Origin: a virus
Virus record (IMG/VR): IMGVR_UViG_3300043395_004689
Span: 1-64,000 of that record
Strand: one strand, 5' to 3'
Length of the DNA: 64,000 bases
The translations under genes and the position numbers were made by a program. Position 1 is the first letter of the stretch, and each line of letters begins with the position of its first letter. Under the pieces are notes generated by a model. That model did no database searches, was not told the origin of the DNA, and saw only the letters and a list, made by a program, of their open reading frames with translations. This document shows, in pieces, positions 1-64,000 of the stretch.

Positions 1-1194
1 ATGGGTTGCGATCTAGGACATTGGAGTGTTAGAGGGCAAAAGTTTTATCAAAAACCTCAAGCCCTATTAAACGCCATTGAGCTCAATGAAAATCATGTGC
101 AGTACCACTACTATGACCAAGTATGGGAGTCTTTTGATCGCTCTTTGCTTGGCAAGCGATCTTTAGATGATATCTACAGGGAACGAGCACAACAGTTACG
201 AGATTCATATGATTACTTGATACTGTCCTACAGCGGTGGCTGGGACAGTAGAAATATCTTACAAACTTTTATTAAAAACAATATTAAACTTGACTGCATA
301 CATTTTAGATGGCCAATGAAATTTGTTGATAACAATTTCTACCCAATTTCTAGAAGTAAATCAAGTACAAACTTTCTTTGCGAATGGGATCTAGTTATCA
401 AGTTTGATCTAAACTGGTTGAGAAAAAACCACCCAGATATTAGAATTGAAATTGTTGACTGGACTGATATTCTTTTAGAAAATAGTACTTTCAAAGATAG
501 TCGGTTTGATGGCATCCAACAATTTTCTTTTATGTCAAATTTTGGACGCCAGCTTAGCCATAGCCTAGTTGAAAGAGAAATGGTTGACAAGGGACTAAAA
601 GTTGCCTGTATTTCGGGCGTGGATAAGCCAGTTGTTGAATTAGATGACAACAATAATTTTTATCTTTGCTTCGCTGATACAGCAACAACAGTTTGTCCTC
701 CTAGATTGTATAACCCGCATGGCAATGAGTACTTTTATTGGACGCCCGACATGCCTCTGGTTGCCTTTGAGCAGGCACATCAAGTACTAAAGCATCTTGA
801 ACTAAATCCACAAGATCAGAAAGTGTTTGGCCGCGACATTGATCCTGAAATAATAAAAGCTCTTGGTGGCGATGCACAACGGCGAAAGTACGAATTAATT
901 CATGCTAAATTCAATGATGAAAATAATCTTATTAAGAAAATTGTCTATTCTGAGTATGATCCAAATCTATTCCAAGCAGACAAGCCAATGCGTAGCTTAG
1001 ATAATTTCAAAGGCAACACCAAGGACTTTTTTCTAGAAACCAACAGCCAGGTCATGGAAGTTAAAAAGGTATGGCATGGTCAGTGGCAGTCCTGGTTAGG
1101 ACAATTTAAAAATAAATTTCAAAGCCCTCCAGGGTGGTTCAATCAGTGTAAAACTAAAAGATTTTATGTTGGGAAACTTAACACGCTGTCTTAA
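1..1194 (+). CDS. PP-loop (adenine nucleotide alpha-hydrolase-like) ATP pyrophosphatase family protein; start may lie outside the window
   Basis: LILSYSGGWDS PP-loop (SGGxDS) motif; 397 aa; begins at base 1. Confidence 0.6.
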   Translation: MGCDLGHWSVRGQKFYQKPQALLNAIELNENHVQYHYYDQVWESFDRSLLGKRSLDDIYRERAQQLRDSYDYLILSYSGGWDSRNILQTFIKNNIKLDCIHFRWPMKFVDNNFYPISRSKSSTNFLCEWDLVIKFDLNWLRKNHPDIRIEIVDWTDILLENSTFKDSRFDGIQQFSFMSNFGRQLSHSLVEREMVDKGLKVACISGVDKPVVELDDNNNFYLCFADTATTVCPPRLYNPHGNEYFYWTPDMPLVAFEQAHQVLKHLELNPQDQKVFGRDIDPEIIKALGGDAQRRKYELIHAKFNDENNLIKKIVYSEYDPNLFQADKPMRSLDNFKGNTKDFFLETNSQVMEVKKVWHGQWQSWLGQFKNKFQSPPGWFNQCKTKRFYVGKLNTLS

Positions 1195-2071
1195 AATTTG
1201 TTTATTAGTAATAACAACATTTTCAAGCAACATTGGGCTGGCACAAACCCAGCCCAATAAAAAACCCAAAGCACCCACCGCAGAACCTGCTCGTGCGGTG
1301 CTGCTGATTGACCGCAAAAATAATACGATAAGACAAAACATCAACGCTTATCAACCCATGCCCATTGCCAGCATTACCAAGGTAATGACGGCTTATGTGG
1401 TGTTAGACAGCAATGTTTCTTTAGATGAAATGTTGCCAGTGGTGGCACAAAAGCTTGAAACCAGTAGAACTTTAAAGGCAGGAACCAAGGTTTCAAGGCT
1501 GGATCTAGTGCGCCTTTCACTGGTTGCCAGTGACAACCTAGCAGCCAAACTGCTAGCAGTTCATCATCCTGGTGGATACGATTCGTTCATTGAAAAAATG
1601 AATCATACTGCGTCTCGTCTGGGGATGATAAACACAAACTTTATCGAGCCCACTGGATTGTTACAGAACACCAGCACAGCCTGGGACCTACACCTCTTAA
1701 ACAAGGCTGCGACCAAATACAGTATATTCAGAGAAGCTGCCATGAGCAAAACTCTGGAAGCTGAATCTTTAAACAAGCGAGGTATTTGGCAAAGAGCAAT
1801 AGTTCGCAATACCAGTGCCTTTGCTGGAGATTATGATATCAAGGTCAGCAAGACTGGCTTCACTAATCCGGCAGGATGGTGCATTACCATGATGATTGAA
1901 CATCAAGATCACATCTTTGATCTTGTAGTGCTTGGTAGCCCCTCAAAGAAAACACGCAATGATCTAGTGTCTGACTATCTTAAAGATTATATGAATTTTA
2001 TTACCAGAAATTCTGTAATACAAAAAATTAATCTTATTGACACTGATACCGGCTTTGAAAGTGCTCCATAA
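1166..2071 (+). CDS. Peptidase S11 D-Ala-D-Ala carboxy/endopeptidase (PBP7/PbpG-like)
   Basis: Signal peptide; SxxK (ASITK), SxN (SDN) and KTG motifs in PBP order. Confidence 0.9.
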   Translation: MLGNLTRCLKICLLVITTFSSNIGLAQTQPNKKPKAPTAEPARAVLLIDRKNNTIRQNINAYQPMPIASITKVMTAYVVLDSNVSLDEMLPVVAQKLETSRTLKAGTKVSRLDLVRLSLVASDNLAAKLLAVHHPGGYDSFIEKMNHTASRLGMINTNFIEPTGLLQNTSTAWDLHLLNKAATKYSIFREAAMSKTLEAESLNKRGIWQRAIVRNTSAFAGDYDIKVSKTGFTNPAGWCITMMIEHQDHIFDLVVLGSPSKKTRNDLVSDYLKDYMNFITRNSVIQKINLIDTDTGFESAP

Positions 2072-2714
2072 CTGACCAGGGTTCTAAGAAACGCAGGCTC
2101 ATGATTATTCTAGGTGCAGTACCTGTCCAGTTAATAGAGTGCAACATGTCGGTTCGCACAAAACTGGCCCATTGGTTGATCTTGGTCAGTTGATTATTTT
2201 TATAAGCAGGCTCTCCCAGCAGACTCCATCGTTCTGCTATGGTTTTTCCTTTGGCCTGTAGTCGCTTGCGAGATTCGCCTCGGGGGTTAACAAATTCTTC
2301 TACCACCAGTGCTGGATGATCTGTGCCAATCACATTCCACCAAGACATTTCTTCGTCTTCGCTACCTTGTATTAGGATATTAAACCTAATAGGAACTAGA
2401 CCATCCACATCCTGATAAGTGTCAATGTGAGGGTTTCCTCTGCGGTCGGGTTTGGGAGCAGGTAGTTGTTTGTAGAGAAACCACTGTATTGCTGGCCTTT
2501 GCATGTTTGCCACCGGAGTAGTAGCAAGTCCATACATGATTTCTCGAAATGCTGTAGATCCATACCAGTCTATGTCGCCGATGGTATCTGTAACAAGGGC
2601 AGATGGCAGCGGAGCATTTTTTTGAAAATTTTCAAAGGTTGGCTGAATTTTAGATCTAATCCAGTCCATGCTGTCTGCGCTAATGCTAAAGGGTATGGTT
2701 AGATAAGGTAGCAT
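2034..2714 (-). CDS. Putative Fe(II)/2OG-type (DSBH) oxygenase-like protein
   Basis: PHIDT (HxD), RFNI strand, distal MLHSI and RIIMSLRF; same pattern as other oxygenase-like genes here. Confidence 0.5.
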   Translation of the reverse strand: MLPYLTIPFSISADSMDWIRSKIQPTFENFQKNAPLPSALVTDTIGDIDWYGSTAFREIMYGLATTPVANMQRPAIQWFLYKQLPAPKPDRRGNPHIDTYQDVDGLVPIRFNILIQGSEDEEMSWWNVIGTDHPALVVEEFVNPRGESRKRLQAKGKTIAERWSLLGEPAYKNNQLTKINQWASFVRTDMLHSINWTGTAPRIIMSLRFLEPWSVMEHFQSRYQCQ

Positions 2715-2782
2715 TCGTTACTTAGCAGCAGATAGGGATACAGGTTAGCAAAGAGCTAACCTGTATTTTTTGTAGGCAAATA

Positions 2783-3061
2783 TTAGTCTAAACGAGTAAC
2801 AACAGATGAAATGCCATTGGCATCGTTATAAGACTTAGCAACTGCTAGCTGAGCAACTCTTTCTGGGTCGGCAACAAAAGCATCCGCTGCGGCAGCGTTT
2901 GCAAAAACTAGCTCAATAGTAGCCTGTAAGCGATTTTCGCTGACTGTTCTACTGCGAGTGTACGAATGTCTTGACTTAATCGACGCTGTATACGATTCTG
3001 GATATGTATAGAATGGTACATCAACAGACGGTCTAGTTTGGACAAATTTTAATGTGGTCAT
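2783..3061 (-). CDS. Hypothetical protein (92 aa)
   Basis: ORF with AAAGGA RBS on the minus strand. Confidence 0.7.
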   Translation of the reverse strand: MTTLKFVQTRPSVDVPFYTYPESYTASIKSRHSYTRSRTVSENRLQATIELVFANAAAADAFVADPERVAQLAVAKSYNDANGISSVVTRLD

Positions 3062-3162
3062 TTTTGATTTCCTTTGTAAAGAAATACTGGTTTCTTCTAT
3101 GCATATTTAGCATTTTGTACGAACCGGTACCTTCTTTGGCTATTTACCTTAGGTAAAAATCA

Positions 3163-3191
3163 TTGACAATCCTACTAAATAATTATATACT
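3163..3191 (+). promoter_or_regulatory. sigma70-type promoter
   Basis: TTGACA-17nt-TATACT. Confidence 0.75.
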
Positions 3192-3215
3192 AACATTACT
3201 TCAAAAGGATACCCA

Positions 3216-3461
3216 ATGATAGTACACATTGATGTTGGCGTAAAAAAAGAAAACGGCAAATGGATTGGTCGTTGGAAATCTACTAATTGTGCCGGGGATA
3301 ATTTTAACTGCACAGACTGCACAGATTATCCCAGTGAAATTCTAGCAAATCGTCGAGAAGAGCTAGAGCGCAAGTTAGACAAGGCCCTGCGCTTGGCTTT
3401 CCCCAAAGCCAGTTACATTATTCAACATCGAGATAACATGGAAGAGTGGACCCATGCGTAA
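3216..3461 (+). CDS. Hypothetical protein
   Basis: AAGGA RBS; overlaps next start. Confidence 0.7.
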   Translation: MIVHIDVGVKKENGKWIGRWKSTNCAGDNFNCTDCTDYPSEILANRREELERKLDKALRLAFPKASYIIQHRDNMEEWTHA

Positions 3462-3699
3462 TTTAGGTGCAGAACAACGATTTGCAGATCGTTTGTTTAT
3501 GATAGGCGGAGCATTGTTCTTGCTGGGTTTAATGGCATTGGCCATTGGTACAGAAATGCTGGTACTAAGTTATTTTTCCGTAGATCCTACTATGTTTTGG
3601 ATTTGGCAAGGAACCTGGGCAGTGGTAACTGCCGTGGTAGTTAGCATGGTTGCCAAAATGATTAAATCAAATACTGCGACAAAGAATGGCGATAGCTAG
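3454..3699 (+). CDS. Hypothetical two-TM membrane protein
   Basis: Two hydrophobic stretches. Confidence 0.65.
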   Translation: MRNLGAEQRFADRLFMIGGALFLLGLMALAIGTEMLVLSYFSVDPTMFWIWQGTWAVVTAVVVSMVAKMIKSNTATKNGDS

Positions 3700-4009
3700 T
3701 AATCCTCACGAACCATGGTTTGCCAATGAAGAGAAAAGTCTTTATTGGCTACCTATTAAAAAGTTTGACTACGCTGATGATATCAGTGGTCACGAATATA
3801 TTCAATTGCAAACCGAAATCCGTGAGTTCGCTGCCAACATCAGGGCCCAATTGGTTGAACACGATATTGCTGTTGCAAATGTTGCAACACAACAGCATTT
3901 GGATTACCGGGCACTTGGAAGCAGAGTTGCAGTGGCCGTTGGGTTCAAAACCAAAGAAGAATTGGTATTGGCTAAGCTTATACTCAATCGATGCGACGAA
4001 TTAGACTAG
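3686..4009 (+). CDS. Hypothetical protein
   Basis: ORF in a tightly overlapping run. Confidence 0.6.
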   Translation: MAIASNPHEPWFANEEKSLYWLPIKKFDYADDISGHEYIQLQTEIREFAANIRAQLVEHDIAVANVATQQHLDYRALGSRVAVAVGFKTKEELVLAKLILNRCDELD

Positions 4010-4254
4010 CAAATTTGTCGCTGGGTGACCCAGATGATGTGGAAATATATGCAGCCGCGGCAGTATGGGAATGGACTCAGCTACCAGACGGTAAAAGGGT
4101 AGTAGAGCAGTTTGGCATTACCACAGATCAAATGTATTGGACTAGAGGACCTATACGACAGGACTCGTATACCATTACTGTAGATATTTGGACCGATGTT
4201 GACAAAGAAACTGAAATGTTGTTGAAGTTGTCCGGATTGTTACCAATCAAGTAA
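3991..4254 (+). CDS. Hypothetical protein
   Basis: ORF in a tightly overlapping run. Confidence 0.6.
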   Translation: MRRIRLANLSLGDPDDVEIYAAAAVWEWTQLPDGKRVVEQFGITTDQMYWTRGPIRQDSYTITVDIWTDVDKETEMLLKLSGLLPIK

Positions 4255-4340
4255 ACAAATACTTGGGGTTGTGCGTTATATAAATGTAGTAGGACAACAA
4301 TGTCTTAATTACAATGTTTCTAAACCCTTAAGGAGATAAT

Positions 4341-4586
4341 ATGAAACTCGTAGCAACTTTAATCGCCGGCTTGTTTGCCGCTGGTACAGCTTTTGCTCAG
4401 GCCCCTGCCGCCCCTGCCGCCCCTGCTGCACCTGCCAAGGCTGAAGCAAAGAAAGAAGAAAAGAAGGCTGATGCCAAGCCTGCTGATAAAGCAGCCAAGC
4501 CAGCTGAGAAAAAGGCCGAGCCTGCTAAAAGCGATGCAGCCAAGCCAGCTGCCAAGGATCAAAAAGCCGAAGCTCCTAAGAAGTAA
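4341..4586 (+). CDS. Secreted Ala/Lys/Pro-rich low-complexity protein
   Basis: TAAGGAG RBS; Sec signal (..TAFA/Q); PAA and KPA repeats. Confidence 0.8.
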   Translation: MKLVATLIAGLFAAGTAFAQAPAAPAAPAAPAKAEAKKEEKKADAKPADKAAKPAEKKAEPAKSDAAKPAAKDQKAEAPKK

Positions 4587-4797
4587 TCCACTAAGATTAT
4601 CACTGATAAGATCGGGTACTTTAGAACCATCAGAAATTTTATTTGATGATGAAGATGTTATTGTCCGTTCAAGATGGAAACAAGAAATTGTTATACTTGA
4701 TGAGGACGGTGAACCTGATCTTAGTGATGAAATTAAATGGAAACTGTTCTTAGCCCGTACAGCGGCTATGTTGCGGTATCGGGCAAAATGGGGCTAG
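4471..4797 (+). CDS. Hypothetical protein overlapping the preceding gene in the +1 frame (start uncertain: 4471 or 4534)
   Basis: Protein-like C-terminal 70 aa fills the gap to the terminator; the usable in-frame ATGs lie inside the 4341-4586 gene. Confidence 0.5.
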   Translation: MPSLLIKQPSQLRKRPSLLKAMQPSQLPRIKKPKLLRSNPLRLSLIRSGTLEPSEILFDDEDVIVRSRWKQEIVILDEDGEPDLSDEIKWKLFLARTAAMLRYRAKWG

Positions 4798-4812
4798 TCT
4801 AGCCCCATTTTT
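4785..4812 (+). terminator. Rho-independent terminator (potentially bidirectional)
   Basis: AAAATGGGGCTAG-T-CTAGCCCCATTTTT. Confidence 0.8.
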
Positions 4813-4867
4813 CTTATACAAATTTAACTAAATAAGAGCAGTTACCTATTATAAAGGAGGTGATACT

Positions 4868-4987
4868 ATGTTAGAAACATTATTTTGGTTGGCTTTGGGC
4901 GCATTTATTGGTTGGAATTTTCCTCAGCCACAGTTTGCAAAAAACATTCAGGCCAGGGTAGTAGGACTTTTTAAAGGCAAGGAGTAA
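4868..4987 (+). CDS. Small membrane protein MLETLFWLALGAFIGWNFPQPQFAKNIQARVVGLFKGKE (not in ORF track)
   Basis: AAAGGAGGTG RBS; 39 codons; stop abuts iscU RBS. Confidence 0.75.
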   Translation: MLETLFWLALGAFIGWNFPQPQFAKNIQARVVGLFKGKE

Positions 4988-4990
4988 TGT

Positions 4991-5371
4991 ATGGCCTATA
5001 GTGACAAAGTAGTAGACCATTATGAAAACCCCAGAAACGTTGGTAGTTTTGATAAGTCCGCTAGCGATATTGGTACTGGCATGGTTGGTGCACCTGCTTG
5101 CGGCGATGTTATGAAACTACAGATAAAAGTAGAAGATGGGATTATAACCGATGCAAAATTTAAAACATATGGTTGTGGATCAGCAATTGCAAGCTCAAGC
5201 CTTGTTACAGAATGGGTCAAAGGCAAAACACTCGACGAAGCCAGTTCAATCAAAAACTCAGCCATCGCAGAAGAACTAGCCCTACCACCAGTTAAGATCC
5301 ACTGTTCAATTTTAGCTGAAGACGCCATCAAAGCGGCAGTAGAAGATTACAGAAAGAAACACGGAGCATAA
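4991..5371 (+). CDS. iscU: Fe-S cluster scaffold IscU
   Basis: MAYSDKVVDHYENPRNVG, APACGD, GCGSAIAS, LPPVKIHC motifs. Confidence 0.97.
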   Translation: MAYSDKVVDHYENPRNVGSFDKSASDIGTGMVGAPACGDVMKLQIKVEDGIITDAKFKTYGCGSAIASSSLVTEWVKGKTLDEASSIKNSAIAEELALPPVKIHCSILAEDAIKAAVEDYRKKHGA

Positions 5372-5374
5372 CAG

Positions 5375-5695
5375 ATGATATCGTTGACTGAGACGGCCCA
5401 AGTTAAAGTCAAGACTATGTTGGACCAACGCGGTCATGGCGTTGGCATCAGGATTGGTGTTAAAACTACAGGTTGCTCTGGGCTAGCTTATGTGCTAGAA
5501 TATGTAGACAGGGTGGAAGAACACGATCAAATTTTTGAATTCGACGGAGTCAAAGTGGTAGTTGATCCAAAAAGCAATGCCTATCTCAACGGCATGCAAA
5601 TTGATTATGTACGCAAGGGACTCAATGCAGGGTTTGAATTTCAAAACCCAAATGAAAGAGATCGCTGTGGATGCGGCGAGAGCTTTAGAGTATAA
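5375..5695 (+). CDS. iscA: Fe-S cluster assembly A-type carrier IscA
   Basis: TTGCSGLAY and C-terminal CGCGESF. Confidence 0.95.
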
Positions 5696-5705
5696 GGAGC
5701 TCACT

Positions 5706-6035
5706 ATGAAAAAGTTTGTATTAGCTATTGTTATTGGAATGAGCATGATTGGTTCGGCTGTGGCCAACGATAGACATTATCGGCCACATCACAGACCTCA
5801 TGTGCAACACCATCATCATCATGGACACCATGGTAATCATAGATGGGTAGCACCACTGATCATTGGCGGAGCCATTGGCTACGGTGTCACACGATACTAC
5901 AGTCCACCTCCAGTGTACTATCCCAATGCGCCAGTGATCGTGCATAATCCCCCAATGCCAGCCCCACAATGCACTCGTTATATCTATCAAGACTCTTACG
6001 GTAATACAATCAGGGAAGAAACTCGTTGCGAATAA
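5706..6035 (+). CDS. Secreted His-rich/Pro-rich protein with glycine-zipper-like segment
   Basis: AAGGAG RBS then MKKFVLA signal peptide; HHHHHGHH tract; LIIGGAIGYGV; start revised from track 5562. Confidence 0.7.
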   Translation: MKKFVLAIVIGMSMIGSAVANDRHYRPHHRPHVQHHHHHGHHGNHRWVAPLIIGGAIGYGVTRYYSPPPVYYPNAPVIVHNPPMPAPQCTRYIYQDSYGNTIREETRCE

Positions 6036-6061
6036 GTTCAAAATCAGCTAAAATCGTTGAC

Positions 6062-6316
6062 ATGCACATTAACGAAATCACTGAGATTAACCAAATTCTA
6101 AAACACCTAGACCAAGCTGACCACGATAATTTTTGTTATGCATGGTACCAGGGTCTAGATCCATACAAAGAAAATCCTGATGCATTATTGCTTATGGCAA
6201 ACGCGGTGCTGACACATTTTGAAGTGCCGCTGTATGCCACTGGCATAGGTTGGGATCCGTACACAGAATGCTTTGTTTGGAAGTTTGGTAAAAACACCAG
6301 TCCCAGCTACCCATAA
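6062..6316 (+). CDS. Hypothetical protein
   Basis: First ATG after the previous stop. Confidence 0.55.
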
Positions 6317-6342
6317 TTAGAAACAACAGTAAAGGAAAATCT

Positions 6343-6933
6343 ATGAGTCTAGTTCCAATGGTCATTGAGAAGACCAGCACCGGCGAGCGAGCATTTGATA
6401 TCTATAGTCGTTTGCTCAAAGAGCGCATTGTCATGCTGGAAGGCGAAGTGCATGACCAAATGGCCAACTTGATTGTGGCCCAGCTTCTTTATCTTGAGGC
6501 TGAAAATTCAACTCAACCCATTACACTTTTTATCAACAGCCCTGGTGGTAGTGTCACTGCTGGTATGGCCATCTACGATACCATGCAGTTTGTGCGGTGT
6601 CCAGTGTCAACCTATGTTATGGGTCAAGCCTGTTCAATGGGCAGTTTACTGGCACAAGCCGGCGCCGCCGGTCAGCGGTTTATTCTGCCCAGTGCTCGTC
6701 ACATGATTCACCAGCCTTCGGGTGGTGCTCGTGGTCAAGCCACAGACATGGAAATTCAAGTACGCGAAATCCTTGAAATGAAGCGCAATCTTACCAACAT
6801 CTATGTCAAGCATAACAGTCGTGGCAAAAGCTATGACGAGTTTGCTCGAGACATGGAGCGTGATAATTTTATGAGTGCTCAACAGGCTGTGGATTATGGC
6901 CTTGCTGACAGCATTGTTAGCAAACGAGCGTAA
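6343..6933 (+). CDS. clpP: ATP-dependent Clp protease proteolytic subunit
   Basis: [22 protein letters not shown], catalytic S (ACSMG), H (MIHQP), D (RDNFMS). Confidence 0.97.
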
Positions 6934-6954
6934 GAATTTCAAATTACCAGCAAC

Positions 6955-6981
6955 AAATGCGAGGTCAGCCCTCGCATTTTT
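6955..6981 (+). terminator. Rho-independent terminator
   Basis: AAATGCGAGG-TCAGC-CCTCGCATTTTT. Confidence 0.8.
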
Positions 6982-7029
6982 ATGACCATTGGCTTATGCT
7001 AAGTAAGCAAATGAAACAGCAAGCGGTCA

Positions 7030-8040
7030 ATGAAAAAGCTAACACTAATTAAACAGCGCGAACAGGTATTGCAACTAACTTGGTTCATAAACAATATTTG
7101 TACCAATCATTGCGACTATTGTCCTCCTATATTACACAATGGTGCTAACCATAACTACGACTGGACTCATGCTCGTAGCTTTTTAACCAGACTAATAGAT
7201 CGTCATAAAAAGATAAATTGCCTTTTACTTGGCGGTGAGCCAACAGTAAGCCCATTTTTAAATGAAGCAATTGACATGTTGCATTCGCGTGGGCATACAA
7301 TTTCATTGACCAGTAACGGAGTTCGCTCAGTTGAGTATTGGAAAGACATTGCTCCTAAAGTAAATAGTGTAGCTTTCAGTTATCATCCCGGCTATGGCAT
7401 TGAAGATTTTTTTGAGAAAATTGAAGCCATTGGCAAGCATACTCAAATTGGAGTTCGAGTCATGTTTGATTCTAGGCACTGGGACAAGGCTCTGGCATTT
7501 TATAATCAGTGCATAACGATACCATACCTTCGTGTTGATGCAGTTAGAATACTTTCAGAAATTGCAGGCGGTCATACAATTGGATCCGACTACACAGCCG
7601 AACAGCTAGAGTGGTTAAGTATCACTACAAAAAAAGAAATTGCACCTCAACAACATGCTGTTCTAAAAAAGCAAAATCCGCAGTGGAAATTGTTGTACAT
7701 AGGGTCTACTTTTCATTACGACGATGGATCTACTGACCAATACGGTGATGCTAATCATTTAATTTCGTCGGAGAAAAGTTTTTTTAACGGATGGGCTTGT
7801 AGCATTGGAGTAGAGAGTTTGTATATCAACTGGGATGGTCGTGTTAGAAAAGGCAACTGTAGACAAGGACCTGATCTATTTCATCTCAATGATCATGCTA
7901 ACCATTCTTTACCAACTGAAGGTGAAATTTGTACAATGGGCAGATGTATATGCCCAACAGATGTTTTAGTAACAAAATTTCCAGTAGCACAAAAAAGTAT
8001 CATTCAGCCGACGCCGGTGATTCAATTGGTACCACAATAA
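7030..8040 (+). CDS. Radical SAM protein with C-terminal SPASM/Twitch-like Cys cluster
   Basis: CTNHCDYC, GGEP, C-terminal CSIG..GNC..CTMGRCIC. Confidence 0.9.
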   Translation: MKKLTLIKQREQVLQLTWFINNICTNHCDYCPPILHNGANHNYDWTHARSFLTRLIDRHKKINCLLLGGEPTVSPFLNEAIDMLHSRGHTISLTSNGVRSVEYWKDIAPKVNSVAFSYHPGYGIEDFFEKIEAIGKHTQIGVRVMFDSRHWDKALAFYNQCITIPYLRVDAVRILSEIAGGHTIGSDYTAEQLEWLSITTKKEIAPQQHAVLKKQNPQWKLLYIGSTFHYDDGSTDQYGDANHLISSEKSFFNGWACSIGVESLYINWDGRVRKGNCRQGPDLFHLNDHANHSLPTEGEICTMGRCICPTDVLVTKFPVAQKSIIQPTPVIQLVPQ

Positions 8041-8041
8041 T

Positions 8042-9154
8042 ATGCGTTGGCAATCAGTAAAAAAACTTCACTTAGAAATCAGTGCTTTGTGCAATGCGGC
8101 ATGTCCTAATTGTGCTCGCTATCCAACTGCGGGCTACTACGAGTTACCCAGCATCAAACCCGAGCATGTTTGGACCTTAGAACAAACTAAGCAAAGATTT
8201 CCAGCTGGTAGTCTAAGCAACATAGAATTTATTTCTTTTAATGGTACTGTTGGTGACTTTATTACCAATATCGAAGCATTGGAAATTATTCAATATCTTC
8301 ACAACAACTCTAGTCCAATGGTTTGCAAACTGATCAATACCAATGGCTCAGCAAGAAAAGAAGAGTGGTGGCAAGAACTGGCTACCATTCCAAACCTAAG
8401 AGTAAATTTTGGCATTGATGGCCTCAGCGACACTCATCATCTTTATCGTCGTAATACAGATTGGCAAAGGATCATTGACAATGCCAGCGCATTTATTGCC
8501 GCAGGAGGTGAAGCACACTGGGTTATGACTATATTTCAGCATAACCAACATCAGGTTGCTGACTGCGCCAAGCTTGCATCTGAATTAGGCTTTAAGCAAT
8601 TCTGGGCCAGGCATACTGATAGAGAAATTGTACCAGCAAGAGATCGTAACAGGCAAACAACACATTGGATTCGCCCAGCTGACAATGCTCCATCAATGAA
8701 CTTGAAAGTTGTCACTGAGCAAGGAGTTGCACACAAGGAACAACAATTCCTTATAAAAAATTTATATCAAGCAAGTCAAATTCACAACAACATTCCTTTA
8801 CCAAGTTTGGAAAATTGTGATAGCCTACGCGAACGCATGGTCTATGTTGGAGGAGACTGGACAGTGGTACCTTGCTGTTTCCTTGGTGCCATAAGTTTTA
8901 CACGCGAAGGTGACAACCGCTATGATAATTTAGTAAATGCTCTTGCAGAAAATAACCTAACACTAGAAGATTTAAAAGCTAGCGAAACACAAACTGTAGT
9001 TGATATTGTTGATCGCGGATTTGACTGGATATACAATAGAATAACAACATCGCGAGCATTGACAGCTTGTTATAATCATTGTCATCCCAAAGATTCGGCC
9101 TTTCGTACCAGCCAGTCAGACATGAAATCTAAATATGCCAAAACTGCAAGTTAA
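8042..9154 (+). CDS. Radical SAM protein with Twitch-like C-terminus
   Basis: CNAACPNC; GTVGD; TNGS; IDG; VVPCC..CYNHC. Confidence 0.88.
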   Translation: MRWQSVKKLHLEISALCNAACPNCARYPTAGYYELPSIKPEHVWTLEQTKQRFPAGSLSNIEFISFNGTVGDFITNIEALEIIQYLHNNSSPMVCKLINTNGSARKEEWWQELATIPNLRVNFGIDGLSDTHHLYRRNTDWQRIIDNASAFIAAGGEAHWVMTIFQHNQHQVADCAKLASELGFKQFWARHTDREIVPARDRNRQTTHWIRPADNAPSMNLKVVTEQGVAHKEQQFLIKNLYQASQIHNNIPLPSLENCDSLRERMVYVGGDWTVVPCCFLGAISFTREGDNRYDNLVNALAENNLTLEDLKASETQTVVDIVDRGFDWIYNRITTSRALTACYNHCHPKDSAFRTSQSDMKSKYAKTAS

Positions 9155-10043
9155 CTTTGATCTAGGTTTTAATCTAACTTACCAAATTGTTGATTGCGAA
9201 TCTTCTAGGTTTTTCTTGGACAGCATACAGTTAGTATGCCCTAACGACATTTGTCCTACATCCTTAAAAAATGGATTTGCATCAGATGAACTAATCAATT
9301 TGCAGACCAACAGACTGTACAAAGTTGCCAATTATATTAACAGTATATTCCCTAATGAAGTACAGATTGTTCCCTTAGACTCTGATTGGAAACTGGCATT
9401 GCAAATGATGCACACACACTTTCCTGATTTAACAAGTAGGCTTAGTGGCCCAGAATTACAAGCAATAACACCCAGTCTGGGCGAGTTCAATGATCTAATA
9501 CATTGGCTAGACAAAGAGCTAGAAAGAAAACACAGAGGAAACGTTCTCAATAAAACCTGGGCAACACTTTGCTTAGACTTTAATAGATCTGACCGTTGCC
9601 AGCATCGTCCTATACCTGCTGAAGACTATGAGCTCTTTACGCACGAGCTGTATTTTGGTGGACTGCATTTGCACTATGACAATGTTGGAAGGCATCCTTG
9701 GGAACTTTTCAGCAGTTCCGATTATCATTGTCCAGCAGATCAAGTTATAAGTCAAAATCAAATCAGCGCCAGTTGTAATTTATATTTTAACGATTGGGAC
9801 CTTCTAAGAAAAACAAAACAAGTTCAGTCACTGGCGCAGTACCAACTAAAATTCAACAAGTTCTATCACGACAGGGGAGGAATTGATTTTTTTAAATATG
9901 CCCTTGATGATTCTAGACTAGCAGTAGGGTACATGAAAATTGGGCAGCTTGAAAATTTAGCTGATTACTCAACCGTTGACCTTAGACGCAATTTGAGAGA
10001 ACAATTGGCAAAATCTAACATAATTGGCTGGGAGGTTTGGTAA
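9135..10043 (+). CDS. Unnamed His-motif domain protein (copy 1 of a four-member family)
   Basis: MMHTHF / NDLIHWLD / FGGLHLHYDNVGRH motifs shared with 28828, the 29679 C-terminus and 31970. Confidence 0.65.
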   Translation: MPKLQVNFDLGFNLTYQIVDCESSRFFLDSIQLVCPNDICPTSLKNGFASDELINLQTNRLYKVANYINSIFPNEVQIVPLDSDWKLALQMMHTHFPDLTSRLSGPELQAITPSLGEFNDLIHWLDKELERKHRGNVLNKTWATLCLDFNRSDRCQHRPIPAEDYELFTHELYFGGLHLHYDNVGRHPWELFSSSDYHCPADQVISQNQISASCNLYFNDWDLLRKTKQVQSLAQYQLKFNKFYHDRGGIDFFKYALDDSRLAVGYMKIGQLENLADYSTVDLRRNLREQLAKSNIIGWEVW

Positions 10044-10090
10044 AGAATTTTTATAGTTTTGTGTAAATAAGTTCCAAGGAGGGGTGAGCT

Positions 10091-10249
10091 ATGAAACAAC
10101 GTAAGCTAGTTGCTAAGTTGTATCGGGCTTGCTTTGACCATGACACAGAAACTATTGCTGAACTCCGTAAAAAAGAGTTTGCGAAGATACTGAAACGCAA
10201 GGCCGAAGGTAAGCACTTTACAACTAAGTGGACCATTGTGCAAGTGTAA
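10091..10249 (+). CDS. Small basic hypothetical protein (52 aa, not in ORF track)
   Basis: AAGGAGGGGTG RBS; [18 protein letters not shown]... Confidence 0.7.
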
Positions 10250-10283
10250 TAAGATCGAAATACAAAGAGCGATAAGTAAGGAC

Positions 10284-11060
10284 ATGATGCCCAAAACTTA
10301 TCGCTCTATTTTTATTAGTGATGTACACCTTGGTACCAGAGATAGTCAAGCAGACAGGCTGAATAATTTTTTAAAAAACAATACTTGCGATACACTTTAT
10401 CTGGTTGGCGACATTCTTGATGTGTGGCGCATACAGCAAAATAAATGGCGCTGGAAGCAAAGTCATACCAATGTGATTCGCAGAATACTGGGGCATGCCA
10501 AGCGAGGTACAAGGGTAATTTATGTGGCAGGTAATCACGATGAGTTTTTGCGTCCGCTGATGCCTTATGGTATTAATTTTGGCAATGTAGAAGTTGTGAA
10601 TCAATTTGAACACATAGGCGCAGACGGCAAACACTATTTGGTAACACATGGCGACCTGTTTGATGGCATTACAAGATTAGCACCGTGGATAGCATTTTTA
10701 GGAGACAAGGCCTATGACTTTGTGTTGTCTGCCAACAGCAAATTCAACTGGATACGACATCGTATGGGATTTGGATATTGGAGCCTAAGCAAGTACCTAA
10801 AACAGCGTGTTAAAAAAGCAGTGGACTTTATGTTTCAATTTGAAAAGAATCTAGCAGCTTATTGTAAAAAGCGCGGCTATGACGGAGTAATTTGCGGACA
10901 CATTCATCATGCTGAGATCAAAGAAATAGACGGCGTTGTGTACATGAACGACGGTGACTGGGTAGAATCATGCACAGCTCTAGTAGAGCACCACAACGGT
11001 CGCTGGGAAATAGTAACTTGGATTCGGGAGAAAGATGATGTGGTCAAAGAAAGCACATAA
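10284..11060 (+). CDS. UDP-2,3-diacylglucosamine hydrolase-like metallophosphoesterase (LpxH/LpxH2 family)
   Basis: SDVHLG, GD, GNHD, HGD, GHIH calcineurin-like motifs; start revised from 10236. Confidence 0.85.
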   Translation: MMPKTYRSIFISDVHLGTRDSQADRLNNFLKNNTCDTLYLVGDILDVWRIQQNKWRWKQSHTNVIRRILGHAKRGTRVIYVAGNHDEFLRPLMPYGINFGNVEVVNQFEHIGADGKHYLVTHGDLFDGITRLAPWIAFLGDKAYDFVLSANSKFNWIRHRMGFGYWSLSKYLKQRVKKAVDFMFQFEKNLAAYCKKRGYDGVICGHIHHAEIKEIDGVVYMNDGDWVESCTALVEHHNGRWEIVTWIREKDDVVKEST

Positions 11061-11064
11061 AGAA

Positions 11065-11775
11065 ATGAAGCTTAGTGATAAAATTACCATTGTAGTACCT
11101 TGCAAGAACGAAGAAAATTACATACATCATTTGTTGGATTCTCTTCGCGCTCAAAATATTGAAGACACCAGAGTCATTATTGCTGACTGTTCTACCGACA
11201 ACACTCGTCGGGTGATAAAAGAAAACAGCTACGGTTTAAATGTTGAAATCATAAATGGTGGTCCTGTTTCTGTTGCCAAAAACAACGGTGCCAGATTAGC
11301 AACCACTCCGTACATATTATTCATTGATGCTGATGTGCGTTTCTTTTCTAACCTGGTAATCAATGACGCAGTTCGTATAATTGATTCCAAAAATCTAGAC
11401 CTTGTTGGGCTAAACATCAAGTGTTATGATCGCGATCTTAGAGCCATCATTGGCTTTAAAATTTTCAATGTCATAAACAATGTATTAAAGTTTTTTACTC
11501 CGTTTGCAGTAGGTGCATTCATGCTAACACGAAGAGATCGGTTTGAGGAATTTGGTGGGTTTCCAGAAAAGTTTTCTACTTCAGAAGATTATTTTTTGTC
11601 GCGTATGTATAGCCCTAAGAAGTTTAGAATCGTCAATCATTATTTTGGACAAGACTCGAGACGATTTAAAAAAATGGGCTACTTGGGTATGGCTATGTAC
11701 CTAATAAAAAATTTCATCAATCGCAACAATCGTGCATACTGGGACCGTTTAGATTCTTCAAAGTATTGGAATTAA
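11065..11775 (+). CDS. Glycosyltransferase family 2
   Basis: IVVPCKNEE, DCSTDNT, FIDAD (DxD), SED. Confidence 0.9.
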   Translation: MKLSDKITIVVPCKNEENYIHHLLDSLRAQNIEDTRVIIADCSTDNTRRVIKENSYGLNVEIINGGPVSVAKNNGARLATTPYILFIDADVRFFSNLVINDAVRIIDSKNLDLVGLNIKCYDRDLRAIIGFKIFNVINNVLKFFTPFAVGAFMLTRRDRFEEFGGFPEKFSTSEDYFLSRMYSPKKFRIVNHYFGQDSRRFKKMGYLGMAMYLIKNFINRNNRAYWDRLDSSKYWN

Positions 11776-11787
11776 AAATCTAAGACC

Positions 11788-11795
11788 TATAAATA
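11788..11795 (+). promoter_or_regulatory. T4-like late promoter box
   Basis: Exact TATAAATA in an intergenic gap. Confidence 0.65.
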
Positions 11796-11815
11796 TTGGT
11801 CAGGAGGATTTGACC

Positions 11816-11863
11816 ATGAACGAAGAATGTCCAATTTGCGGTGGTAAACACCCTAAGAAATAA
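11816..11863 (+). CDS. Micropeptide MNEECPICGGKHPKK
   Basis: CAGGAGG RBS upstream, own TATAAATA box, double TAA stop; CxxCxxxH. Confidence 0.6.
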   Translation: MNEECPICGGKHPKK

Positions 11864-11883
11864 TAAGGATCTAGTGTATAGCT

Positions 11884-13293
11884 ATGAAAGCAAATAATTT
11901 CAGCAACGATAGCTTTTGCCCTGAAGTGTACAATCAAATTCAGATTGATATGCAGGGCGATTTAAAAGTTTGTTGTCTATCTTCGGATGGTGGACTAGCC
12001 AAGGACCTTGATGGAACACCAATGAATGTAAAAACACATTCAATTGTTGCTGCAATGAACAGCGAAACACACAAGCAGCATCGACTAGATCTAAGCAATA
12101 ATATCAAGCCTCAGAGATGCAGTAATTGTTATAATTGGGAAAATCACAGCAATAACATAAGTCGTCGTAAAAAGTTTATCAGACTGTCTGAGCATACACT
12201 GGACTATGTCAAAGCCGGTGAAGCATTTGATGTAACAAACGATGATGGTTCCATTGATGTTGACACTACCAAGCTGATAAACTTAGATATAAGATTTGGT
12301 AATCTTTGTAATCTCAAGTGCATTATGTGCGATCCAGGAAACAGCAGTTTGTGGTACGAAGACTGGGAACTACTATCTAGAAAATTTTCAAAAACTCGAC
12401 CCAATGGTAGATCAGTAAAATTTTCTTTGGGCGGCATAGATCCTGCGACAGGAAACACACAGTATTGGAAAGACAAAGACAAATTCTATTTGCTGGAAAA
12501 AAATCAGCACGGAAAGCTAAAATTACAAAACGAAGAAAACTGGTGGGAAACAGAATCCTGGAAAACTCAGTTTGTAAAAATTGCACCACAATTACAGTAC
12601 ATCTATTTCACTGGTGGTGAGCCGTTGCTGGTCCCAGCAATGGAAGACCACTTGGCTTACCTGGTTGAAAACGACTTCGCTAAAAATATCATGCTCTGCT
12701 ACGATACAAATTTAACAGTTGTCAATCCAGGTATTATCGACAAATGGAAATTTTTTAAAGATGTTGAATTGCGAATCAGCGTCGACGACACAGGAGATCG
12801 CTACAATGTAGTTCGCAATCCTGGAAACTTTGACAAGCTTTGTGACAACATAAATCGTGTTCAACAGACCAATATAAAAATTAAGCATGTGAGCATAGTC
12901 TGCCATTTGGCTAATGTTTATGGGGTAGTTCGTGTTGCTAAACTTGCAAAACAGCTAGGCATTGGAATGTCTCTGCGATTTGTGTCTAGGCCAACTTGGA
13001 TCAATGTGTTGAATCTGCCGCAGTCTGCCAAAGAAGAAGTAATTGCAACTCTCACCAAATTCTTAGAATCAGACGAATGTGAGTCTATTCACGGATATGA
13101 AAATTTTGTCCACCAACAAATAAAGTATTTTCAAAATAACCTAACAGCACCATACACAGAGTCAGACCTAGAAACTTTTGTGCAGGTAATGAATCTAATG
13201 GACCAATCCAGAAATCTCAATTGGAAAGAAACACTATCGGATGTTGCACAGTTACTTAGAAATCATTGCCCAACACTGGCCCTAGATCAATAA
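11884..13293 (+). CDS. Radical SAM protein with N-terminal SPASM/Twitch-like domain
   Basis: FC..GDLKVCC..CSNC N-terminus; CNLKCIMC; FTGGEP. Confidence 0.9.
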   Translation: MKANNFSNDSFCPEVYNQIQIDMQGDLKVCCLSSDGGLAKDLDGTPMNVKTHSIVAAMNSETHKQHRLDLSNNIKPQRCSNCYNWENHSNNISRRKKFIRLSEHTLDYVKAGEAFDVTNDDGSIDVDTTKLINLDIRFGNLCNLKCIMCDPGNSSLWYEDWELLSRKFSKTRPNGRSVKFSLGGIDPATGNTQYWKDKDKFYLLEKNQHGKLKLQNEENWWETESWKTQFVKIAPQLQYIYFTGGEPLLVPAMEDHLAYLVENDFAKNIMLCYDTNLTVVNPGIIDKWKFFKDVELRISVDDTGDRYNVVRNPGNFDKLCDNINRVQQTNIKIKHVSIVCHLANVYGVVRVAKLAKQLGIGMSLRFVSRPTWINVLNLPQSAKEEVIATLTKFLESDECESIHGYENFVHQQIKYFQNNLTAPYTESDLETFVQVMNLMDQSRNLNWKETLSDVAQLLRNHCPTLALDQ

Positions 13294-13298
13294 ATTGG

Positions 13299-13327
13299 TT
13301 GACCTTTATGCCATAATATGGTATAAT
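13299..13327 (+). promoter_or_regulatory. sigma70-type early promoter
   Basis: ggTTGACC-17nt-TATAAT. Confidence 0.8.
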
Positions 13328-13333
13328 GGTTGT

Positions 13334-13543
13334 ATGCTAAATTCAATACTCAAATGGACCGCTTGTGTAGTTGTGTGTGCTGGTGCTCTGTGTACCAGCT
13401 TACGCATTGATCCGGTCAACATCTATTTGCTTAACATTGGTACAACATTGTACCTGATATGGTCCATACGCATACGCGAAACAAACTTAATAGTGGTTAA
13501 TGGTTTACTCTTGGTCCTCTACGCTGTGGGCGTGTTTGTTTAA
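13334..13543 (+). CDS. Small membrane protein (probably leaderless)
   Basis: Hydrophobic 69-aa ORF; ATG 6 nt after the -10 box. Confidence 0.7.
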   Translation: MLNSILKWTACVVVCAGALCTSLRIDPVNIYLLNIGTTLYLIWSIRIRETNLIVVNGLLLVLYAVGVFV

Positions 13544-13597
13544 CCCAGGTAAACTGTCGCCGGCTAACCTCTTGAAATCATTCGCTTAAAAAAATGG

Positions 13598-13625
13598 TTG
13601 ACCTTTGGGCTAATGATGCTATTAT
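13598..13625 (+). promoter_or_regulatory. sigma70-type early promoter
   Basis: A-tract, ggTTGACC-16nt-TATTAT. Confidence 0.6.
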
Positions 13626-13654
13626 GCCTGGGTAGACGCAAGAGGAACAACGCA

Positions 13655-13741
13655 ATGAACCTTATTAAGAACATCGTTGGTGGGCTTGGCTTTGCGGCTC
13701 TTTTTTATGCTTTTGCTTTTGCAATTGCTTTGACAAACTAA
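13655..13741 (+). CDS. 28-aa hydrophobic peptide (not in ORF track)
   Basis: AGAGGA RBS; MNLIKNIVGGLGFAALFYAFAFAIALTN. Confidence 0.5.
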   Translation: MNLIKNIVGGLGFAALFYAFAFAIALTN

Positions 13742-13752
13742 GTTGGTATAAT

Positions 13753-13827
13753 GGGCTGGTAGCTCAGAGGAAGAGCGAGGGACTCTTAACCCCTAGGTCG
13801 AGATTTCAAAATTCTCCCAGCCTACCA
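13753..13827 (+). tRNA. tRNA-Lys(CUU) with encoded CCA
   Basis: Cloverleaf: GGGCTGG/CCAGCCT, GCTC/GAGC, AGGGA-CTCTTAA-CCCCT, GAGAT-TTCAAAA-TTCTC, ACCA. Confidence 0.9.
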
Positions 13828-13843
13828 ATTTACAATATATTAT

Positions 13844-13936
13844 GGCGGAAGCGAGGCACTGACGAGTGCCATGGCTGTTCGGACGAAGCCTCCGGGACAC
13901 TCCTGGGAAAGTAGGTTCAATTCCTACCTCCGCCCA
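13844..13936 (+). ncRNA. tRNA-like RNA with tRNA(Sec)/allo-tRNA geometry and an aberrant anticodon arm
   Basis: GGCGGA/TCCGCC acceptor; 6-bp D-stem GGCACT-GACG-AGTGCC; long V-arm; T-arm GTAGG-TTCAATT-CCTAC. Confidence 0.75.
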
Positions 13937-13946
13937 CTAATGTCGG

Positions 13947-14027
13947 CCCACCGGACTGGGATACGCAGGTGGGAGTGGATCGGGTCGCTGTGCTGAGCCC
14001 TGCTCGCGAGCTGACTCGGTCCATTTT
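13947..14027 (+). ncRNA. GC-rich two-hairpin structured RNA or terminator downstream of the tRNA-like gene
   Basis: CCCACC/GGTGGG stem; long AGTGGATCGGGTC.../...GACTCGGTCCATT stem with G-U pairs; T-run. Confidence 0.5.
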
Positions 14028-14080
14028 ACTTTGGTTAACGATTTACAAAAAGTAATTAACCAATCTTAACTAAAAAGTGG

Positions 14081-14109
14081 TTGACAGCTTGATCCAACCC
14101 TGTTATTAT
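14081..14109 (+). promoter_or_regulatory. sigma70-type early promoter
   Basis: A-tract, ggTTGACA-17nt-TATTAT. Confidence 0.75.
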
Positions 14110-14134
14110 GGTCACATAAAGAGGAGATAGACAG

Positions 14135-14335
14135 ATGGAACTGATTAAAGCGATCAAATCCTGCAAGGAAGTCTTCGTTGAAGTGCAAATGCCCAGCACT
14201 TATATCTGGGTGAAGGCTTCCAAGAAGGACCTGCTGACTCACATGCAAGCCAATCGGGACTTCAACTCCAAGGAAATGTACATCGTCACCCGTTACGGTA
14301 ACTTGTCCTTGTATCTTGCCCCTGAAAAGGCATAA
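14135..14335 (+). CDS. Hypothetical early protein
   Basis: GAGGAG RBS. Confidence 0.75.
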   Translation: MELIKAIKSCKEVFVEVQMPSTYIWVKASKKDLLTHMQANRDFNSKEMYIVTRYGNLSLYLAPEKA

Positions 14336-14347
14336 GGAGAGAAACAA

Positions 14348-14575
14348 ATGGAACGGTATCTTTTGTTTTCCGGTGAAGCCTACTATCCTGGTGGTGGTGC
14401 AGAAGACCTCCGCGCCGACTACGCCACGATGGTCGAATGTATGCAAGACAATTGTTCCTACGATCAGTGGTGGAACATCCTAGACACTCGTACCGGGCGA
14501 ATGTTCCACCACTATGATGTCGACGATAATCAGCGGTTCGAGTGGGCTGCTGGTATTGATGCAGGAGAGGGCTGA
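14348..14575 (+). CDS. Hypothetical early protein (YLLF..YYPGGG..D type)
   Basis: TAAGGAG RBS. Confidence 0.75.
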   Translation: MERYLLFSGEAYYPGGGAEDLRADYATMVECMQDNCSYDQWWNILDTRTGRMFHHYDVDDNQRFEWAAGIDAGEG

Positions 14576-14578
14576 GCC

Positions 14579-14698
14579 ATGCTAGTCGGATTTCTAGGCG
14601 TAATTGCCTTTATCGGCTTCGTGCTACTCGGTCGCGGCCCTCAGGGCAACTGGGTGGGCGAGTTCGAAAAAGCCTTGGAAGAAGAGAAGGAGAAGTAA
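14579..14698 (+). CDS. 39-aa membrane peptide (not in ORF track)
   Basis: GGAGAGG RBS; MLVGFLGVIAFIGFVLLGRG... Confidence 0.6.
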   Translation: MLVGFLGVIAFIGFVLLGRGPQGNWVGEFEKALEEEKEK

Positions 14699-14699
14699 G

Positions 14700-14900
14700 A
14701 TGGACATGCAGTTATTCATGATTGAAAGCATTGGTGAAGTAGGCCTCGATACAGAAGCTAGCCCAGGCAACGGTCAATACTATGTCAAACTGTTTGATGG
14801 TAGCTACGATGCAGTAGGGTTCGACTCCGTGGAAGAGGCTGTTGCAGAGCTCGAACATGTCACTGACCTTGATATATCTCAAGGTTGGCCTCAACATTAA
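14700..14900 (+). CDS. Hypothetical protein
   Basis: AAGGAG RBS; start revised from 14604. Confidence 0.65.
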   Translation: MDMQLFMIESIGEVGLDTEASPGNGQYYVKLFDGSYDAVGFDSVEEAVAELEHVTDLDISQGWPQH

Positions 14901-14911
14901 AGGAGACGCAC

Positions 14912-15223
14912 ATGGACAAGGTAATTCGTGATGGCAAGGTGGCTGTGCTCTACAGCCCAGACTTTGGTGCTGGTTGGTTCACTTGGAACACTAAGCATCC
15001 CCAGTGTCTTTATGACCCTGAAGTTGTGGCTTGGGTCGAGCAGGGCAAGTCTGAAGAACAGTTCCCTGACCTCGAAGACAAGTACGGGGACTATTTTTAT
15101 GATGGCGGGCGTCACGATCTTGTGATTGCCTGGGTGCCTGAGGGTACCCCCTTTAGGATCGACGAGTACGATGGCTCGGAAACGCTGGTGCTGGCCAGCG
15201 ACCAAGAGTGGCAAACTGCTTAA
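14912..15223 (+). CDS. Conserved phage hypothetical protein (VAVLYSPxFGAGW..F.IDEYDGSE)
   Basis: AAGGAG RBS; recognisable motif pattern. Confidence 0.75.
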   Translation: MDKVIRDGKVAVLYSPDFGAGWFTWNTKHPQCLYDPEVVAWVEQGKSEEQFPDLEDKYGDYFYDGGRHDLVIAWVPEGTPFRIDEYDGSETLVLASDQEWQTA

Positions 15224-15232
15224 AAATTAAGC

Positions 15233-15376
15233 AAATCAATGGGTTAGCTAAGTCATTGATTTTTAAAGCTTTTGTTAGCAGTTGCTAACCCATTGATTTT
15301 GTTGCTAAAAAACCACAAAAAAAGTCAAAAAAAGTGCCAAAAAACGGTTGACCTTTGGGGCTAGCCCGTGCATAAT
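15233..15376 (+). promoter_or_regulatory. Composite module: three IHF consensus sites (two form a 16-bp inverted repeat), TGT-N12-ACA palindrome, sigma70 promoter
   Basis: WATCAANNNNTTR at 15234-15246(+), 15249-15261(-), 15286-15298(-); TGTTGCTAAAAAACCACA 15300-15317; TTGACC-17-CATAAT 15348-15376. Confidence 0.75.
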
Positions 15377-15382
15377 ATGGGT

Positions 15383-15790
15383 ATGATGAACGATACGGAG
15401 CAGACCGTGAGCGAATTCAAGAGCTGGGAAGAAATGACTGATCTTGAGCAGGCCCAGTGCATGTTTTGGGACATGTACAAGGATGCACATGGTGTTCGTC
15501 CTCGTGGCATTGATACCAGCACCTGGACCTTGGAAGACTTCCGCAAGGAGTTTGACTATCTGGGTCAGGTCATTGACCGCGAAGAAACTGCTCGCAAGTC
15601 TGCGGAAGCAGAAGCCGTTGTCAAGTTTGAACAACAGGTCGTTATGACCATCTGTATGGGTGCTGGCAACCGCGAAACTGCTCTACGCTGGATCATGGAT
15701 GCCAGCGAAGCCGGTGGCGATTGGGAGTATTTTTGCTACCTCAATGGACTGCCTTATGGTTACTTCAATAAGGAGATGCAACATGGTTGA
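15383..15790 (+). CDS. Conserved phage hypothetical protein (WDMYKDAHGVRPR)
   Basis: First gene after the promoter; exact start uncertain. Confidence 0.75.
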   Translation: MMNDTEQTVSEFKSWEEMTDLEQAQCMFWDMYKDAHGVRPRGIDTSTWTLEDFRKEFDYLGQVIDREETARKSAEAEAVVKFEQQVVMTICMGAGNRETALRWIMDASEAGGDWEYFCYLNGLPYGYFNKEMQHG

Positions 15791-15929
15791 ACTTGGATGC
15801 TTGAGTGTGGCAGGTGGCTGGCAAACCTGTGTTCTAGGCACCACCATAACCTTTGGTCCAGTTTTCAATCGGGTCAATGACCTGTGGAACTGGCAACGAA
15901 CCAATCTCTTTGTCAAGGAGGCTGTATGA
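15783..15929 (+). CDS. Hypothetical protein
   Basis: TAAGGAG RBS; start revised. Confidence 0.65.
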   Translation: MVELGCLSVAGGWQTCVLGTTITFGPVFNRVNDLWNWQRTNLFVKEAV

Positions 15930-16102
15930 TGTCTGAGAACCTGGCTATGAGTATTTTCCTTACTGGGCTGATTGTAGTGGCTGGTGCAGTCGGCTTCATT
16001 GAAGCCAGCATCACCGACACTGACTTGGCGCTTGGTGTAGTTACCGGAGCAGTTGGTTGCGGTGCTATGTGGCTGGCTGTTCCTACCTTAAGCGATTGCT
16101 AA
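15926..16102 (+). CDS. Small two-TM membrane protein
   Basis: AAGGAGG RBS; ATGA overlap. Confidence 0.65.
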   Translation: MMSENLAMSIFLTGLIVVAGAVGFIEASITDTDLALGVVTGAVGCGAMWLAVPTLSDC

Positions 16103-16103
16103 A

Positions 16104-16229
16104 ATGAAACTCATATCACAAGTCAAAGACTTTTTGGTCTCTAGATTTTACCATCTATTCTTTTACTCTGAGGCCCTATTTTTCATAGTGGTTATGGTGC
16201 TAGTGGTGTTGCTGATTGTTGGAAGGTAA
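16104..16229 (+). CDS. 41-aa membrane peptide (not in ORF track)
   Basis: Fills the gap exactly; hydrophobic C-terminus. Confidence 0.5.
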   Translation: MKLISQVKDFLVSRFYHLFFYSEALFFIVVMVLVVLLIVGR

Positions 16230-16235
16230 GTTAAA

Positions 16236-16481
16236 ATGCCAACAAGCCTTGAGTTTCCCTATCTGGCAAAAGTTACCAACAACATGAATCCTGTGCTCTT
16301 GGCGCAGGTCAAACAAAGCTTAGAAACTTTTAGCATTGAAGTGAGAATTGATTATGAGCGGTGGACACAATATTGTATGGAGTACGAGTCCTGGCTCGCA
16401 GGTAGCGAAGCAGCCAAGTCTTGCGACAATTCAGTCAGCATCACGTATGAAAAGGAAGAGGAAGCTCAAAATGAAACTTAA
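16236..16481 (+). CDS. Hypothetical protein
   Basis: ORF in co-directional run. Confidence 0.55.
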   Translation: MPTSLEFPYLAKVTNNMNPVLLAQVKQSLETFSIEVRIDYERWTQYCMEYESWLAGSEAAKSCDNSVSITYEKEEEAQNET

Positions 16482-16752
16482 TTTAAAAGCTCGATTGCGA
16501 AATTGGCTACTGCGCGACGAAGAGTCAGAATGCGTACCAGCAGATGTGATCCGCCACGATCCTGACAGGATCAACCATGAAAACTCTATCAATTTTCAGG
16601 TTATTCAAGCCGCAGGTGGGCGCATTGTGCAGGTCCAAACCTATGATAGGCACAAGGACCGTCACATGACAAGCTTGCACATCATTACGCCCGAAGAGGA
16701 CCTAGCTGAATCTCTGGCCCACATTTTAACGCTGTCTCAACTTTCGCGATAA
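16471..16752 (+). CDS. Hypothetical protein
   Basis: GAGGA RBS; start revised from 16348. Confidence 0.7.
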   Translation: MKLNLKARLRNWLLRDEESECVPADVIRHDPDRINHENSINFQVIQAAGGRIVQVQTYDRHKDRHMTSLHIITPEEDLAESLAHILTLSQLSR

Positions 16753-16758
16753 AAACGG

Positions 16759-16787
16759 TTGACCATTCCTGCAATTTAGTTTATACT
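16759..16787 (+). promoter_or_regulatory. sigma70-type early promoter
   Basis: aaaacggTTGACC-17nt-TATACT. Confidence 0.8.
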
Positions 16788-16819
16788 GTATTCAACGCTG
16801 AAGATTTAGGAGAAGTCAA

Positions 16820-17209
16820 ATGGGTTTAGACATGTATGCATACCGTGTTGCTGCTGAAGATGCGATTGATGACTTTACAATCGCACATGATGACAACGAC
16901 ATGAATCATGCAGAAGAAATCTTCTACTGGCGCAAGCACCACGACCTACACGGTTGGATGAAGGATCTTTATCGTGACAAGGGCGGCTCGGCTGACAGCT
17001 TTAACTGCGTCTATGTGCGCCTGACCATGGAAGACCTTGACCGTTTGGAAAAGGACATCCTTGGCTACAAGTTACCGGAGACCACTGGATTCTTCTTTGG
17101 CAACAATCCTCCAGATGAGGATAGTGTCCGCGAGGATATGAAGTTCGTTGCTGAAGCCAAGGTAGTGATAGCATCAGGTGATGCTGTTTATTACTACAGC
17201 TGGTGGTAA
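16820..17209 (+). CDS. Conserved phage hypothetical protein (MGLDMY..YWRK..LHGWM..YYSWW)
   Basis: AGGAG RBS; motif pattern. Confidence 0.8.
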   Translation: MGLDMYAYRVAAEDAIDDFTIAHDDNDMNHAEEIFYWRKHHDLHGWMKDLYRDKGGSADSFNCVYVRLTMEDLDRLEKDILGYKLPETTGFFFGNNPPDEDSVREDMKFVAEAKVVIASGDAVYYYSWW

Positions 17210-17222
17210 ACTGGAGAACACA

Positions 17223-17579
17223 ATGAAAGTAAAGATGAAAAATTCCCAATGGGAAAAGCGGCATCTTTATTTCTTTCCAATCTCAGAGTTCAATGAGTAC
17301 GAGGGCGAGGAGATCCAAGTCAAGTGGCTCAAGCCGGATCAGATGGCTCTAACCACTGGCGATCCTAATTTTCCTTTTCGTGTCCTTGAGCGCAAGTATA
17401 TCGTCAGTATCAACGACAGCTCGTACAGCCACACTCAAACAGTGGCTCAGACTGTGAAGGTTAAGGGTAGCAAGGGCAACGAGTATGTGGTTACTTTGGG
17501 TAACACGCCGCATTGCACTTGCACAGGATTTGGATTTCGAAGGACTTGTAAGCACATTACGGAGGCACAGGCAATATGA
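17223..17579 (+). CDS. SWIM zinc-finger protein
   Basis: GSKGNEYVV..CTC.GF.FRRTCKH. Confidence 0.8.
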   Translation: MKVKMKNSQWEKRHLYFFPISEFNEYEGEEIQVKWLKPDQMALTTGDPNFPFRVLERKYIVSINDSSYSHTQTVAQTVKVKGSKGNEYVVTLGNTPHCTCTGFGFRRTCKHITEAQAI

Positions 17580-17863
17580 GCAAGATGGTGATTTTGCGAT
17601 TCAAGGAAGGTACTTCGGACAAGATCTGGGGTTATCGGACCATGTCGGATAACACAATCAGCTTCTGGGGTCGCACTGGTGGCACCTTGGCCTTTAAGGT
17701 CTACCGTAATTGGTTTGAGGCTGATGAAGTTGCCGCAACCAAGCGCCGCAAAGGCTATCGCGATGTTTCTGCGGCCCAACAAGAGCAGGTCCTTCCTGTA
17801 GACTTTGAGGGCCAGCTTATGCTAGCGGCTCTGGGCCAGGTAAAGTTTCCTTTGGTGGTATGA
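17576..17863 (+). CDS. WGR-domain-like protein
   Basis: EGTSDKIW..FWGR.G..K..KGY. Confidence 0.65.
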   Translation: MSKMVILRFKEGTSDKIWGYRTMSDNTISFWGRTGGTLAFKVYRNWFEADEVAATKRRKGYRDVSAAQQEQVLPVDFEGQLMLAALGQVKFPLVV

Positions 17864-17893
17864 AAAAAGATTTTGAATTTTGCCAAAAAGTGG

Positions 17894-17922
17894 TTGACCT
17901 AGAATCCGCTTTATGGTATAAT
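17894..17922 (+). promoter_or_regulatory. sigma70-type early promoter
   Basis: ggTTGACC-17nt-TATAAT. Confidence 0.8.
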
Positions 17923-17998
17923 AAGAATATGAGCAGGAGCTCATATCCGACAGCAAGCGGTTTCTTGCTAAACTTAGACACACACAGGAGTAACCTAA

Positions 17999-18289
17999 AT
18001 GTCTGATAAACTCTTTACCGTTGCCGGCTATTCTACCAAGGATGGCAAGACCAAGGCACGATTCGCAACTGATATGACCCGCATCAAGACGCTGGTCAAG
18101 ACTGGTCATACTGATATTCAGCTGTATGATCTGCCTAAGCCTTTCTCTAAGGTCGAAGCACTGGAGTTCTTGCATGCCAAGAACATCTCGGGTCATGCTG
18201 GCATGGCTATTGCCGAGGAACTGGCCAAGCGCACCAAGCGCAAGGTCGCTGACTTGGTTAAGAACGGCCCGGTTTCCAAGGCCGCCTAA
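17999..18289 (+). CDS. Basic hypothetical protein, probably highly expressed
   Basis: CAGGAG RBS; 13 of 14 Lys codons are AAG. Confidence 0.8.
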   Translation: MSDKLFTVAGYSTKDGKTKARFATDMTRIKTLVKTGHTDIQLYDLPKPFSKVEALEFLHAKNISGHAGMAIAEELAKRTKRKVADLVKNGPVSKAA

Positions 18290-18346
18290 TCTTGGGCCCT
18301 TGGGGGGCGGGCCAAAGCCCCCTGTACATTTTGCTCTGAGGCGGCC

Positions 18347-19669
18347 ATGACTTATATGAACACTTGTCCTTTTTTCATTCATTCACTTGAGATTCATAAT
18401 AGCCGACTCAATAAAGAAGCCATTATTGAGGCCGAAGCGCAGGCAGGCAACGACGAGTTGTTTGAAGGCATGCGTCTTGCACTTGATCCTATGATTACCT
18501 TTGGGGTCAAGAAAGTGCCCAAGCATGGTGGGCCTGATGGACAAGGCTTGCCCTGGAAGGCATTCCGTGCTCTAGCAGATAGTCTAGCTGAACGCAAGCT
18601 CACTGGCGATGCGGCTCGTGATGCCATTGAACTGTGCCTCAAGTCTGCTAAAAAGACCGAGTGGAACGACTGGTACATGCGTATCCTTACCAAGGATCTG
18701 CGCTGTGGCGTCAGCGAAACCACTGTGAACAAAGTAGTTAAGAAGATCAATCCTGCATATCAGATTCCAGTCTTTGAGTGCCAGCTGGCACATGACAGCG
18801 CCAATCACGAAAGCAAGGTATGTGGCAAAAAGCTAATCGAAGTAAAACTAGATGGTGTGAGAGTGTTGACCATTGTCTATCCAGATGGGCGAGTAAACCA
18901 GTACAGCCGCAATGGCAAGGAGTTGGTGAACTTTGGTCACATCCGGGAACAGTTCGAAAAAGTAGCGGCTGGCTTGACGGAGCCTTGGGTGTTCGACGGG
19001 GAGATCATGTCAAGCAGTTTCCAGGACTTGATGAAACAGGTACACAGAAAAAGTGATGTACAAGCCAATGACTCTGTGCTAAACTTGTTTGATTGTATTC
19101 CGCTTGCTATGTTTAAAACAGGCAAATGGAAGGCCACACAAACATTCCGCAGTGAGCATCTTGCCAAGTTTGTGGAACATTATAAAGATACATTGACTAG
19201 TGTGCAAGTGGTAGGCCAGGAACTGGTTGATCTTGACACCGCCCAGGGCCAGCGGAGATACAAAGAAATTAATGCCAGCGCCATTGCCGGGGGCTATGAA
19301 GGTATCATGCTCAAGGATGTTGATGCACCCTATGAGTGCAAGCGGAGTGTAGCATGGCTCAAGCTCAAACCTTTTATTGAGGTGTCGCTGGAAGTTACCG
19401 CTGTTGAGGAAGGCACTGGTAAAAATGAAGGCCGTCTGGGGGCTTTGGTTTGTGAGGGTGTAGATGATGGTAAAACCATCCGTGTTAATGTGGGCAGTGG
19501 TTTTACTGACAACCATCGCATTGATTATTGGGCTGGTAAAGATAGTCTTGTTGGTGCAGTGGTTGAAGTTCGTGCCGATGCTGTGACACAGAATCAAGAT
19601 GGTTCTTATAGCCTGCGCTTTCCTAGGTTCCTGCGATTCCGAGGATTTGAAGCAGGAGAGAAACTGTAA
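18347..19669 (+). CDS. ATP-dependent DNA ligase
   Basis: KxDG (EVKLDGVR), FDGE, EGIMLK, WLKLK, OB-fold SLRFPRF. Confidence 0.95.
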   Translation: MTYMNTCPFFIHSLEIHNSRLNKEAIIEAEAQAGNDELFEGMRLALDPMITFGVKKVPKHGGPDGQGLPWKAFRALADSLAERKLTGDAARDAIELCLKSAKKTEWNDWYMRILTKDLRCGVSETTVNKVVKKINPAYQIPVFECQLAHDSANHESKVCGKKLIEVKLDGVRVLTIVYPDGRVNQYSRNGKELVNFGHIREQFEKVAAGLTEPWVFDGEIMSSSFQDLMKQVHRKSDVQANDSVLNLFDCIPLAMFKTGKWKATQTFRSEHLAKFVEHYKDTLTSVQVVGQELVDLDTAQGQRRYKEINASAIAGGYEGIMLKDVDAPYECKRSVAWLKLKPFIEVSLEVTAVEEGTGKNEGRLGALVCEGVDDGKTIRVNVGSGFTDNHRIDYWAGKDSLVGAVVEVRADAVTQNQDGSYSLRFPRFLRFRGFEAGEKL

Positions 19670-19872
19670 TGTCAACGCCTATCAAGCCCGGCAACGAGCT
19701 GTTTACTTTTGTTGAGAAGTTTACCCTCTCACAGAGAGCAGCCATTGAAATATCAAACGAATGTCCTTCTAATTATGCTTCAGTGATTGCACAATGTATC
19801 AATCGAGGGTGGATCAAACCTGTTGCTTATGTAAGTGACGAAGAATACCTGTTGCTCAAGTTATCAAACTAG
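19669..19872 (+). CDS. Hypothetical protein
   Basis: TAATG overlap with ligase. Confidence 0.65.
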   Translation: MSTPIKPGNELFTFVEKFTLSQRAAIEISNECPSNYASVIAQCINRGWIKPVAYVSDEEYLLLKLSN

Positions 19873-19888
19873 AGCAAGAAGGAGCCAC

Positions 19889-20113
19889 ATGAAAGAAATA
19901 TCTGAAGAAGAACATCTTGTATTTGAAAAGCTAAAGACAATTTTTAAACACGCCCAGGCTGAAAAGTTTGAGGGCGTGTATTTTATCTGCGGCGAAGCAG
20001 GCGTCAAAGACAGCATGGGCCTGCCTGAACGGATTCTTGTATGTCCTGCCTATGGATTGGACGGCTTTGCAATCTATACCAAGACCTCTGACTATTCTGC
20101 GCCAGGGTATTAG
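19889..20113 (+). CDS. Hypothetical protein
   Basis: AAGGAG RBS; start revised. Confidence 0.7.
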   Translation: MKEISEEEHLVFEKLKTIFKHAQAEKFEGVYFICGEAGVKDSMGLPERILVCPAYGLDGFAIYTKTSDYSAPGY

Positions 20114-20117
20114 AATC

Positions 20118-20378
20118 ATGCACCAACGAATTCGAGAACTTATGATTGAAGCTGGCTATGCCGCACCCGAGCTGGCCAGCCGGGCTCACAAGCTTGCTGA
20201 GTTAATCATCGCTGAAAGCGAAAAGCTTAATAAAGCACAATCCTATGAGCTAGCAGGTGTTATCATTGACACCGAAGCACAGGGATTTGATACTGTTTGT
20301 TTGGATACAGTCACACGAGTGGAACAGTATCTCGCAGGAAAATCATTAACAAAACATTTCTATGAGCATTTACCTTGA
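20118..20378 (+). CDS. Hypothetical protein
   Basis: MHQRIRELM..AELII pattern; start revised. Confidence 0.65.
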   Translation: MHQRIRELMIEAGYAAPELASRAHKLAELIIAESEKLNKAQSYELAGVIIDTEAQGFDTVCLDTVTRVEQYLAGKSLTKHFYEHLP

Positions 20379-20913
20379 CAAAGATAAGATACTGGATCTA
20401 ATTCAGTTTAGAGATAAAATTTTTGCTGAGCATGCCGTGGCTTTTGAAAAGTACGGCATTGATATTTTGGCCAATGACATATTGAGCTCGTTGTCCACTT
20501 GGGAAATTGTTACACAATACGACCCAGAATATAATACTAACTTTCATCGCAATGGCGAAGATGCCCGTAGCGGATCAACACTGATTGAACGCAAGTGTGC
20601 CACAGTAAAGCCAGGAAAACGCGGCGCCGTAGGCAACAGCGGTTGGCAGTTTCATGCCCAAGAAACAGACAAGAGCTCTAGATATATCTTTGCAGTCAGG
20701 CGCAAGGACAATTTAAAAATTGTCAGGTTGTACGACATTTCATCTGCTGAAGCAATAAAGGTTGTACGCGATTGCCTTGAACAAGGCAGACAAGGTTGGA
20801 TCAACAAAGGCAAACCCAACCACGATGCTATTCTGGTTCCTGAAAAATTGCTGAAAACCTTGCCCGTACTCAAACAACTGGTCATTGACAACTGCATGGT
20901 TTATAAGCTATAA
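20362..20913 (+). CDS. PvuII-like PD-(D/E)xK restriction endonuclease
   Basis: KYGI-DILAND, RNGEDA, IERK, YIFAVRR, IVRLYDI are colinear with R.PvuII motifs as I recall them (KHGINDIFQDN, REGNDA, YELK, WIFAIYR, IEAIYRL). Confidence 0.65.
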   Translation: MSIYLDKDKILDLIQFRDKIFAEHAVAFEKYGIDILANDILSSLSTWEIVTQYDPEYNTNFHRNGEDARSGSTLIERKCATVKPGKRGAVGNSGWQFHAQETDKSSRYIFAVRRKDNLKIVRLYDISSAEAIKVVRDCLEQGRQGWINKGKPNHDAILVPEKLLKTLPVLKQLVIDNCMVYKL

Positions 20914-20923
20914 ATACGTGACC

Positions 20924-22198
20924 ATGAAGCAACTACTTTTTACAGAGCAAGACTTTTTGTCATTGTTCACCTTGCCTAAACCCAGCTTTGATCAGTTCTG
21001 TAAGCAGATCCAGATCCTGGATATCTCTGACAAGTCAGGTACCTTTGCGGTAAGGCAAGACCTTGACAGCTTTATTGCCCGTGTGGCCAAGAAAGATGAC
21101 CGTCAACAACGCTTACCTGAGTTTAAGAAAAAACTCTACCAAATACTGGTAACAGATGCAGAGCAAAACCTCAAAGCATGGTTTGGTGGTCAGGGTGCTT
21201 TGCCAGAAAGCATTGACTACTATTTTAACATACCCTATGAGCCAATCTTAGAAGGCAAGGTCTTTGCTGGTAGAACCAATGCCAAGTATGGTAAGATTTG
21301 TAAAAACATTAACTTTCAAAACTACTACAATACACGCAAGTGGTACGCCAACGACAGCGAGTATGTGTTTGGACTACTACGGGCGATGATGGAAGAATTC
21401 AAGCTGAGAAACAGCTTGGTGGGGCCGGCCTTCTTTGATCAAATCTGCCGCTACGATGGCGATCCGGGAGATTTTTGGCGAGCCTTTCTCATGGGCGCCA
21501 ATAGACCCAGCACATTTAATCCTGCTACCTACAAAGGCATACTGGATAACCTATTCACTGGTGATACCTTGTTTGCACCATGCATGGGTTGGAACGCCTA
21601 TCAGTTGGCCTTCTATAGCAGTAATTTTAAAAAATTCATAGCCACAGATGTGATACCTGATGTGGTTGAGAACAGCAGTCTCTTGCACCAAGAATTTTTA
21701 AGTTACCAAGGCGCACAGAAAGAAGCTGTTGTCAACAGCGTATTCACCACAGATCAAATCAGCAAGGAAGCAGAGTTTTATCTGTGTCCCAGTGAACAGT
21801 TGGCTCAACGACATAATTTTGATCAACGCTATCAAGAGCAGGTAGATGCTGTGCTATTCAGCCCTCCATACTTTGATCTAGAGATTTATAACAGCCCAAA
21901 TCAAAGTGTTACCAATTTCCCTAACTACCAAGACTGGCTCACAGGTTACTGGGAAGCCACTGTCAAGTTATGTAAAACAGTAATGAAACCGGGTGCAAGG
22001 TTTGGATTTGTAATCAGCAACTATCGCAATGCTGACAAGGTTGTGACTTCAATTAGCGAGGACATGCGCGATGTGGCTGCACAACATCTTGACCTAGTAG
22101 ATCATTATCGTGTACAATGGAGTGCAATTGGTGGTAGCCGTCAGGCCAAAAAAACACGCGGTGGCAACTTTGAGGACCTTTGGTTATTTCAAAAATGA
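20924..22198 (+). CDS. Amino (N4-C/N6-A) DNA methyltransferase
   Basis: Motif I-like LFAPCMGW, acidic ATD, motif IV FSPPY; TATAAATA at 20909-20916; start revised from 20885. Confidence 0.8.
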   Translation: MKQLLFTEQDFLSLFTLPKPSFDQFCKQIQILDISDKSGTFAVRQDLDSFIARVAKKDDRQQRLPEFKKKLYQILVTDAEQNLKAWFGGQGALPESIDYYFNIPYEPILEGKVFAGRTNAKYGKICKNINFQNYYNTRKWYANDSEYVFGLLRAMMEEFKLRNSLVGPAFFDQICRYDGDPGDFWRAFLMGANRPSTFNPATYKGILDNLFTGDTLFAPCMGWNAYQLAFYSSNFKKFIATDVIPDVVENSSLLHQEFLSYQGAQKEAVVNSVFTTDQISKEAEFYLCPSEQLAQRHNFDQRYQEQVDAVLFSPPYFDLEIYNSPNQSVTNFPNYQDWLTGYWEATVKLCKTVMKPGARFGFVISNYRNADKVVTSISEDMRDVAAQHLDLVDHYRVQWSAIGGSRQAKKTRGGNFEDLWLFQK

Positions 22199-22239
22199 AA
22201 ATCTTCACATACATGGTACAACGATAAGAGCAGAATCAC

Positions 22240-22701
22240 ATGCCCAAATGTTATCAACTGGTAGGAATTCCTGGCTCAGGCAAAAGCACCTGGGTAGCAA
22301 ATCAGCCCTGGGCCACAGACTGTGTGGTAGTGTCCACCGACGAGTTCGTAGAAGCAGAAGCATTGTCGCAGGGCAAAACCTATAGTGAAGTCTTTGCTGA
22401 CTACATGCCCACAGCCATTGGCATGATGATGAACAAGGTCAATGCTGCCCGCCGCACTGGCAAAGATATTATCTGGGATCAAACTTCTACTACCGAAGCA
22501 AGCCGTAGACGCAAGTTTAAGGCATTGCCTGAATATTATCATATCGCGGTGGTGTTTAAACCACCGGCCATGACAGAGTTGATTCGGCGACTTGATTCCC
22601 GGCCTGGCAAGACAATCCCACCCGATGTTATTCGTGACATGTTGGATAATTTTGACATGCCTGACGAAAGCGAAGGCTTTAAAGAAATTTGGATCGCTTA
22701 A
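22240..22701 (+). CDS. P-loop kinase (AAA_33/polynucleotide kinase-like)
   Basis: GIPGSGKST, VSTD, IWDQT. Confidence 0.85.
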   Translation: MPKCYQLVGIPGSGKSTWVANQPWATDCVVVSTDEFVEAEALSQGKTYSEVFADYMPTAIGMMMNKVNAARRTGKDIIWDQTSTTEASRRRKFKALPEYYHIAVVFKPPAMTELIRRLDSRPGKTIPPDVIRDMLDNFDMPDESEGFKEIWIA

Positions 22702-22715
22702 TTTAGGAGATAAAC

Positions 22716-22952
22716 ATGGTAACCAAAAGCATTTATACCGAAGTTGAAGTAGATGTTGATCTCAGTGACTTTGACACCGACGACTTGATCGAGGAACTGG
22801 AAAGCCGCGGTCTGGACTACAACACCAATGGTGTAGACGGTGACGACATGCGTGAAACACTGGAAGCTGTTTGGTACAAGCGCAGGCTTGGCAAGGATTA
22901 TCAAGAAGAACTAGATCGTCTAATCTGGGGAGTACTAGGAAAGCTAATATGA
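22716..22952 (+). CDS. Hypothetical acidic protein
   Basis: AGGAG RBS. Confidence 0.75.
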   Translation: MVTKSIYTEVEVDVDLSDFDTDDLIEELESRGLDYNTNGVDGDDMRETLEAVWYKRRLGKDYQEELDRLIWGVLGKLI

Positions 22953-23125
22953 ACGCAGACAACACCAGCCAATGTAGTGTGTGCCAATGCGAATTTACCG
23001 CCGCTGAAGGTGGCATACACGGCTATTTTGGCATGATACCAGTGAGCTTTTGTCCGACCTGTTTTAGTTGTATGTGTGACATGGTCAATCAAGTTGTAAA
23101 TTTTGAGGAGAACATCGATGAGTGA
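22949..23125 (+). CDS. Small zinc-finger protein
   Basis: CSVC..CPTC; ATGA overlap. Confidence 0.65.
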   Translation: MNADNTSQCSVCQCEFTAAEGGIHGYFGMIPVSFCPTCFSCMCDMVNQVVNFEENIDE

Positions 23126-23468
23126 ATATGTTCCGGACCGTTGGATGCTGGTAAAGATTACTACCCAAGAAGCAAAGTCTCACTACCGGGTGTTTGCTTC
23201 TTGGTATGGTGGTTATCTTGGTTCTGATTCGTGGAAGCTAAACTCGGGAGTTACTCATGTAGACGAAGACGAAAATTCTTATCTATTTCATGGATCCAGC
23301 GGATCAATTTACAAGTGTCATAAGACATCATATGGCATTTCTGGCTACGGTATGAGTGTGCTTTCCAATATGATTGCTGAAGCCAATGAAGATGGTATCA
23401 ATATTGATATGCTGCCACATGATACTAATCCCTTAGTCTTAGAATACAATCAGGGAGTAAAAAAATGA
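23118..23468 (+). CDS. Conserved phage hypothetical protein (PD.W..W.GGYLGSDSWKLNSG)
   Basis: GAGGAG RBS; motif pattern. Confidence 0.8.
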   Translation: MSEYVPDRWMLVKITTQEAKSHYRVFASWYGGYLGSDSWKLNSGVTHVDEDENSYLFHGSSGSIYKCHKTSYGISGYGMSVLSNMIAEANEDGINIDMLPHDTNPLVLEYNQGVKK

Positions 23469-23713
23469 AGGTCGTTAGCGTAAACCCTGCTGAAAAGAAA
23501 GCAGAAGAACGGCGCCTAGCATTGCTAGAAGTTATCGAAGAAATGCGCGAGCAAATTGAAGACGGTCGCATACAAGAGTTTGTGGCTTGTAGCATGGACG
23601 CAGATGCTGTTTGTCAAATTCATGCCAGTGCTCTAGATCTAGCAGGTGCTGTTGGTTTGTATGAAATTGGCAAACACATGATGATACAAACCATGGCTGG
23701 CGACGATAATTAA
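23465..23713 (+). CDS. Hypothetical protein
   Basis: GGGAG RBS. Confidence 0.7.
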   Translation: MKVVSVNPAEKKAEERRLALLEVIEEMREQIEDGRIQEFVACSMDADAVCQIHASALDLAGAVGLYEIGKHMMIQTMAGDDN

Positions 23714-23717
23714 TGCT

Positions 23718-24026
23718 ATGCTTAACACTGAAAAACAAGAAGCCGAAGAAGATCTAATTCGCGAGCTAGACGAACTAGGACTTGAATTTCAAAGACTAAT
23801 AGAAGAGGAAAATAACATGGCCAATAAGACAGCAAATCGAATCAGCGACAAGCTGGTAAAGGTAAACGAATCATTTACCATCAACATGTACGACAATGGT
23901 TTTATGATTGAAGCCAGCGGTCGTAACAAAAAGGATGATTATGTGACTGCTAAAATTCTTTGCAGTAGCATTGACGAAGTAATTAACCTGGTGCGCGAAG
24001 TTGCAGACATGGAACGCGACAGCTAA
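23718..24026 (+). CDS. Hypothetical protein (start may be 23817)
   Basis: ORF in run; internal GAGGA RBS before MANKT. Confidence 0.65.
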   Translation: MLNTEKQEAEEDLIRELDELGLEFQRLIEEENNMANKTANRISDKLVKVNESFTINMYDNGFMIEASGRNKKDDYVTAKILCSSIDEVINLVREVADMERDS

Positions 24027-24037
24027 AGGAAACTGCC

Positions 24038-24448
24038 ATGGCAATCTGGAAAATTGTAAATCAACACAAGAAGAACTGCGAAGAGCGTCAATTTTGGACC
24101 AAAGACGAACTTACCATTGTTCGTACTGAAGGGTTTCGCTGGGGTAGCTTTACTGTAGAAACTACAGACGACAATCCACCTGAAGGTATTACTGCGGAAA
24201 ATCCTGATGGCATTGACATGTACAGTTATTCAGGCGAAAACGCCCCCGATGGCGCCGAGCTTGACATGATGGACGATGGTTGTTATGGCGATTGGGAATT
24301 TCCCGACAGTATGGACGAAGAAGAGCAAAATCGAATCCAAGAGGGCTGGGATGAAGACTACTACGACTTCATGGAAGGTGACGGATGGGTCAATGACGAA
24401 ACTGAAGCCTGGTTGTTTGGTCCACTGGATATTGAGCGAGTAGATTAA
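24038..24448 (+). CDS. Hypothetical acidic protein
   Basis: GAGGA RBS. Confidence 0.75.
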   Translation: MAIWKIVNQHKKNCEERQFWTKDELTIVRTEGFRWGSFTVETTDDNPPEGITAENPDGIDMYSYSGENAPDGAELDMMDDGCYGDWEFPDSMDEEEQNRIQEGWDEDYYDFMEGDGWVNDETEAWLFGPLDIERVD

Positions 24449-24449
24449 A

Positions 24450-24875
24450 ATGCTGAATCTAGATCTTGCTCTACGATGGCCTCTAAGTTCTAGATTTAGC
24501 AATTTAAAATCCTGGCACGGCTCAACACCCTTTGCTAACAAGCATTGGGAATTTCAAATTTCCAAAACTACTGATATTGTTGCAGTCAATTTGGATTTTA
24601 CTGTACAAGGCGAAACCGATCATGCTGGTCTACGGTGCGGATTAGGATTATGTGGATTTGCTGTAGAGTTTAATTGGTACGACTCAAAGCATTGTAATAC
24701 TCCAGCTAAGAATCCCACAATATGGGAAGTTAAGTTTTATATGTTGGACAGAGAAACCGGCTTTGAGTTTGCAGCAAGGACAGAATTGTGCTATAGTGTA
24801 TTTGAAGCAGAGCAACTGGTAGCCGACGAAGGGCACAAATATGATGTTTGCCGTATTATTCCGAGTACACAATAA
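24450..24875 (+). CDS. Hypothetical protein
   Basis: Abuts neighbours. Confidence 0.65.
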   Translation: MLNLDLALRWPLSSRFSNLKSWHGSTPFANKHWEFQISKTTDIVAVNLDFTVQGETDHAGLRCGLGLCGFAVEFNWYDSKHCNTPAKNPTIWEVKFYMLDRETGFEFAARTELCYSVFEAEQLVADEGHKYDVCRIIPSTQ

Positions 24876-25237
24876 TGATGTTATATGAAGTAGCCTTACT
24901 ATTACTGTTTGTCAAACATTGGGCCTGTGATTTTGTATTTCAAACACCGACCATGATTGCGGCTAAGTCGCACTACAAGTCATGGCCCAGCATACTACAT
25001 AGCCTTCACCATGCAGGTATGACCTTTTTAATCTTTGCCTTGGGTGGAGTTGTACTGGCATTATTTTTGGCCTTGTTAGATTTTGTCTTGCATTATCACA
25101 TCGACTATGCTAAAGTAAAGTACGGCGAAGCCGATACCAATTCCAGTAGATACTGGAATCACTTTGGTTTGGATCAACTGGCACACTATGTAACCTATTT
25201 GGTTATAGTGGCAATTTTTGTAAGGATCGTAGAATGA
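24875..25237 (+). CDS. DUF3307-like membrane protein
   Basis: KHW.CDF.FQ, H..HH, HYHIDY.K, GLDQLAH. Confidence 0.75.
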   Translation: MMLYEVALLLLFVKHWACDFVFQTPTMIAAKSHYKSWPSILHSLHHAGMTFLIFALGGVVLALFLALLDFVLHYHIDYAKVKYGEADTNSSRYWNHFGLDQLAHYVTYLVIVAIFVRIVE

Positions 25238-25764
25238 TTAATCTCAAAGACTGGTTTGAAGCAGTAAATTATCGGATCACTGAGGGCACCAAGTATACTT
25301 GGAATTGCTATGGTCCTGATGCCCATGTATTGGACAGCTGGAATGGAGAGCAAGACGGTCATAGTTTTAGTGTGGTATTTGACACAAAGACTCAAGAAGT
25401 TTATGAAGTACAGGCTCATGACTACCAGCGAAATCGCGCCTATCGCTTTTTTAACAACGATTCGGAAGTTTGCTACCTAGATGAGTGCAAGCTTCATGAC
25501 ATCGATGGAAACGAAGCATGGGAAGGTGTCAACTACACCACTCTGGAAGTTGCTGAGGATTGGCTTGCCAAGGCTCATGCAATTGCGTCGGGTATTGACT
25601 ATGATACCAAGGTACAGATACCAGTGGATTTTTCCGACGAAGAATTACTGCGCTACATGAAGATGGCTCATGACATGGATATTACTTTTAATCAATTTAT
25701 TGAGCAAGCACTTAGAGCAGCGATTGAAAAACATCAAGTAGATCCCCACACAGACTGGGATTAA
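25234..25764 (+). CDS. Hypothetical protein with C-terminal ribbon-helix-helix-like segment
   Basis: AHDMDITFNQFIEQALR resembles HicB-type RHH tails. Confidence 0.65.
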   Translation: MINLKDWFEAVNYRITEGTKYTWNCYGPDAHVLDSWNGEQDGHSFSVVFDTKTQEVYEVQAHDYQRNRAYRFFNNDSEVCYLDECKLHDIDGNEAWEGVNYTTLEVAEDWLAKAHAIASGIDYDTKVQIPVDFSDEELLRYMKMAHDMDITFNQFIEQALRAAIEKHQVDPHTDWD

Positions 25765-25782
25765 TATCTAGAATTATACTGT

Positions 25783-25813
25783 AAAAGCCAGTGGTCTGAC
25801 CACTGGCTTTTTT
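25783..25813 (+). terminator. Rho-independent terminator (potentially bidirectional)
   Basis: AAAAGCCAGTGGTC-T-GACCACTGGCTTTTTT. Confidence 0.85.
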
Positions 25814-25830
25814 CTTTGCTAAGTATCGTC

Positions 25831-27270
25831 ATGGATCCAAACAATTTACCACCTGCCTTTTGTGTGCTCCCTTGGATGCATACCGCCATTAATCCCAATG
25901 GGGATGTTAGTCCCTGTTGCATGTCCAAATTTGGATTTGCCTATGGAAATTTAAATAAAACTCCTTTACTCAAAGATATATTCAACAGTGATACAGCCAA
26001 ATCTGTTAGAAAAGAAATGCTAGAAGCAGATCAGTTACCAGAAATCTGTACTCGCTGTAGCTATGTTGAAACGGTGAGAGAAGAAGTGGTCTCTGATATA
26101 AAAACCGAATCTTATCGTCAGAGGATGAACAAAAAATATAAAGATTTTATTAAAACATTAGAACCAAACCCCGACGGTTCTGCAGAGTTTCGACAGTTAT
26201 ACATTGATTACAGATTTTCAAACAAATGTAATTTCAAATGCATCACATGTGGTCCAACCTTGAGTTCAAGCCATGCAGTTGAGTTTAAAAAGCTAGCCGA
26301 ACTTAATCCGCTTGTGTATGGCTCTAAAACTCCAGATGATACCAAGCCAATTTCTAAGGCTCTGATCGAAGTTGATCATGCCAGTATGTTTGAACAGTTT
26401 AAGGAATTTGGGCACGAAGTTAGAGAAATTTACTTTGCTGGCGGCGAGCCATTGATCAATGATCATCACTATGAAATTTTGCAGTACATCATTGACAGCC
26501 AGCAACCTATCTACATATACTACAATACAAACTTTAGCGAGCTTAGATATCGAGACCATAATTTACTTGACATGTGGCGCCGAGTCAACGGAAAGGTAGA
26601 TATATTTGCCAGCATTGATGGTTATGGTCTCGAAGGTGAGGCCATTCGCTATGGTTTGGATTCTAAGATCTTTGAAGATAATGTTAACACTCTTATAGAA
26701 GCCAGAATTCCCAATGTAAATTTAAATTTTTCTATCACCTTTGGCATTGCTAATTATCATAGTGTAGTTGATACGACTAAGTGGCTTGTAAAACTCTTGC
26801 CGGACTGGTACAGAAGTGAGCGCAATATCCTATCAACCAATGTAGGATATAATCCAATCACCTTTAGCAAAGAATTCTCCACTCTGTTTATGAACCAACA
26901 ACAGCGACAGGCAGCTATCGAATTAGTAACCGCTCAAATTGAAAATTTTGAAAACGAATTCAGCAAGAAATATGCCAGCGACCTGCGCTTTCATTATCTA
27001 ACTTGGATTTCAAATCTTCATCGCGCAGCCTATGACAACCAAGGCAAGCGTGGAATGATTTTAACTCGATGGGGATACATGGATAAAACCGACGAAATTA
27101 GACAACTTGATTGGAAACAAAGACTTCCAAATTTAGCTCGACTTTGGGCGGAGATTTGGAACGAGCTAGATCAACTCGGCATTGATATGCAGATAAGAAA
27201 TAGCCTAGACAAACCAGCTATTAGAAGCATTGATGCTTACATTGCTGAACACAAGATAGGCCAGCAATGA
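25831..27270 (+). CDS. Radical SAM protein with N-terminal SPASM/Twitch-like domain
   Basis: FCVLPW..GDVSPCC..CTRC; CNFKCITC; FAGGEP. Confidence 0.9.
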   Translation: MDPNNLPPAFCVLPWMHTAINPNGDVSPCCMSKFGFAYGNLNKTPLLKDIFNSDTAKSVRKEMLEADQLPEICTRCSYVETVREEVVSDIKTESYRQRMNKKYKDFIKTLEPNPDGSAEFRQLYIDYRFSNKCNFKCITCGPTLSSSHAVEFKKLAELNPLVYGSKTPDDTKPISKALIEVDHASMFEQFKEFGHEVREIYFAGGEPLINDHHYEILQYIIDSQQPIYIYYNTNFSELRYRDHNLLDMWRRVNGKVDIFASIDGYGLEGEAIRYGLDSKIFEDNVNTLIEARIPNVNLNFSITFGIANYHSVVDTTKWLVKLLPDWYRSERNILSTNVGYNPITFSKEFSTLFMNQQQRQAAIELVTAQIENFENEFSKKYASDLRFHYLTWISNLHRAAYDNQGKRGMILTRWGYMDKTDEIRQLDWKQRLPNLARLWAEIWNELDQLGIDMQIRNSLDKPAIRSIDAYIAEHKIGQQ

Positions 27271-36949: not shown

Positions 36950-36960
36950 TAAATAGCAGT

Positions 36961-37587
36961 ATGATTAAAGATCTACTACAGTCTAGATTTACTGCTAAAT
37001 GGTGGAACGAGCAAGCAGTTGAACCAGAAAAACTTTCACAGTTACTGGATACAGTATACCTAGCACCCAGTAAAAATGGCAGGTATACTTTTACCTTGTA
37101 TGTGCTTGCTGATAGCTCAGCCGCATTAGAGTTCAAGCAATGGCTGTATTGGGAAAACACCTGGTGCTTGGATACTGTTAGAGGCAAGCCTGGGCCTGGC
37201 TTAAAGAGATTTAATGGTCAGGTCATTGCACCGGTGGTCCTACTGTGGGTAGGACATGATCAAAGCAGAGAAACTCGTGACGATATCATGGTAAGTGCTA
37301 CAGTGGCAATGTGTGCCGCACAAGAACTTGGACTGCAAACAGGATTCAATGGCTGTCTGGGTGAAACAGAAATTACTGAAAAGCTTGGTATCGCCGACAA
37401 AAAAATTGTTGATGTCATGTCCTTGGGAATTGGATACGCCAGCATTGACCAAGAAACCAAAAGACCTGTGTATGATCAACAAGGTGTTGAAGTGGGTTTT
37501 GATTTGGCAAATGTAGATCCTGCAAACAGGAAAGTTCCTACGCGACAATCTCAACCCAGCAAGGATATCCTGATTAAATTGTTTTAA
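36961..37587 (+). CDS. Nitroreductase-family flavoprotein
   Basis: L.SRFTAKWW, LAPSKNG, A.ELGL.TGF.GC, LGIGY. Confidence 0.75.
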   Translation: MIKDLLQSRFTAKWWNEQAVEPEKLSQLLDTVYLAPSKNGRYTFTLYVLADSSAALEFKQWLYWENTWCLDTVRGKPGPGLKRFNGQVIAPVVLLWVGHDQSRETRDDIMVSATVAMCAAQELGLQTGFNGCLGETEITEKLGIADKKIVDVMSLGIGYASIDQETKRPVYDQQGVEVGFDLANVDPANRKVPTRQSQPSKDILIKLF

Positions 37588-38107
37588 TTAGTTCTCTTTT
37601 GAGAGAATATGTATCTGTGAAGCGTATGCTCTTATAAGCATATTCTGAAGCAATAAACGAATATATTTCTCTTGCATCTTTTCCTGGAGTAGTTGAATCA
37701 TAACAAAGATCAATAACAACCCAACAGTTCTTTGTTAGAGAACTGAGCCAATGGTAGTTGTATTGAAGTGTTTCATTTAAAATGCAACCAGTTGCATTGC
37801 CCCCAATAATGTAAACAGAGTCATTGGGTGTAATCAGAGAAGCAAGATGCTCTTGATTTGCGGCGATTATAAAGTTGCCATCATCGATCCACCGGTTGAC
37901 CAATCTTTCTTGATAGTATTCTGCATCCTTTTGGCTATCCCAGTTGTGTGCCCAAATTACTTTTAAATTTTTAAGCAACCCAGAAAATCCAAGCTCTCTA
38001 AAAAACAAGAGGTGAGCCTTGGTCATTTCTTTAAGTGCATCTTTTTCGATGCCATCGATATTCCATTGGGTTCCGGTGTTTTGGTCAATGATAACAAAAA
38101 AAATCAT
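37574..38107 (-). CDS. Hypothetical protein, possibly isochorismatase/cysteine-hydrolase fold
   Basis: FVIID at N-terminus and IIGGNATGCI; tentative. Confidence 0.4.
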   Translation of the reverse strand: MIFFVIIDQNTGTQWNIDGIEKDALKEMTKAHLLFFRELGFSGLLKNLKVIWAHNWDSQKDAEYYQERLVNRWIDDGNFIIAANQEHLASLITPNDSVYIIGGNATGCILNETLQYNYHWLSSLTKNCWVVIDLCYDSTTPGKDAREIYSFIASEYAYKSIRFTDTYSLKRELIKTI

Positions 38108-38249
38108 AGTCAAATATTTATTAAAACCCAGTTAAATTACCAGAGCCAACCAATTAAAGCCCAGGTTAACTTGGGCCTTAAACATTGTACTTAATGAAAA
38201 TCGCCTCTAGCGGTGCCGCTAGAAGGTATTCCTTGGACGCTGATATTCC

Positions 38250-38278
38250 TTGACCAGTAATAAGTAAACTGCTATAAT
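38250..38278 (+). promoter_or_regulatory. sigma70-type promoter (leaderless transcript likely)
   Basis: TTGACC-17nt-TATAAT, ATG 6 nt later. Confidence 0.75.
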
Positions 38279-38284
38279 AGTAAG

Positions 38285-38803
38285 ATGAAGGTAATCAATG
38301 TCGTAGCAGGCCCAGGAGCCGGAAAAAGCACACTAGCGTCAGGCATGTATCATGATGCCAAACGCCGAGGGTGGAATGTAGAACTGGTAACAGAAGTTGC
38401 CAAAGATCTGGTCTGGGAGGGCAGGCATTGTGCGCTGGAAAATCAAGCCTATGTTTTTGGGAGGCAGGTACAAAGAATACACAGGCTTGCAGGACAAGTT
38501 GACTATGTGATTACAGACAGTCCTGTACTATTGAGTGCTATCTATGCTCCAAGCGACTATCCTGAGGAATGGGAGCAGGTAGTGGTAAAACTTTGGAAAC
38601 GCAACGAGAATTATGTTGCATTTCTAGATCGCGGCCCGTGGTTCGATGATCGCGGCCGTGTGCATAACCTTGAGAAGAGTCTTGAGGTCGATCAGAAGAT
38701 CGCGGTGCTATTGGACAAGCATGATATAACCTACACTCGGGTAGATCATGGATACCATAGCCCAGGTGAAGTCTTAGACCAAGTATTAGGGTCAAAGGCC
38801 TAA
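38285..38803 (+). CDS. NadR/AAA_28-like P-loop ATPase/kinase
   Basis: AGPGAGKST, ITDSP. Confidence 0.8.
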   Translation: MKVINVVAGPGAGKSTLASGMYHDAKRRGWNVELVTEVAKDLVWEGRHCALENQAYVFGRQVQRIHRLAGQVDYVITDSPVLLSAIYAPSDYPEEWEQVVVKLWKRNENYVAFLDRGPWFDDRGRVHNLEKSLEVDQKIAVLLDKHDITYTRVDHGYHSPGEVLDQVLGSKA

Positions 38804-38831
38804 CTGGAGGTGATCTCTATGAAAGGAGGAG

Positions 38832-39515
38832 TTGCACATGACCCCAACAGCCAATATGGGCATGTCTATAAAACGACTAGAAACTATTCTAGTTAGGATT
38901 ATTTTAGGTATCACAATATTAGCAGTATTTGGTTTCTCGCAGGCAACAGCCGGTGGCGGAACTAGACTACAACCTGGTATGGTACCTTTTACTGACTGGC
39001 TTGGTGAGCAAGTACATCGTTATGAAAATGAGTCTTGGGAAGATAGACTCAAGCGACTAATGACTGCTAACCTAACCAGCATCGGCGGAACATCTGCGGC
39101 GCTGAAAGACCGTCAGCTTCAGTGTTTGGCCAAAAACATTTATTATGAAAGCAGAGGCGAAAGCCTACAAGGACAAGTGGCTGTGGCCAAGGTTACACTA
39201 ACTCGTCTTGACGAAGGCTATGCTAGAACAGTTTGTGGCGTTGTACAACAGCGATCACCTGCCGGTTGCCAATTTGAATGGGTCTGCAAAGAATCTTTGC
39301 CCAGACCCGCAGGTGAGGTATGGCAGCAGGCCGTTGCTATTTCGGCTCTGTTACTACATGCACCGAGAGGAACTGTTGAAGATCCGACTAACGGTGCCAC
39401 CCATTTCCACGCTACATACATTAACTGGAGACCAAGTTGGACCAGAGACAAGGACTCTGTGCAACGAATTGGTAACCATGTTTTTTATAGAGTAAAACCA
39501 AGAGAGGAAAAATGA
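38832..39515 (+). CDS. Cell wall hydrolase (SleB/Hydrolase_2); start uncertain
   Basis: CLAKNIYYESRGE, CQFEW, GATHFHA, IGNHVFY. Confidence 0.9.
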   Translation: MHMTPTANMGMSIKRLETILVRIILGITILAVFGFSQATAGGGTRLQPGMVPFTDWLGEQVHRYENESWEDRLKRLMTANLTSIGGTSAALKDRQLQCLAKNIYYESRGESLQGQVAVAKVTLTRLDEGYARTVCGVVQQRSPAGCQFEWVCKESLPRPAGEVWQQAVAISALLLHAPRGTVEDPTNGATHFHATYINWRPSWTRDKDSVQRIGNHVFYRVKPREEK

Positions 39516-39856
39516 GACGATTGTATCCGGCAAGATTGTTAGAAGTACGCGGCACTGACATGCTTGATGTAGAACTAGATCTTGGCTTCAATGTCTATAC
39601 CAGACAAAAGATTCGTTTGTTTGGTGTAGCCAGTGCTGGTAAGGACAGCGATGTACGCATTGTTCTTACTGAACTGTGCAAAGATGGTTTTCTTGTAGAA
39701 CCAATCATCACCAAACGGGCCAAACTAGGTCGTGTATTAGGATGGGCTTATATCGCCAACGAAACCGGCGACCCTACCTTAAATATCAATGAAGCCTTGG
39801 TAGAGCAAGGATTAGCAACCAGCTTCCAGGCCCCCGAAGAGGATGATGACGAGTAA
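39512..39856 (+). CDS. SNase-fold protein with degenerate active site
   Basis: DLGF..IRLFGV..K.GRVLG..N..LV..GLA; DGDT replaced by GTDM. Confidence 0.65.
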   Translation: MRRLYPARLLEVRGTDMLDVELDLGFNVYTRQKIRLFGVASAGKDSDVRIVLTELCKDGFLVEPIITKRAKLGRVLGWAYIANETGDPTLNINEALVEQGLATSFQAPEEDDDE

Positions 39857-40615
39857 ATGTATGAGCCCGGTCTAACTGCTAGAAAAGTAGCCACTTTCGA
39901 TACTGCAATATTTGATCAGTATCGAAAGTGGGAATCAGCATGGGATTGGGATCCGCCCAATGATGCAAATAGATATCTGCGAAGCGTTCCACCGGGTCGG
40001 CGACCAGATTATACCTACATGATATATCTCCCGGTCAACGAAGCTCGTTGCCGTGCCTTTTACAACGATATGAAAAAGTATCCACCAGAGATTTATCAAA
40101 TGTGGGAAAATATATTAAAGCCTGCCTGTGAATTCTTAGCCAGTTTGACTGGCCAAGACGACCCTGTTATTGTACAAGCAGATATTGCCAGGATGAAACC
40201 ATTGAATGGTGATACCCTGCTTCACACAGATACTCGATATAATCAACGCTACGCAAGACGCTATAACATAGCAATTAGTACTAATAATAACTGCTGGTTA
40301 TATCACCACGGATATGATTTAAATACAGGTGGCGTGAGAGATCATATCCACGAAGGAGAGATGTGGGAGTTGAATAATAAAATCCCACATGCCGCTGTAA
40401 ACCAAGGAGACACTTGGCGCACACACTTAATTCTGGATATTATGCCAAGGAACTATTGGAATCGCATGTGCGAGTTGTACGATCCATACGGCAAGGTACC
40501 AAATCCTCAGGGAAAGAATTACACCTATGATCTTGATTTAGACGGCAAGCTAATTCACGAACCGCTGTTCACAGACTTGCCACATTGCTTTAAAGCAAGG
40601 ACCAACGCGATATGA
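39857..40615 (+). CDS. Asp/Asn beta-hydroxylase-like Fe(II)/2OG oxygenase
   Basis: LHTD; GEMWELNN..HAAVN.G..RTHLILD. Confidence 0.8.
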   Translation: MYEPGLTARKVATFDTAIFDQYRKWESAWDWDPPNDANRYLRSVPPGRRPDYTYMIYLPVNEARCRAFYNDMKKYPPEIYQMWENILKPACEFLASLTGQDDPVIVQADIARMKPLNGDTLLHTDTRYNQRYARRYNIAISTNNNCWLYHHGYDLNTGGVRDHIHEGEMWELNNKIPHAAVNQGDTWRTHLILDIMPRNYWNRMCELYDPYGKVPNPQGKNYTYDLDLDGKLIHEPLFTDLPHCFKARTNAI

Positions 40616-41850
40616 ATACAAAAATAACTTTTTCAGATAAACTAGTTGCATGGTTTGCCCTACTAAGCGGTCTCAGTATCAGTGCTGTAGCTGTGTGGTA
40701 CAGCGTGGCTGGTTTGGTAGCAATCTTTGCAGCCAGCGTTATTCCCATTATTGTCATGGGAGTGGTACTAGAAGTTGGCAAGCTGGTTGCTACCATATGG
40801 CTCAAACACAACTGGAGTATTGCTCCTAGGCTAATCAAGCTTTATTTGTTTGTGGCTGTGGTAATCTTAATGTTTATTACCAGCATGGGTATCTTTGGTT
40901 ATCTATCTAAAGCGCACCTAGATCAAGCAGTACCTACTGGCAATGTTGTGGCTCAAGTTGAAATCATTGATCAAAAAATTCAAACGCAAAATGATCTTAT
41001 AACATCTGCTCGTACTGTGCTTAGACAAATGGACGAAACAGTAAACCAAAGTCTAGGTCGCGGTGCTTCTACACTACCACCCAATGCTACACCTGCACAA
41101 ATACAGGCTGCACAAGCGGCTGCTGAGCGTAACACAAATGCGGCAGCTACTCTGAGAAGAAATCAACAACGAGAGCGCGATGCCCAGCAAGCCATTATCA
41201 ACAAGGCAACTGCTGAAATTCAAAAGCTTCGCGAAGAACGAGCACCACTGGCAGCAGAAATTCGCAAGGTAGAAGCCGAAGTAGGTCCTATCAAATACAT
41301 TGCTGCTCTAATCTACGATACCAAGCCTGACGCAGATCTATTAGAAAAAGCGGTGCGCTGGGTTATTGTATTAATTGTTATGATCTTTGACCCGTTGGCC
41401 GTTGTGCTGTTGCTGGCCAGCCAATACAGCTTTGGTTGGTTTAGACGCCAAAGAGAATTGGCCGCAGAGACAGCACCAGCGGTTCCTGTGGCAGTTGTAG
41501 AACCTGCGCCAGTGAACAATGAAGTAGGCGAAGTGACCACCGAAAGCTTGCCAGAACCTTCAACTGTGTTGGCAACTTATCCTCGCACCGAGGAAGAAAT
41601 AAAAGAATTCAGCGATGCCAAAGCAGAAGCCAAAGCAGTTGTCTTAGCAGACAGTATGCCTGCGCCAGCGCCAGCAGTAGTTGAAGCGCCGCCCGGTACT
41701 CCTGGCGAAGTATGGGATGCACCTGCAAAATCTGAACAACCCGGCGACACTGATCTTGATAAAATATATAAGGCAAGCTCAGAGGAACTCGCTAAGAAAA
41801 AAAGAAGTCGCGGCTGGTTCAACGTTCAATTTCCTAAACGCGACAATTAA
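40612..41850 (+). CDS. Membrane protein with long coiled coil
   Basis: Three N-terminal TMs, LEVGKLV, ITSMGIFGYLSKAH, EVGPIKYIA, FDPLAV. Confidence 0.75.
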   Translation: MNTKITFSDKLVAWFALLSGLSISAVAVWYSVAGLVAIFAASVIPIIVMGVVLEVGKLVATIWLKHNWSIAPRLIKLYLFVAVVILMFITSMGIFGYLSKAHLDQAVPTGNVVAQVEIIDQKIQTQNDLITSARTVLRQMDETVNQSLGRGASTLPPNATPAQIQAAQAAAERNTNAAATLRRNQQRERDAQQAIINKATAEIQKLREERAPLAAEIRKVEAEVGPIKYIAALIYDTKPDADLLEKAVRWVIVLIVMIFDPLAVVLLLASQYSFGWFRRQRELAAETAPAVPVAVVEPAPVNNEVGEVTTESLPEPSTVLATYPRTEEEIKEFSDAKAEAKAVVLADSMPAPAPAVVEAPPGTPGEVWDAPAKSEQPGDTDLDKIYKASSEELAKKKRSRGWFNVQFPKRDN

Positions 41851-41870
41851 TAACATAACAAGGTTTTAAA

Positions 41871-42290
41871 TTGGCAGATTCAAGTGTTTATATTGTGAGC
41901 CCTCCTACGCTATACATGCCAGCAGCCGGGCTCACTTTTTGTCTGATCAGCAGCGACAAAAGATGGCAAGAAAATATTGTAGGCCTGCTGGAAAAAGGAA
42001 TACAGAACCAGCTTTGCTTTTTTACCAACGAAGATGGCGTTAAAGATCCTAAGGTCTGGGTTTGGTATTGGCATGTGGCTCCAAATTGTGCAATGGTACT
42101 TGTTGATGTGGCCAGCTGCTCCGAGCACGAAATAAGAATGACCTTGGGCATGTGTAAAGAAGGTCTTCCTGTGATATATCATGTTAAGCCAGGCAACCAA
42201 GAATTTGTAGCTTTGCTCAAAGCTATAGATGTTCCGCATTGGGAGACTGATGAAGATTTTATAGCAATAATGGAATCAATGAATGGATAA
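41871..42290 (+). CDS. Hypothetical protein (TTG start)
   Basis: AAGG RBS; overlaps clpX start. Confidence 0.7.
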
Positions 42291-43509
42291 AAATCAATCA
42301 TTGAATTGCAGTTTTTGCTCCAAGCACAGAGACGAAGTCAAGGCGTTGATTGCTGGCGAACGGGCCTATATTTGCAACGAGTGTATCAGCCTGTGCTTGG
42401 AAGCATTGGCGTCGGACAGCGATCAAGAAAAAAACAAGATAGCAGACTTGTCTACTCCAAGAGAAATTAAAAATTATCTAGATAGGTATGTTGTTGGGCA
42501 AGAATTAGCTAAACGCAGTCTTAGTGTAGCAGTACGCAACCATTATAAAAGATTAGGTCAAGGCGAAAGCAATCTTATTAAGAAAAGCAATGTACTCTTA
42601 GTTGGCCCTACTGGCAGCGGAAAAACATTGTTAGCGCGAAAACTTGCTGAAAAACTAAATGTCCCCTTTGCCATTGGCGATGCAACTACACTCACTGAAA
42701 GCGGTTATGTTGGTGATGATGTTGAAAGCGTAATACATCGCTTGGTACAAGCGGCAGGCGGTGATATCAAAAAGGCTGAAACAGGAATTGTTTATATTGA
42801 CGAAATTGATAAAAAGAGTCGCAAAAGTGAAAGCACCAGCATTACCAGAGATGTCAGTGGCGAAGGTGTTCAGCAGGCTCTACTAAAACTTATTGAAGGC
42901 ACTGAGTGTCGTGTTCCTGTCAATGGCGGGCGTAAGCATCCTGGGCACGAAGCCAATATTGTAAACACCAAAAACATCTTGTTTATTCTAGGTGGTGCTT
43001 TTGTTGGCCTTGAGGAACAGGTTAAGAAGCGTACTCGCACCGGCAGTGGCATAGGGTTTGGCGCAGCCCTAGACAACAAGAATGAGAATGTAAATCATTG
43101 GCTATCTAGCGTTGAGCCCGAAGATTTTGTTAAGTTTGGCATGATTCCAGAGTTTATGGGTCGTGTTCCTGTTATTGCTTCGTTAGAAGAACTAAGTGTT
43201 GAAGACCTTGTCAGGGTTATGACAGAGCCCGATGACAGCATTGAACGAGAATATCAGGCTATTTTTAGTCTCGACGGGGTTGAGTTAGAGTTTAATGATG
43301 AAGCTAGAATTGCCATTGCTAAACTAAGTATAGCAAAGAAAACAGGCGCTCGAGGATTGAGAAATATCATTGAGAATCTGCTGTTAGAACTTCAATTTAG
43401 TTTACCCGAGCTGGCCAAAGAAGGTTTAAGCAAGGTGATAATCACTGATAAAAGTGTTGAAGACCACTTACCAGTGTTAGTATATAAAAGTAGAGAAGAA
43501 GTAGCATAA
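42283..43509 (+). CDS. clpX: Clp protease ATP-binding subunit ClpX
   Basis: CSFC..CNEC zinc domain, [20 protein letters not shown] and IGF loops, GARGLR. Confidence 0.97.
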
Positions 43510-43515
43510 AATAAA

Positions 43516-43755
43516 ATGACGACTGTGACAGTTAAAGACGGCCAATTTGAAAAGGCCCTACGCAAGTTTAAAAAGAAAGTTCAAGAAAGTGGAATTCTTG
43601 ACGAGCTTAGAGAACGCGAGCACTATACCAAGCCCACTACCAAGCGCAGAATGGCCAAAAATAAGGCAGTTCGTCGCCATCAGCGTGAAGTAGAGCAAGA
43701 GGAGTTGGAGGGGCTTAGACCGCCCCGTGAGGGCCGTCTTAAACGGTTATACTGA
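43516..43755 (+). CDS. rpsU: 30S ribosomal protein bS21
   Basis: FEKALRKFKKKV..G...ELR.REHY.KPTT.R. Confidence 0.92.
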   Translation: MTTVTVKDGQFEKALRKFKKKVQESGILDELREREHYTKPTTKRRMAKNKAVRRHQREVEQEELEGLRPPREGRLKRLY

Positions 43756-43758
43756 TTG

Positions 43759-43787
43759 TTGACACTTTGATCAATAATAAATACAAT
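43759..43787 (+). promoter_or_regulatory. sigma70-type promoter with overlapping TAAATA box
   Basis: TTGACA-17nt-TACAAT. Confidence 0.75.
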
Positions 43788-43793
43788 TGCAAA

Positions 43794-43886
43794 TGCAGTC
43801 AGTGCCTTGAGGGCTGATTGCAATGCAATAACAAGGCCCAAGAGGGATTGTTAATTAAAACTCGCTTTATTAAGGAGAATAAAATG
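43794..43886 (+). promoter_or_regulatory. ROSE-like RNA thermometer (5' UTR of sHsp)
   Basis: Three hairpins; the last has TCGCT (U(U/C)GCU) opposite the AAGGAG SD. Confidence 0.7.
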
Positions 43887-44312
43887 ACCAAGCTAGTACC
43901 CTTTCCATCGTACTCTCAAATGAGTATCGGTTTTGACCGCATGTTCCAAGAGTTAGACAGGCTAACTCAGGTTGCTGGAAATGCCGGTGGTGGATATCCC
44001 CCTTTTAACATTGAACGCATTAGCGAAACTTCGCATCGCATTATCATGGCAGTTGCAGGTTTCTCTGAGTCAGAGATTGATATCACACTCAGCGAAAATG
44101 TACTGTCTATCAAGGGCGAAAAATCAGAAGAGACCAATTCTAATCTAGTGTATCGCGGCATTGCCAAGCGCAATTTCCGTAGAGAATTTGTTTTAGCTGA
44201 TCATGTTGAAGTTAAAAATGCTGCCCTTAAGGATGGCATGTTAACCGTGGAACTCGAGCAGTTAGTGCCTGAGGAAAAGCGTCCAAAGAAAATTCCTTTA
44301 ATTAAGGAATAA
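43884..44312 (+). CDS. Small heat-shock protein (IbpA/Hsp20)
   Basis: IGFDRMF, YPPFNI, AVAGF, RGIA.RNF.R.F.LA, A.L.DGML, IPL tail; start revised from 43818. Confidence 0.95.
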   Translation: MTKLVPFPSYSQMSIGFDRMFQELDRLTQVAGNAGGGYPPFNIERISETSHRIIMAVAGFSESEIDITLSENVLSIKGEKSEETNSNLVYRGIAKRNFRREFVLADHVEVKNAALKDGMLTVELEQLVPEEKRPKKIPLIKE

Positions 44313-44322
44313 TTCAACCTGG

Positions 44323-44349
44323 CCTAGGTGGGTATATTGCCCACCTAGG
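44323..44349 (+). terminator. Hairpin between sHsp and clpS (terminator or stabiliser)
   Basis: CCTAGGTGGG-TATATTG-CCCACCTAGG; no clear T-run. Confidence 0.5.
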
Positions 44350-44380
44350 TAAATAACATTAGCAAACGGAAACACAAACA

Positions 44381-44692
44381 ATGACAGATACTGCAACCGC
44401 TACTGTAAGAAAGACAGAAAACACCACAGGCATTAAAGAGCCTGAAAAGTTTCGCGTTGTCATTTTAAATGATAATTCAACACCGATGGAATTTGTCATT
44501 GAATTGCTTAAGGTTATATTTCATCATACACAAGAAGCTGCTGTACAAATTATGATGCAAGTTCATAATAACGGCAAGGGTACCGCAGGGATTTATACCT
44601 TTGAAGTAGCTGAGCAAAAGGCCATGGAATCAACGCAAATTGCTCGAACCAATGGTCACCCATTGGGAGTCAGCGTTGAGCTTGCCGGCTGA
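44381..44692 (+). CDS. clpS: Clp protease adaptor ClpS
   Basis: VVILNDNSTPMEFV..M.QVHNNG..AG.YTFEVAE..HPL. Confidence 0.93.
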   Translation: MTDTATATVRKTENTTGIKEPEKFRVVILNDNSTPMEFVIELLKVIFHHTQEAAVQIMMQVHNNGKGTAGIYTFEVAEQKAMESTQIARTNGHPLGVSVELAG

Positions 44693-45275
44693 TATTGAAC
44701 GCAAACTAATTATCGACATAGATGATACCTGTGTCGATACCTTAACAGGCTTTGTTAAGTGGTTGGCCAGCCTTAACCGGCTGAAAAATGTAAATGGTAA
44801 TATCATCACCCATAGAGAACATCTAGGGTCGTGGCTCAATGTTCCAGATGAGTTGGCTGAGATTTGGACCAAAGAATTCTGCGAGCAGTCATGGGAATGG
44901 GGCGCACTATGGCCTTGCCTTGGTGCAGAAAAAGTATTGCCTCAAATCAAACAGCACGGCTGGCATGTAATAGGTTACAGCAAGAGTTCAGGAGACATGC
45001 ATCGTGCTACACTACGCCGAGCTAACCTTGAACTGTTGTTTCCAGGAGTGTTCAACGAACTTTATGTAATCAATCGAGCCGCTAATTTTAATGCAGTAAT
45101 CAAGGAAAACACCAATTCTGTTTGCGTTACTGCATTGGAATCTACTGCATTGGCCAGTGCTGAGGCAGGTCATATTACCTATCTGCTTAACCAACCTTGG
45201 AACAAAGACTTTTCTAATATCTCAGTGAGAAAATTCAACAACTGGTTGGAAATTGCAGATGTTATGTTGAATTAG
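44640..45275 (+). CDS. HAD-family 5'(3')-deoxyribonucleotidase-like protein; true start probably near 44682
   Basis: IIDIDDT (DxD motif I); QPWN..R..NW.EI C-terminus. Confidence 0.65.
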   Translation: MLEPMVTHWESALSLPADIERKLIIDIDDTCVDTLTGFVKWLASLNRLKNVNGNIITHREHLGSWLNVPDELAEIWTKEFCEQSWEWGALWPCLGAEKVLPQIKQHGWHVIGYSKSSGDMHRATLRRANLELLFPGVFNELYVINRAANFNAVIKENTNSVCVTALESTALASAEAGHITYLLNQPWNKDFSNISVRKFNNWLEIADVMLN

Positions 45276-45282
45276 TAAGTGT

Positions 45283-46050
45283 ATGGATCTAAGATTCCTT
45301 TCTCACATAAGTCCTACTGCATGGCCACACATCAGCGCAGTAGATGAACAATGGACACCGGTTCCTTGGTTGCCATTGGCTGTACCCAAAATAGAACCAG
45401 ATAACTGGGACCTGTTTTGGAAGCTGTGGAATGAAAAACAAGGTGATATCACTCGAGGTCTTAACGAAACACAATTCTGGCGAGGACTATGTTGCTGGCT
45501 AAACCCCAAAATTGATCACACCAAATTCAACTACAGCAACACAGTGGTCGACGACTGGAGTCAGCATTTTCCAAAGATGTTTGAACAGATTAAGTCTTGC
45601 TTGCCATTTACCTTTTTAGAAAAAGTAGTGCTGTGGAGTAACATCAATGAAGTAACTCCACACTTTGATCCAGATGCACAGGTTTCGCCATGGCCGGACA
45701 GTCTTAGAATAATGATCTGGGACTCAAACGACAGGCCTACTTTTTACATGTGTCGCTGGCCCGATCGCAATGAAAATTTTAATCCTCCAATAATTACACA
45801 GCGCAACAAAGGCTCATATGGTGTCAGCGCATCACGCATACCTCAAAATAAACGCATGTATGTGAATTTGCCCCCAGACACAAATTCTTTTGTATTCAAC
45901 AACGGTGCATTCCTACACGGCGCTGACTTGGCCAAACCCAAGATCATCATGGCAGTCAAAGGTCGCTGTGACAAAGATGCTTGGCTTAAACAGCTAGAAC
46001 TCAGTAGAGAAAAGTACAAGGATTACATACCCAATGCCAGTGACTATTGA
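45283..46050 (+). CDS. Putative Fe(II)/2OG-type oxygenase-like protein
   Basis: TPHFD; FVFNNG.FLHGAD. Confidence 0.55.
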   Translation: MDLRFLSHISPTAWPHISAVDEQWTPVPWLPLAVPKIEPDNWDLFWKLWNEKQGDITRGLNETQFWRGLCCWLNPKIDHTKFNYSNTVVDDWSQHFPKMFEQIKSCLPFTFLEKVVLWSNINEVTPHFDPDAQVSPWPDSLRIMIWDSNDRPTFYMCRWPDRNENFNPPIITQRNKGSYGVSASRIPQNKRMYVNLPPDTNSFVFNNGAFLHGADLAKPKIIMAVKGRCDKDAWLKQLELSREKYKDYIPNASDY

Positions 46051-46930
46051 TAGAAGCGAACTGCCAGAGCACTATACAATCGCTCATAGTCTTGACAAGC
46101 TGGTGGCATTTAGGCAACATGGCATTGTTGCCAAACACACAGATCCTTTGCTAAAACTTTCAATCCAAGATCTAAATCTGGAATTGTTAATCAAAGACAC
46201 CATTGCTTCAATGGAGCAGTTTGGGTCGTGGAATTACAGACTTGGCATGAAAGAAAATTCTGTATTGCATGATGCAGGCTATGGCGGCATTGGGTTAACA
46301 TATAATCCTACGCATCACGAACTTGAAAACTCAAATATACACGAACAGGTTCAAGGAAATCCTAGACCAGCCCAGGGAATGAAAAATCCATTTAGTTCTC
46401 TAACTGCTGATAAAACTCGTCAGTATGCCACTAGAAACTCACACTACGATACCTATGGATTGTCATATCGCACACCGGCTAGCCGCTATGCCTATCTAGG
46501 AACTTTTTTAGATCGCTGTCAGCGAACCATGGTGCGATCAGCGGTGAGAATTATATATGCTGAAAATGAAGGTCCAGTAGGTGAGGATCGTTATGCTGGT
46601 GTGACATGGCACCGTGATGAACCAATGTTTGAAAACCTTAGAGTCAATATCCCCTTGGTTACGGATCCTATCTTTGTCTTAGAGCAGCAAGGACATGCTC
46701 CTGTTCATTTAGAAGCTGGTTATGCTTACTCATGGGATACCAATATACTGCACAGGGCTTATGCTACCAAAAAGGAACCCAAGCACAGAATACATCTAAT
46801 GCTGGGTTTTAGCTGTTGGTGGGATTTTGACGAAAACACAGGTACATGGACACAGAATGAATTTTTTGGCAAAATGCATCCAAAAGACATGCTGGCCGAC
46901 GGACTTGTAATAAAAGGTGTGTCGTTATAA
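46034..46930 (+). CDS. Fe(II)/2OG oxygenase-like protein
   Basis: WHRDE..RVNIPL..WDT..LHR..RIHLMLG. Confidence 0.7.
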   Translation: MPVTIDRSELPEHYTIAHSLDKLVAFRQHGIVAKHTDPLLKLSIQDLNLELLIKDTIASMEQFGSWNYRLGMKENSVLHDAGYGGIGLTYNPTHHELENSNIHEQVQGNPRPAQGMKNPFSSLTADKTRQYATRNSHYDTYGLSYRTPASRYAYLGTFLDRCQRTMVRSAVRIIYAENEGPVGEDRYAGVTWHRDEPMFENLRVNIPLVTDPIFVLEQQGHAPVHLEAGYAYSWDTNILHRAYATKKEPKHRIHLMLGFSCWWDFDENTGTWTQNEFFGKMHPKDMLADGLVIKGVSL

Positions 46931-47021
46931 CGGTACTTTTTGTGTCTGAGTTGGTAGTTTAATCAAACTCTCTAAGCAATAAATAGTAGTACTCAGGAGA
47001 GGAATATCGAGGGCCCATAAT

Positions 47022-47438
47022 ATGGCTAAGATTCAACTCTATAAGCTGGTAGAAACTGCCGAACGGCAAGGCCGCAAATCGCCAGTGGTAGCTACTGTTG
47101 CTAAAGTAGAACAAATTTATGACGCCATTAACAACGCAGTTTTTGGCGGAGTTCTTACTAGGCCAAAAATCGTAGTACGCGATTACACCAAAAGACAAAT
47201 GTGGGGCGAGTGTGAAGGCTGGCAACGCGGTAGCCGTTGGGGTCCTCATTATACCGCAGTTATTCGCATAGAAAAAAATTTCCCAAACTTAAAAAAACTT
47301 ATTGCGGCAGTGGCACATGAAATGGTGCATCAATATGAATGGGAATATTATGGCGTAATGACTCATGGCTCAACCACATTCTTTGCTTGGGAAGAAAGAC
47401 TTCGTTCTAAGGGAATTAGACTAAGCATTACCCTTTGA
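47022..47438 (+). CDS. SprT-like zinc metalloprotease
   Basis: AHEMVHQY (HExxH), THG..F. Confidence 0.8.
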   Translation: MAKIQLYKLVETAERQGRKSPVVATVAKVEQIYDAINNAVFGGVLTRPKIVVRDYTKRQMWGECEGWQRGSRWGPHYTAVIRIEKNFPNLKKLIAAVAHEMVHQYEWEYYGVMTHGSTTFFAWEERLRSKGIRLSITL

Positions 47439-47456
47439 TAGTTGATAACTATCTGC

Positions 47457-48200
47457 ATGGAACCAATTAATCAAGATCAATCAGCAATAGTACAGGGCAG
47501 TGGCCCCAGTGGAACACGACAAGGCATTGGCGGATTTAATCCCTTGCTTCTAGCTGCCGAAATGTCTCTTAGTCAACTTGGAAATTTTGAACCGCTGGAA
47601 TATCGCTTAGACTATCATGCGATACAATCTACTATTATGCAAAAGTACAGCAACGATTGGGTGCCGTACCTACCGCGCACAGATCGTCCAAACAATCGTA
47701 AAGCACTTACTCTTACAACGCTAGAAGGATGGGACCACAAAGCTTTACCAAGCCTAGCCGAAGCCACACAGAAGCTGGGCAGACCAGTTAAAGAAACCGA
47801 ATTCTGTCATCCCACACAATTATATAAAGATTGTGATCAAGCATTTCCTGGAAACCTAAGCCTTAAAGAATTTCTAGACGAGTGGCAACCACTGGGTAGA
47901 ACTTTTATTGTTAACAGCGGTATTGGTGGATATTTTGTTCCGCATCGAGATCATCCAGGTATGCCTAGACCAGTGTTTCGTTTAGTGGCATTTTTAAAGA
48001 ACTGCGGGCCTTTGGAATATGACTGGTGGATGGATGACCGCAAGGCCAACATTGAATTAGGTCGAGTTTATTATGTCAACACTCGTATGACACATAGAAC
48101 AATTAGTTGGACAGAAGATAGTTGGCATCTTATTATTAATGTTCCTTTTACTGTAGGAAATGTAGATAAGTTACTAAGACATTTACAGCATAGACATTAA
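47457..48200 (+). CDS. Fe(II)/2OG oxygenase-like protein
   Basis: GGYFVPHRDH; GRVYYVNTR.THR; HLIINV. Confidence 0.7.
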   Translation: MEPINQDQSAIVQGSGPSGTRQGIGGFNPLLLAAEMSLSQLGNFEPLEYRLDYHAIQSTIMQKYSNDWVPYLPRTDRPNNRKALTLTTLEGWDHKALPSLAEATQKLGRPVKETEFCHPTQLYKDCDQAFPGNLSLKEFLDEWQPLGRTFIVNSGIGGYFVPHRDHPGMPRPVFRLVAFLKNCGPLEYDWWMDDRKANIELGRVYYVNTRMTHRTISWTEDSWHLIINVPFTVGNVDKLLRHLQHRH

Positions 48201-48201
48201 C

Positions 48202-48852
48202 ATGATTATTTTCAGCGGGCCAGATAACGACAAGCGAGAAATTAAAGTCGAGCTACCGGCGCACCATCAACGCATAGGTGTAATGCTTAGTGGTGGCGCA
48301 GATAGTGCAATACTCTTGTATATTCTTGCACTTGAACTCAAGATGTCTGGCAGCAAACAGGAACTAATTACATTGACTGTGCCTAGAGCCGACGGGGCAA
48401 GTAACTATGTTGATGCAATTGTCAACAAGGTAAATGAGTTAGTACCAGGTGTAAACATTCCTTTGCCAATACGCTTAGGTGATCCAACAGTACATCATAG
48501 CCAGCAAGGTAAATCAGGCGAAATAGCTGCCAGACAACATCATAATATTGAGCATATCTTCTATGGTAGCCAAGCACATCCTCCTGTGCCTATGCCGGGC
48601 GAGTACCCAGGCAGACCCGATCGCACTGAATACACAAACAATCAAGGCATAGTCACAACAACATGTCCATTTGCACTACTTGATAAGCGTCATACCATAG
48701 ACCTCTACGAAATATTTCAAGTATGGCCCTTGATTGAGCTAACTCACTCTTGCACACACCGCACTGAAGGACGCTGTGGTGAGTGTTATAACTGTAAAGA
48801 GCGTGCCTGGGCTATGGAAGCACTGGGCTACACAGATCCAGGTAGACTATAA
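48202..48852 (+). CDS. QueC-like PP-loop ATPase
   Basis: LSGGADS; THSCT..RCGECYNCKER zinc motif. Confidence 0.65.
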   Translation: MIIFSGPDNDKREIKVELPAHHQRIGVMLSGGADSAILLYILALELKMSGSKQELITLTVPRADGASNYVDAIVNKVNELVPGVNIPLPIRLGDPTVHHSQQGKSGEIAARQHHNIEHIFYGSQAHPPVPMPGEYPGRPDRTEYTNNQGIVTTTCPFALLDKRHTIDLYEIFQVWPLIELTHSCTHRTEGRCGECYNCKERAWAMEALGYTDPGRL

Positions 48853-49518
48853 TCTACTAGTGAAAATACTAAGGCCTAGTTTTTTAGCTACACCCTGCCG
48901 CGGAAATGCGCTACTGACATGTAGGCGGTCACGTGGGAATGTAATTGGTGTACCGGGTATCCATTGAAAAACTTTATCTACTGTTAGCCCGTAAAAGTTT
49001 TTCATATTAAGATGCGGACAATGTTCTAGCAGTATGCCATCAACACTAGAGATTTCGTCTAAATTACCAACCCCTTCATTGTAATAGTCTCTAACCACTA
49101 CATTGTATTCGTTTGGTTCAGTGTCTTCTCCGCTTAGAAAAAATGCTGCTGGTCCAGACCATGTTTGATTTAGAACTAAAAATTTTACTCGATCAAATCT
49201 TGGAACAACATTGGGCTTGGGCGTAAAGCGCAAGGGAAATACAAATGTTTGCCAAACTTTTTCTGGACCTTCTTTACCGGTGTCTGCGTGAACACGATAG
49301 CCTGTTTCAGTTTCAAAGAAATTACCTCCAGCTACAGTCCATGAGTCTTGGCCCAAAACCTTATCAATAATGGGCTTGACTATTTCCATTGCAGGACCAA
49401 GATCCAATCCAAATTTTCTACCTGGATACTCTTGTAATTTTGAATTGTTTTCAAAACAAGCTATTAGCCCGTTGAGTTGGTCCTGATTTAACGGATCAAG
49501 TATGCGCGGTTCAATCAT
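48847..49518 (-). CDS. Putative Fe(II)/2OG-type oxygenase-like protein
   Basis: VHADT; F.RDRLHVSS; K.GLSIF; start revised from 49551. Confidence 0.55.
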   Translation of the reverse strand: MIEPRILDPLNQDQLNGLIACFENNSKLQEYPGRKFGLDLGPAMEIVKPIIDKVLGQDSWTVAGGNFFETETGYRVHADTGKEGPEKVWQTFVFPLRFTPKPNVVPRFDRVKFLVLNQTWSGPAAFFLSGEDTEPNEYNVVVRDYYNEGVGNLDEISSVDGILLEHCPHLNMKNFYGLTVDKVFQWIPGTPITFPRDRLHVSSAFPRQGVAKKLGLSIFTSRL

Positions 49519-49529
49519 ACGATATTTAG

Positions 49530-49558
49530 TTGACAAAATAAGCAATTTCATTTACACT
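49530..49558 (+). promoter_or_regulatory. sigma70-type promoter
   Basis: TTGACA-17nt-TACACT. Confidence 0.6.
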
Positions 49559-49589
49559 ATGATTATCGTTGATGACTAGAGGTTCAGCT

Positions 49590-50753
49590 ATGAAAAGAAT
49601 TTGGCATTATTTTGCGGTCACTGCCGTTGTTGCGGCAGCTTTGTTTCCAACTGCAACGCAGGCTCAAACACTGCCTAGGACCAGTGATAACCGGCCCACA
49701 CTACCGGATAATCTTCTCTTAGGAAATCCTTCTCGGCATCATTACCAAACTGCAACAGCACTAGCGCCTTCTACTCTGGTATTCCGCGAGCCGCGCGGCC
49801 GCGAAATAGAAATTGTAGCAAGAGCCCAGCAACTACTGGCCAACAGCGAATCCAAAAGCTTTGCACTGATCAATGGCAATGAGGTAGTGTGGGTTGGCTA
49901 CAAGTCTCCTGCATCAAGTAATTCTAGATTTCTTAGCATGAGTGTTGGCAAAACTGTTACGGCCATGGCCGTAGGAGCCGCCATATGTGAAGGACGACTA
50001 CAGTCCAGCTCCCGAGTAGGAGACCTGGTACCCGAACTGGCAGACACTCACTTGGGCAAGTCTACTGTAACTGATCTTCTTCGCATGAGTAGCGGCACAC
50101 AGGAAGCCGCCAGTGATTCTACCATTGAAACCCCAGCACAACGAGATGCCATATTTGCCGGGCGAATGAGTTATCTAGATCTACTACGCACCGAGCGAGC
50201 AAGTTCGCAACATCGTAGTTTATTTGGTGGACGGCAACCTGGTGAGACATTTTCTTATGGCACCACAGATCCTCTGACATTAGCAGTCATGATTAATCGA
50301 GCAACTGGTTCAACCTATGCTCAGTATGTTGAACAGAAAGTTTTGATTCCTGCAGGAATTGCACGACCTGGCGCAATTGGCCAAGATCATTTTGGTTATG
50401 GGCAAGGAGCAGGCAATGTTAGATTGACCATGGAAGATTGGATTAGGTTTGCCGTCTGGGTCAAGTCCAGCTCACTGAAAAATGATTGCTTTGGCGACTA
50501 TGTGCGCGAAGCTACACGAACACAGATTTCCAATTCTTCTCGCACTTCGGGCGCAGCCTTCTCTGGATATGGTTATTTGATCTGGACTGATAATCAGTAC
50601 AGTACTAGAGACAGCTTCTGGGCCAGTGGCTATGGTGGCCAACGCATTGGTTGGAATCGGTCCAACAACCGTATGATGGTTGTGTTTAGCAACGAGCAGA
50701 GCCATGTTGTTGACCTGTACCGGCTCTATGCAGATTGGGCCGCACTACGATAA
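49590..50753 (+). CDS. Secreted serine hydrolase, beta-lactamase class C/AmpC-like family
   Basis: Signal peptide; SVGK (SxxK), LLRMSSG, PG..FSY, YGY..W, GYGGQ. Confidence 0.85.
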   Translation: MKRIWHYFAVTAVVAAALFPTATQAQTLPRTSDNRPTLPDNLLLGNPSRHHYQTATALAPSTLVFREPRGREIEIVARAQQLLANSESKSFALINGNEVVWVGYKSPASSNSRFLSMSVGKTVTAMAVGAAICEGRLQSSSRVGDLVPELADTHLGKSTVTDLLRMSSGTQEAASDSTIETPAQRDAIFAGRMSYLDLLRTERASSQHRSLFGGRQPGETFSYGTTDPLTLAVMINRATGSTYAQYVEQKVLIPAGIARPGAIGQDHFGYGQGAGNVRLTMEDWIRFAVWVKSSSLKNDCFGDYVREATRTQISNSSRTSGAAFSGYGYLIWTDNQYSTRDSFWASGYGGQRIGWNRSNNRMMVVFSNEQSHVVDLYRLYADWAALR

Positions 50754-50758
50754 TCTGC

Positions 50759-50851
50759 TAAGTTGTTGATTTTAAAGCGGTTTTTTGTTGTAAAAATACC
50801 ACAAAAATAGCCCAAAAAACGGTTGACCTTTAGGTACAATGAGCCTATACT
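50759..50851 (+). promoter_or_regulatory. Composite module: IHF site, TGT-N12-ACA palindrome, sigma70 promoter
   Basis: TAAGTTGTTGATT 50759-50771; TGTTGTAAAAATACCACA 50786-50803; TTGACC-17-TATACT 50823-50851. Confidence 0.75.
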
Positions 50852-50882
50852 ATAGGCATAGTGTAAGAAAAAGGAGCCAAAA

Positions 50883-51053
50883 ATGAAAGTTGAAACTGCA
50901 ATTAAACAGATCCAAAACGAAGCCAAGTTTTTGGGCATGGAATTTTTGGATGTGATCCAAGATGTAGAAAAGTTTGGTCGCATGATTTACAGCGAACGGG
51001 TAGTTGAAGCTGTTCGCATTGTTCGTGAAAAAGCCCCTCATATCTTTGCCTAA
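50883..51053 (+). CDS. Hypothetical early protein (56 aa, not in ORF track)
   Basis: AAGGAG RBS; MKVETAIKQIQNEAKFLG... Confidence 0.75.
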   Translation: MKVETAIKQIQNEAKFLGMEFLDVIQDVEKFGRMIYSERVVEAVRIVREKAPHIFA

Positions 51054-51063
51054 GGAGATCCAC

Positions 51064-51336
51064 ATGTCAGCACTTCAAAAGTTCATTGATCAGAAGAACC
51101 ATTGGAATAGTTTTTTCAATGGTGAGCAGTACGAAATCCGTACCGCCCAAGGCCGTCAGCGAGTTGCTGACATGATTGACTCGGCTCTGAGTCCTGAAAA
51201 TCTGACCTGTGATGGCGAGCTGCCTCGCAGTGAAGTTAACCGCCGCTATCGTGAATTGATGTCTGCGGCTCGTGCTCTCTATAAGCTTGATCCTAAGGTC
51301 AAGTTTTATGAGTGGTCCAGTGAAATTGAGGCCTGA
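51064..51336 (+). CDS. Conserved phage hypothetical protein (LSPENLTCDGE)
   Basis: TAAGGAG RBS; start revised. Confidence 0.8.
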   Translation: MSALQKFIDQKNHWNSFFNGEQYEIRTAQGRQRVADMIDSALSPENLTCDGELPRSEVNRRYRELMSAARALYKLDPKVKFYEWSSEIEA

Positions 51337-51338
51337 TC

Positions 51339-51566
51339 ATGAAAACCATTTTTGAAATTTTTCCGGGCATCCAGGTCTATGACAAGGAGCCTGTTGAAGT
51401 GGCTAACCCTTTCAGCGGCGAAACTGCAATCCTTGAACCCGAGGAAGTTGCAGTATACGATTACATCAAGGGCTGTGAAATGGTCAGCGACTATGATGGG
51501 GTGCGCCGTGGCCTGGATTGGTTTAGCCGCAAGAACCCCGAAGCTTATATGACCCTCTTGGATTAA
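51339..51566 (+). CDS. Hypothetical protein (NPEAYMTLLD C-terminus)
   Basis: GAGG RBS. Confidence 0.75.
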   Translation: MKTIFEIFPGIQVYDKEPVEVANPFSGETAILEPEEVAVYDYIKGCEMVSDYDGVRRGLDWFSRKNPEAYMTLLD

Positions 51567-51577
51567 GGAGAAGACGC

Positions 51578-51778
51578 ATGGGGTATGCTATACTGCCTGC
51601 TCGTGATAACAAATGGCAACCTAGGAAGGGACTGGAAGGCCCTTTCTGGTATGTTGACCGTGTATTGTATTATGATCCTCGGGCTGGTCAGTACTGGGAT
51701 CCAACCACAGACTTCTATGTTGAGCAGGATGAAATGGATCTGCTTCAACAGCGAGTCATTGACATTCTAGCAAGGTAA
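51578..51778 (+). CDS. Hypothetical protein (GLEGPF..LYYDP..G.YWDP.TD)
   Basis: TAAGGAG RBS. Confidence 0.75.
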   Translation: MGYAILPARDNKWQPRKGLEGPFWYVDRVLYYDPRAGQYWDPTTDFYVEQDEMDLLQQRVIDILAR

Positions 51779-51783
51779 TTGAA

Positions 51784-52464
51784 ATGCCTCCTGGAGTTCA
51801 AATTAGTCAACAAGATGCATGGGCTTTGGTAGCTTATGCTGACCGCATCAACAAGGGCCAGTATGTAAAGTTTCCCGAGTTTGATCAGGATACTGGCAAA
51901 ATTTCAGTACAACCAAATCGCGACATTATCAAAGAGCAACTTCGTTGCGAAATGGCAAATGTTACAGACGCCGATCGCGCTCTGGGTGTAAAAATGTATG
52001 AGCATTTTCAAGGCTTGGCATTTACTGCATTGGGAGGTGGCGGCCAACCTCTGCGAGAGTACGACCAAAAGATCATTAACTTGATCAGCAAAGACACCAT
52101 GCCGGCTGGCATCAGTATGGTTTACCTAGCCCCAATGGGTGCTCGCTATTGGCGAGAAATCAAGCGAGAAGAACAAACTGAAATTCAGGAAAAGATTGGC
52201 GCTACCAGCACACATCAGGGCTCAGTTGGAGGACCGTATGCTGGTAAAGTAGTAGTACTATCAAAGTTTATGGGAAAGCTATTTCCTGGCTCAGTGGTTA
52301 AGGCCACTGACGGTACTAACCTTTATTTTTGGACCAGCAGTAAGACTGTTGATGTATGGCCCGATTCGCCAGAACCTTTTACAATCTCTGCTTCAGTTAA
52401 AGCACATGGAAGCACAAGAGAAGGTCACCCCGAAACAAGGCTAACTAGAGTAAAGATTACATAA
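51784..52464 (+). CDS. Hypothetical protein with C-terminal OB-fold-like region
   Basis: VKAH......ETRLTRVK C-terminus. Confidence 0.65.
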   Translation: MPPGVQISQQDAWALVAYADRINKGQYVKFPEFDQDTGKISVQPNRDIIKEQLRCEMANVTDADRALGVKMYEHFQGLAFTALGGGGQPLREYDQKIINLISKDTMPAGISMVYLAPMGARYWREIKREEQTEIQEKIGATSTHQGSVGGPYAGKVVVLSKFMGKLFPGSVVKATDGTNLYFWTSSKTVDVWPDSPEPFTISASVKAHGSTREGHPETRLTRVKIT

Positions 52465-52479
52465 CAAAAATCAAACTAC

Positions 52480-52507
52480 AAATCCTGCTCCGGCAGGATT
52501 TTTTTTG
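52480..52507 (+). terminator. Rho-independent terminator
   Basis: AAATCCTGC-TCCG-GCAGGATTTTTTTTT. Confidence 0.9.
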
Positions 52508-52544
52508 AGTAAACATTCAGCTATCAAGATTGCTACATACAAAC

Positions 52545-53096
52545 ATGTTCGCACCTCCACACATTATTAACTACATCAAAGACTCTATTCCTGTATACGC
52601 AGATTGGCCAGCGGCAGGAGTACAATACAAAAATACCGTTGAACTTTTAAAGAATCCAACGGCATTTGGATACAGTATCGACTGGTTCACCACCCTAGGA
52701 AGAACTGTTGGCGCTCAAGCTATTTTTGCCGCAGATGCTCGAGGTTTTATCTGGGGATCAGCAACAGCTCGTGATCTAAGACTGCCCATGCATGTGGTAC
52801 GCAAGCCAGGAAAGTTACCAGGGCTGGTTTGGTCTCAAGAGTATGCCTTAGAGTACGGCACGGACAAGCTAGAGCTGGGTTGTATTGAACTTGATAGACA
52901 TCGTCCTGTTTTAATCATTGACGATGTGCTGGCCACTGGCGGAACGGCTGAAGCTATTTGTAAACTGTTGCACAACAATTTAGGTATAGATTACAGTCTG
53001 ATGACTGTGGCTGTATTAATTAACCTGGGATTTCTGGGTGGGGATGCAAAATTGACTTCCATGGGCGTAAAGGTTCATGGACTGATATATGAATGA
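52545..53096 (+). CDS. apt: Adenine phosphoribosyltransferase
   Basis: DWP..GV, ARGFI, RKPGKLPG, YALEYG, IIDDVLATGGT (PRPP loop). Confidence 0.9.
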   Translation: MFAPPHIINYIKDSIPVYADWPAAGVQYKNTVELLKNPTAFGYSIDWFTTLGRTVGAQAIFAADARGFIWGSATARDLRLPMHVVRKPGKLPGLVWSQEYALEYGTDKLELGCIELDRHRPVLIIDDVLATGGTAEAICKLLHNNLGIDYSLMTVAVLINLGFLGGDAKLTSMGVKVHGLIYE

Positions 53097-53634
53097 TATT
53101 ATATTGTTTGCGCTAGAAGACGAGGCTCCGGGTCTTTTCAAAGAGCTAGACAACATATTTTGCATTGGGGTTGGCAAGGTAAACGCAGCCATCAATACCA
53201 CAAGACTTTGCAACACTTATCGGCCCAAAAGAATCATTAACATGGGCACAGCCGGTGGCATTAGATTGGGGCATGGCATACATCGCATCAATACAGTATG
53301 GCAACATGATGTGAACTTGATGGCCTTGGGCATGAAGCCTGGTATCCACTTTAATGACTCTGAAAGTATGATTATAATGCCGGGCGTTGGCAAGACCTGT
53401 GCCAGTGGAGATATTTTTATCACTGAGCCAAATAAATTACGAGTAGAGTGCGATGTTGTTGATATGGAAGCATACAGCGTTGCTAAGGTAGCAAACAAAC
53501 TTGTCACTGATATCGAAATATGGAAATATATAAGTGACCCAGCAGACGCAGGGGCCGGAAAAACTTGGAAGGAACAAGTAGCAGCCGGTGAACCTTATTA
53601 TAGAAAAATATTAAAAGAGCTAGGAGCAATCTAA
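53089..53634 (+). CDS. MTA/SAH nucleosidase-like (PNP_UDP_1) protein
   Basis: ALEDE, GVGKVNAA, NMGTAGG, SGD.F, VDMEAY, KYISD. Confidence 0.85.
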   Translation: MNDIILFALEDEAPGLFKELDNIFCIGVGKVNAAINTTRLCNTYRPKRIINMGTAGGIRLGHGIHRINTVWQHDVNLMALGMKPGIHFNDSESMIIMPGVGKTCASGDIFITEPNKLRVECDVVDMEAYSVAKVANKLVTDIEIWKYISDPADAGAGKTWKEQVAAGEPYYRKILKELGAI

Positions 53635-54233
53635 TGAATGGACCGACTGGATTTGCTGAAATGTTTCTCTGGTACGACGGAAATCCCAACAACGAAGACC
53701 GAGCCGGAATGACAGTGGTCTTAGAAGAAGGCGACAAAGTTAGGGTAGCAGATAAGCCATACGATGCTCGTTACACGGAGCAGATCATAGGCGTTATTGG
53801 CGGAGACAATACCTCAGTGAGTGCAATAAGCAATGCATCACCGGAGGAGTGGCATGGCAAACATCTTCGAGATCCTTTTAATAGATTACTCTGGGAACCA
53901 CAGGTAATGGTTGAATGGATCGTCGACGGATTTAGGCATTGGTATGAAGCCGACCGCATACCAGAAGGAGTTGTAGTACCTGCTAATGCTACCTATTACC
54001 GCAACGAGTGGAATGGATACAAACTGCAAAGACAAATACTGTCTGAAGAATTTAAAAATCCCGGCAAGCCTGTTGCCCCTTATTTGCCTAGATGGGAGCG
54101 TCAAGAATGGGCCATTGTAATTTTGCTAGGTCGTGCTGTAGTACGCAACAACCAATTAACAAATCCTGGTTGGAAAAAGATTAGATCTATCAGCGATGGT
54201 ACAGTAGCACTATCCGAGTGGCTAATAAAATAA
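53634..54233 (+). CDS. Stand-alone Peptidase G2-like intramolecular chaperone domain
   Basis: FAEMF.W.DGNP..EDR.G..VVL, W.GKHLRDPF.R, Y.PR.ER.EW..V.LLG. Confidence 0.65.
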   Translation: MNGPTGFAEMFLWYDGNPNNEDRAGMTVVLEEGDKVRVADKPYDARYTEQIIGVIGGDNTSVSAISNASPEEWHGKHLRDPFNRLLWEPQVMVEWIVDGFRHWYEADRIPEGVVVPANATYYRNEWNGYKLQRQILSEEFKNPGKPVAPYLPRWERQEWAIVILLGRAVVRNNQLTNPGWKKIRSISDGTVALSEWLIK

Positions 54234-54487
54234 AAAGGACTACCATGAAAGAAAATCACTATGAAATTGTAAACACTATTATCATGGGAAGTCTCAAAGA
54301 GATGCTGACCAATTCAGATCTAACCTACATCAGTCAGACTAGCCCTCAACATTCTCACCTAAGAAACCCTGGTGAAAAATATGTGCTAGATTTGATCAAG
54401 TCAGTGCTGCCTTTGCTAGTCAATGCCCACGCACTAACAGCCAAAGAAAATGCTGAATTGCTTATGTTGGACAAACTGAGTAAATAA
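54218..54487 (+). CDS. Hypothetical protein (start probably 54245)
   Basis: AAGGA RBS before MKENH. Confidence 0.65.
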   Translation: MANKIKRTTMKENHYEIVNTIIMGSLKEMLTNSDLTYISQTSPQHSHLRNPGEKYVLDLIKSVLPLLVNAHALTAKENAELLMLDKLSK

Positions 54488-54490
54488 TGG

Positions 54491-55342
54491 ATGCAAACCA
54501 AAGACATCTACACCCAATGGGGTACGGAATTTACAGACATCTCTGATCTGTTTTCTCAGGATGTAGTTGAACTGCGAAAACTTTTATATCAGCGCAAGAT
54601 GCTGGTATTTCATGCTCCGGACTGGACTGAACTAGAATATTGGCGTTTTCTTACTCTTTGGGGTTCTCCTTGGGAAAGAGAAGAGTATATTAAAAGCACA
54701 GAGCGGTGGAAAGCAATTCCTGATCCTGGCTCTGGAAAATATCGCTACATCACCTGGATGAGCAACAGGCTCAGCAAGAGGTTGCAAGATTTTGCAATGC
54801 CTTGGCATGCTGACATTGCTAATCGCGTGACAGGAATCAACTTCCCTCATCGCTGTATCTATATGAAGACTGTGCCAAATCCTGAGGCAGGATTTACATA
54901 CTGGCTAGACATGGAATTGGCTTACCCTGAAGTGCATCCTAAATTGCGGCAACGATGGGAATCAAAGACTGTGGTTCAACAAAACTGGCACCACCCAGGC
55001 AAGGATATTGTGCAAGTAAGTGCCATGAAACAACATCCCATTACTGGCCGCTGGAGCCCTAGATGTAATTATCACGGGGTCAGCGATAGCTGGATCTTAG
55101 ATATCATTGACTCAAACGGCAACAGCTACGGCACTGGAATTGTAGAAGAGCTCATGGAAGCCATGGCTGAAATCAAAGACTGTGTCTATGAAATGCGTTG
55201 GCAACCCAACGACATTGTTCTCTATGACAATTGGCCCTTTGTGCATAGAAGAACCGCCCCAAACCTCAAAGAAGGTCAAGAGCGGTTAATGTGGCGTGCC
55301 AATATTGATCACGATCCTAGCATCAAGGAACTGCTGGATTAA
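54491..55342 (+). CDS. TauD/TfdA-family 2OG dioxygenase
   Basis: WHAD, HPITGR, WQPNDIVLYDN..VHRR, ERLMWR. Confidence 0.85.
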   Translation: MQTKDIYTQWGTEFTDISDLFSQDVVELRKLLYQRKMLVFHAPDWTELEYWRFLTLWGSPWEREEYIKSTERWKAIPDPGSGKYRYITWMSNRLSKRLQDFAMPWHADIANRVTGINFPHRCIYMKTVPNPEAGFTYWLDMELAYPEVHPKLRQRWESKTVVQQNWHHPGKDIVQVSAMKQHPITGRWSPRCNYHGVSDSWILDIIDSNGNSYGTGIVEELMEAMAEIKDCVYEMRWQPNDIVLYDNWPFVHRRTAPNLKEGQERLMWRANIDHDPSIKELLD

Positions 55343-55899
55343 GGTTCTAGCTCAGTATCCCAGTAGAGGTAATCTCTCCAGGTTTCGTGCAAGTCCCTGC
55401 TCTGCGGCATCTTTCGGGCTTTGACATACAATTGCCAACTAGTTGGTTCCGTTGGCTTTTTCAAAGGAAGCATACCAACATCCTTGGGCAAATGCGAACC
55501 TTTACGATGATTACACGGTCCACAGGCCGCTACCACATTGTGCCATGTGCTAGTACCACCATGTGCTCGTGGAATAACGTGGTCAAAGGTCAACTGACGA
55601 GTTTCAAATTCGCTACCGCAATATTGACAAGTATAGTCATCCCGTAGGAAAACATTGAACCTGCTAAAGGTTGCCATTTGGTCTCGACGCACATATTCTT
55701 TAAGGGCCACAACACTGGGTAAACGCCAGGCCCTACGGCTACTGTGAACCTCAATGTCATATTCCTCAACCACAGTGACTCTATCACCTATTACAGCCTT
55801 GATGGCTTCTTGCCAAGAGATGGTGCTCAGTGGATAAATTTGAACCGGTTGCCAATCTGCGTTTAGCAGTAGGGCCGGATATTTGCTTTCGTGTAACAT
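55339..55899 (-). CDS. HNH endonuclease (McrA-like)
   Basis: RDDYTCQYCG, TFDHVIPR..GG..W.NVVAAC..CN..K. Confidence 0.92.
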   Translation of the reverse strand: MLHESKYPALLLNADWQPVQIYPLSTISWQEAIKAVIGDRVTVVEEYDIEVHSSRRAWRLPSVVALKEYVRRDQMATFSRFNVFLRDDYTCQYCGSEFETRQLTFDHVIPRAHGGTSTWHNVVAACGPCNHRKGSHLPKDVGMLPLKKPTEPTSWQLYVKARKMPQSRDLHETWRDYLYWDTELEP

Positions 55900-55921
55900 A
55901 ATTTCACATATTTATAAGGAG

Positions 55922-55950
55922 TTGACACTGGATGTAGTTTACTATATAAT
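55922..55950 (+). promoter_or_regulatory. sigma70 consensus promoter (leaderless transcript likely); divergent TATAAATA on the minus strand at 55909-55916
   Basis: TTGACA-17nt-TATAAT, ATG 6 nt later. Confidence 0.8.
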
Positions 55951-55956
55951 GTGTAC

Positions 55957-56166
55957 ATGAGCAAGAAAATATTACGGAAACTTGTGCGGTCCGATGTTGA
56001 CATGGACAATATTAATTCTTGGCTGCTGGCATTGCATGAAGCAATTGACTCTGAGACCATGCTCACTGTCGAAGAACAAGAAGAATTAGAAGCAATAATT
56101 TACGGAAACATAAGCCACTATCTAGAAAGGTTTTTTGATTTTCCAGGCTACGGAAATTACAACTAA
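55957..56166 (+). CDS. Hypothetical protein
   Basis: ATG at the predicted transcription start. Confidence 0.65.
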   Translation: MSKKILRKLVRSDVDMDNINSWLLALHEAIDSETMLTVEEQEELEAIIYGNISHYLERFFDFPGYGNYN

Positions 56167-56175
56167 ATATATCAT

Positions 56176-56463
56176 ATGCTAAAATCTTTTGTACGGGCCG
56201 CCCGGCCTTTCAAAATTTTTGATCCAACTCTAACTGAGCATCGAGAACTTTTCTACAAGTTTGAACGAACCCAATCTTGGATAGGGTGCCCTTATCAGTG
56301 GGCCATAGATGATGACTGCCTGGATGTAGTGCATCATATCCGCAAAAAAATGCTGGATTTTTACATGAAAAATGAATTTGTTGCGAAAAAACAACAAAAA
56401 CAGCCCAAAAATGTGTTAAAAATCAAGCACTTACAGGCTCAAAAAAGCAGAAAAAACGGTTGA
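56176..56463 (+). CDS. Hypothetical protein; C-terminus overlaps the regulatory module
   Basis: TAAATA 6 nt upstream; Lys-rich tail derives from A-tracts. Confidence 0.65.
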   Translation: MLKSFVRAARPFKIFDPTLTEHRELFYKFERTQSWIGCPYQWAIDDDCLDVVHHIRKKMLDFYMKNEFVAKKQQKQPKNVLKIKHLQAQKSRKNG

Positions 56464-56488
56464 CCATTGGCTCCAGCTTTGCTATACT
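56379..56488 (+). promoter_or_regulatory. Composite module: TGT-N12-ACA palindrome, IHF site, sigma70 promoter
   Basis: TGTTGCGAAAAAACAACA 56379-56396; AATCAAGCACTTA 56421-56433; TTGACC-17-TATACT 56460-56488. Confidence 0.75.
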
Positions 56489-56518
56489 ACTTGTATTGTA
56501 AATGAGAAAGGGCCACAA

Positions 56519-56743
56519 ATGACTGAATTTGAAAAGAACTGCTACGGAATTTCTGAATCAGACATCCGCGAAGAATACATGAATAGCATCACTGCCAAAT
56601 TCAGTGGGCTAGAAATGGTCGCAATGAGTGTGCTCAGCGATGCACAAGAATTGATGGCCATGGACCGAGTTGAACAAGCTCGTAAACAAATCAACATCGC
56701 CAAGTTCATACTGTCAGAAATGATGGAAGCTCGTGTTGCATAA
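56519..56743 (+). CDS. Hypothetical early protein (LSDAQE..R..INIAK)
   Basis: First gene after the promoter. Confidence 0.75.
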   Translation: MTEFEKNCYGISESDIREEYMNSITAKFSGLEMVAMSVLSDAQELMAMDRVEQARKQINIAKFILSEMMEARVA

Positions 56744-56797
56744 AAACAACACACAGTAACCCGTCAGGTTGACGGGTTATTCAAACGGTGCTAGAAT
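56734..56797 (+). promoter_or_regulatory. TGT-N12-ACA palindrome plus sigma70 promoter whose -35 lies in an inverted repeat
   Basis: TGTTGCATAAAAACAACA 56734-56751; TAACCCGTCA-GGT-TGACGGGTTA 56757-56779; TTGACG-17-TAGAAT. Confidence 0.7.
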
Positions 56798-56825
56798 AGA
56801 GTTATTGTTTAAGAAAGGAACGCAA

Positions 56826-57305
56826 ATGAACTGCTCACCCACTCTTACCGCAGACGAGTTCAAGGACCTTCACAATGCCCTGTGCGAACTTCGTAGCATT
56901 CGGGACAGTATGCATCACAGCATGGTCAAGCTGGACCGTGTTGAAGATGTAATCGACCGCTTTGAGCAAGCTCTTGCTGGTGCATATCAGCAAGACAACG
57001 ATGCCTTTAGCACCAAGAGCGACCACTATGATGAGGTTCGCAAGGGCTTGGGGCTCAGTGCTATTTGGAGCATTTACGAAGTAGACAATCTCAGTGAGCC
57101 GCATCCGTTTGGCGATGTTACTACAGTGACCTACGAAAGCCATTGGGGACCTAATCCTGTGGTCAAGGGCATTGCTGGTACTACCTGGGCGGCCCTGTAT
57201 ACTGCGGCCAATGCTTGCATCCGCGACAGCGGCGACGATCATCATGTGTTTATCGAGGACTTTAAGGTCCGCGGCGACACCTTGGTTCTTTCAACCGGTT
57301 CTTAA
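56826..57305 (+). CDS. Hypothetical early protein (GD.HHVFIE..L.TGS)
   Basis: AAAGGA RBS; start revised. Confidence 0.75.
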   Translation: MNCSPTLTADEFKDLHNALCELRSIRDSMHHSMVKLDRVEDVIDRFEQALAGAYQQDNDAFSTKSDHYDEVRKGLGLSAIWSIYEVDNLSEPHPFGDVTTVTYESHWGPNPVVKGIAGTTWAALYTAANACIRDSGDDHHVFIEDFKVRGDTLVLSTGS

Positions 57306-57323
57306 TCCCTAAGGAGACAGCAC

Positions 57324-57611
57324 ATGGAACAGCTCAGCCCGATTCAGCAGATTAACCAATCTATCATGTTTGGTAATTTCACTGACGATCAGCTAAACTC
57401 AATTATCAGTGCCGTGAAGTTTGCTCGCGGTTGCTTGGCAAAATCTACCAAGCGGCAACTTCGAATCGGATCTTCGGTGCGCTGGGCCAGCCAGCGAACA
57501 GGCCGAGCCGAAACTGGTACTGTCGAAAAGATTGCCATCAAGTTTGTAACAGTTAAAACCCCTACCGGAATGCGTTGGAAGGTTCCAGCTAACATGTTGG
57601 AGGTTGCATAA
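57324..57611 (+). CDS. Hypothetical protein with SH3-like C-terminus
   Basis: TAAGGAG RBS; G.V.KI..K...V....WKVP. Confidence 0.7.
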   Translation: MEQLSPIQQINQSIMFGNFTDDQLNSIISAVKFARGCLAKSTKRQLRIGSSVRWASQRTGRAETGTVEKIAIKFVTVKTPTGMRWKVPANMLEVA

Positions 57612-58072
57612 TGGCAACTCGTAGCACTATTGCAATTGAACACGAAGACGGCACCGTGTCGCAGGTTTACTGCCACTGGGATGGTTATCTAGATCACAAC
57701 GGTCGTATTTTGATGGAGCACTATCAAGATCCAGTCAAGGTCGAACAACTGATTGCTCATGGATCAATTTCTAGTCTCAAACCCGAAATTGGTGAGAAGC
57801 ACGACTTTGACTGGTACTTCAATAAAAACGAAATCTCAGAAGAGATGAAGCAGATCTACGAAAACCTCTGGACCACATTTTATCATCGGGACCGTGGTGA
57901 GGATCTTGCAGTTACCAAATTTTGGAATTTTGATATGTATCGTACCAGTGCTGTTTTTGAGGAGTACGATTACATTTATCGGTCAGGCAAGTGGTATGTA
58001 CAGGTACACGGTCGTGGCTGGTCCAGTTTAGAAAAAGCATTTAATGCAGATGCTGCCTTGGAGGACGCATAA
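57611..58072 (+). CDS. Conserved phage hypothetical protein (M.TRS.I..YCHWDGY)
   Basis: GGAGG RBS; motif pattern. Confidence 0.8.
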   Translation: MATRSTIAIEHEDGTVSQVYCHWDGYLDHNGRILMEHYQDPVKVEQLIAHGSISSLKPEIGEKHDFDWYFNKNEISEEMKQIYENLWTTFYHRDRGEDLAVTKFWNFDMYRTSAVFEEYDYIYRSGKWYVQVHGRGWSSLEKAFNADAALEDA

Positions 58073-58831
58073 TGAATATTAACACCGATCAATTGATTCA
58101 ACGACTTGAGCATGGTATTGCCCTTCTCAAAGAATCGCAGTCTGATTTTAGTCGACAGCAGAAGGTACTAGTTACCATTTCGGCTCTAGCTCGCGAATAC
58201 GCAAAGCAACTAAACGAAAAGGAATGCGAATATGAAACGCAATGATCAGTGGCTTGAAGATTTTGATCAACTGATTTGCCAGGTGCCTTCTTTGTTTCTT
58301 CCTGAGCCTGTGCGTGATGCTATAATGTTGAAACTGGAAAACATCCAGGAAGAAATTTCAGAGCAGATTGAACTGCAAAGCACTGACTGGAGCGCATGAA
58401 TGGATAAAGAAAATTCTCCCAGATATACTGTTCGCTGGACTCAGCCCTATCGCCTGCAGATTAATCCAGAGCTGATTGCAATGAAAATGCTTGCAGAACT
58501 AATTGAACAGCAACAGCTAGAAGAGTCCGAGTACAAAGAGGCTAACCAAGTAATTCAACGCATTAAGGAAAAACTATGAACACGAATCGTCAAAAAAATC
58601 TTGCACACGAACAGCGCCAACAAGCCAAACAGCGACCTGCTCAACCTCTTTACGATTTCTCTGCATTAGAATCTGTAGTGCGGGCCTGGGCTAAGCCACA
58701 AGCAGAAGAGCTCAGCCCTTACGCTACCTGCAATTCATAATATGGCTTGGGTTGGAGTTCTCATGCTTTTGATGCTTGGTCATCTTGGCTGGGCGTTGAT
58801 CTATGCATTGATAATTTTAATTTTTAGCTAG
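58072..58831 (+). CDS. Run of five small ORFs missed by the track: 58072-58245, 58232-58399, 58400-58579, 58576-58740, 58742-58831
   Basis: Abutting or overlapping start/stop codons tile the gap; several have RBS; 29-59 aa. Confidence 0.6.
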
Positions 58832-58846
58832 TTGATTATAAATTGT

Positions 58847-59407
58847 ATGAACCTACAAGAATCATTGCAACAGTTTGTAGCACCGGTCTACGGCAAAACC
58901 AAACGCAGTTCAGCAACTTATAAGACTGTGGCCGAACATTGTCACCAGCATCTCATTGTGCTGAAAACAGAATATGCAACAACTCGCAATGATCAGCAAA
59001 AGCTTCGTGAGATTCGTAACGACATGGATTACTATCTTCGTCGGTATCACAAATACTGCATTGAAGAACGCGACGGCATGGATGCTCATTACCTTGAAAT
59101 AGGGGCCGATAAGGATACAGATTTTGAACACTTAATTCCTGCGGCTCGCATCCGAGACCTGTTGTTGGCTGGTGTGCTCAGTGTGGAGCAGGCCCTAAAC
59201 GCTCCTACTGTTAAGCTTAGCCGAAGCAAGCACATGGCTCTTAAAGAAGCAGGCTGGGGCAGTCACACACCAGACATGTGGTTGCCATTTAAACGCTATA
59301 GCAAGGTGTTTGCAGGAAGTTACCAAACCCATGATGGAACCATGATAGATCCAGATACTTGGACTTTGCAACAGCATTTTGAGTATTTTGCTCACTTGAA
59401 AATTTAA
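58847..59407 (+). CDS. Hypothetical protein, possible His-Me-finger nuclease-like domain
   Basis: TDFEHLIP and P.KRY motifs; tentative. Confidence 0.5.
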   Translation: MNLQESLQQFVAPVYGKTKRSSATYKTVAEHCHQHLIVLKTEYATTRNDQQKLREIRNDMDYYLRRYHKYCIEERDGMDAHYLEIGADKDTDFEHLIPAARIRDLLLAGVLSVEQALNAPTVKLSRSKHMALKEAGWGSHTPDMWLPFKRYSKVFAGSYQTHDGTMIDPDTWTLQQHFEYFAHLKI

Positions 59408-59429
59408 GCACTCTAGTGTATAATAAAAT

Positions 59430-59756
59430 ATGATTGATTATATTATTAGCACAGATTCAACAATTATAGAAGCATCCGCCCACGGCGGTAGTGGTGCTTA
59501 TATCAGCGGTGCAGTTTATTGGGATTCAAACAGTCGCCAGTTCAAGGTTATTGATGGTAATGGTAATCCGCAGACATTGTCTGGTGGTACTGCCAACATC
59601 AGTGTTGGAACCAAGCTTCGAGAAATGATTGCCTGGTTTGAGCAAAAGCAATTTGAAGAAAAGCAACTGGCCGAACTCTGCAAGCAATATCCGAATCTTG
59701 CTGAAGCCAAAAGAGAATTTGATTCCATATACAATCTTGTCAAGGAGCACAAATGA
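59430..59756 (+). CDS. Hypothetical protein
   Basis: TTGAAA-17-TATAAT promoter (59396-59424) ends 5 nt upstream. Confidence 0.7.
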   Translation: MIDYIISTDSTIIEASAHGGSGAYISGAVYWDSNSRQFKVIDGNGNPQTLSGGTANISVGTKLREMIAWFEQKQFEEKQLAELCKQYPNLAEAKREFDSIYNLVKEHK

Positions 59757-60028
59757 TTACTTTCACTACCGAAACAGCAGACGCCCGACGCGGCGTTATT
59801 CAAGAGCAGCTACGCGAACAGGTTTGTGTGGTAACCTTTACCAAGGTCGACGGCTCTCAACGAGAAATGCCGTGTACGCTAAAAGAATCGTTGTTACCGG
59901 TTTCTACTGCTATTGGAACCAAGACCAAGAAACCAAACCCAGGTGTCATGAGTGTATTTTGCACCGACAAGCAAGAGTGGCGCAGTTTTAGGTTGGAGAA
60001 CGTTATCAACATTCGCCCGCAGGAGTAA
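59753..60028 (+). CDS. WYL_2/SH3-like beta-barrel protein
   Basis: VTFTKVDGS.R.M.CTL..D...WRSFR..NV. Confidence 0.75.
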   Translation: MITFTTETADARRGVIQEQLREQVCVVTFTKVDGSQREMPCTLKESLLPVSTAIGTKTKKPNPGVMSVFCTDKQEWRSFRLENVINIRPQE

Positions 60029-60032
60029 CCAA

Positions 60033-60344
60033 ATGTTTGAAGATAGCTTCAGCTTTTGGTTACTGATTATTGCTTTGTTTTCGCTTTGGATATGGGTTCG
60101 TCGTGTTCGACGCGAAGCAGAGGAATTGAGAACTGAGATGCAGAAGGTGCTTGATGCAATTCTGTTTATGAAAATTGAAAACCATGGTGAAACTCTTTAT
60201 GCTTATAATGCACTCACTGGAGAGTTTATTTGTCAAGGAAAAAACCTAGCTGAATTGAATCAAGGGTTTGCTAAAAGATTCCCAAAGTCCAAAGGCGTAA
60301 TTGTTGAGCCCATTGAAAAACTTGTTCCTCTCAAAGGAGAATAA
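60033..60344 (+). CDS. Hypothetical protein with N-terminal TM
   Basis: CAGGAG RBS; start revised. Confidence 0.7.
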   Translation: MFEDSFSFWLLIIALFSLWIWVRRVRREAEELRTEMQKVLDAILFMKIENHGETLYAYNALTGEFICQGKNLAELNQGFAKRFPKSKGVIVEPIEKLVPLKGE

Positions 60345-60539
60345 ATGATTTACACAGTATTTAAAATAGCAACATATGGAAGTAATCAGCTGCTCTTGGT
60401 CAAGAGCGGTGATGACCTTGCTGTATCTGTGTACAACGAGCATACTGGCAATACCTTGATGAGGATGGTAGAAGCTAACCTAGATAATCTAGAAATAGCA
60501 ATTTCCATTCTCAAAGAAACTGCCTGCGGAGATTCATAA
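60345..60539 (+). CDS. Hypothetical protein
   Basis: AAGGAG RBS. Confidence 0.7.
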   Translation: MIYTVFKIATYGSNQLLLVKSGDDLAVSVYNEHTGNTLMRMVEANLDNLEIAISILKETACGDS

Positions 60540-60869
60540 ATGGCTCGGCAATGGGTAGTTTTATTTGACACCCTAGGTGTTGATACCTTGCTTCCTTGGG
60601 ATGATCTCAAAGGCGAAGACATGCTAACTGTGTTAGCAGGCAAGAAGCCCAAGGATTCAATTAATAAAAGAATCAACATGATGGTAGTCAGAGCGCAGGC
60701 CAATATTCAACGCTGGCCTGAAGTATGGGCATATGACACCAGCGAAGACTATGAAGAGCCTGTTATGCGACAGGCGTGGGAAGCCAATCCTCAGTACATG
60801 GCTGATTTGGTAAGAGAAAAGGGAACTAACCTTTTCAAACATCAAAGGCAAAAAGAAATCATTGTTTAA
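60540..60869 (+). CDS. Hypothetical protein
   Basis: GGAG RBS; abuts previous gene. Confidence 0.7.
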   Translation: MARQWVVLFDTLGVDTLLPWDDLKGEDMLTVLAGKKPKDSINKRINMMVVRAQANIQRWPEVWAYDTSEDYEEPVMRQAWEANPQYMADLVREKGTNLFKHQRQKEIIV

Positions 60870-60899
60870 GATTAAATAATTTATAGGAGGTATCAAAAT

Positions 60900-61601
60900 A
60901 TGTTTGGAGCAAATTACACACAACCAGGTGCAATGACCTGGCGTTCTGCGGAACAAATTAACTCGGCTATGGCTCGTGTTTATGGTCACATGAGTTTGGC
61001 CGTGATTACCAGTATGATTGTAAGTTACCTTGTTGGCACCTCGCCGGCTTTGTTGGCTTTCTTCTTTACTGGCATAATGAAATGGATTGTAATCTTTGCA
61101 CCGCTGGCAGCAGTTTTTGCCATTGTTTTCCTAATGGAAAAGGTTGGTAAGCAAGGTGCTCAGCTTATGCTACATGGCTTTGCGGCTCTAATGGGTCTCA
61201 GCTTTGCCACAATCTTTGCGGTGTTTACCATGGGCAGTATTGTCAGCGCATTTATGGGTGCTGCCATTTTGTTTATTGTAATGAGCGGGTATGGCTATTT
61301 TACCAAGTCCAGCCTTGACAGCATGGGCAAGTTCATGTTTGTTGGACTGATTGCAATCGTTATTGCCAGCATTGTAAATATCTTTATTGGCAGTACTGTA
61401 ATGCAAATGGTTATCAGTGCTTTAGCTATTATCATCTTTCTAGGACTAACAGCCTACGACACACAAAAGATTCGCGAAGAGCTCAGTGTGGAAGCAGATA
61501 CAGGGTTGGCCGAAGTACGAGGTGCCTTGACATTGTACCTTGACTTTATCAACCTCTTTATTAATCTCTTACAACTGTTTGGCGTTAAGAATAACGACTG
61601 A
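60900..61601 (+). CDS. Bax inhibitor-1/YccA family membrane protein
   Basis: About 7 TMs; GLTAYDTQKI; GALTLYLDFINLF. Confidence 0.92.
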   Translation: MFGANYTQPGAMTWRSAEQINSAMARVYGHMSLAVITSMIVSYLVGTSPALLAFFFTGIMKWIVIFAPLAAVFAIVFLMEKVGKQGAQLMLHGFAALMGLSFATIFAVFTMGSIVSAFMGAAILFIVMSGYGYFTKSSLDSMGKFMFVGLIAIVIASIVNIFIGSTVMQMVISALAIIIFLGLTAYDTQKIREELSVEADTGLAEVRGALTLYLDFINLFINLLQLFGVKNND

Positions 61602-62154
61602 CCGTTTCTGAGATAATCTTAGTTAACTCTGGGCTTTGTAGCACTTCATTGTGCCCGTAGTCCAGAGTTATTTCTTTTTCTTTGCTATGCAATTCTTGCT
61701 GACTGGCCACTGTGACCACACCATCGTTGGCACCTACACCAAACAAATCAAACCCGTGAGTGGTTATAACATTGGTCCAAGGAACTGCTGGATCAAGCAA
61801 TCTGGTTTGTGTAGTCCAAGGTTCCATTCTGCTCAACATGTGTAACCAAGGAACATTAAGGTTGAACATTTTCCAAAAGCCAGCTTGGATAGATCCACCA
61901 AAGGGTGTGCCAACACTGATTCCATGCACAATCTTGTTGGGATTTCGATTTGCCAAGTGCCATGCGTAAAGACCACCCATGCTGTGACCTACTATGACAC
62001 AGCGGTCAGGTAGTTCGTCTTCCATGGCTTTTAGATTAACTTCTGGATCTAGCATCATGCTCCAAGTCAAACAGCGATGCGGATTGATTTTAGATCCGGC
62101 CCAGTTCCATGAAGTTTTGGAAGCATTGGCGCCGTGAATAAAAATTGTTTCCAT
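61585..62154 (-). CDS. Alpha/beta hydrolase
   Basis: FIHGA, GHSMGG (GxSxG), GTPFGGS, NDGVV, GHNE. Confidence 0.85.
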   Translation of the reverse strand: METIFIHGANASKTSWNWAGSKINPHRCLTWSMMLDPEVNLKAMEDELPDRCVIVGHSMGGLYAWHLANRNPNKIVHGISVGTPFGGSIQAGFWKMFNLNVPWLHMLSRMEPWTTQTRLLDPAVPWTNVITTHGFDLFGVGANDGVVTVASQQELHSKEKEITLDYGHNEVLQSPELTKIISETVSRYS

Positions 62155-62188
62155 TGACTTGCTCCTTATTTCTTGTTATACTTATATC

Positions 62189-62644
62189 ATGAAGCCAAAA
62201 CATATCAAAGCCCACATGCAAACTGCCGAAAACTATGCTAGACTTAGCACAGCTCGCAGGCTTCAGGTCGGTGCGATACTTGTCAAGGATGATAGAATTA
62301 TCAGCATTGGCTACAATGGCATGCCGGCGGGTTGGGATAATAATTGTGAAGAAGAGGTTGTTGTTGCCATAGTTGACGGGGTACCTCAAAGAGAAATCAA
62401 AGAACTCAAAACCAAACCTGAAGTGCTTCATGCCGAAGCCAACGCTATTGCCAAGGTAGCCCGCAGTCCAGAAAGTTCCGAAGGTGCTGTGTTGTTTGTC
62501 ACTCATTCGCCATGCATGGAATGTGCCAAACTGGTTTTTCAAAGCGGAATAAAACAAGTTTTTTGGCGACATAATTACAGAAGCGATGATGGTTTAAATT
62601 TTCTGCGCCAAGCAGGCGTAACAACTAACAAGGTAGAAGAGTAA
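62189..62644 (+). CDS. dCMP deaminase
   Basis: IGYNG, HAEANAI, PCMEC; TTGACT-17-TATACT promoter (62154-62182) ends 6 nt upstream. Confidence 0.92.
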   Translation: MKPKHIKAHMQTAENYARLSTARRLQVGAILVKDDRIISIGYNGMPAGWDNNCEEEVVVAIVDGVPQREIKELKTKPEVLHAEANAIAKVARSPESSEGAVLFVTHSPCMECAKLVFQSGIKQVFWRHNYRSDDGLNFLRQAGVTTNKVEE

Positions 62645-63480
62645 TGCGTAGCAACTATTGGTCATGTAGCAAATTTGCAGACTGGCTTCGTGGCACTAAA
62701 AAGCTTGGAGCAGGTACATCTGAAGAATGGGATGACTGGACCAAACAGGCCAAGAGCAAGCATTCTGTTCGCTACTGGCTTGCAGAAGAAGGTTTAGATG
62801 CCGTACAAAACTTTATCAATTGGCCCATGGACAAATTAGACAACATTCGTTACTATGTTAACAATCGTTGGGTCAGTCATAGCCATCGCCTTACTGCACA
62901 TCCTCGAGACATCAAACCTGGTCAATGGAGTGATGTAGGCAATCGTTTCCTGCCATGCCTTTTCAATGAGCTTGTGGATTTTGTTGAAATTGAACAAGCC
63001 TGGCATCACTGCCTATGGAGCGACGAAATGAAAACCAAGTATAATGTACCTTGGTATCGCAGTGGATGGTTGCGCTGGCGCACATGGCGCTGTCCAGAAG
63101 CTGGTATAGAATATCTGCAATGGGCTAGTACTCTTACCAACGAAGAATGGTTAGAAGATCATGAGAAGCACAAAGCAGAACCGACCTATCAAGCTAAGGC
63201 TGCTAAGGAGATTATAGAACTTTATACTTGGTGGACTACTACCTATCGCAATCGACCAGATCCATATGAATCAAGCGGCTGGAGTGCTTACTGTGATGCT
63301 TGTCGTGCCGAAAACGGTGGAAGTCTTTGGGGTAGCTTAAAAGATACCAAGAATCCGGCTCTTAAGAAGCAAGGCGACAAGGCACTTAAATTACTTCGAA
63401 AAATTGAACTTGCCTACGAAAAAGAAGACGAAGCTATGATGATTCGCCTTATTAAGATTCGACAGGCACTTTGGACCTAA
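62644..63480 (+). CDS. Trp-rich hypothetical protein
   Basis: 278-aa ORF, TAATG overlap. Confidence 0.75.
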   Translation: MRSNYWSCSKFADWLRGTKKLGAGTSEEWDDWTKQAKSKHSVRYWLAEEGLDAVQNFINWPMDKLDNIRYYVNNRWVSHSHRLTAHPRDIKPGQWSDVGNRFLPCLFNELVDFVEIEQAWHHCLWSDEMKTKYNVPWYRSGWLRWRTWRCPEAGIEYLQWASTLTNEEWLEDHEKHKAEPTYQAKAAKEIIELYTWWTTTYRNRPDPYESSGWSAYCDACRAENGGSLWGSLKDTKNPALKKQGDKALKLLRKIELAYEKEDEAMMIRLIKIRQALWT

Positions 63481-63504
63481 TATATTTGGAAAGCGAGAAT
63501 ACAA

Positions 63505-63726
63505 ATGACAATGCCCGATCAACGATACAGAGCCATGCTTGAGGGTATGAGACTGATTGAAGACCTATTGATTCCTCAGGCAACACCACGAGTTCCGGGT
63601 AGCATTAGAGAACGGGCTCGTTGGATTATGAGACATCACCCCAGTCAAAGCGAGCTTGAACATATGGCTACTCTTTGTCCTCAGATGTTGAGCACTTACG
63701 ATTTTAATAAACAAAAAATTAAATGA
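63505..63726 (+). CDS. Hypothetical protein
   Basis: MTMPD.RYRA..PRVP..R..A...RH.P pattern. Confidence 0.7.
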   Translation: MTMPDQRYRAMLEGMRLIEDLLIPQATPRVPGSIRERARWIMRHHPSQSELEHMATLCPQMLSTYDFNKQKIK

Positions 63727-63733
63727 GTTAAAA

Positions 63734-63922
63734 ATGAGTACAGAAAACACATGGGTCTTAACTGTGCAAGAAGACCCTGAAACCGGTGATGCTATCTTAG
63801 AATTTCCTCCTGATCTCCTAGAAAAAGCAGGATGGAAAGAAGGCGATACCCTGAAGTGGACAGATCAGGGAGATGGCAGTTGGATGTTGACAAAGGCGGA
63901 AGTTACCGATGAACAAGGCTAA
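63734..63922 (+). CDS. AbrB/MazE-like small protein
   Basis: LEFP.DLL...GWKEGDTL.W. Confidence 0.65.
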   Translation: MSTENTWVLTVQEDPETGDAILEFPPDLLEKAGWKEGDTLKWTDQGDGSWMLTKAEVTDEQG

Positions 63923-64000
63923 TCCCGGAAATCACATTATGGTCGACCTTGAGACCTTGGGTACCAAGCCCAACAGTCTCATGCTTACAATAGGAGCCGT
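63909..64000 (+). CDS. DEDDh 3'-5' exonuclease (Rv2179c-like), truncated by the window end
   Basis: HIMVDLETLGTKPNS..LTIGA. Confidence 0.75.
   Translation, partial: MNKANPGNHIMVDLETLGTKPNSLMLTIGA

Follow-up and report, generated by a model that had tools for sequence, protein, structure and literature searches.

Phage tRNA genes are usually accounted for by codon supply or, lately, by the replacement of host tRNAs destroyed by defence systems. Neither account fits a conserved tRNA-shaped RNA that is unable to decode. A candidate for such an RNA lies behind a tRNA-Lys gene in the DNA analysed here, a 64,000-nt stretch of a phage genome (G000) that is referred to as the window. The question is whether this element, called the mimic below, is a tRNA of an unusual class, a decaying gene or an RNA with a role other than decoding.

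Structure and context of the element

The MFE structure of 13844-13936 is a cloverleaf (-40.9 kcal/mol, z = -2.75), and 2 of 200 shuffled sequences fold equally well. The mimic begins after a 16-nt spacer behind tRNA-Lys(CTT), as the sequence-only reading had placed it, and the structural features given there (D stem with a 4-nt D-loop, variable arm, T-loop, A-C mismatch, no UCA or CCA) hold in the sequence. The D stem is GGCACU/AGUGCC (6 bp) with the loop GACG, the variable arm closes a 3-nt loop with 7 bp, two of them G.U pairs, and the T arm is GUAGG-UUCAAUU-CCUAC with a canonical T loop. As in canonical tRNAs, this arm has G53-C61 and the loop bases U54 U55 C56 R57 A58. The acceptor contains the single A.C mismatch, with G1-C72 and G2-C71 present and C-G as the third pair, and the 3' end is ...CUCCGCC-C-ACUA, with neither UCA nor an encoded CCA. 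In the anticodon position stands GGCU-GUUCGGACGA-AGCC, an arm of 4 bp with a 10-nt loop. At most 12 pairs can be stacked in the acceptor/T branch (7/5, 8/4, or 7 + bulged A + 5). The 7/5 register is preferred by MFE; an 8/4 register is possible, with G8-C84 replacing G68-C84 and the A.C mismatch remaining (ARAGORN drawing), and covariation does not distinguish the two because the acceptor is invariant among the sampled copies.

Table 1. Features of the tRNA-carrying operon, with coordinates in the window
Feature	Coordinates	Strand	Basis or remark
Candidate sigma-70-type promoter (TTGACC, 16-nt spacer, TG-TATTAT)	13598..13625	+	Consensus match only
28-aa hydrophobic peptide gene (ends ...FAFAIALTN*)	13655..13741	+	AGAGGA 8 nt upstream
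Ordinary tRNA-Lys(CUU), encoded CCA	13753..13827	+	ARAGORN; Rfam tRNA 53.3 bits
tRNA mimic	13844..13935	+	MFE fold, relaxed ARAGORN, covariation over 7 variants, per-variant folds
Mimic acceptor stem	13844-13850 with 13928-13934	+	A.C mismatch at 13850/13928
Mimic D arm	13855-13870	+	
Mimic closed 'anticodon' arm (invariant 4-bp stem GGCU/AGCC, 10-nt loop)	13873..13890	+	Sequences of all variants
Mimic variable arm	13891-13907	+	
Mimic T arm	13911-13927	+	
Mimic unpaired C in discriminator place	13935	+	CCA does not follow
Hairpin H1 (CCCACC...GGUGGG, conserved 15-17-nt loop)	13947..13973	+	Folds/alignments of 8 contigs
Long hairpin (about 20 bp), then UUUU	13974..14027	+	MFE folds

The candidate promoter has 10 of 12 consensus matches in the promoter scan and TG ahead of the -10. 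The peptide gene is the first gene of the tRNA-carrying transcript, and the same gene lies directly upstream of the module in four other contigs (L043, L067, L057 and L058). In all eight contigs that reach that far, no further cloverleaf comes after the mimic, and H1 and the long hairpin follow it each time, with H1 always 10 nt behind the mimic or, in the long form, about 130 nt. The 122-nt insert X of the long form has no unusual folding energy (z 0.03) and no match in Rfam. The two strands of the long hairpin differ together between window/L043 and L020/L077, and its predicted fold suggests that it is probably the operon's intrinsic terminator; a simple terminator scan did not flag 13974..14027. 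The flanking genes of the module vary between contigs. Upstream of the mimic, at a distance of 0.5-2.8 kb, the window has radical SAM/SPASM and glycosyltransferase genes. ORFs that overlap the mimic (13871-13996 on the + strand, and 13793-13900 and 13917-14024 on the - strand) were rejected as genes because the indels of 2 and 4 nt in relatives do not keep their frame. A relationship of H1 to the tRNA-Tyr anticodon stem via a shared 10-mer was not significant (z 1.8, 20 of 300 shuffles).

Homologues and covariation

Twelve homologous copies were found in freshwater viral and metagenome contigs, and these include, counting the window, seven distinct variants. The sample is small and shallow (7-8 variants, mean column identity 90%). 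Across the seven variants, 99% of pair cells are paired, and the same MFE cloverleaf was obtained independently for five of them. Five pairs are changed on both sides, three in the D stem and two in the variable stem; none of 500 shuffles reached five and slid controls gave 0-1. The only broken pair is the loop-closing pair in L043 and L039, all other stem changes being compensated or wobble, and indels are confined to loops and the connector. The T loop is UUCAAUU or UUCGAGU, both of which keep U54 U55 C56 R57 A58. The D arm is not conserved as 6/4, as in most relatives 5 bp are joined by one more pair across a UU bulge, and in L043 and L039 the stem is 4 bp long and the loop 7 nt. Every copy has C as the discriminator and lacks an encoded CCA. 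Conservation of this fold with five compensatory pair changes supports a maintained RNA, as the sequence-only reading had argued in setting aside simple decay. Neither an assembly error nor a newly arisen pseudogene accounts for the cloverleaf.

The acceptor sequence was fixed in the search pattern that recovered the relatives, and the invariance of the acceptor, T and 'anticodon' stems therefore says little. With this acceptor-anchored pattern, 46 of 57 metagenome matches were chance matches without any tRNA. Patterns free of the acceptor recovered only L020, L021 and a contig of 1.2 kb that had been placed in the bin of a Rhodobacteraceae MAG and is too short for naming a host. Exact-pattern scans of viral contigs for D arm plus T loop found no family members, the T arm plus acceptor pattern matched only unrelated phage tRNA-Met genes, and the D hairpin alone gave seven chance matches. 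L002-L004, reached through a neighbouring radical SAM protein (83% identity), carry other tRNAs at that place and no homologue of the mimic; a weak 17-bit match of a single-sequence model in the records of L002 and L003 is actually tRNA-Ser(GCU).

An eighth variant comes from an RNA library, as a 317-nt contig of depth 2 that spans tRNA-Lys, mimic and trailer and may derive from a precursor or from contaminating DNA. Its D stem differs by U.G and C-G changes, with pairing kept, and there is no length change in the arm at the anticodon position. The RNA runs consist of low-depth assembled contigs only, which yield no transcript ends and in which stretches lacking cover carry no meaning.

A complete 155-kb phage (G004) is a distant relative that also carries the module. 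Between G000 and G004, 14 of 134 ORFs of at least 100 aa match, with a median amino acid identity of 37%, and by blastn the common DNA is limited to the tRNA-Lys/mimic module and a few nearby stretches. The tRNA-Lys and mimic DNA is 90.5% identical over 190 nt. High identity of the mimic between distant phages could mean recent lateral transfer and not long selection. In L057 and L058 the mimic, the trailing RNA and the hairpins are retained though tRNA-Lys is absent.

The arm in the anticodon position

In all seven distinct variants the loop is 8 or 10 nt, never 7. The relatives have GUUCGGAUGA, GAUCGGACGA or GUAGGUGA, and GUAGGUGA, the 8-nt loop of the commonest variant, is two bases shorter than that of the window. 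A normal 7-nt anticodon loop in close relatives, by which the sequence-only reading proposed that its case would fall, was thus found in none of them. As no relative has such a loop, a non-decoding role, which had been suggested from the window alone, is the best reading of the mimic. By eye, the loop can be read as G.A and U.G pairs (A.G in one variant) capped by an NGGN tetraloop, an extension of the stem that was not computed. Closed into a short irregular hairpin in this way, the arm cannot present a triplet, and codon reading by the mimic is almost certainly excluded.

Comparison with tRNA classes and other structured RNAs

ARAGORN with default settings missed the mimic, tRNA-Lys being the only call, and the general tRNA model RF00005 gave no match to it even at E = 10 in a 401-nt search. 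Under relaxed settings (-ps80) ARAGORN called it 'tRNA-?(Pro|Ser)(cgga)', with a 5-bp stem that includes G.A and the 8-nt loop UUCGGACG. Because standard tRNA finders and Rfam miss the mimic, similar elements may be under-counted in phage genomes.

The label tRNA(Sec)/allo-tRNA, given to the element from its sequence, was abandoned. Against the Rfam tRNA-Sec model (RF01852) the window scored 13.9 bits and L020 19.8 bits, compared with a cut-off of 47, and only the 3' part aligned. There is no UCA, the loops are 8 or 10 nt, the 12 stacked acceptor/T pairs fall short of the 13-bp branch (8/5 in bacteria), and C stands in the place of G73. The 6-bp D stem with a 4-nt loop is a feature of tRNA-Sec that the window has and most relatives do not. 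Allo-tRNAs resemble the mimic in their long D stem with a tetraloop, long variable arm and possible 8/4 register (their acceptor/T composition is 8/4 or 9/3); however, they keep a 7-nt loop with a readable anticodon and mostly have G73/U73 (PMC5389517). In the mimic, the long variable arm is present and covarying, but there is no readable anticodon and no conserved triplet, the stem below that loop has four Watson-Crick pairs, the discriminator is C, the 8/4 register could not be demonstrated and a 6/4 D arm is not kept among the relatives.

Other candidates were also rejected. For tmRNA, a relaxed ARAGORN search of the mimic was negative and the third pair is C-G, not G3:U70; a genuine permuted tmRNA is found elsewhere in G004. 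The YrlA/bacterial Y RNA model (RF02553) has no match on the mimic, a 28-bit match in L020 falls on two real tRNAs, and none of five related records contains a TROVE (Ro60) gene. The hammerhead fold considered for CUGACGAG would have no stem II, and Rfam gave no match. Recognition by HisRS via G-1:C73 is contradicted by the T that precedes G13844 and by a helix of 12, not 13, layers. AGGUGA, complementary to the 3' end of 16S, is not conserved, being present in just one of the loop types; nor are possible base pairs between the loop and the connector CGAG.

Relationship to tRNA-Tyr

The closest tRNA to the mimic is tRNA-Tyr(GUA) of G004 (71619-71707), with a global z of 8.2 against 0-4.6 for 11 other tRNAs; this comparison covers 12 tRNAs from one genome. 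Taken separately, the 3' third gives z 8 and the 5' two-thirds z 2.9 (1 of 500 shuffles). The T arms are nearly identical (GUAGGUUCGA[A/G]UCCUAC), a long extra arm is present in both, the acceptors are similar (GGGGAAG/CUUCCCC in tRNA-Tyr, GGCGGAAG/CUCCGCC in the mimic) and the strings GACGGG and CUGUA are common to the two. The mimic differs in having no GUA anticodon, no 7-nt loop, C for A as discriminator and no encoded CCA. Its D arm is a long tight stem with a tetraloop, whereas that of tRNA-Tyr has a GG-containing D loop, and its 7-bp variable stem is also different. Encoded CCA ends all of the G004 tRNAs for which sequence was examined (two Ser, Tyr, Ile and two Leu, among 17 ordinary tRNAs in all), as well as the tRNA-Lys of the module. 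Given the likeness to tRNA-Tyr, the most probable ancestor of the mimic is a class II tRNA-Tyr, with a long variable arm, from this phage clade. The clade's own tRNA-Tyr, and neither Sec nor Ser, is the closest tRNA.

Role of the mimic

It is probable that the mimic is a functional non-decoding RNA handled by the tRNA-maturation enzymes. Selection would have kept the acceptor helix, T arm, D arm and long variable arm and closed the anticodon arm. Transcription from the sigma-70-type promoter would yield an RNA that contains the peptide gene, tRNA-Lys, the mimic and the two hairpins, from which host RNase P would cut the mimic free at its 5' side. An RNase Z-type cut behind the unpaired C is predicted for the 3' side because the mimic alone among the tRNA-shaped genes of the phage lacks an encoded CCA, and this cut would simultaneously free the downstream hairpin RNA. 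The released L-shaped body, if stable, may work in trans by standing in for the body of a class II tRNA: a host factor that binds tRNAs would be presented with the elbow, the long variable arm and the acceptor end, and the RNA would stay out of translation. The most likely partner would be an anti-phage tRNA nuclease or a tRNA-end-modifying toxin that recognizes tRNA-Tyr or tRNA-Ser from its variable arm. One such toxin, MenT3, picks tRNA-Ser through its long variable loop (PMC11162799). Taken alone, this decoy step is a tentative proposal by analogy, and somewhat unlikely; for factors that act on the CCA end, a decoy would be expected to encode CCA like the real tRNAs of the phage.

A defence decoy and a cis-acting processing handle are about equally likely. 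As a handle, the cloverleaf would guide RNase P and RNase Z to exact cutting sites on the polycistronic transcript, so that peptide mRNA and tRNA-Lys are split off and the downstream hairpin RNA (H1, the long hairpin and, in the long form, insert X) receives a defined 5' end, the mimic itself being a by-product. RNase P and RNase Z need little beyond an acceptor/T minihelix and the elbow, and an encoded CCA is an anti-determinant for RNase Z. The absence of CCA from this one tRNA-shaped gene, its constant place as the last cloverleaf before H1 and the long hairpin (8 of 8 contigs) and its position directly behind an ORF in L057 and L058, where there is no other tRNA to punctuate the transcript, agree with such a role, as does the likeness of a tRNA-like element with two hairpins to the TMER layout (PMC4838037). 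However, the 7-bp variable arm and the D stem have also been kept through compensatory changes, the sequence itself and not structure alone is nearly frozen between phages at 37% protein identity, the tRNA-Lys 16 nt upstream could already punctuate the window's transcript, and the downstream hairpins may be merely the terminator. On balance the handle taken by itself is doubtful. Both decoy and processing signal treat the mimic as a tRNA look-alike, and that is what it more likely is.

The remaining readings keep closer to an ordinary tRNA or to its remains. It is improbable that the mimic is a non-ribosomal carrier, charged by an anticodon-independent synthetase (SerRS via the variable arm, or another) and donating its amino acid or sequestering the synthetase. 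The structurally conserved long variable arm, G1-C72 and G2-C71, and the radical SAM/SPASM and glycosyltransferase genes upstream are in favour of this. Bacterial TyrRS and LeuRS need A73, but every copy has C; G3:U70 for AlaRS, G-1 for HisRS and an encoded CCA are all missing, no aminoacyl-transferase or synthetase gene travels with the module, and neither G000 nor G004 contains a class II aaRS core. That core, a CCA-adding enzyme and Ro60/TROVE are absent from these two and from three other records. Irregular tRNAs that are charged or expressed yet unused in translation are known, namely some allo-tRNAs, including inactive allo-tRNA(UAU) species, but SerRS takes G73 or U73 (Mukai et al. 2017, PMC5389517). 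A decaying tRNA-Tyr pseudogene that only seems conserved through recent transfer of the cassette between phages is distinctly improbable. The family is shallow with 90% mean identity, the module stands out by its similarity from DNA that is otherwise unrelated, a pattern expected after recent transfer, and compared with tRNA-Tyr the anticodon loop, the discriminator and CCA all look 'damaged'. Against this stand the five pairs changed on both sides and the compensated or wobble nature of the other stem changes (with the loop-closing pair of L043 and L039 as the exception), a T-loop consensus that survives changes, indels restricted to loops and connector, and the downstream spacer and promoter region, which has drifted to 77% identity compared with 90% for the mimic with tRNA-Lys. 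Decoding through an expanded anticodon loop, by quadruplets or in some other unusual way, is barely credible. The relaxed ARAGORN model with its 5-bp stem and 8-nt loop would allow it, and GUAGGUGA can be written as G32 U33 AGGU G37 A38. However, the loop is 10 or 8 nt in close variants, and this length difference of two bases leaves no anticodon register common to the variants; the U33 place holds A in L077, the loop centre varies (UCGGAC, UCGGAU or AGGU), the stem has only four Watson-Crick pairs and the general tRNA model does not match. The four-base frameshifting tRNA considered in the sequence-only reading is not sustained by this variation in loop length and at U33.

If the mimic is a non-decoding look-alike, it suggests that the tRNA body itself can be a phage tool, one that draws in processing enzymes or keeps host factors that bind tRNAs occupied. 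A more specific proposal, which we regard as unlikely, is that the cassette is a mobile anti-defence unit in which a working tRNA-Lys is combined with an anticodon-less tRNA-Tyr body double that jams a host enzyme reading the variable arm. Such an enzyme would be a Septu/PtuAB-type nuclease or a MenT/AbiE-type nucleotidyltransferase, and the RNA would have neither use nor harm in translation. If true, a phage tRNA decoy that consists of RNA only and does not decode would be described here for the first time. With 92 nt and a clear set of natural variants, the mimic is suited to direct test in a surrogate host against tRNA-targeting defences.

Comparison with known systems

The TMERs of MHV68 consist of a tRNA-like part and two hairpins and are cut by tRNase Z (PMC4838037). 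The mimic shares with them a viral non-decoding tRNA shape, no encoded CCA and two hairpins on the same transcript (PMC4838037). This layout, a CCA-less tRNA shape and then hairpins, is seen in all contigs that reach that far, and one RNA-library contig bridges tRNA-Lys, mimic and trailer. By analogy, TMERs are the obvious model for a 3' cleavage that frees a downstream RNA, the cleavage in the phage being putative. TMERs differ in their eukaryotic host, Pol III transcription and Dicer-substrate hairpins, and there is no sequence relation. The tRNA gene cluster of T4 contains the genes for RNAC and RNAD. Both are stable small phage RNAs whose function is still unknown (PMC9697503), and it is by this description only that they are set beside the mimic.

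Phage genes for tRNAs with an anti-defence role include tRNA-Tyr-type and tRNA-Lys genes. Cutting of the tRNA-Tyr variable loop by Septu/PtuAB and rescue of infection by a phage tRNA-Tyr are reported (PMC13096335, PMC11555353), and T5 tRNA-Tyr is described as countering retron-Eco7/PtuAB and T5 tRNA-Lys as countering PARIS (PMC11555353, PMC11464382, PMC13096335). Neutralization of PARIS by a phage tRNA-Lys is reported in PMC11464382. These known anti-defence tRNAs decode, replacing or outnumbering the cut host tRNA, whereas the mimic cannot decode and therefore could only compete or bind. The cassette pairs tRNA-Lys with a tRNA-Tyr-like body, and it is the best-conserved island between distant phages.

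Structure and setting of the mimic

The source record is a 103 kb IMG/VR virus from fresh water, in which a tRNA-shaped RNA without an anticodon (the mimic) follows a tRNA-Lys gene after a spacer of 16 nt, the two forming a module. The four-armed cloverleaf is the minimum free energy fold of 13844-13936 (-40.9 kcal/mol, z = -2.75), and 2 of 200 dinucleotide shuffles folded equally well. The gene order is promoter, peptide gene, tRNA-Lys, mimic, a first hairpin (H1) and a long hairpin, and the peptide gene is predicted to be co-transcribed with the tRNAs. It is kept directly 5' of the module in five contigs, two of which have no tRNA-Lys. In L057 and L058, which lack tRNA-Lys, the mimic lies directly 3' of the peptide gene; as the mimic and its trailing RNA are kept there, these make up the constant unit.

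Features of the module and its surroundings (window positions unless another record is named)
Feature	Position	Description
Upstream genes	10236-13543	metallophosphoesterase, family 2 glycosyltransferase, radical SAM enzyme, small DUF6552-like protein (Pfam)
Predicted promoter	13598-13625	sigma-70-type; TTGACC, 16 nt, TG-TATTAT
Peptide gene	13655-13741	28 aa, hydrophobic (…FAFAIALTN*)
tRNA-Lys(CUU)	13753-13827	ordinary; ARAGORN; Rfam tRNA 53.3 bits
Mimic leader	13828-13843	..ACAAUAUAUUAU, then G
Mimic	13844-13935/13936	tRNA-shaped
Acceptor		GGCGGAA/CUCCGCC, one A.C mismatch
D arm		stem GGCACU/AGUGCC, loop GACG
Arm at anticodon position		4-bp stem GGCU/AGCC, 10-nt loop GUUCGGACGA
Same loop, L025, L057, L058, L087		GUUCGGAUGA
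Same loop, L077		GAUCGGACGA
Same loop, L020, L021, L023, L069, L067, L043, L039		GUAGGUGA
Variable arm		7 bp, 3-nt loop
T arm		GUAGG-UUCAAUU-CCUAC
3' end		unpaired C, no CCA
Hairpin H1	13947-13973	10 nt behind mimic, loop conserved
Long hairpin	13974-14027	~20 bp, then U run
Next predicted promoter	14081-14109	
Insert X	L020:2549-2670	122 nt; missing from the window (site between 13940 and 13941)
blastn stretch 1	13754-13941	tRNA-Lys and mimic, 90.5 % identity to G004
blastn stretch 2	13939-14137	hairpins, spacer, next promoter, 77 % identity to G004
blastn stretch 3		82 nt within downstream gene
Permuted tmRNA	G004 84572-84881 (in L083)	ARAGORN; tag ANDNGFAVALAA

The leader of the mimic is kept in relatives even where the upstream gene differs (in L057 it reads ..AAUACAUAUUAU, then G). 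It looks like a -10 box too near the mimic to drive it, and could form a leader context for RNase P. Behind the mimic, lineages differ by covarying changes in the stem of the long hairpin but agree in the sequence of the H1 loop (15-17 nt, GGACUGGGAU..GCA), which hints that H1 may be more than part of a terminator.

Two forms of the family were found, a short one, as in the window, and a long one with insert X between the mimic and H1. The insert is present in about half of the family (L020 and likewise L025, L057, L058, L077 and L087), has clean boundaries (CTTAT/...GGAA/TGTCG, with slashes at the junctions) and is nearly invariant, with only 2 substitutions across otherwise differing backgrounds. 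Rfam gave no match for it, and the folding energy is ordinary (z 0.03). A possible 15-codon GTG frame lies behind an AGAGGGG box, and X may be a gene of its own, for an RNA or a peptide, or else a small mobile insert.

Relatives, variation and covariation

Exact patterns taken from the mimic itself recovered only chance matches or unrelated tRNA-Met genes. A pattern derived from tRNA-Lys led to two viral contigs, L020 and L021, each with a mimic behind the same tRNA-Lys. An acceptor-anchored pattern gave 57 matches in metagenome contigs, of which 11 are true family members as judged by covariance-model score (72-108 bits); the remaining 46 are chance matches with no tRNA present. An acceptor-free pattern found only L020, L021 and one further short contig. 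Including the window, there are seven distinct mimic sequences, and an eighth variant is readable from an RNA-library contig.

In a model-guided alignment of the seven variants, standard pairs occupy 99 % of the pair cells. Both partners have changed in five pairs: in the D stem, C-G to U-A (twice) and A-U to G-C; in the variable stem, G-C to C-G and A-U to U-G. This count was reached by none of 500 shuffles, and structures slid by 1-3 columns gave 0-1 such pairs. The structure used was the fold of the window itself, and the search pattern predetermined the acceptor; the acceptor, T and 'anticodon' stems are therefore uninformative either way. The same cloverleaf is the minimum free energy fold of five of the seven variants, and indels fall only within the D, closed and variable loops and at the connector (UU). 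The T loop is UUCAAUU or UUCGAGU in relatives, and both forms keep U54 U55 C56 R57 A58.

A sequence-only reading had proposed homologue covariation as a check and a normal 7-nt anticodon loop in relatives as a refutation. The D and variable stems do keep their pairing through the five two-sided changes, and the variants have loops of 10 or 8 nt, none of them a loop of 7 nt. The GGCU/AGCC stem is invariant in relatives; the central loop bases vary, and U33, invariant in tRNAs, is replaced by A in one variant. As the two loop classes are one base apart on either side of a central NGGN, the arm may be read as closed, with G.A, U.G (and U.C or U.U) pairs beyond the 4-bp stem and a tetraloop at the tip; this is our own reading rather than a computed fold.

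Class membership and ancestry

The tRNA-Lys was the sole call of ARAGORN with default settings over the whole 103 kb, and the sole Rfam match at gathering thresholds; both missed the mimic. A permissive search of 401 nt gave nothing for the mimic with the general tRNA model and 13.9 bits with the tRNA-Sec model (cut-off 47). With the threshold lowered to 80 %, ARAGORN reported 'tRNA-?(Pro|Ser)(cgga)', its stem closed by G.A and its loop 8 nt long. Read directly, the sequence bears out every structural statement of the sequence-only reading; the tRNA(Sec)/allo-tRNA-like class that it proposed is not supported. Membership of tRNA-Sec was rejected on the score, the lack of UCA, an acceptor/T branch one pair short (12 bp, not 13) and the discriminator C, and membership of the allo-tRNAs (Mukai et al., PMC5389517) on the lack of an anticodon loop and of G73/U73 and on a 6/4 D arm that is not conserved; the acceptor/T stems may be read as 8/4 or as 7/5. 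Membership of tmRNA or YrlA was also rejected. The mimic would work like non-decoding viral tRNA-like RNAs, and no phage tRNA-like RNA with an anticodon arm closed off in this way was described in the literature searched.

L020 belongs to G004, a complete phage genome (155 kb, terminal repeats) that carries 17 ordinary tRNAs, including two tRNA-Ser and one tRNA-Tyr, as well as a permuted tmRNA. Among 12 G004 tRNAs, the best alignment to the mimic, by a wide margin, is that of tRNA-Tyr(GUA) (global z 8.2 vs 0-4.6 for the rest). The 3' third gives z 8, and the 5' two-thirds a weaker z of 2.9 (1 of 500 shuffles), seven other tRNAs never exceeding 1.5 in this part. Common to both RNAs are the T arm, a related acceptor and two strings, GACGGG and CUGUA; in tRNA-Tyr, CUGUA makes up the first five bases of the anticodon loop. 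It is likely, though not proven, that the mimic descends from a class II tRNA-Tyr, with one genome behind the comparison.

Conservation between distantly related phages

Between G000, the viral record holding the window, and G004, blastn found only three common stretches (see table), and only 14 of 134 ORFs of at least 100 aa had a tblastn match (median 37 % identity). Between these distantly related phages, no other DNA is kept nearly as well as the module. Such identity would be expected under strong selection and equally after recent lateral transfer; in either case, the compensated changes in the stems argue for selection on the fold since then.

Possible roles of the mimic

Decoding is very unlikely, because there is no 7-nt loop, no conserved register and no invariant U33, and only four Watson-Crick pairs in the stem. 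Charging by a synthetase is unlikely given the discriminator C and the lack of G3:U70, G-1 and an anticodon. Nor is simple decay likely, since changes are compensated, the T loop is canonical, stems are free of indels and the element stands out as a conserved island. G000, G004 and three other related records encode no CCA-adding enzyme, Ro60/TROVE or class II synthetase core, and the factors that handle the RNA therefore come from the host.

What is left is a tRNA body without an anticodon, which fits about equally a body double of a tRNA acting in trans and a cis-acting processing handle. An encoded CCA ends all six G004 tRNAs inspected and the tRNA-Lys of the module, and never the mimic. 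Its absence, seen in no other tRNA-shaped gene of the phage and a requirement for the RNase Z cut, favours a handle, as do the constant downstream hairpins, which recall the herpesvirus TMERs, in which tRNase Z cleaves a tRNA-like element with two hairpins behind it (PMC4838037). We favour the body double, because the whole L shape is kept, including the 7-bp variable arm, and the sequence is nearly frozen; a 3' cut would then be a side effect of this role. RNase P and Z do not need the 7-bp variable arm. The nucleotidyltransferase toxin family of MenT3 is related to AbiE. Known anti-phage systems pick class II tRNAs via the variable arm: Septu/PtuAB cuts the variable loop of tRNA-Tyr and a phage tRNA-Tyr rescues infection (PMC13096335; PMC11555353). 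MenT3 picks tRNA-Ser through its long variable loop (PMC11162799), and PARIS is neutralized by a phage tRNA-Lys (PMC11464382). By analogy, a cassette of tRNA-Lys and a tRNA-Tyr-like mimic, the best-kept island between distant phages, would fit an anti-defence unit, though that the body double acts as a decoy is a tentative and rather doubtful step.

Expression and neighbouring genes

At least part of the window was present in 24 public runs, most with only a small share, all from fresh, aquatic, riverine or estuarine waters and four of them RNA libraries. One freshwater metatranscriptome gave a 317-nt contig (depth 2) that begins 7 nt before tRNA-Lys, spans the mimic and ends 125 nt into insert X. 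It is compatible with a co-transcript, DNA carry-over being the alternative, and contigs cannot show RNA ends.

The radical SAM enzyme upstream of the module has a SPASM-like match at its N-terminus (Pfam), and 83 % identical relatives of its gene occur in three phage contigs with differing tRNA sets. A 91-92 nt tRNA-Ile(UAU) with a long extra arm was seen at L004:7247-7338 and G004 71308-71398. GC-rich non-coding stretches without an ARAGORN call lie between tRNA genes in two of the radical SAM contigs (L004:7600-7800 and L002:6000-6130), one of them containing a T-arm-like GCGGGUUCGAUGCCCGG.
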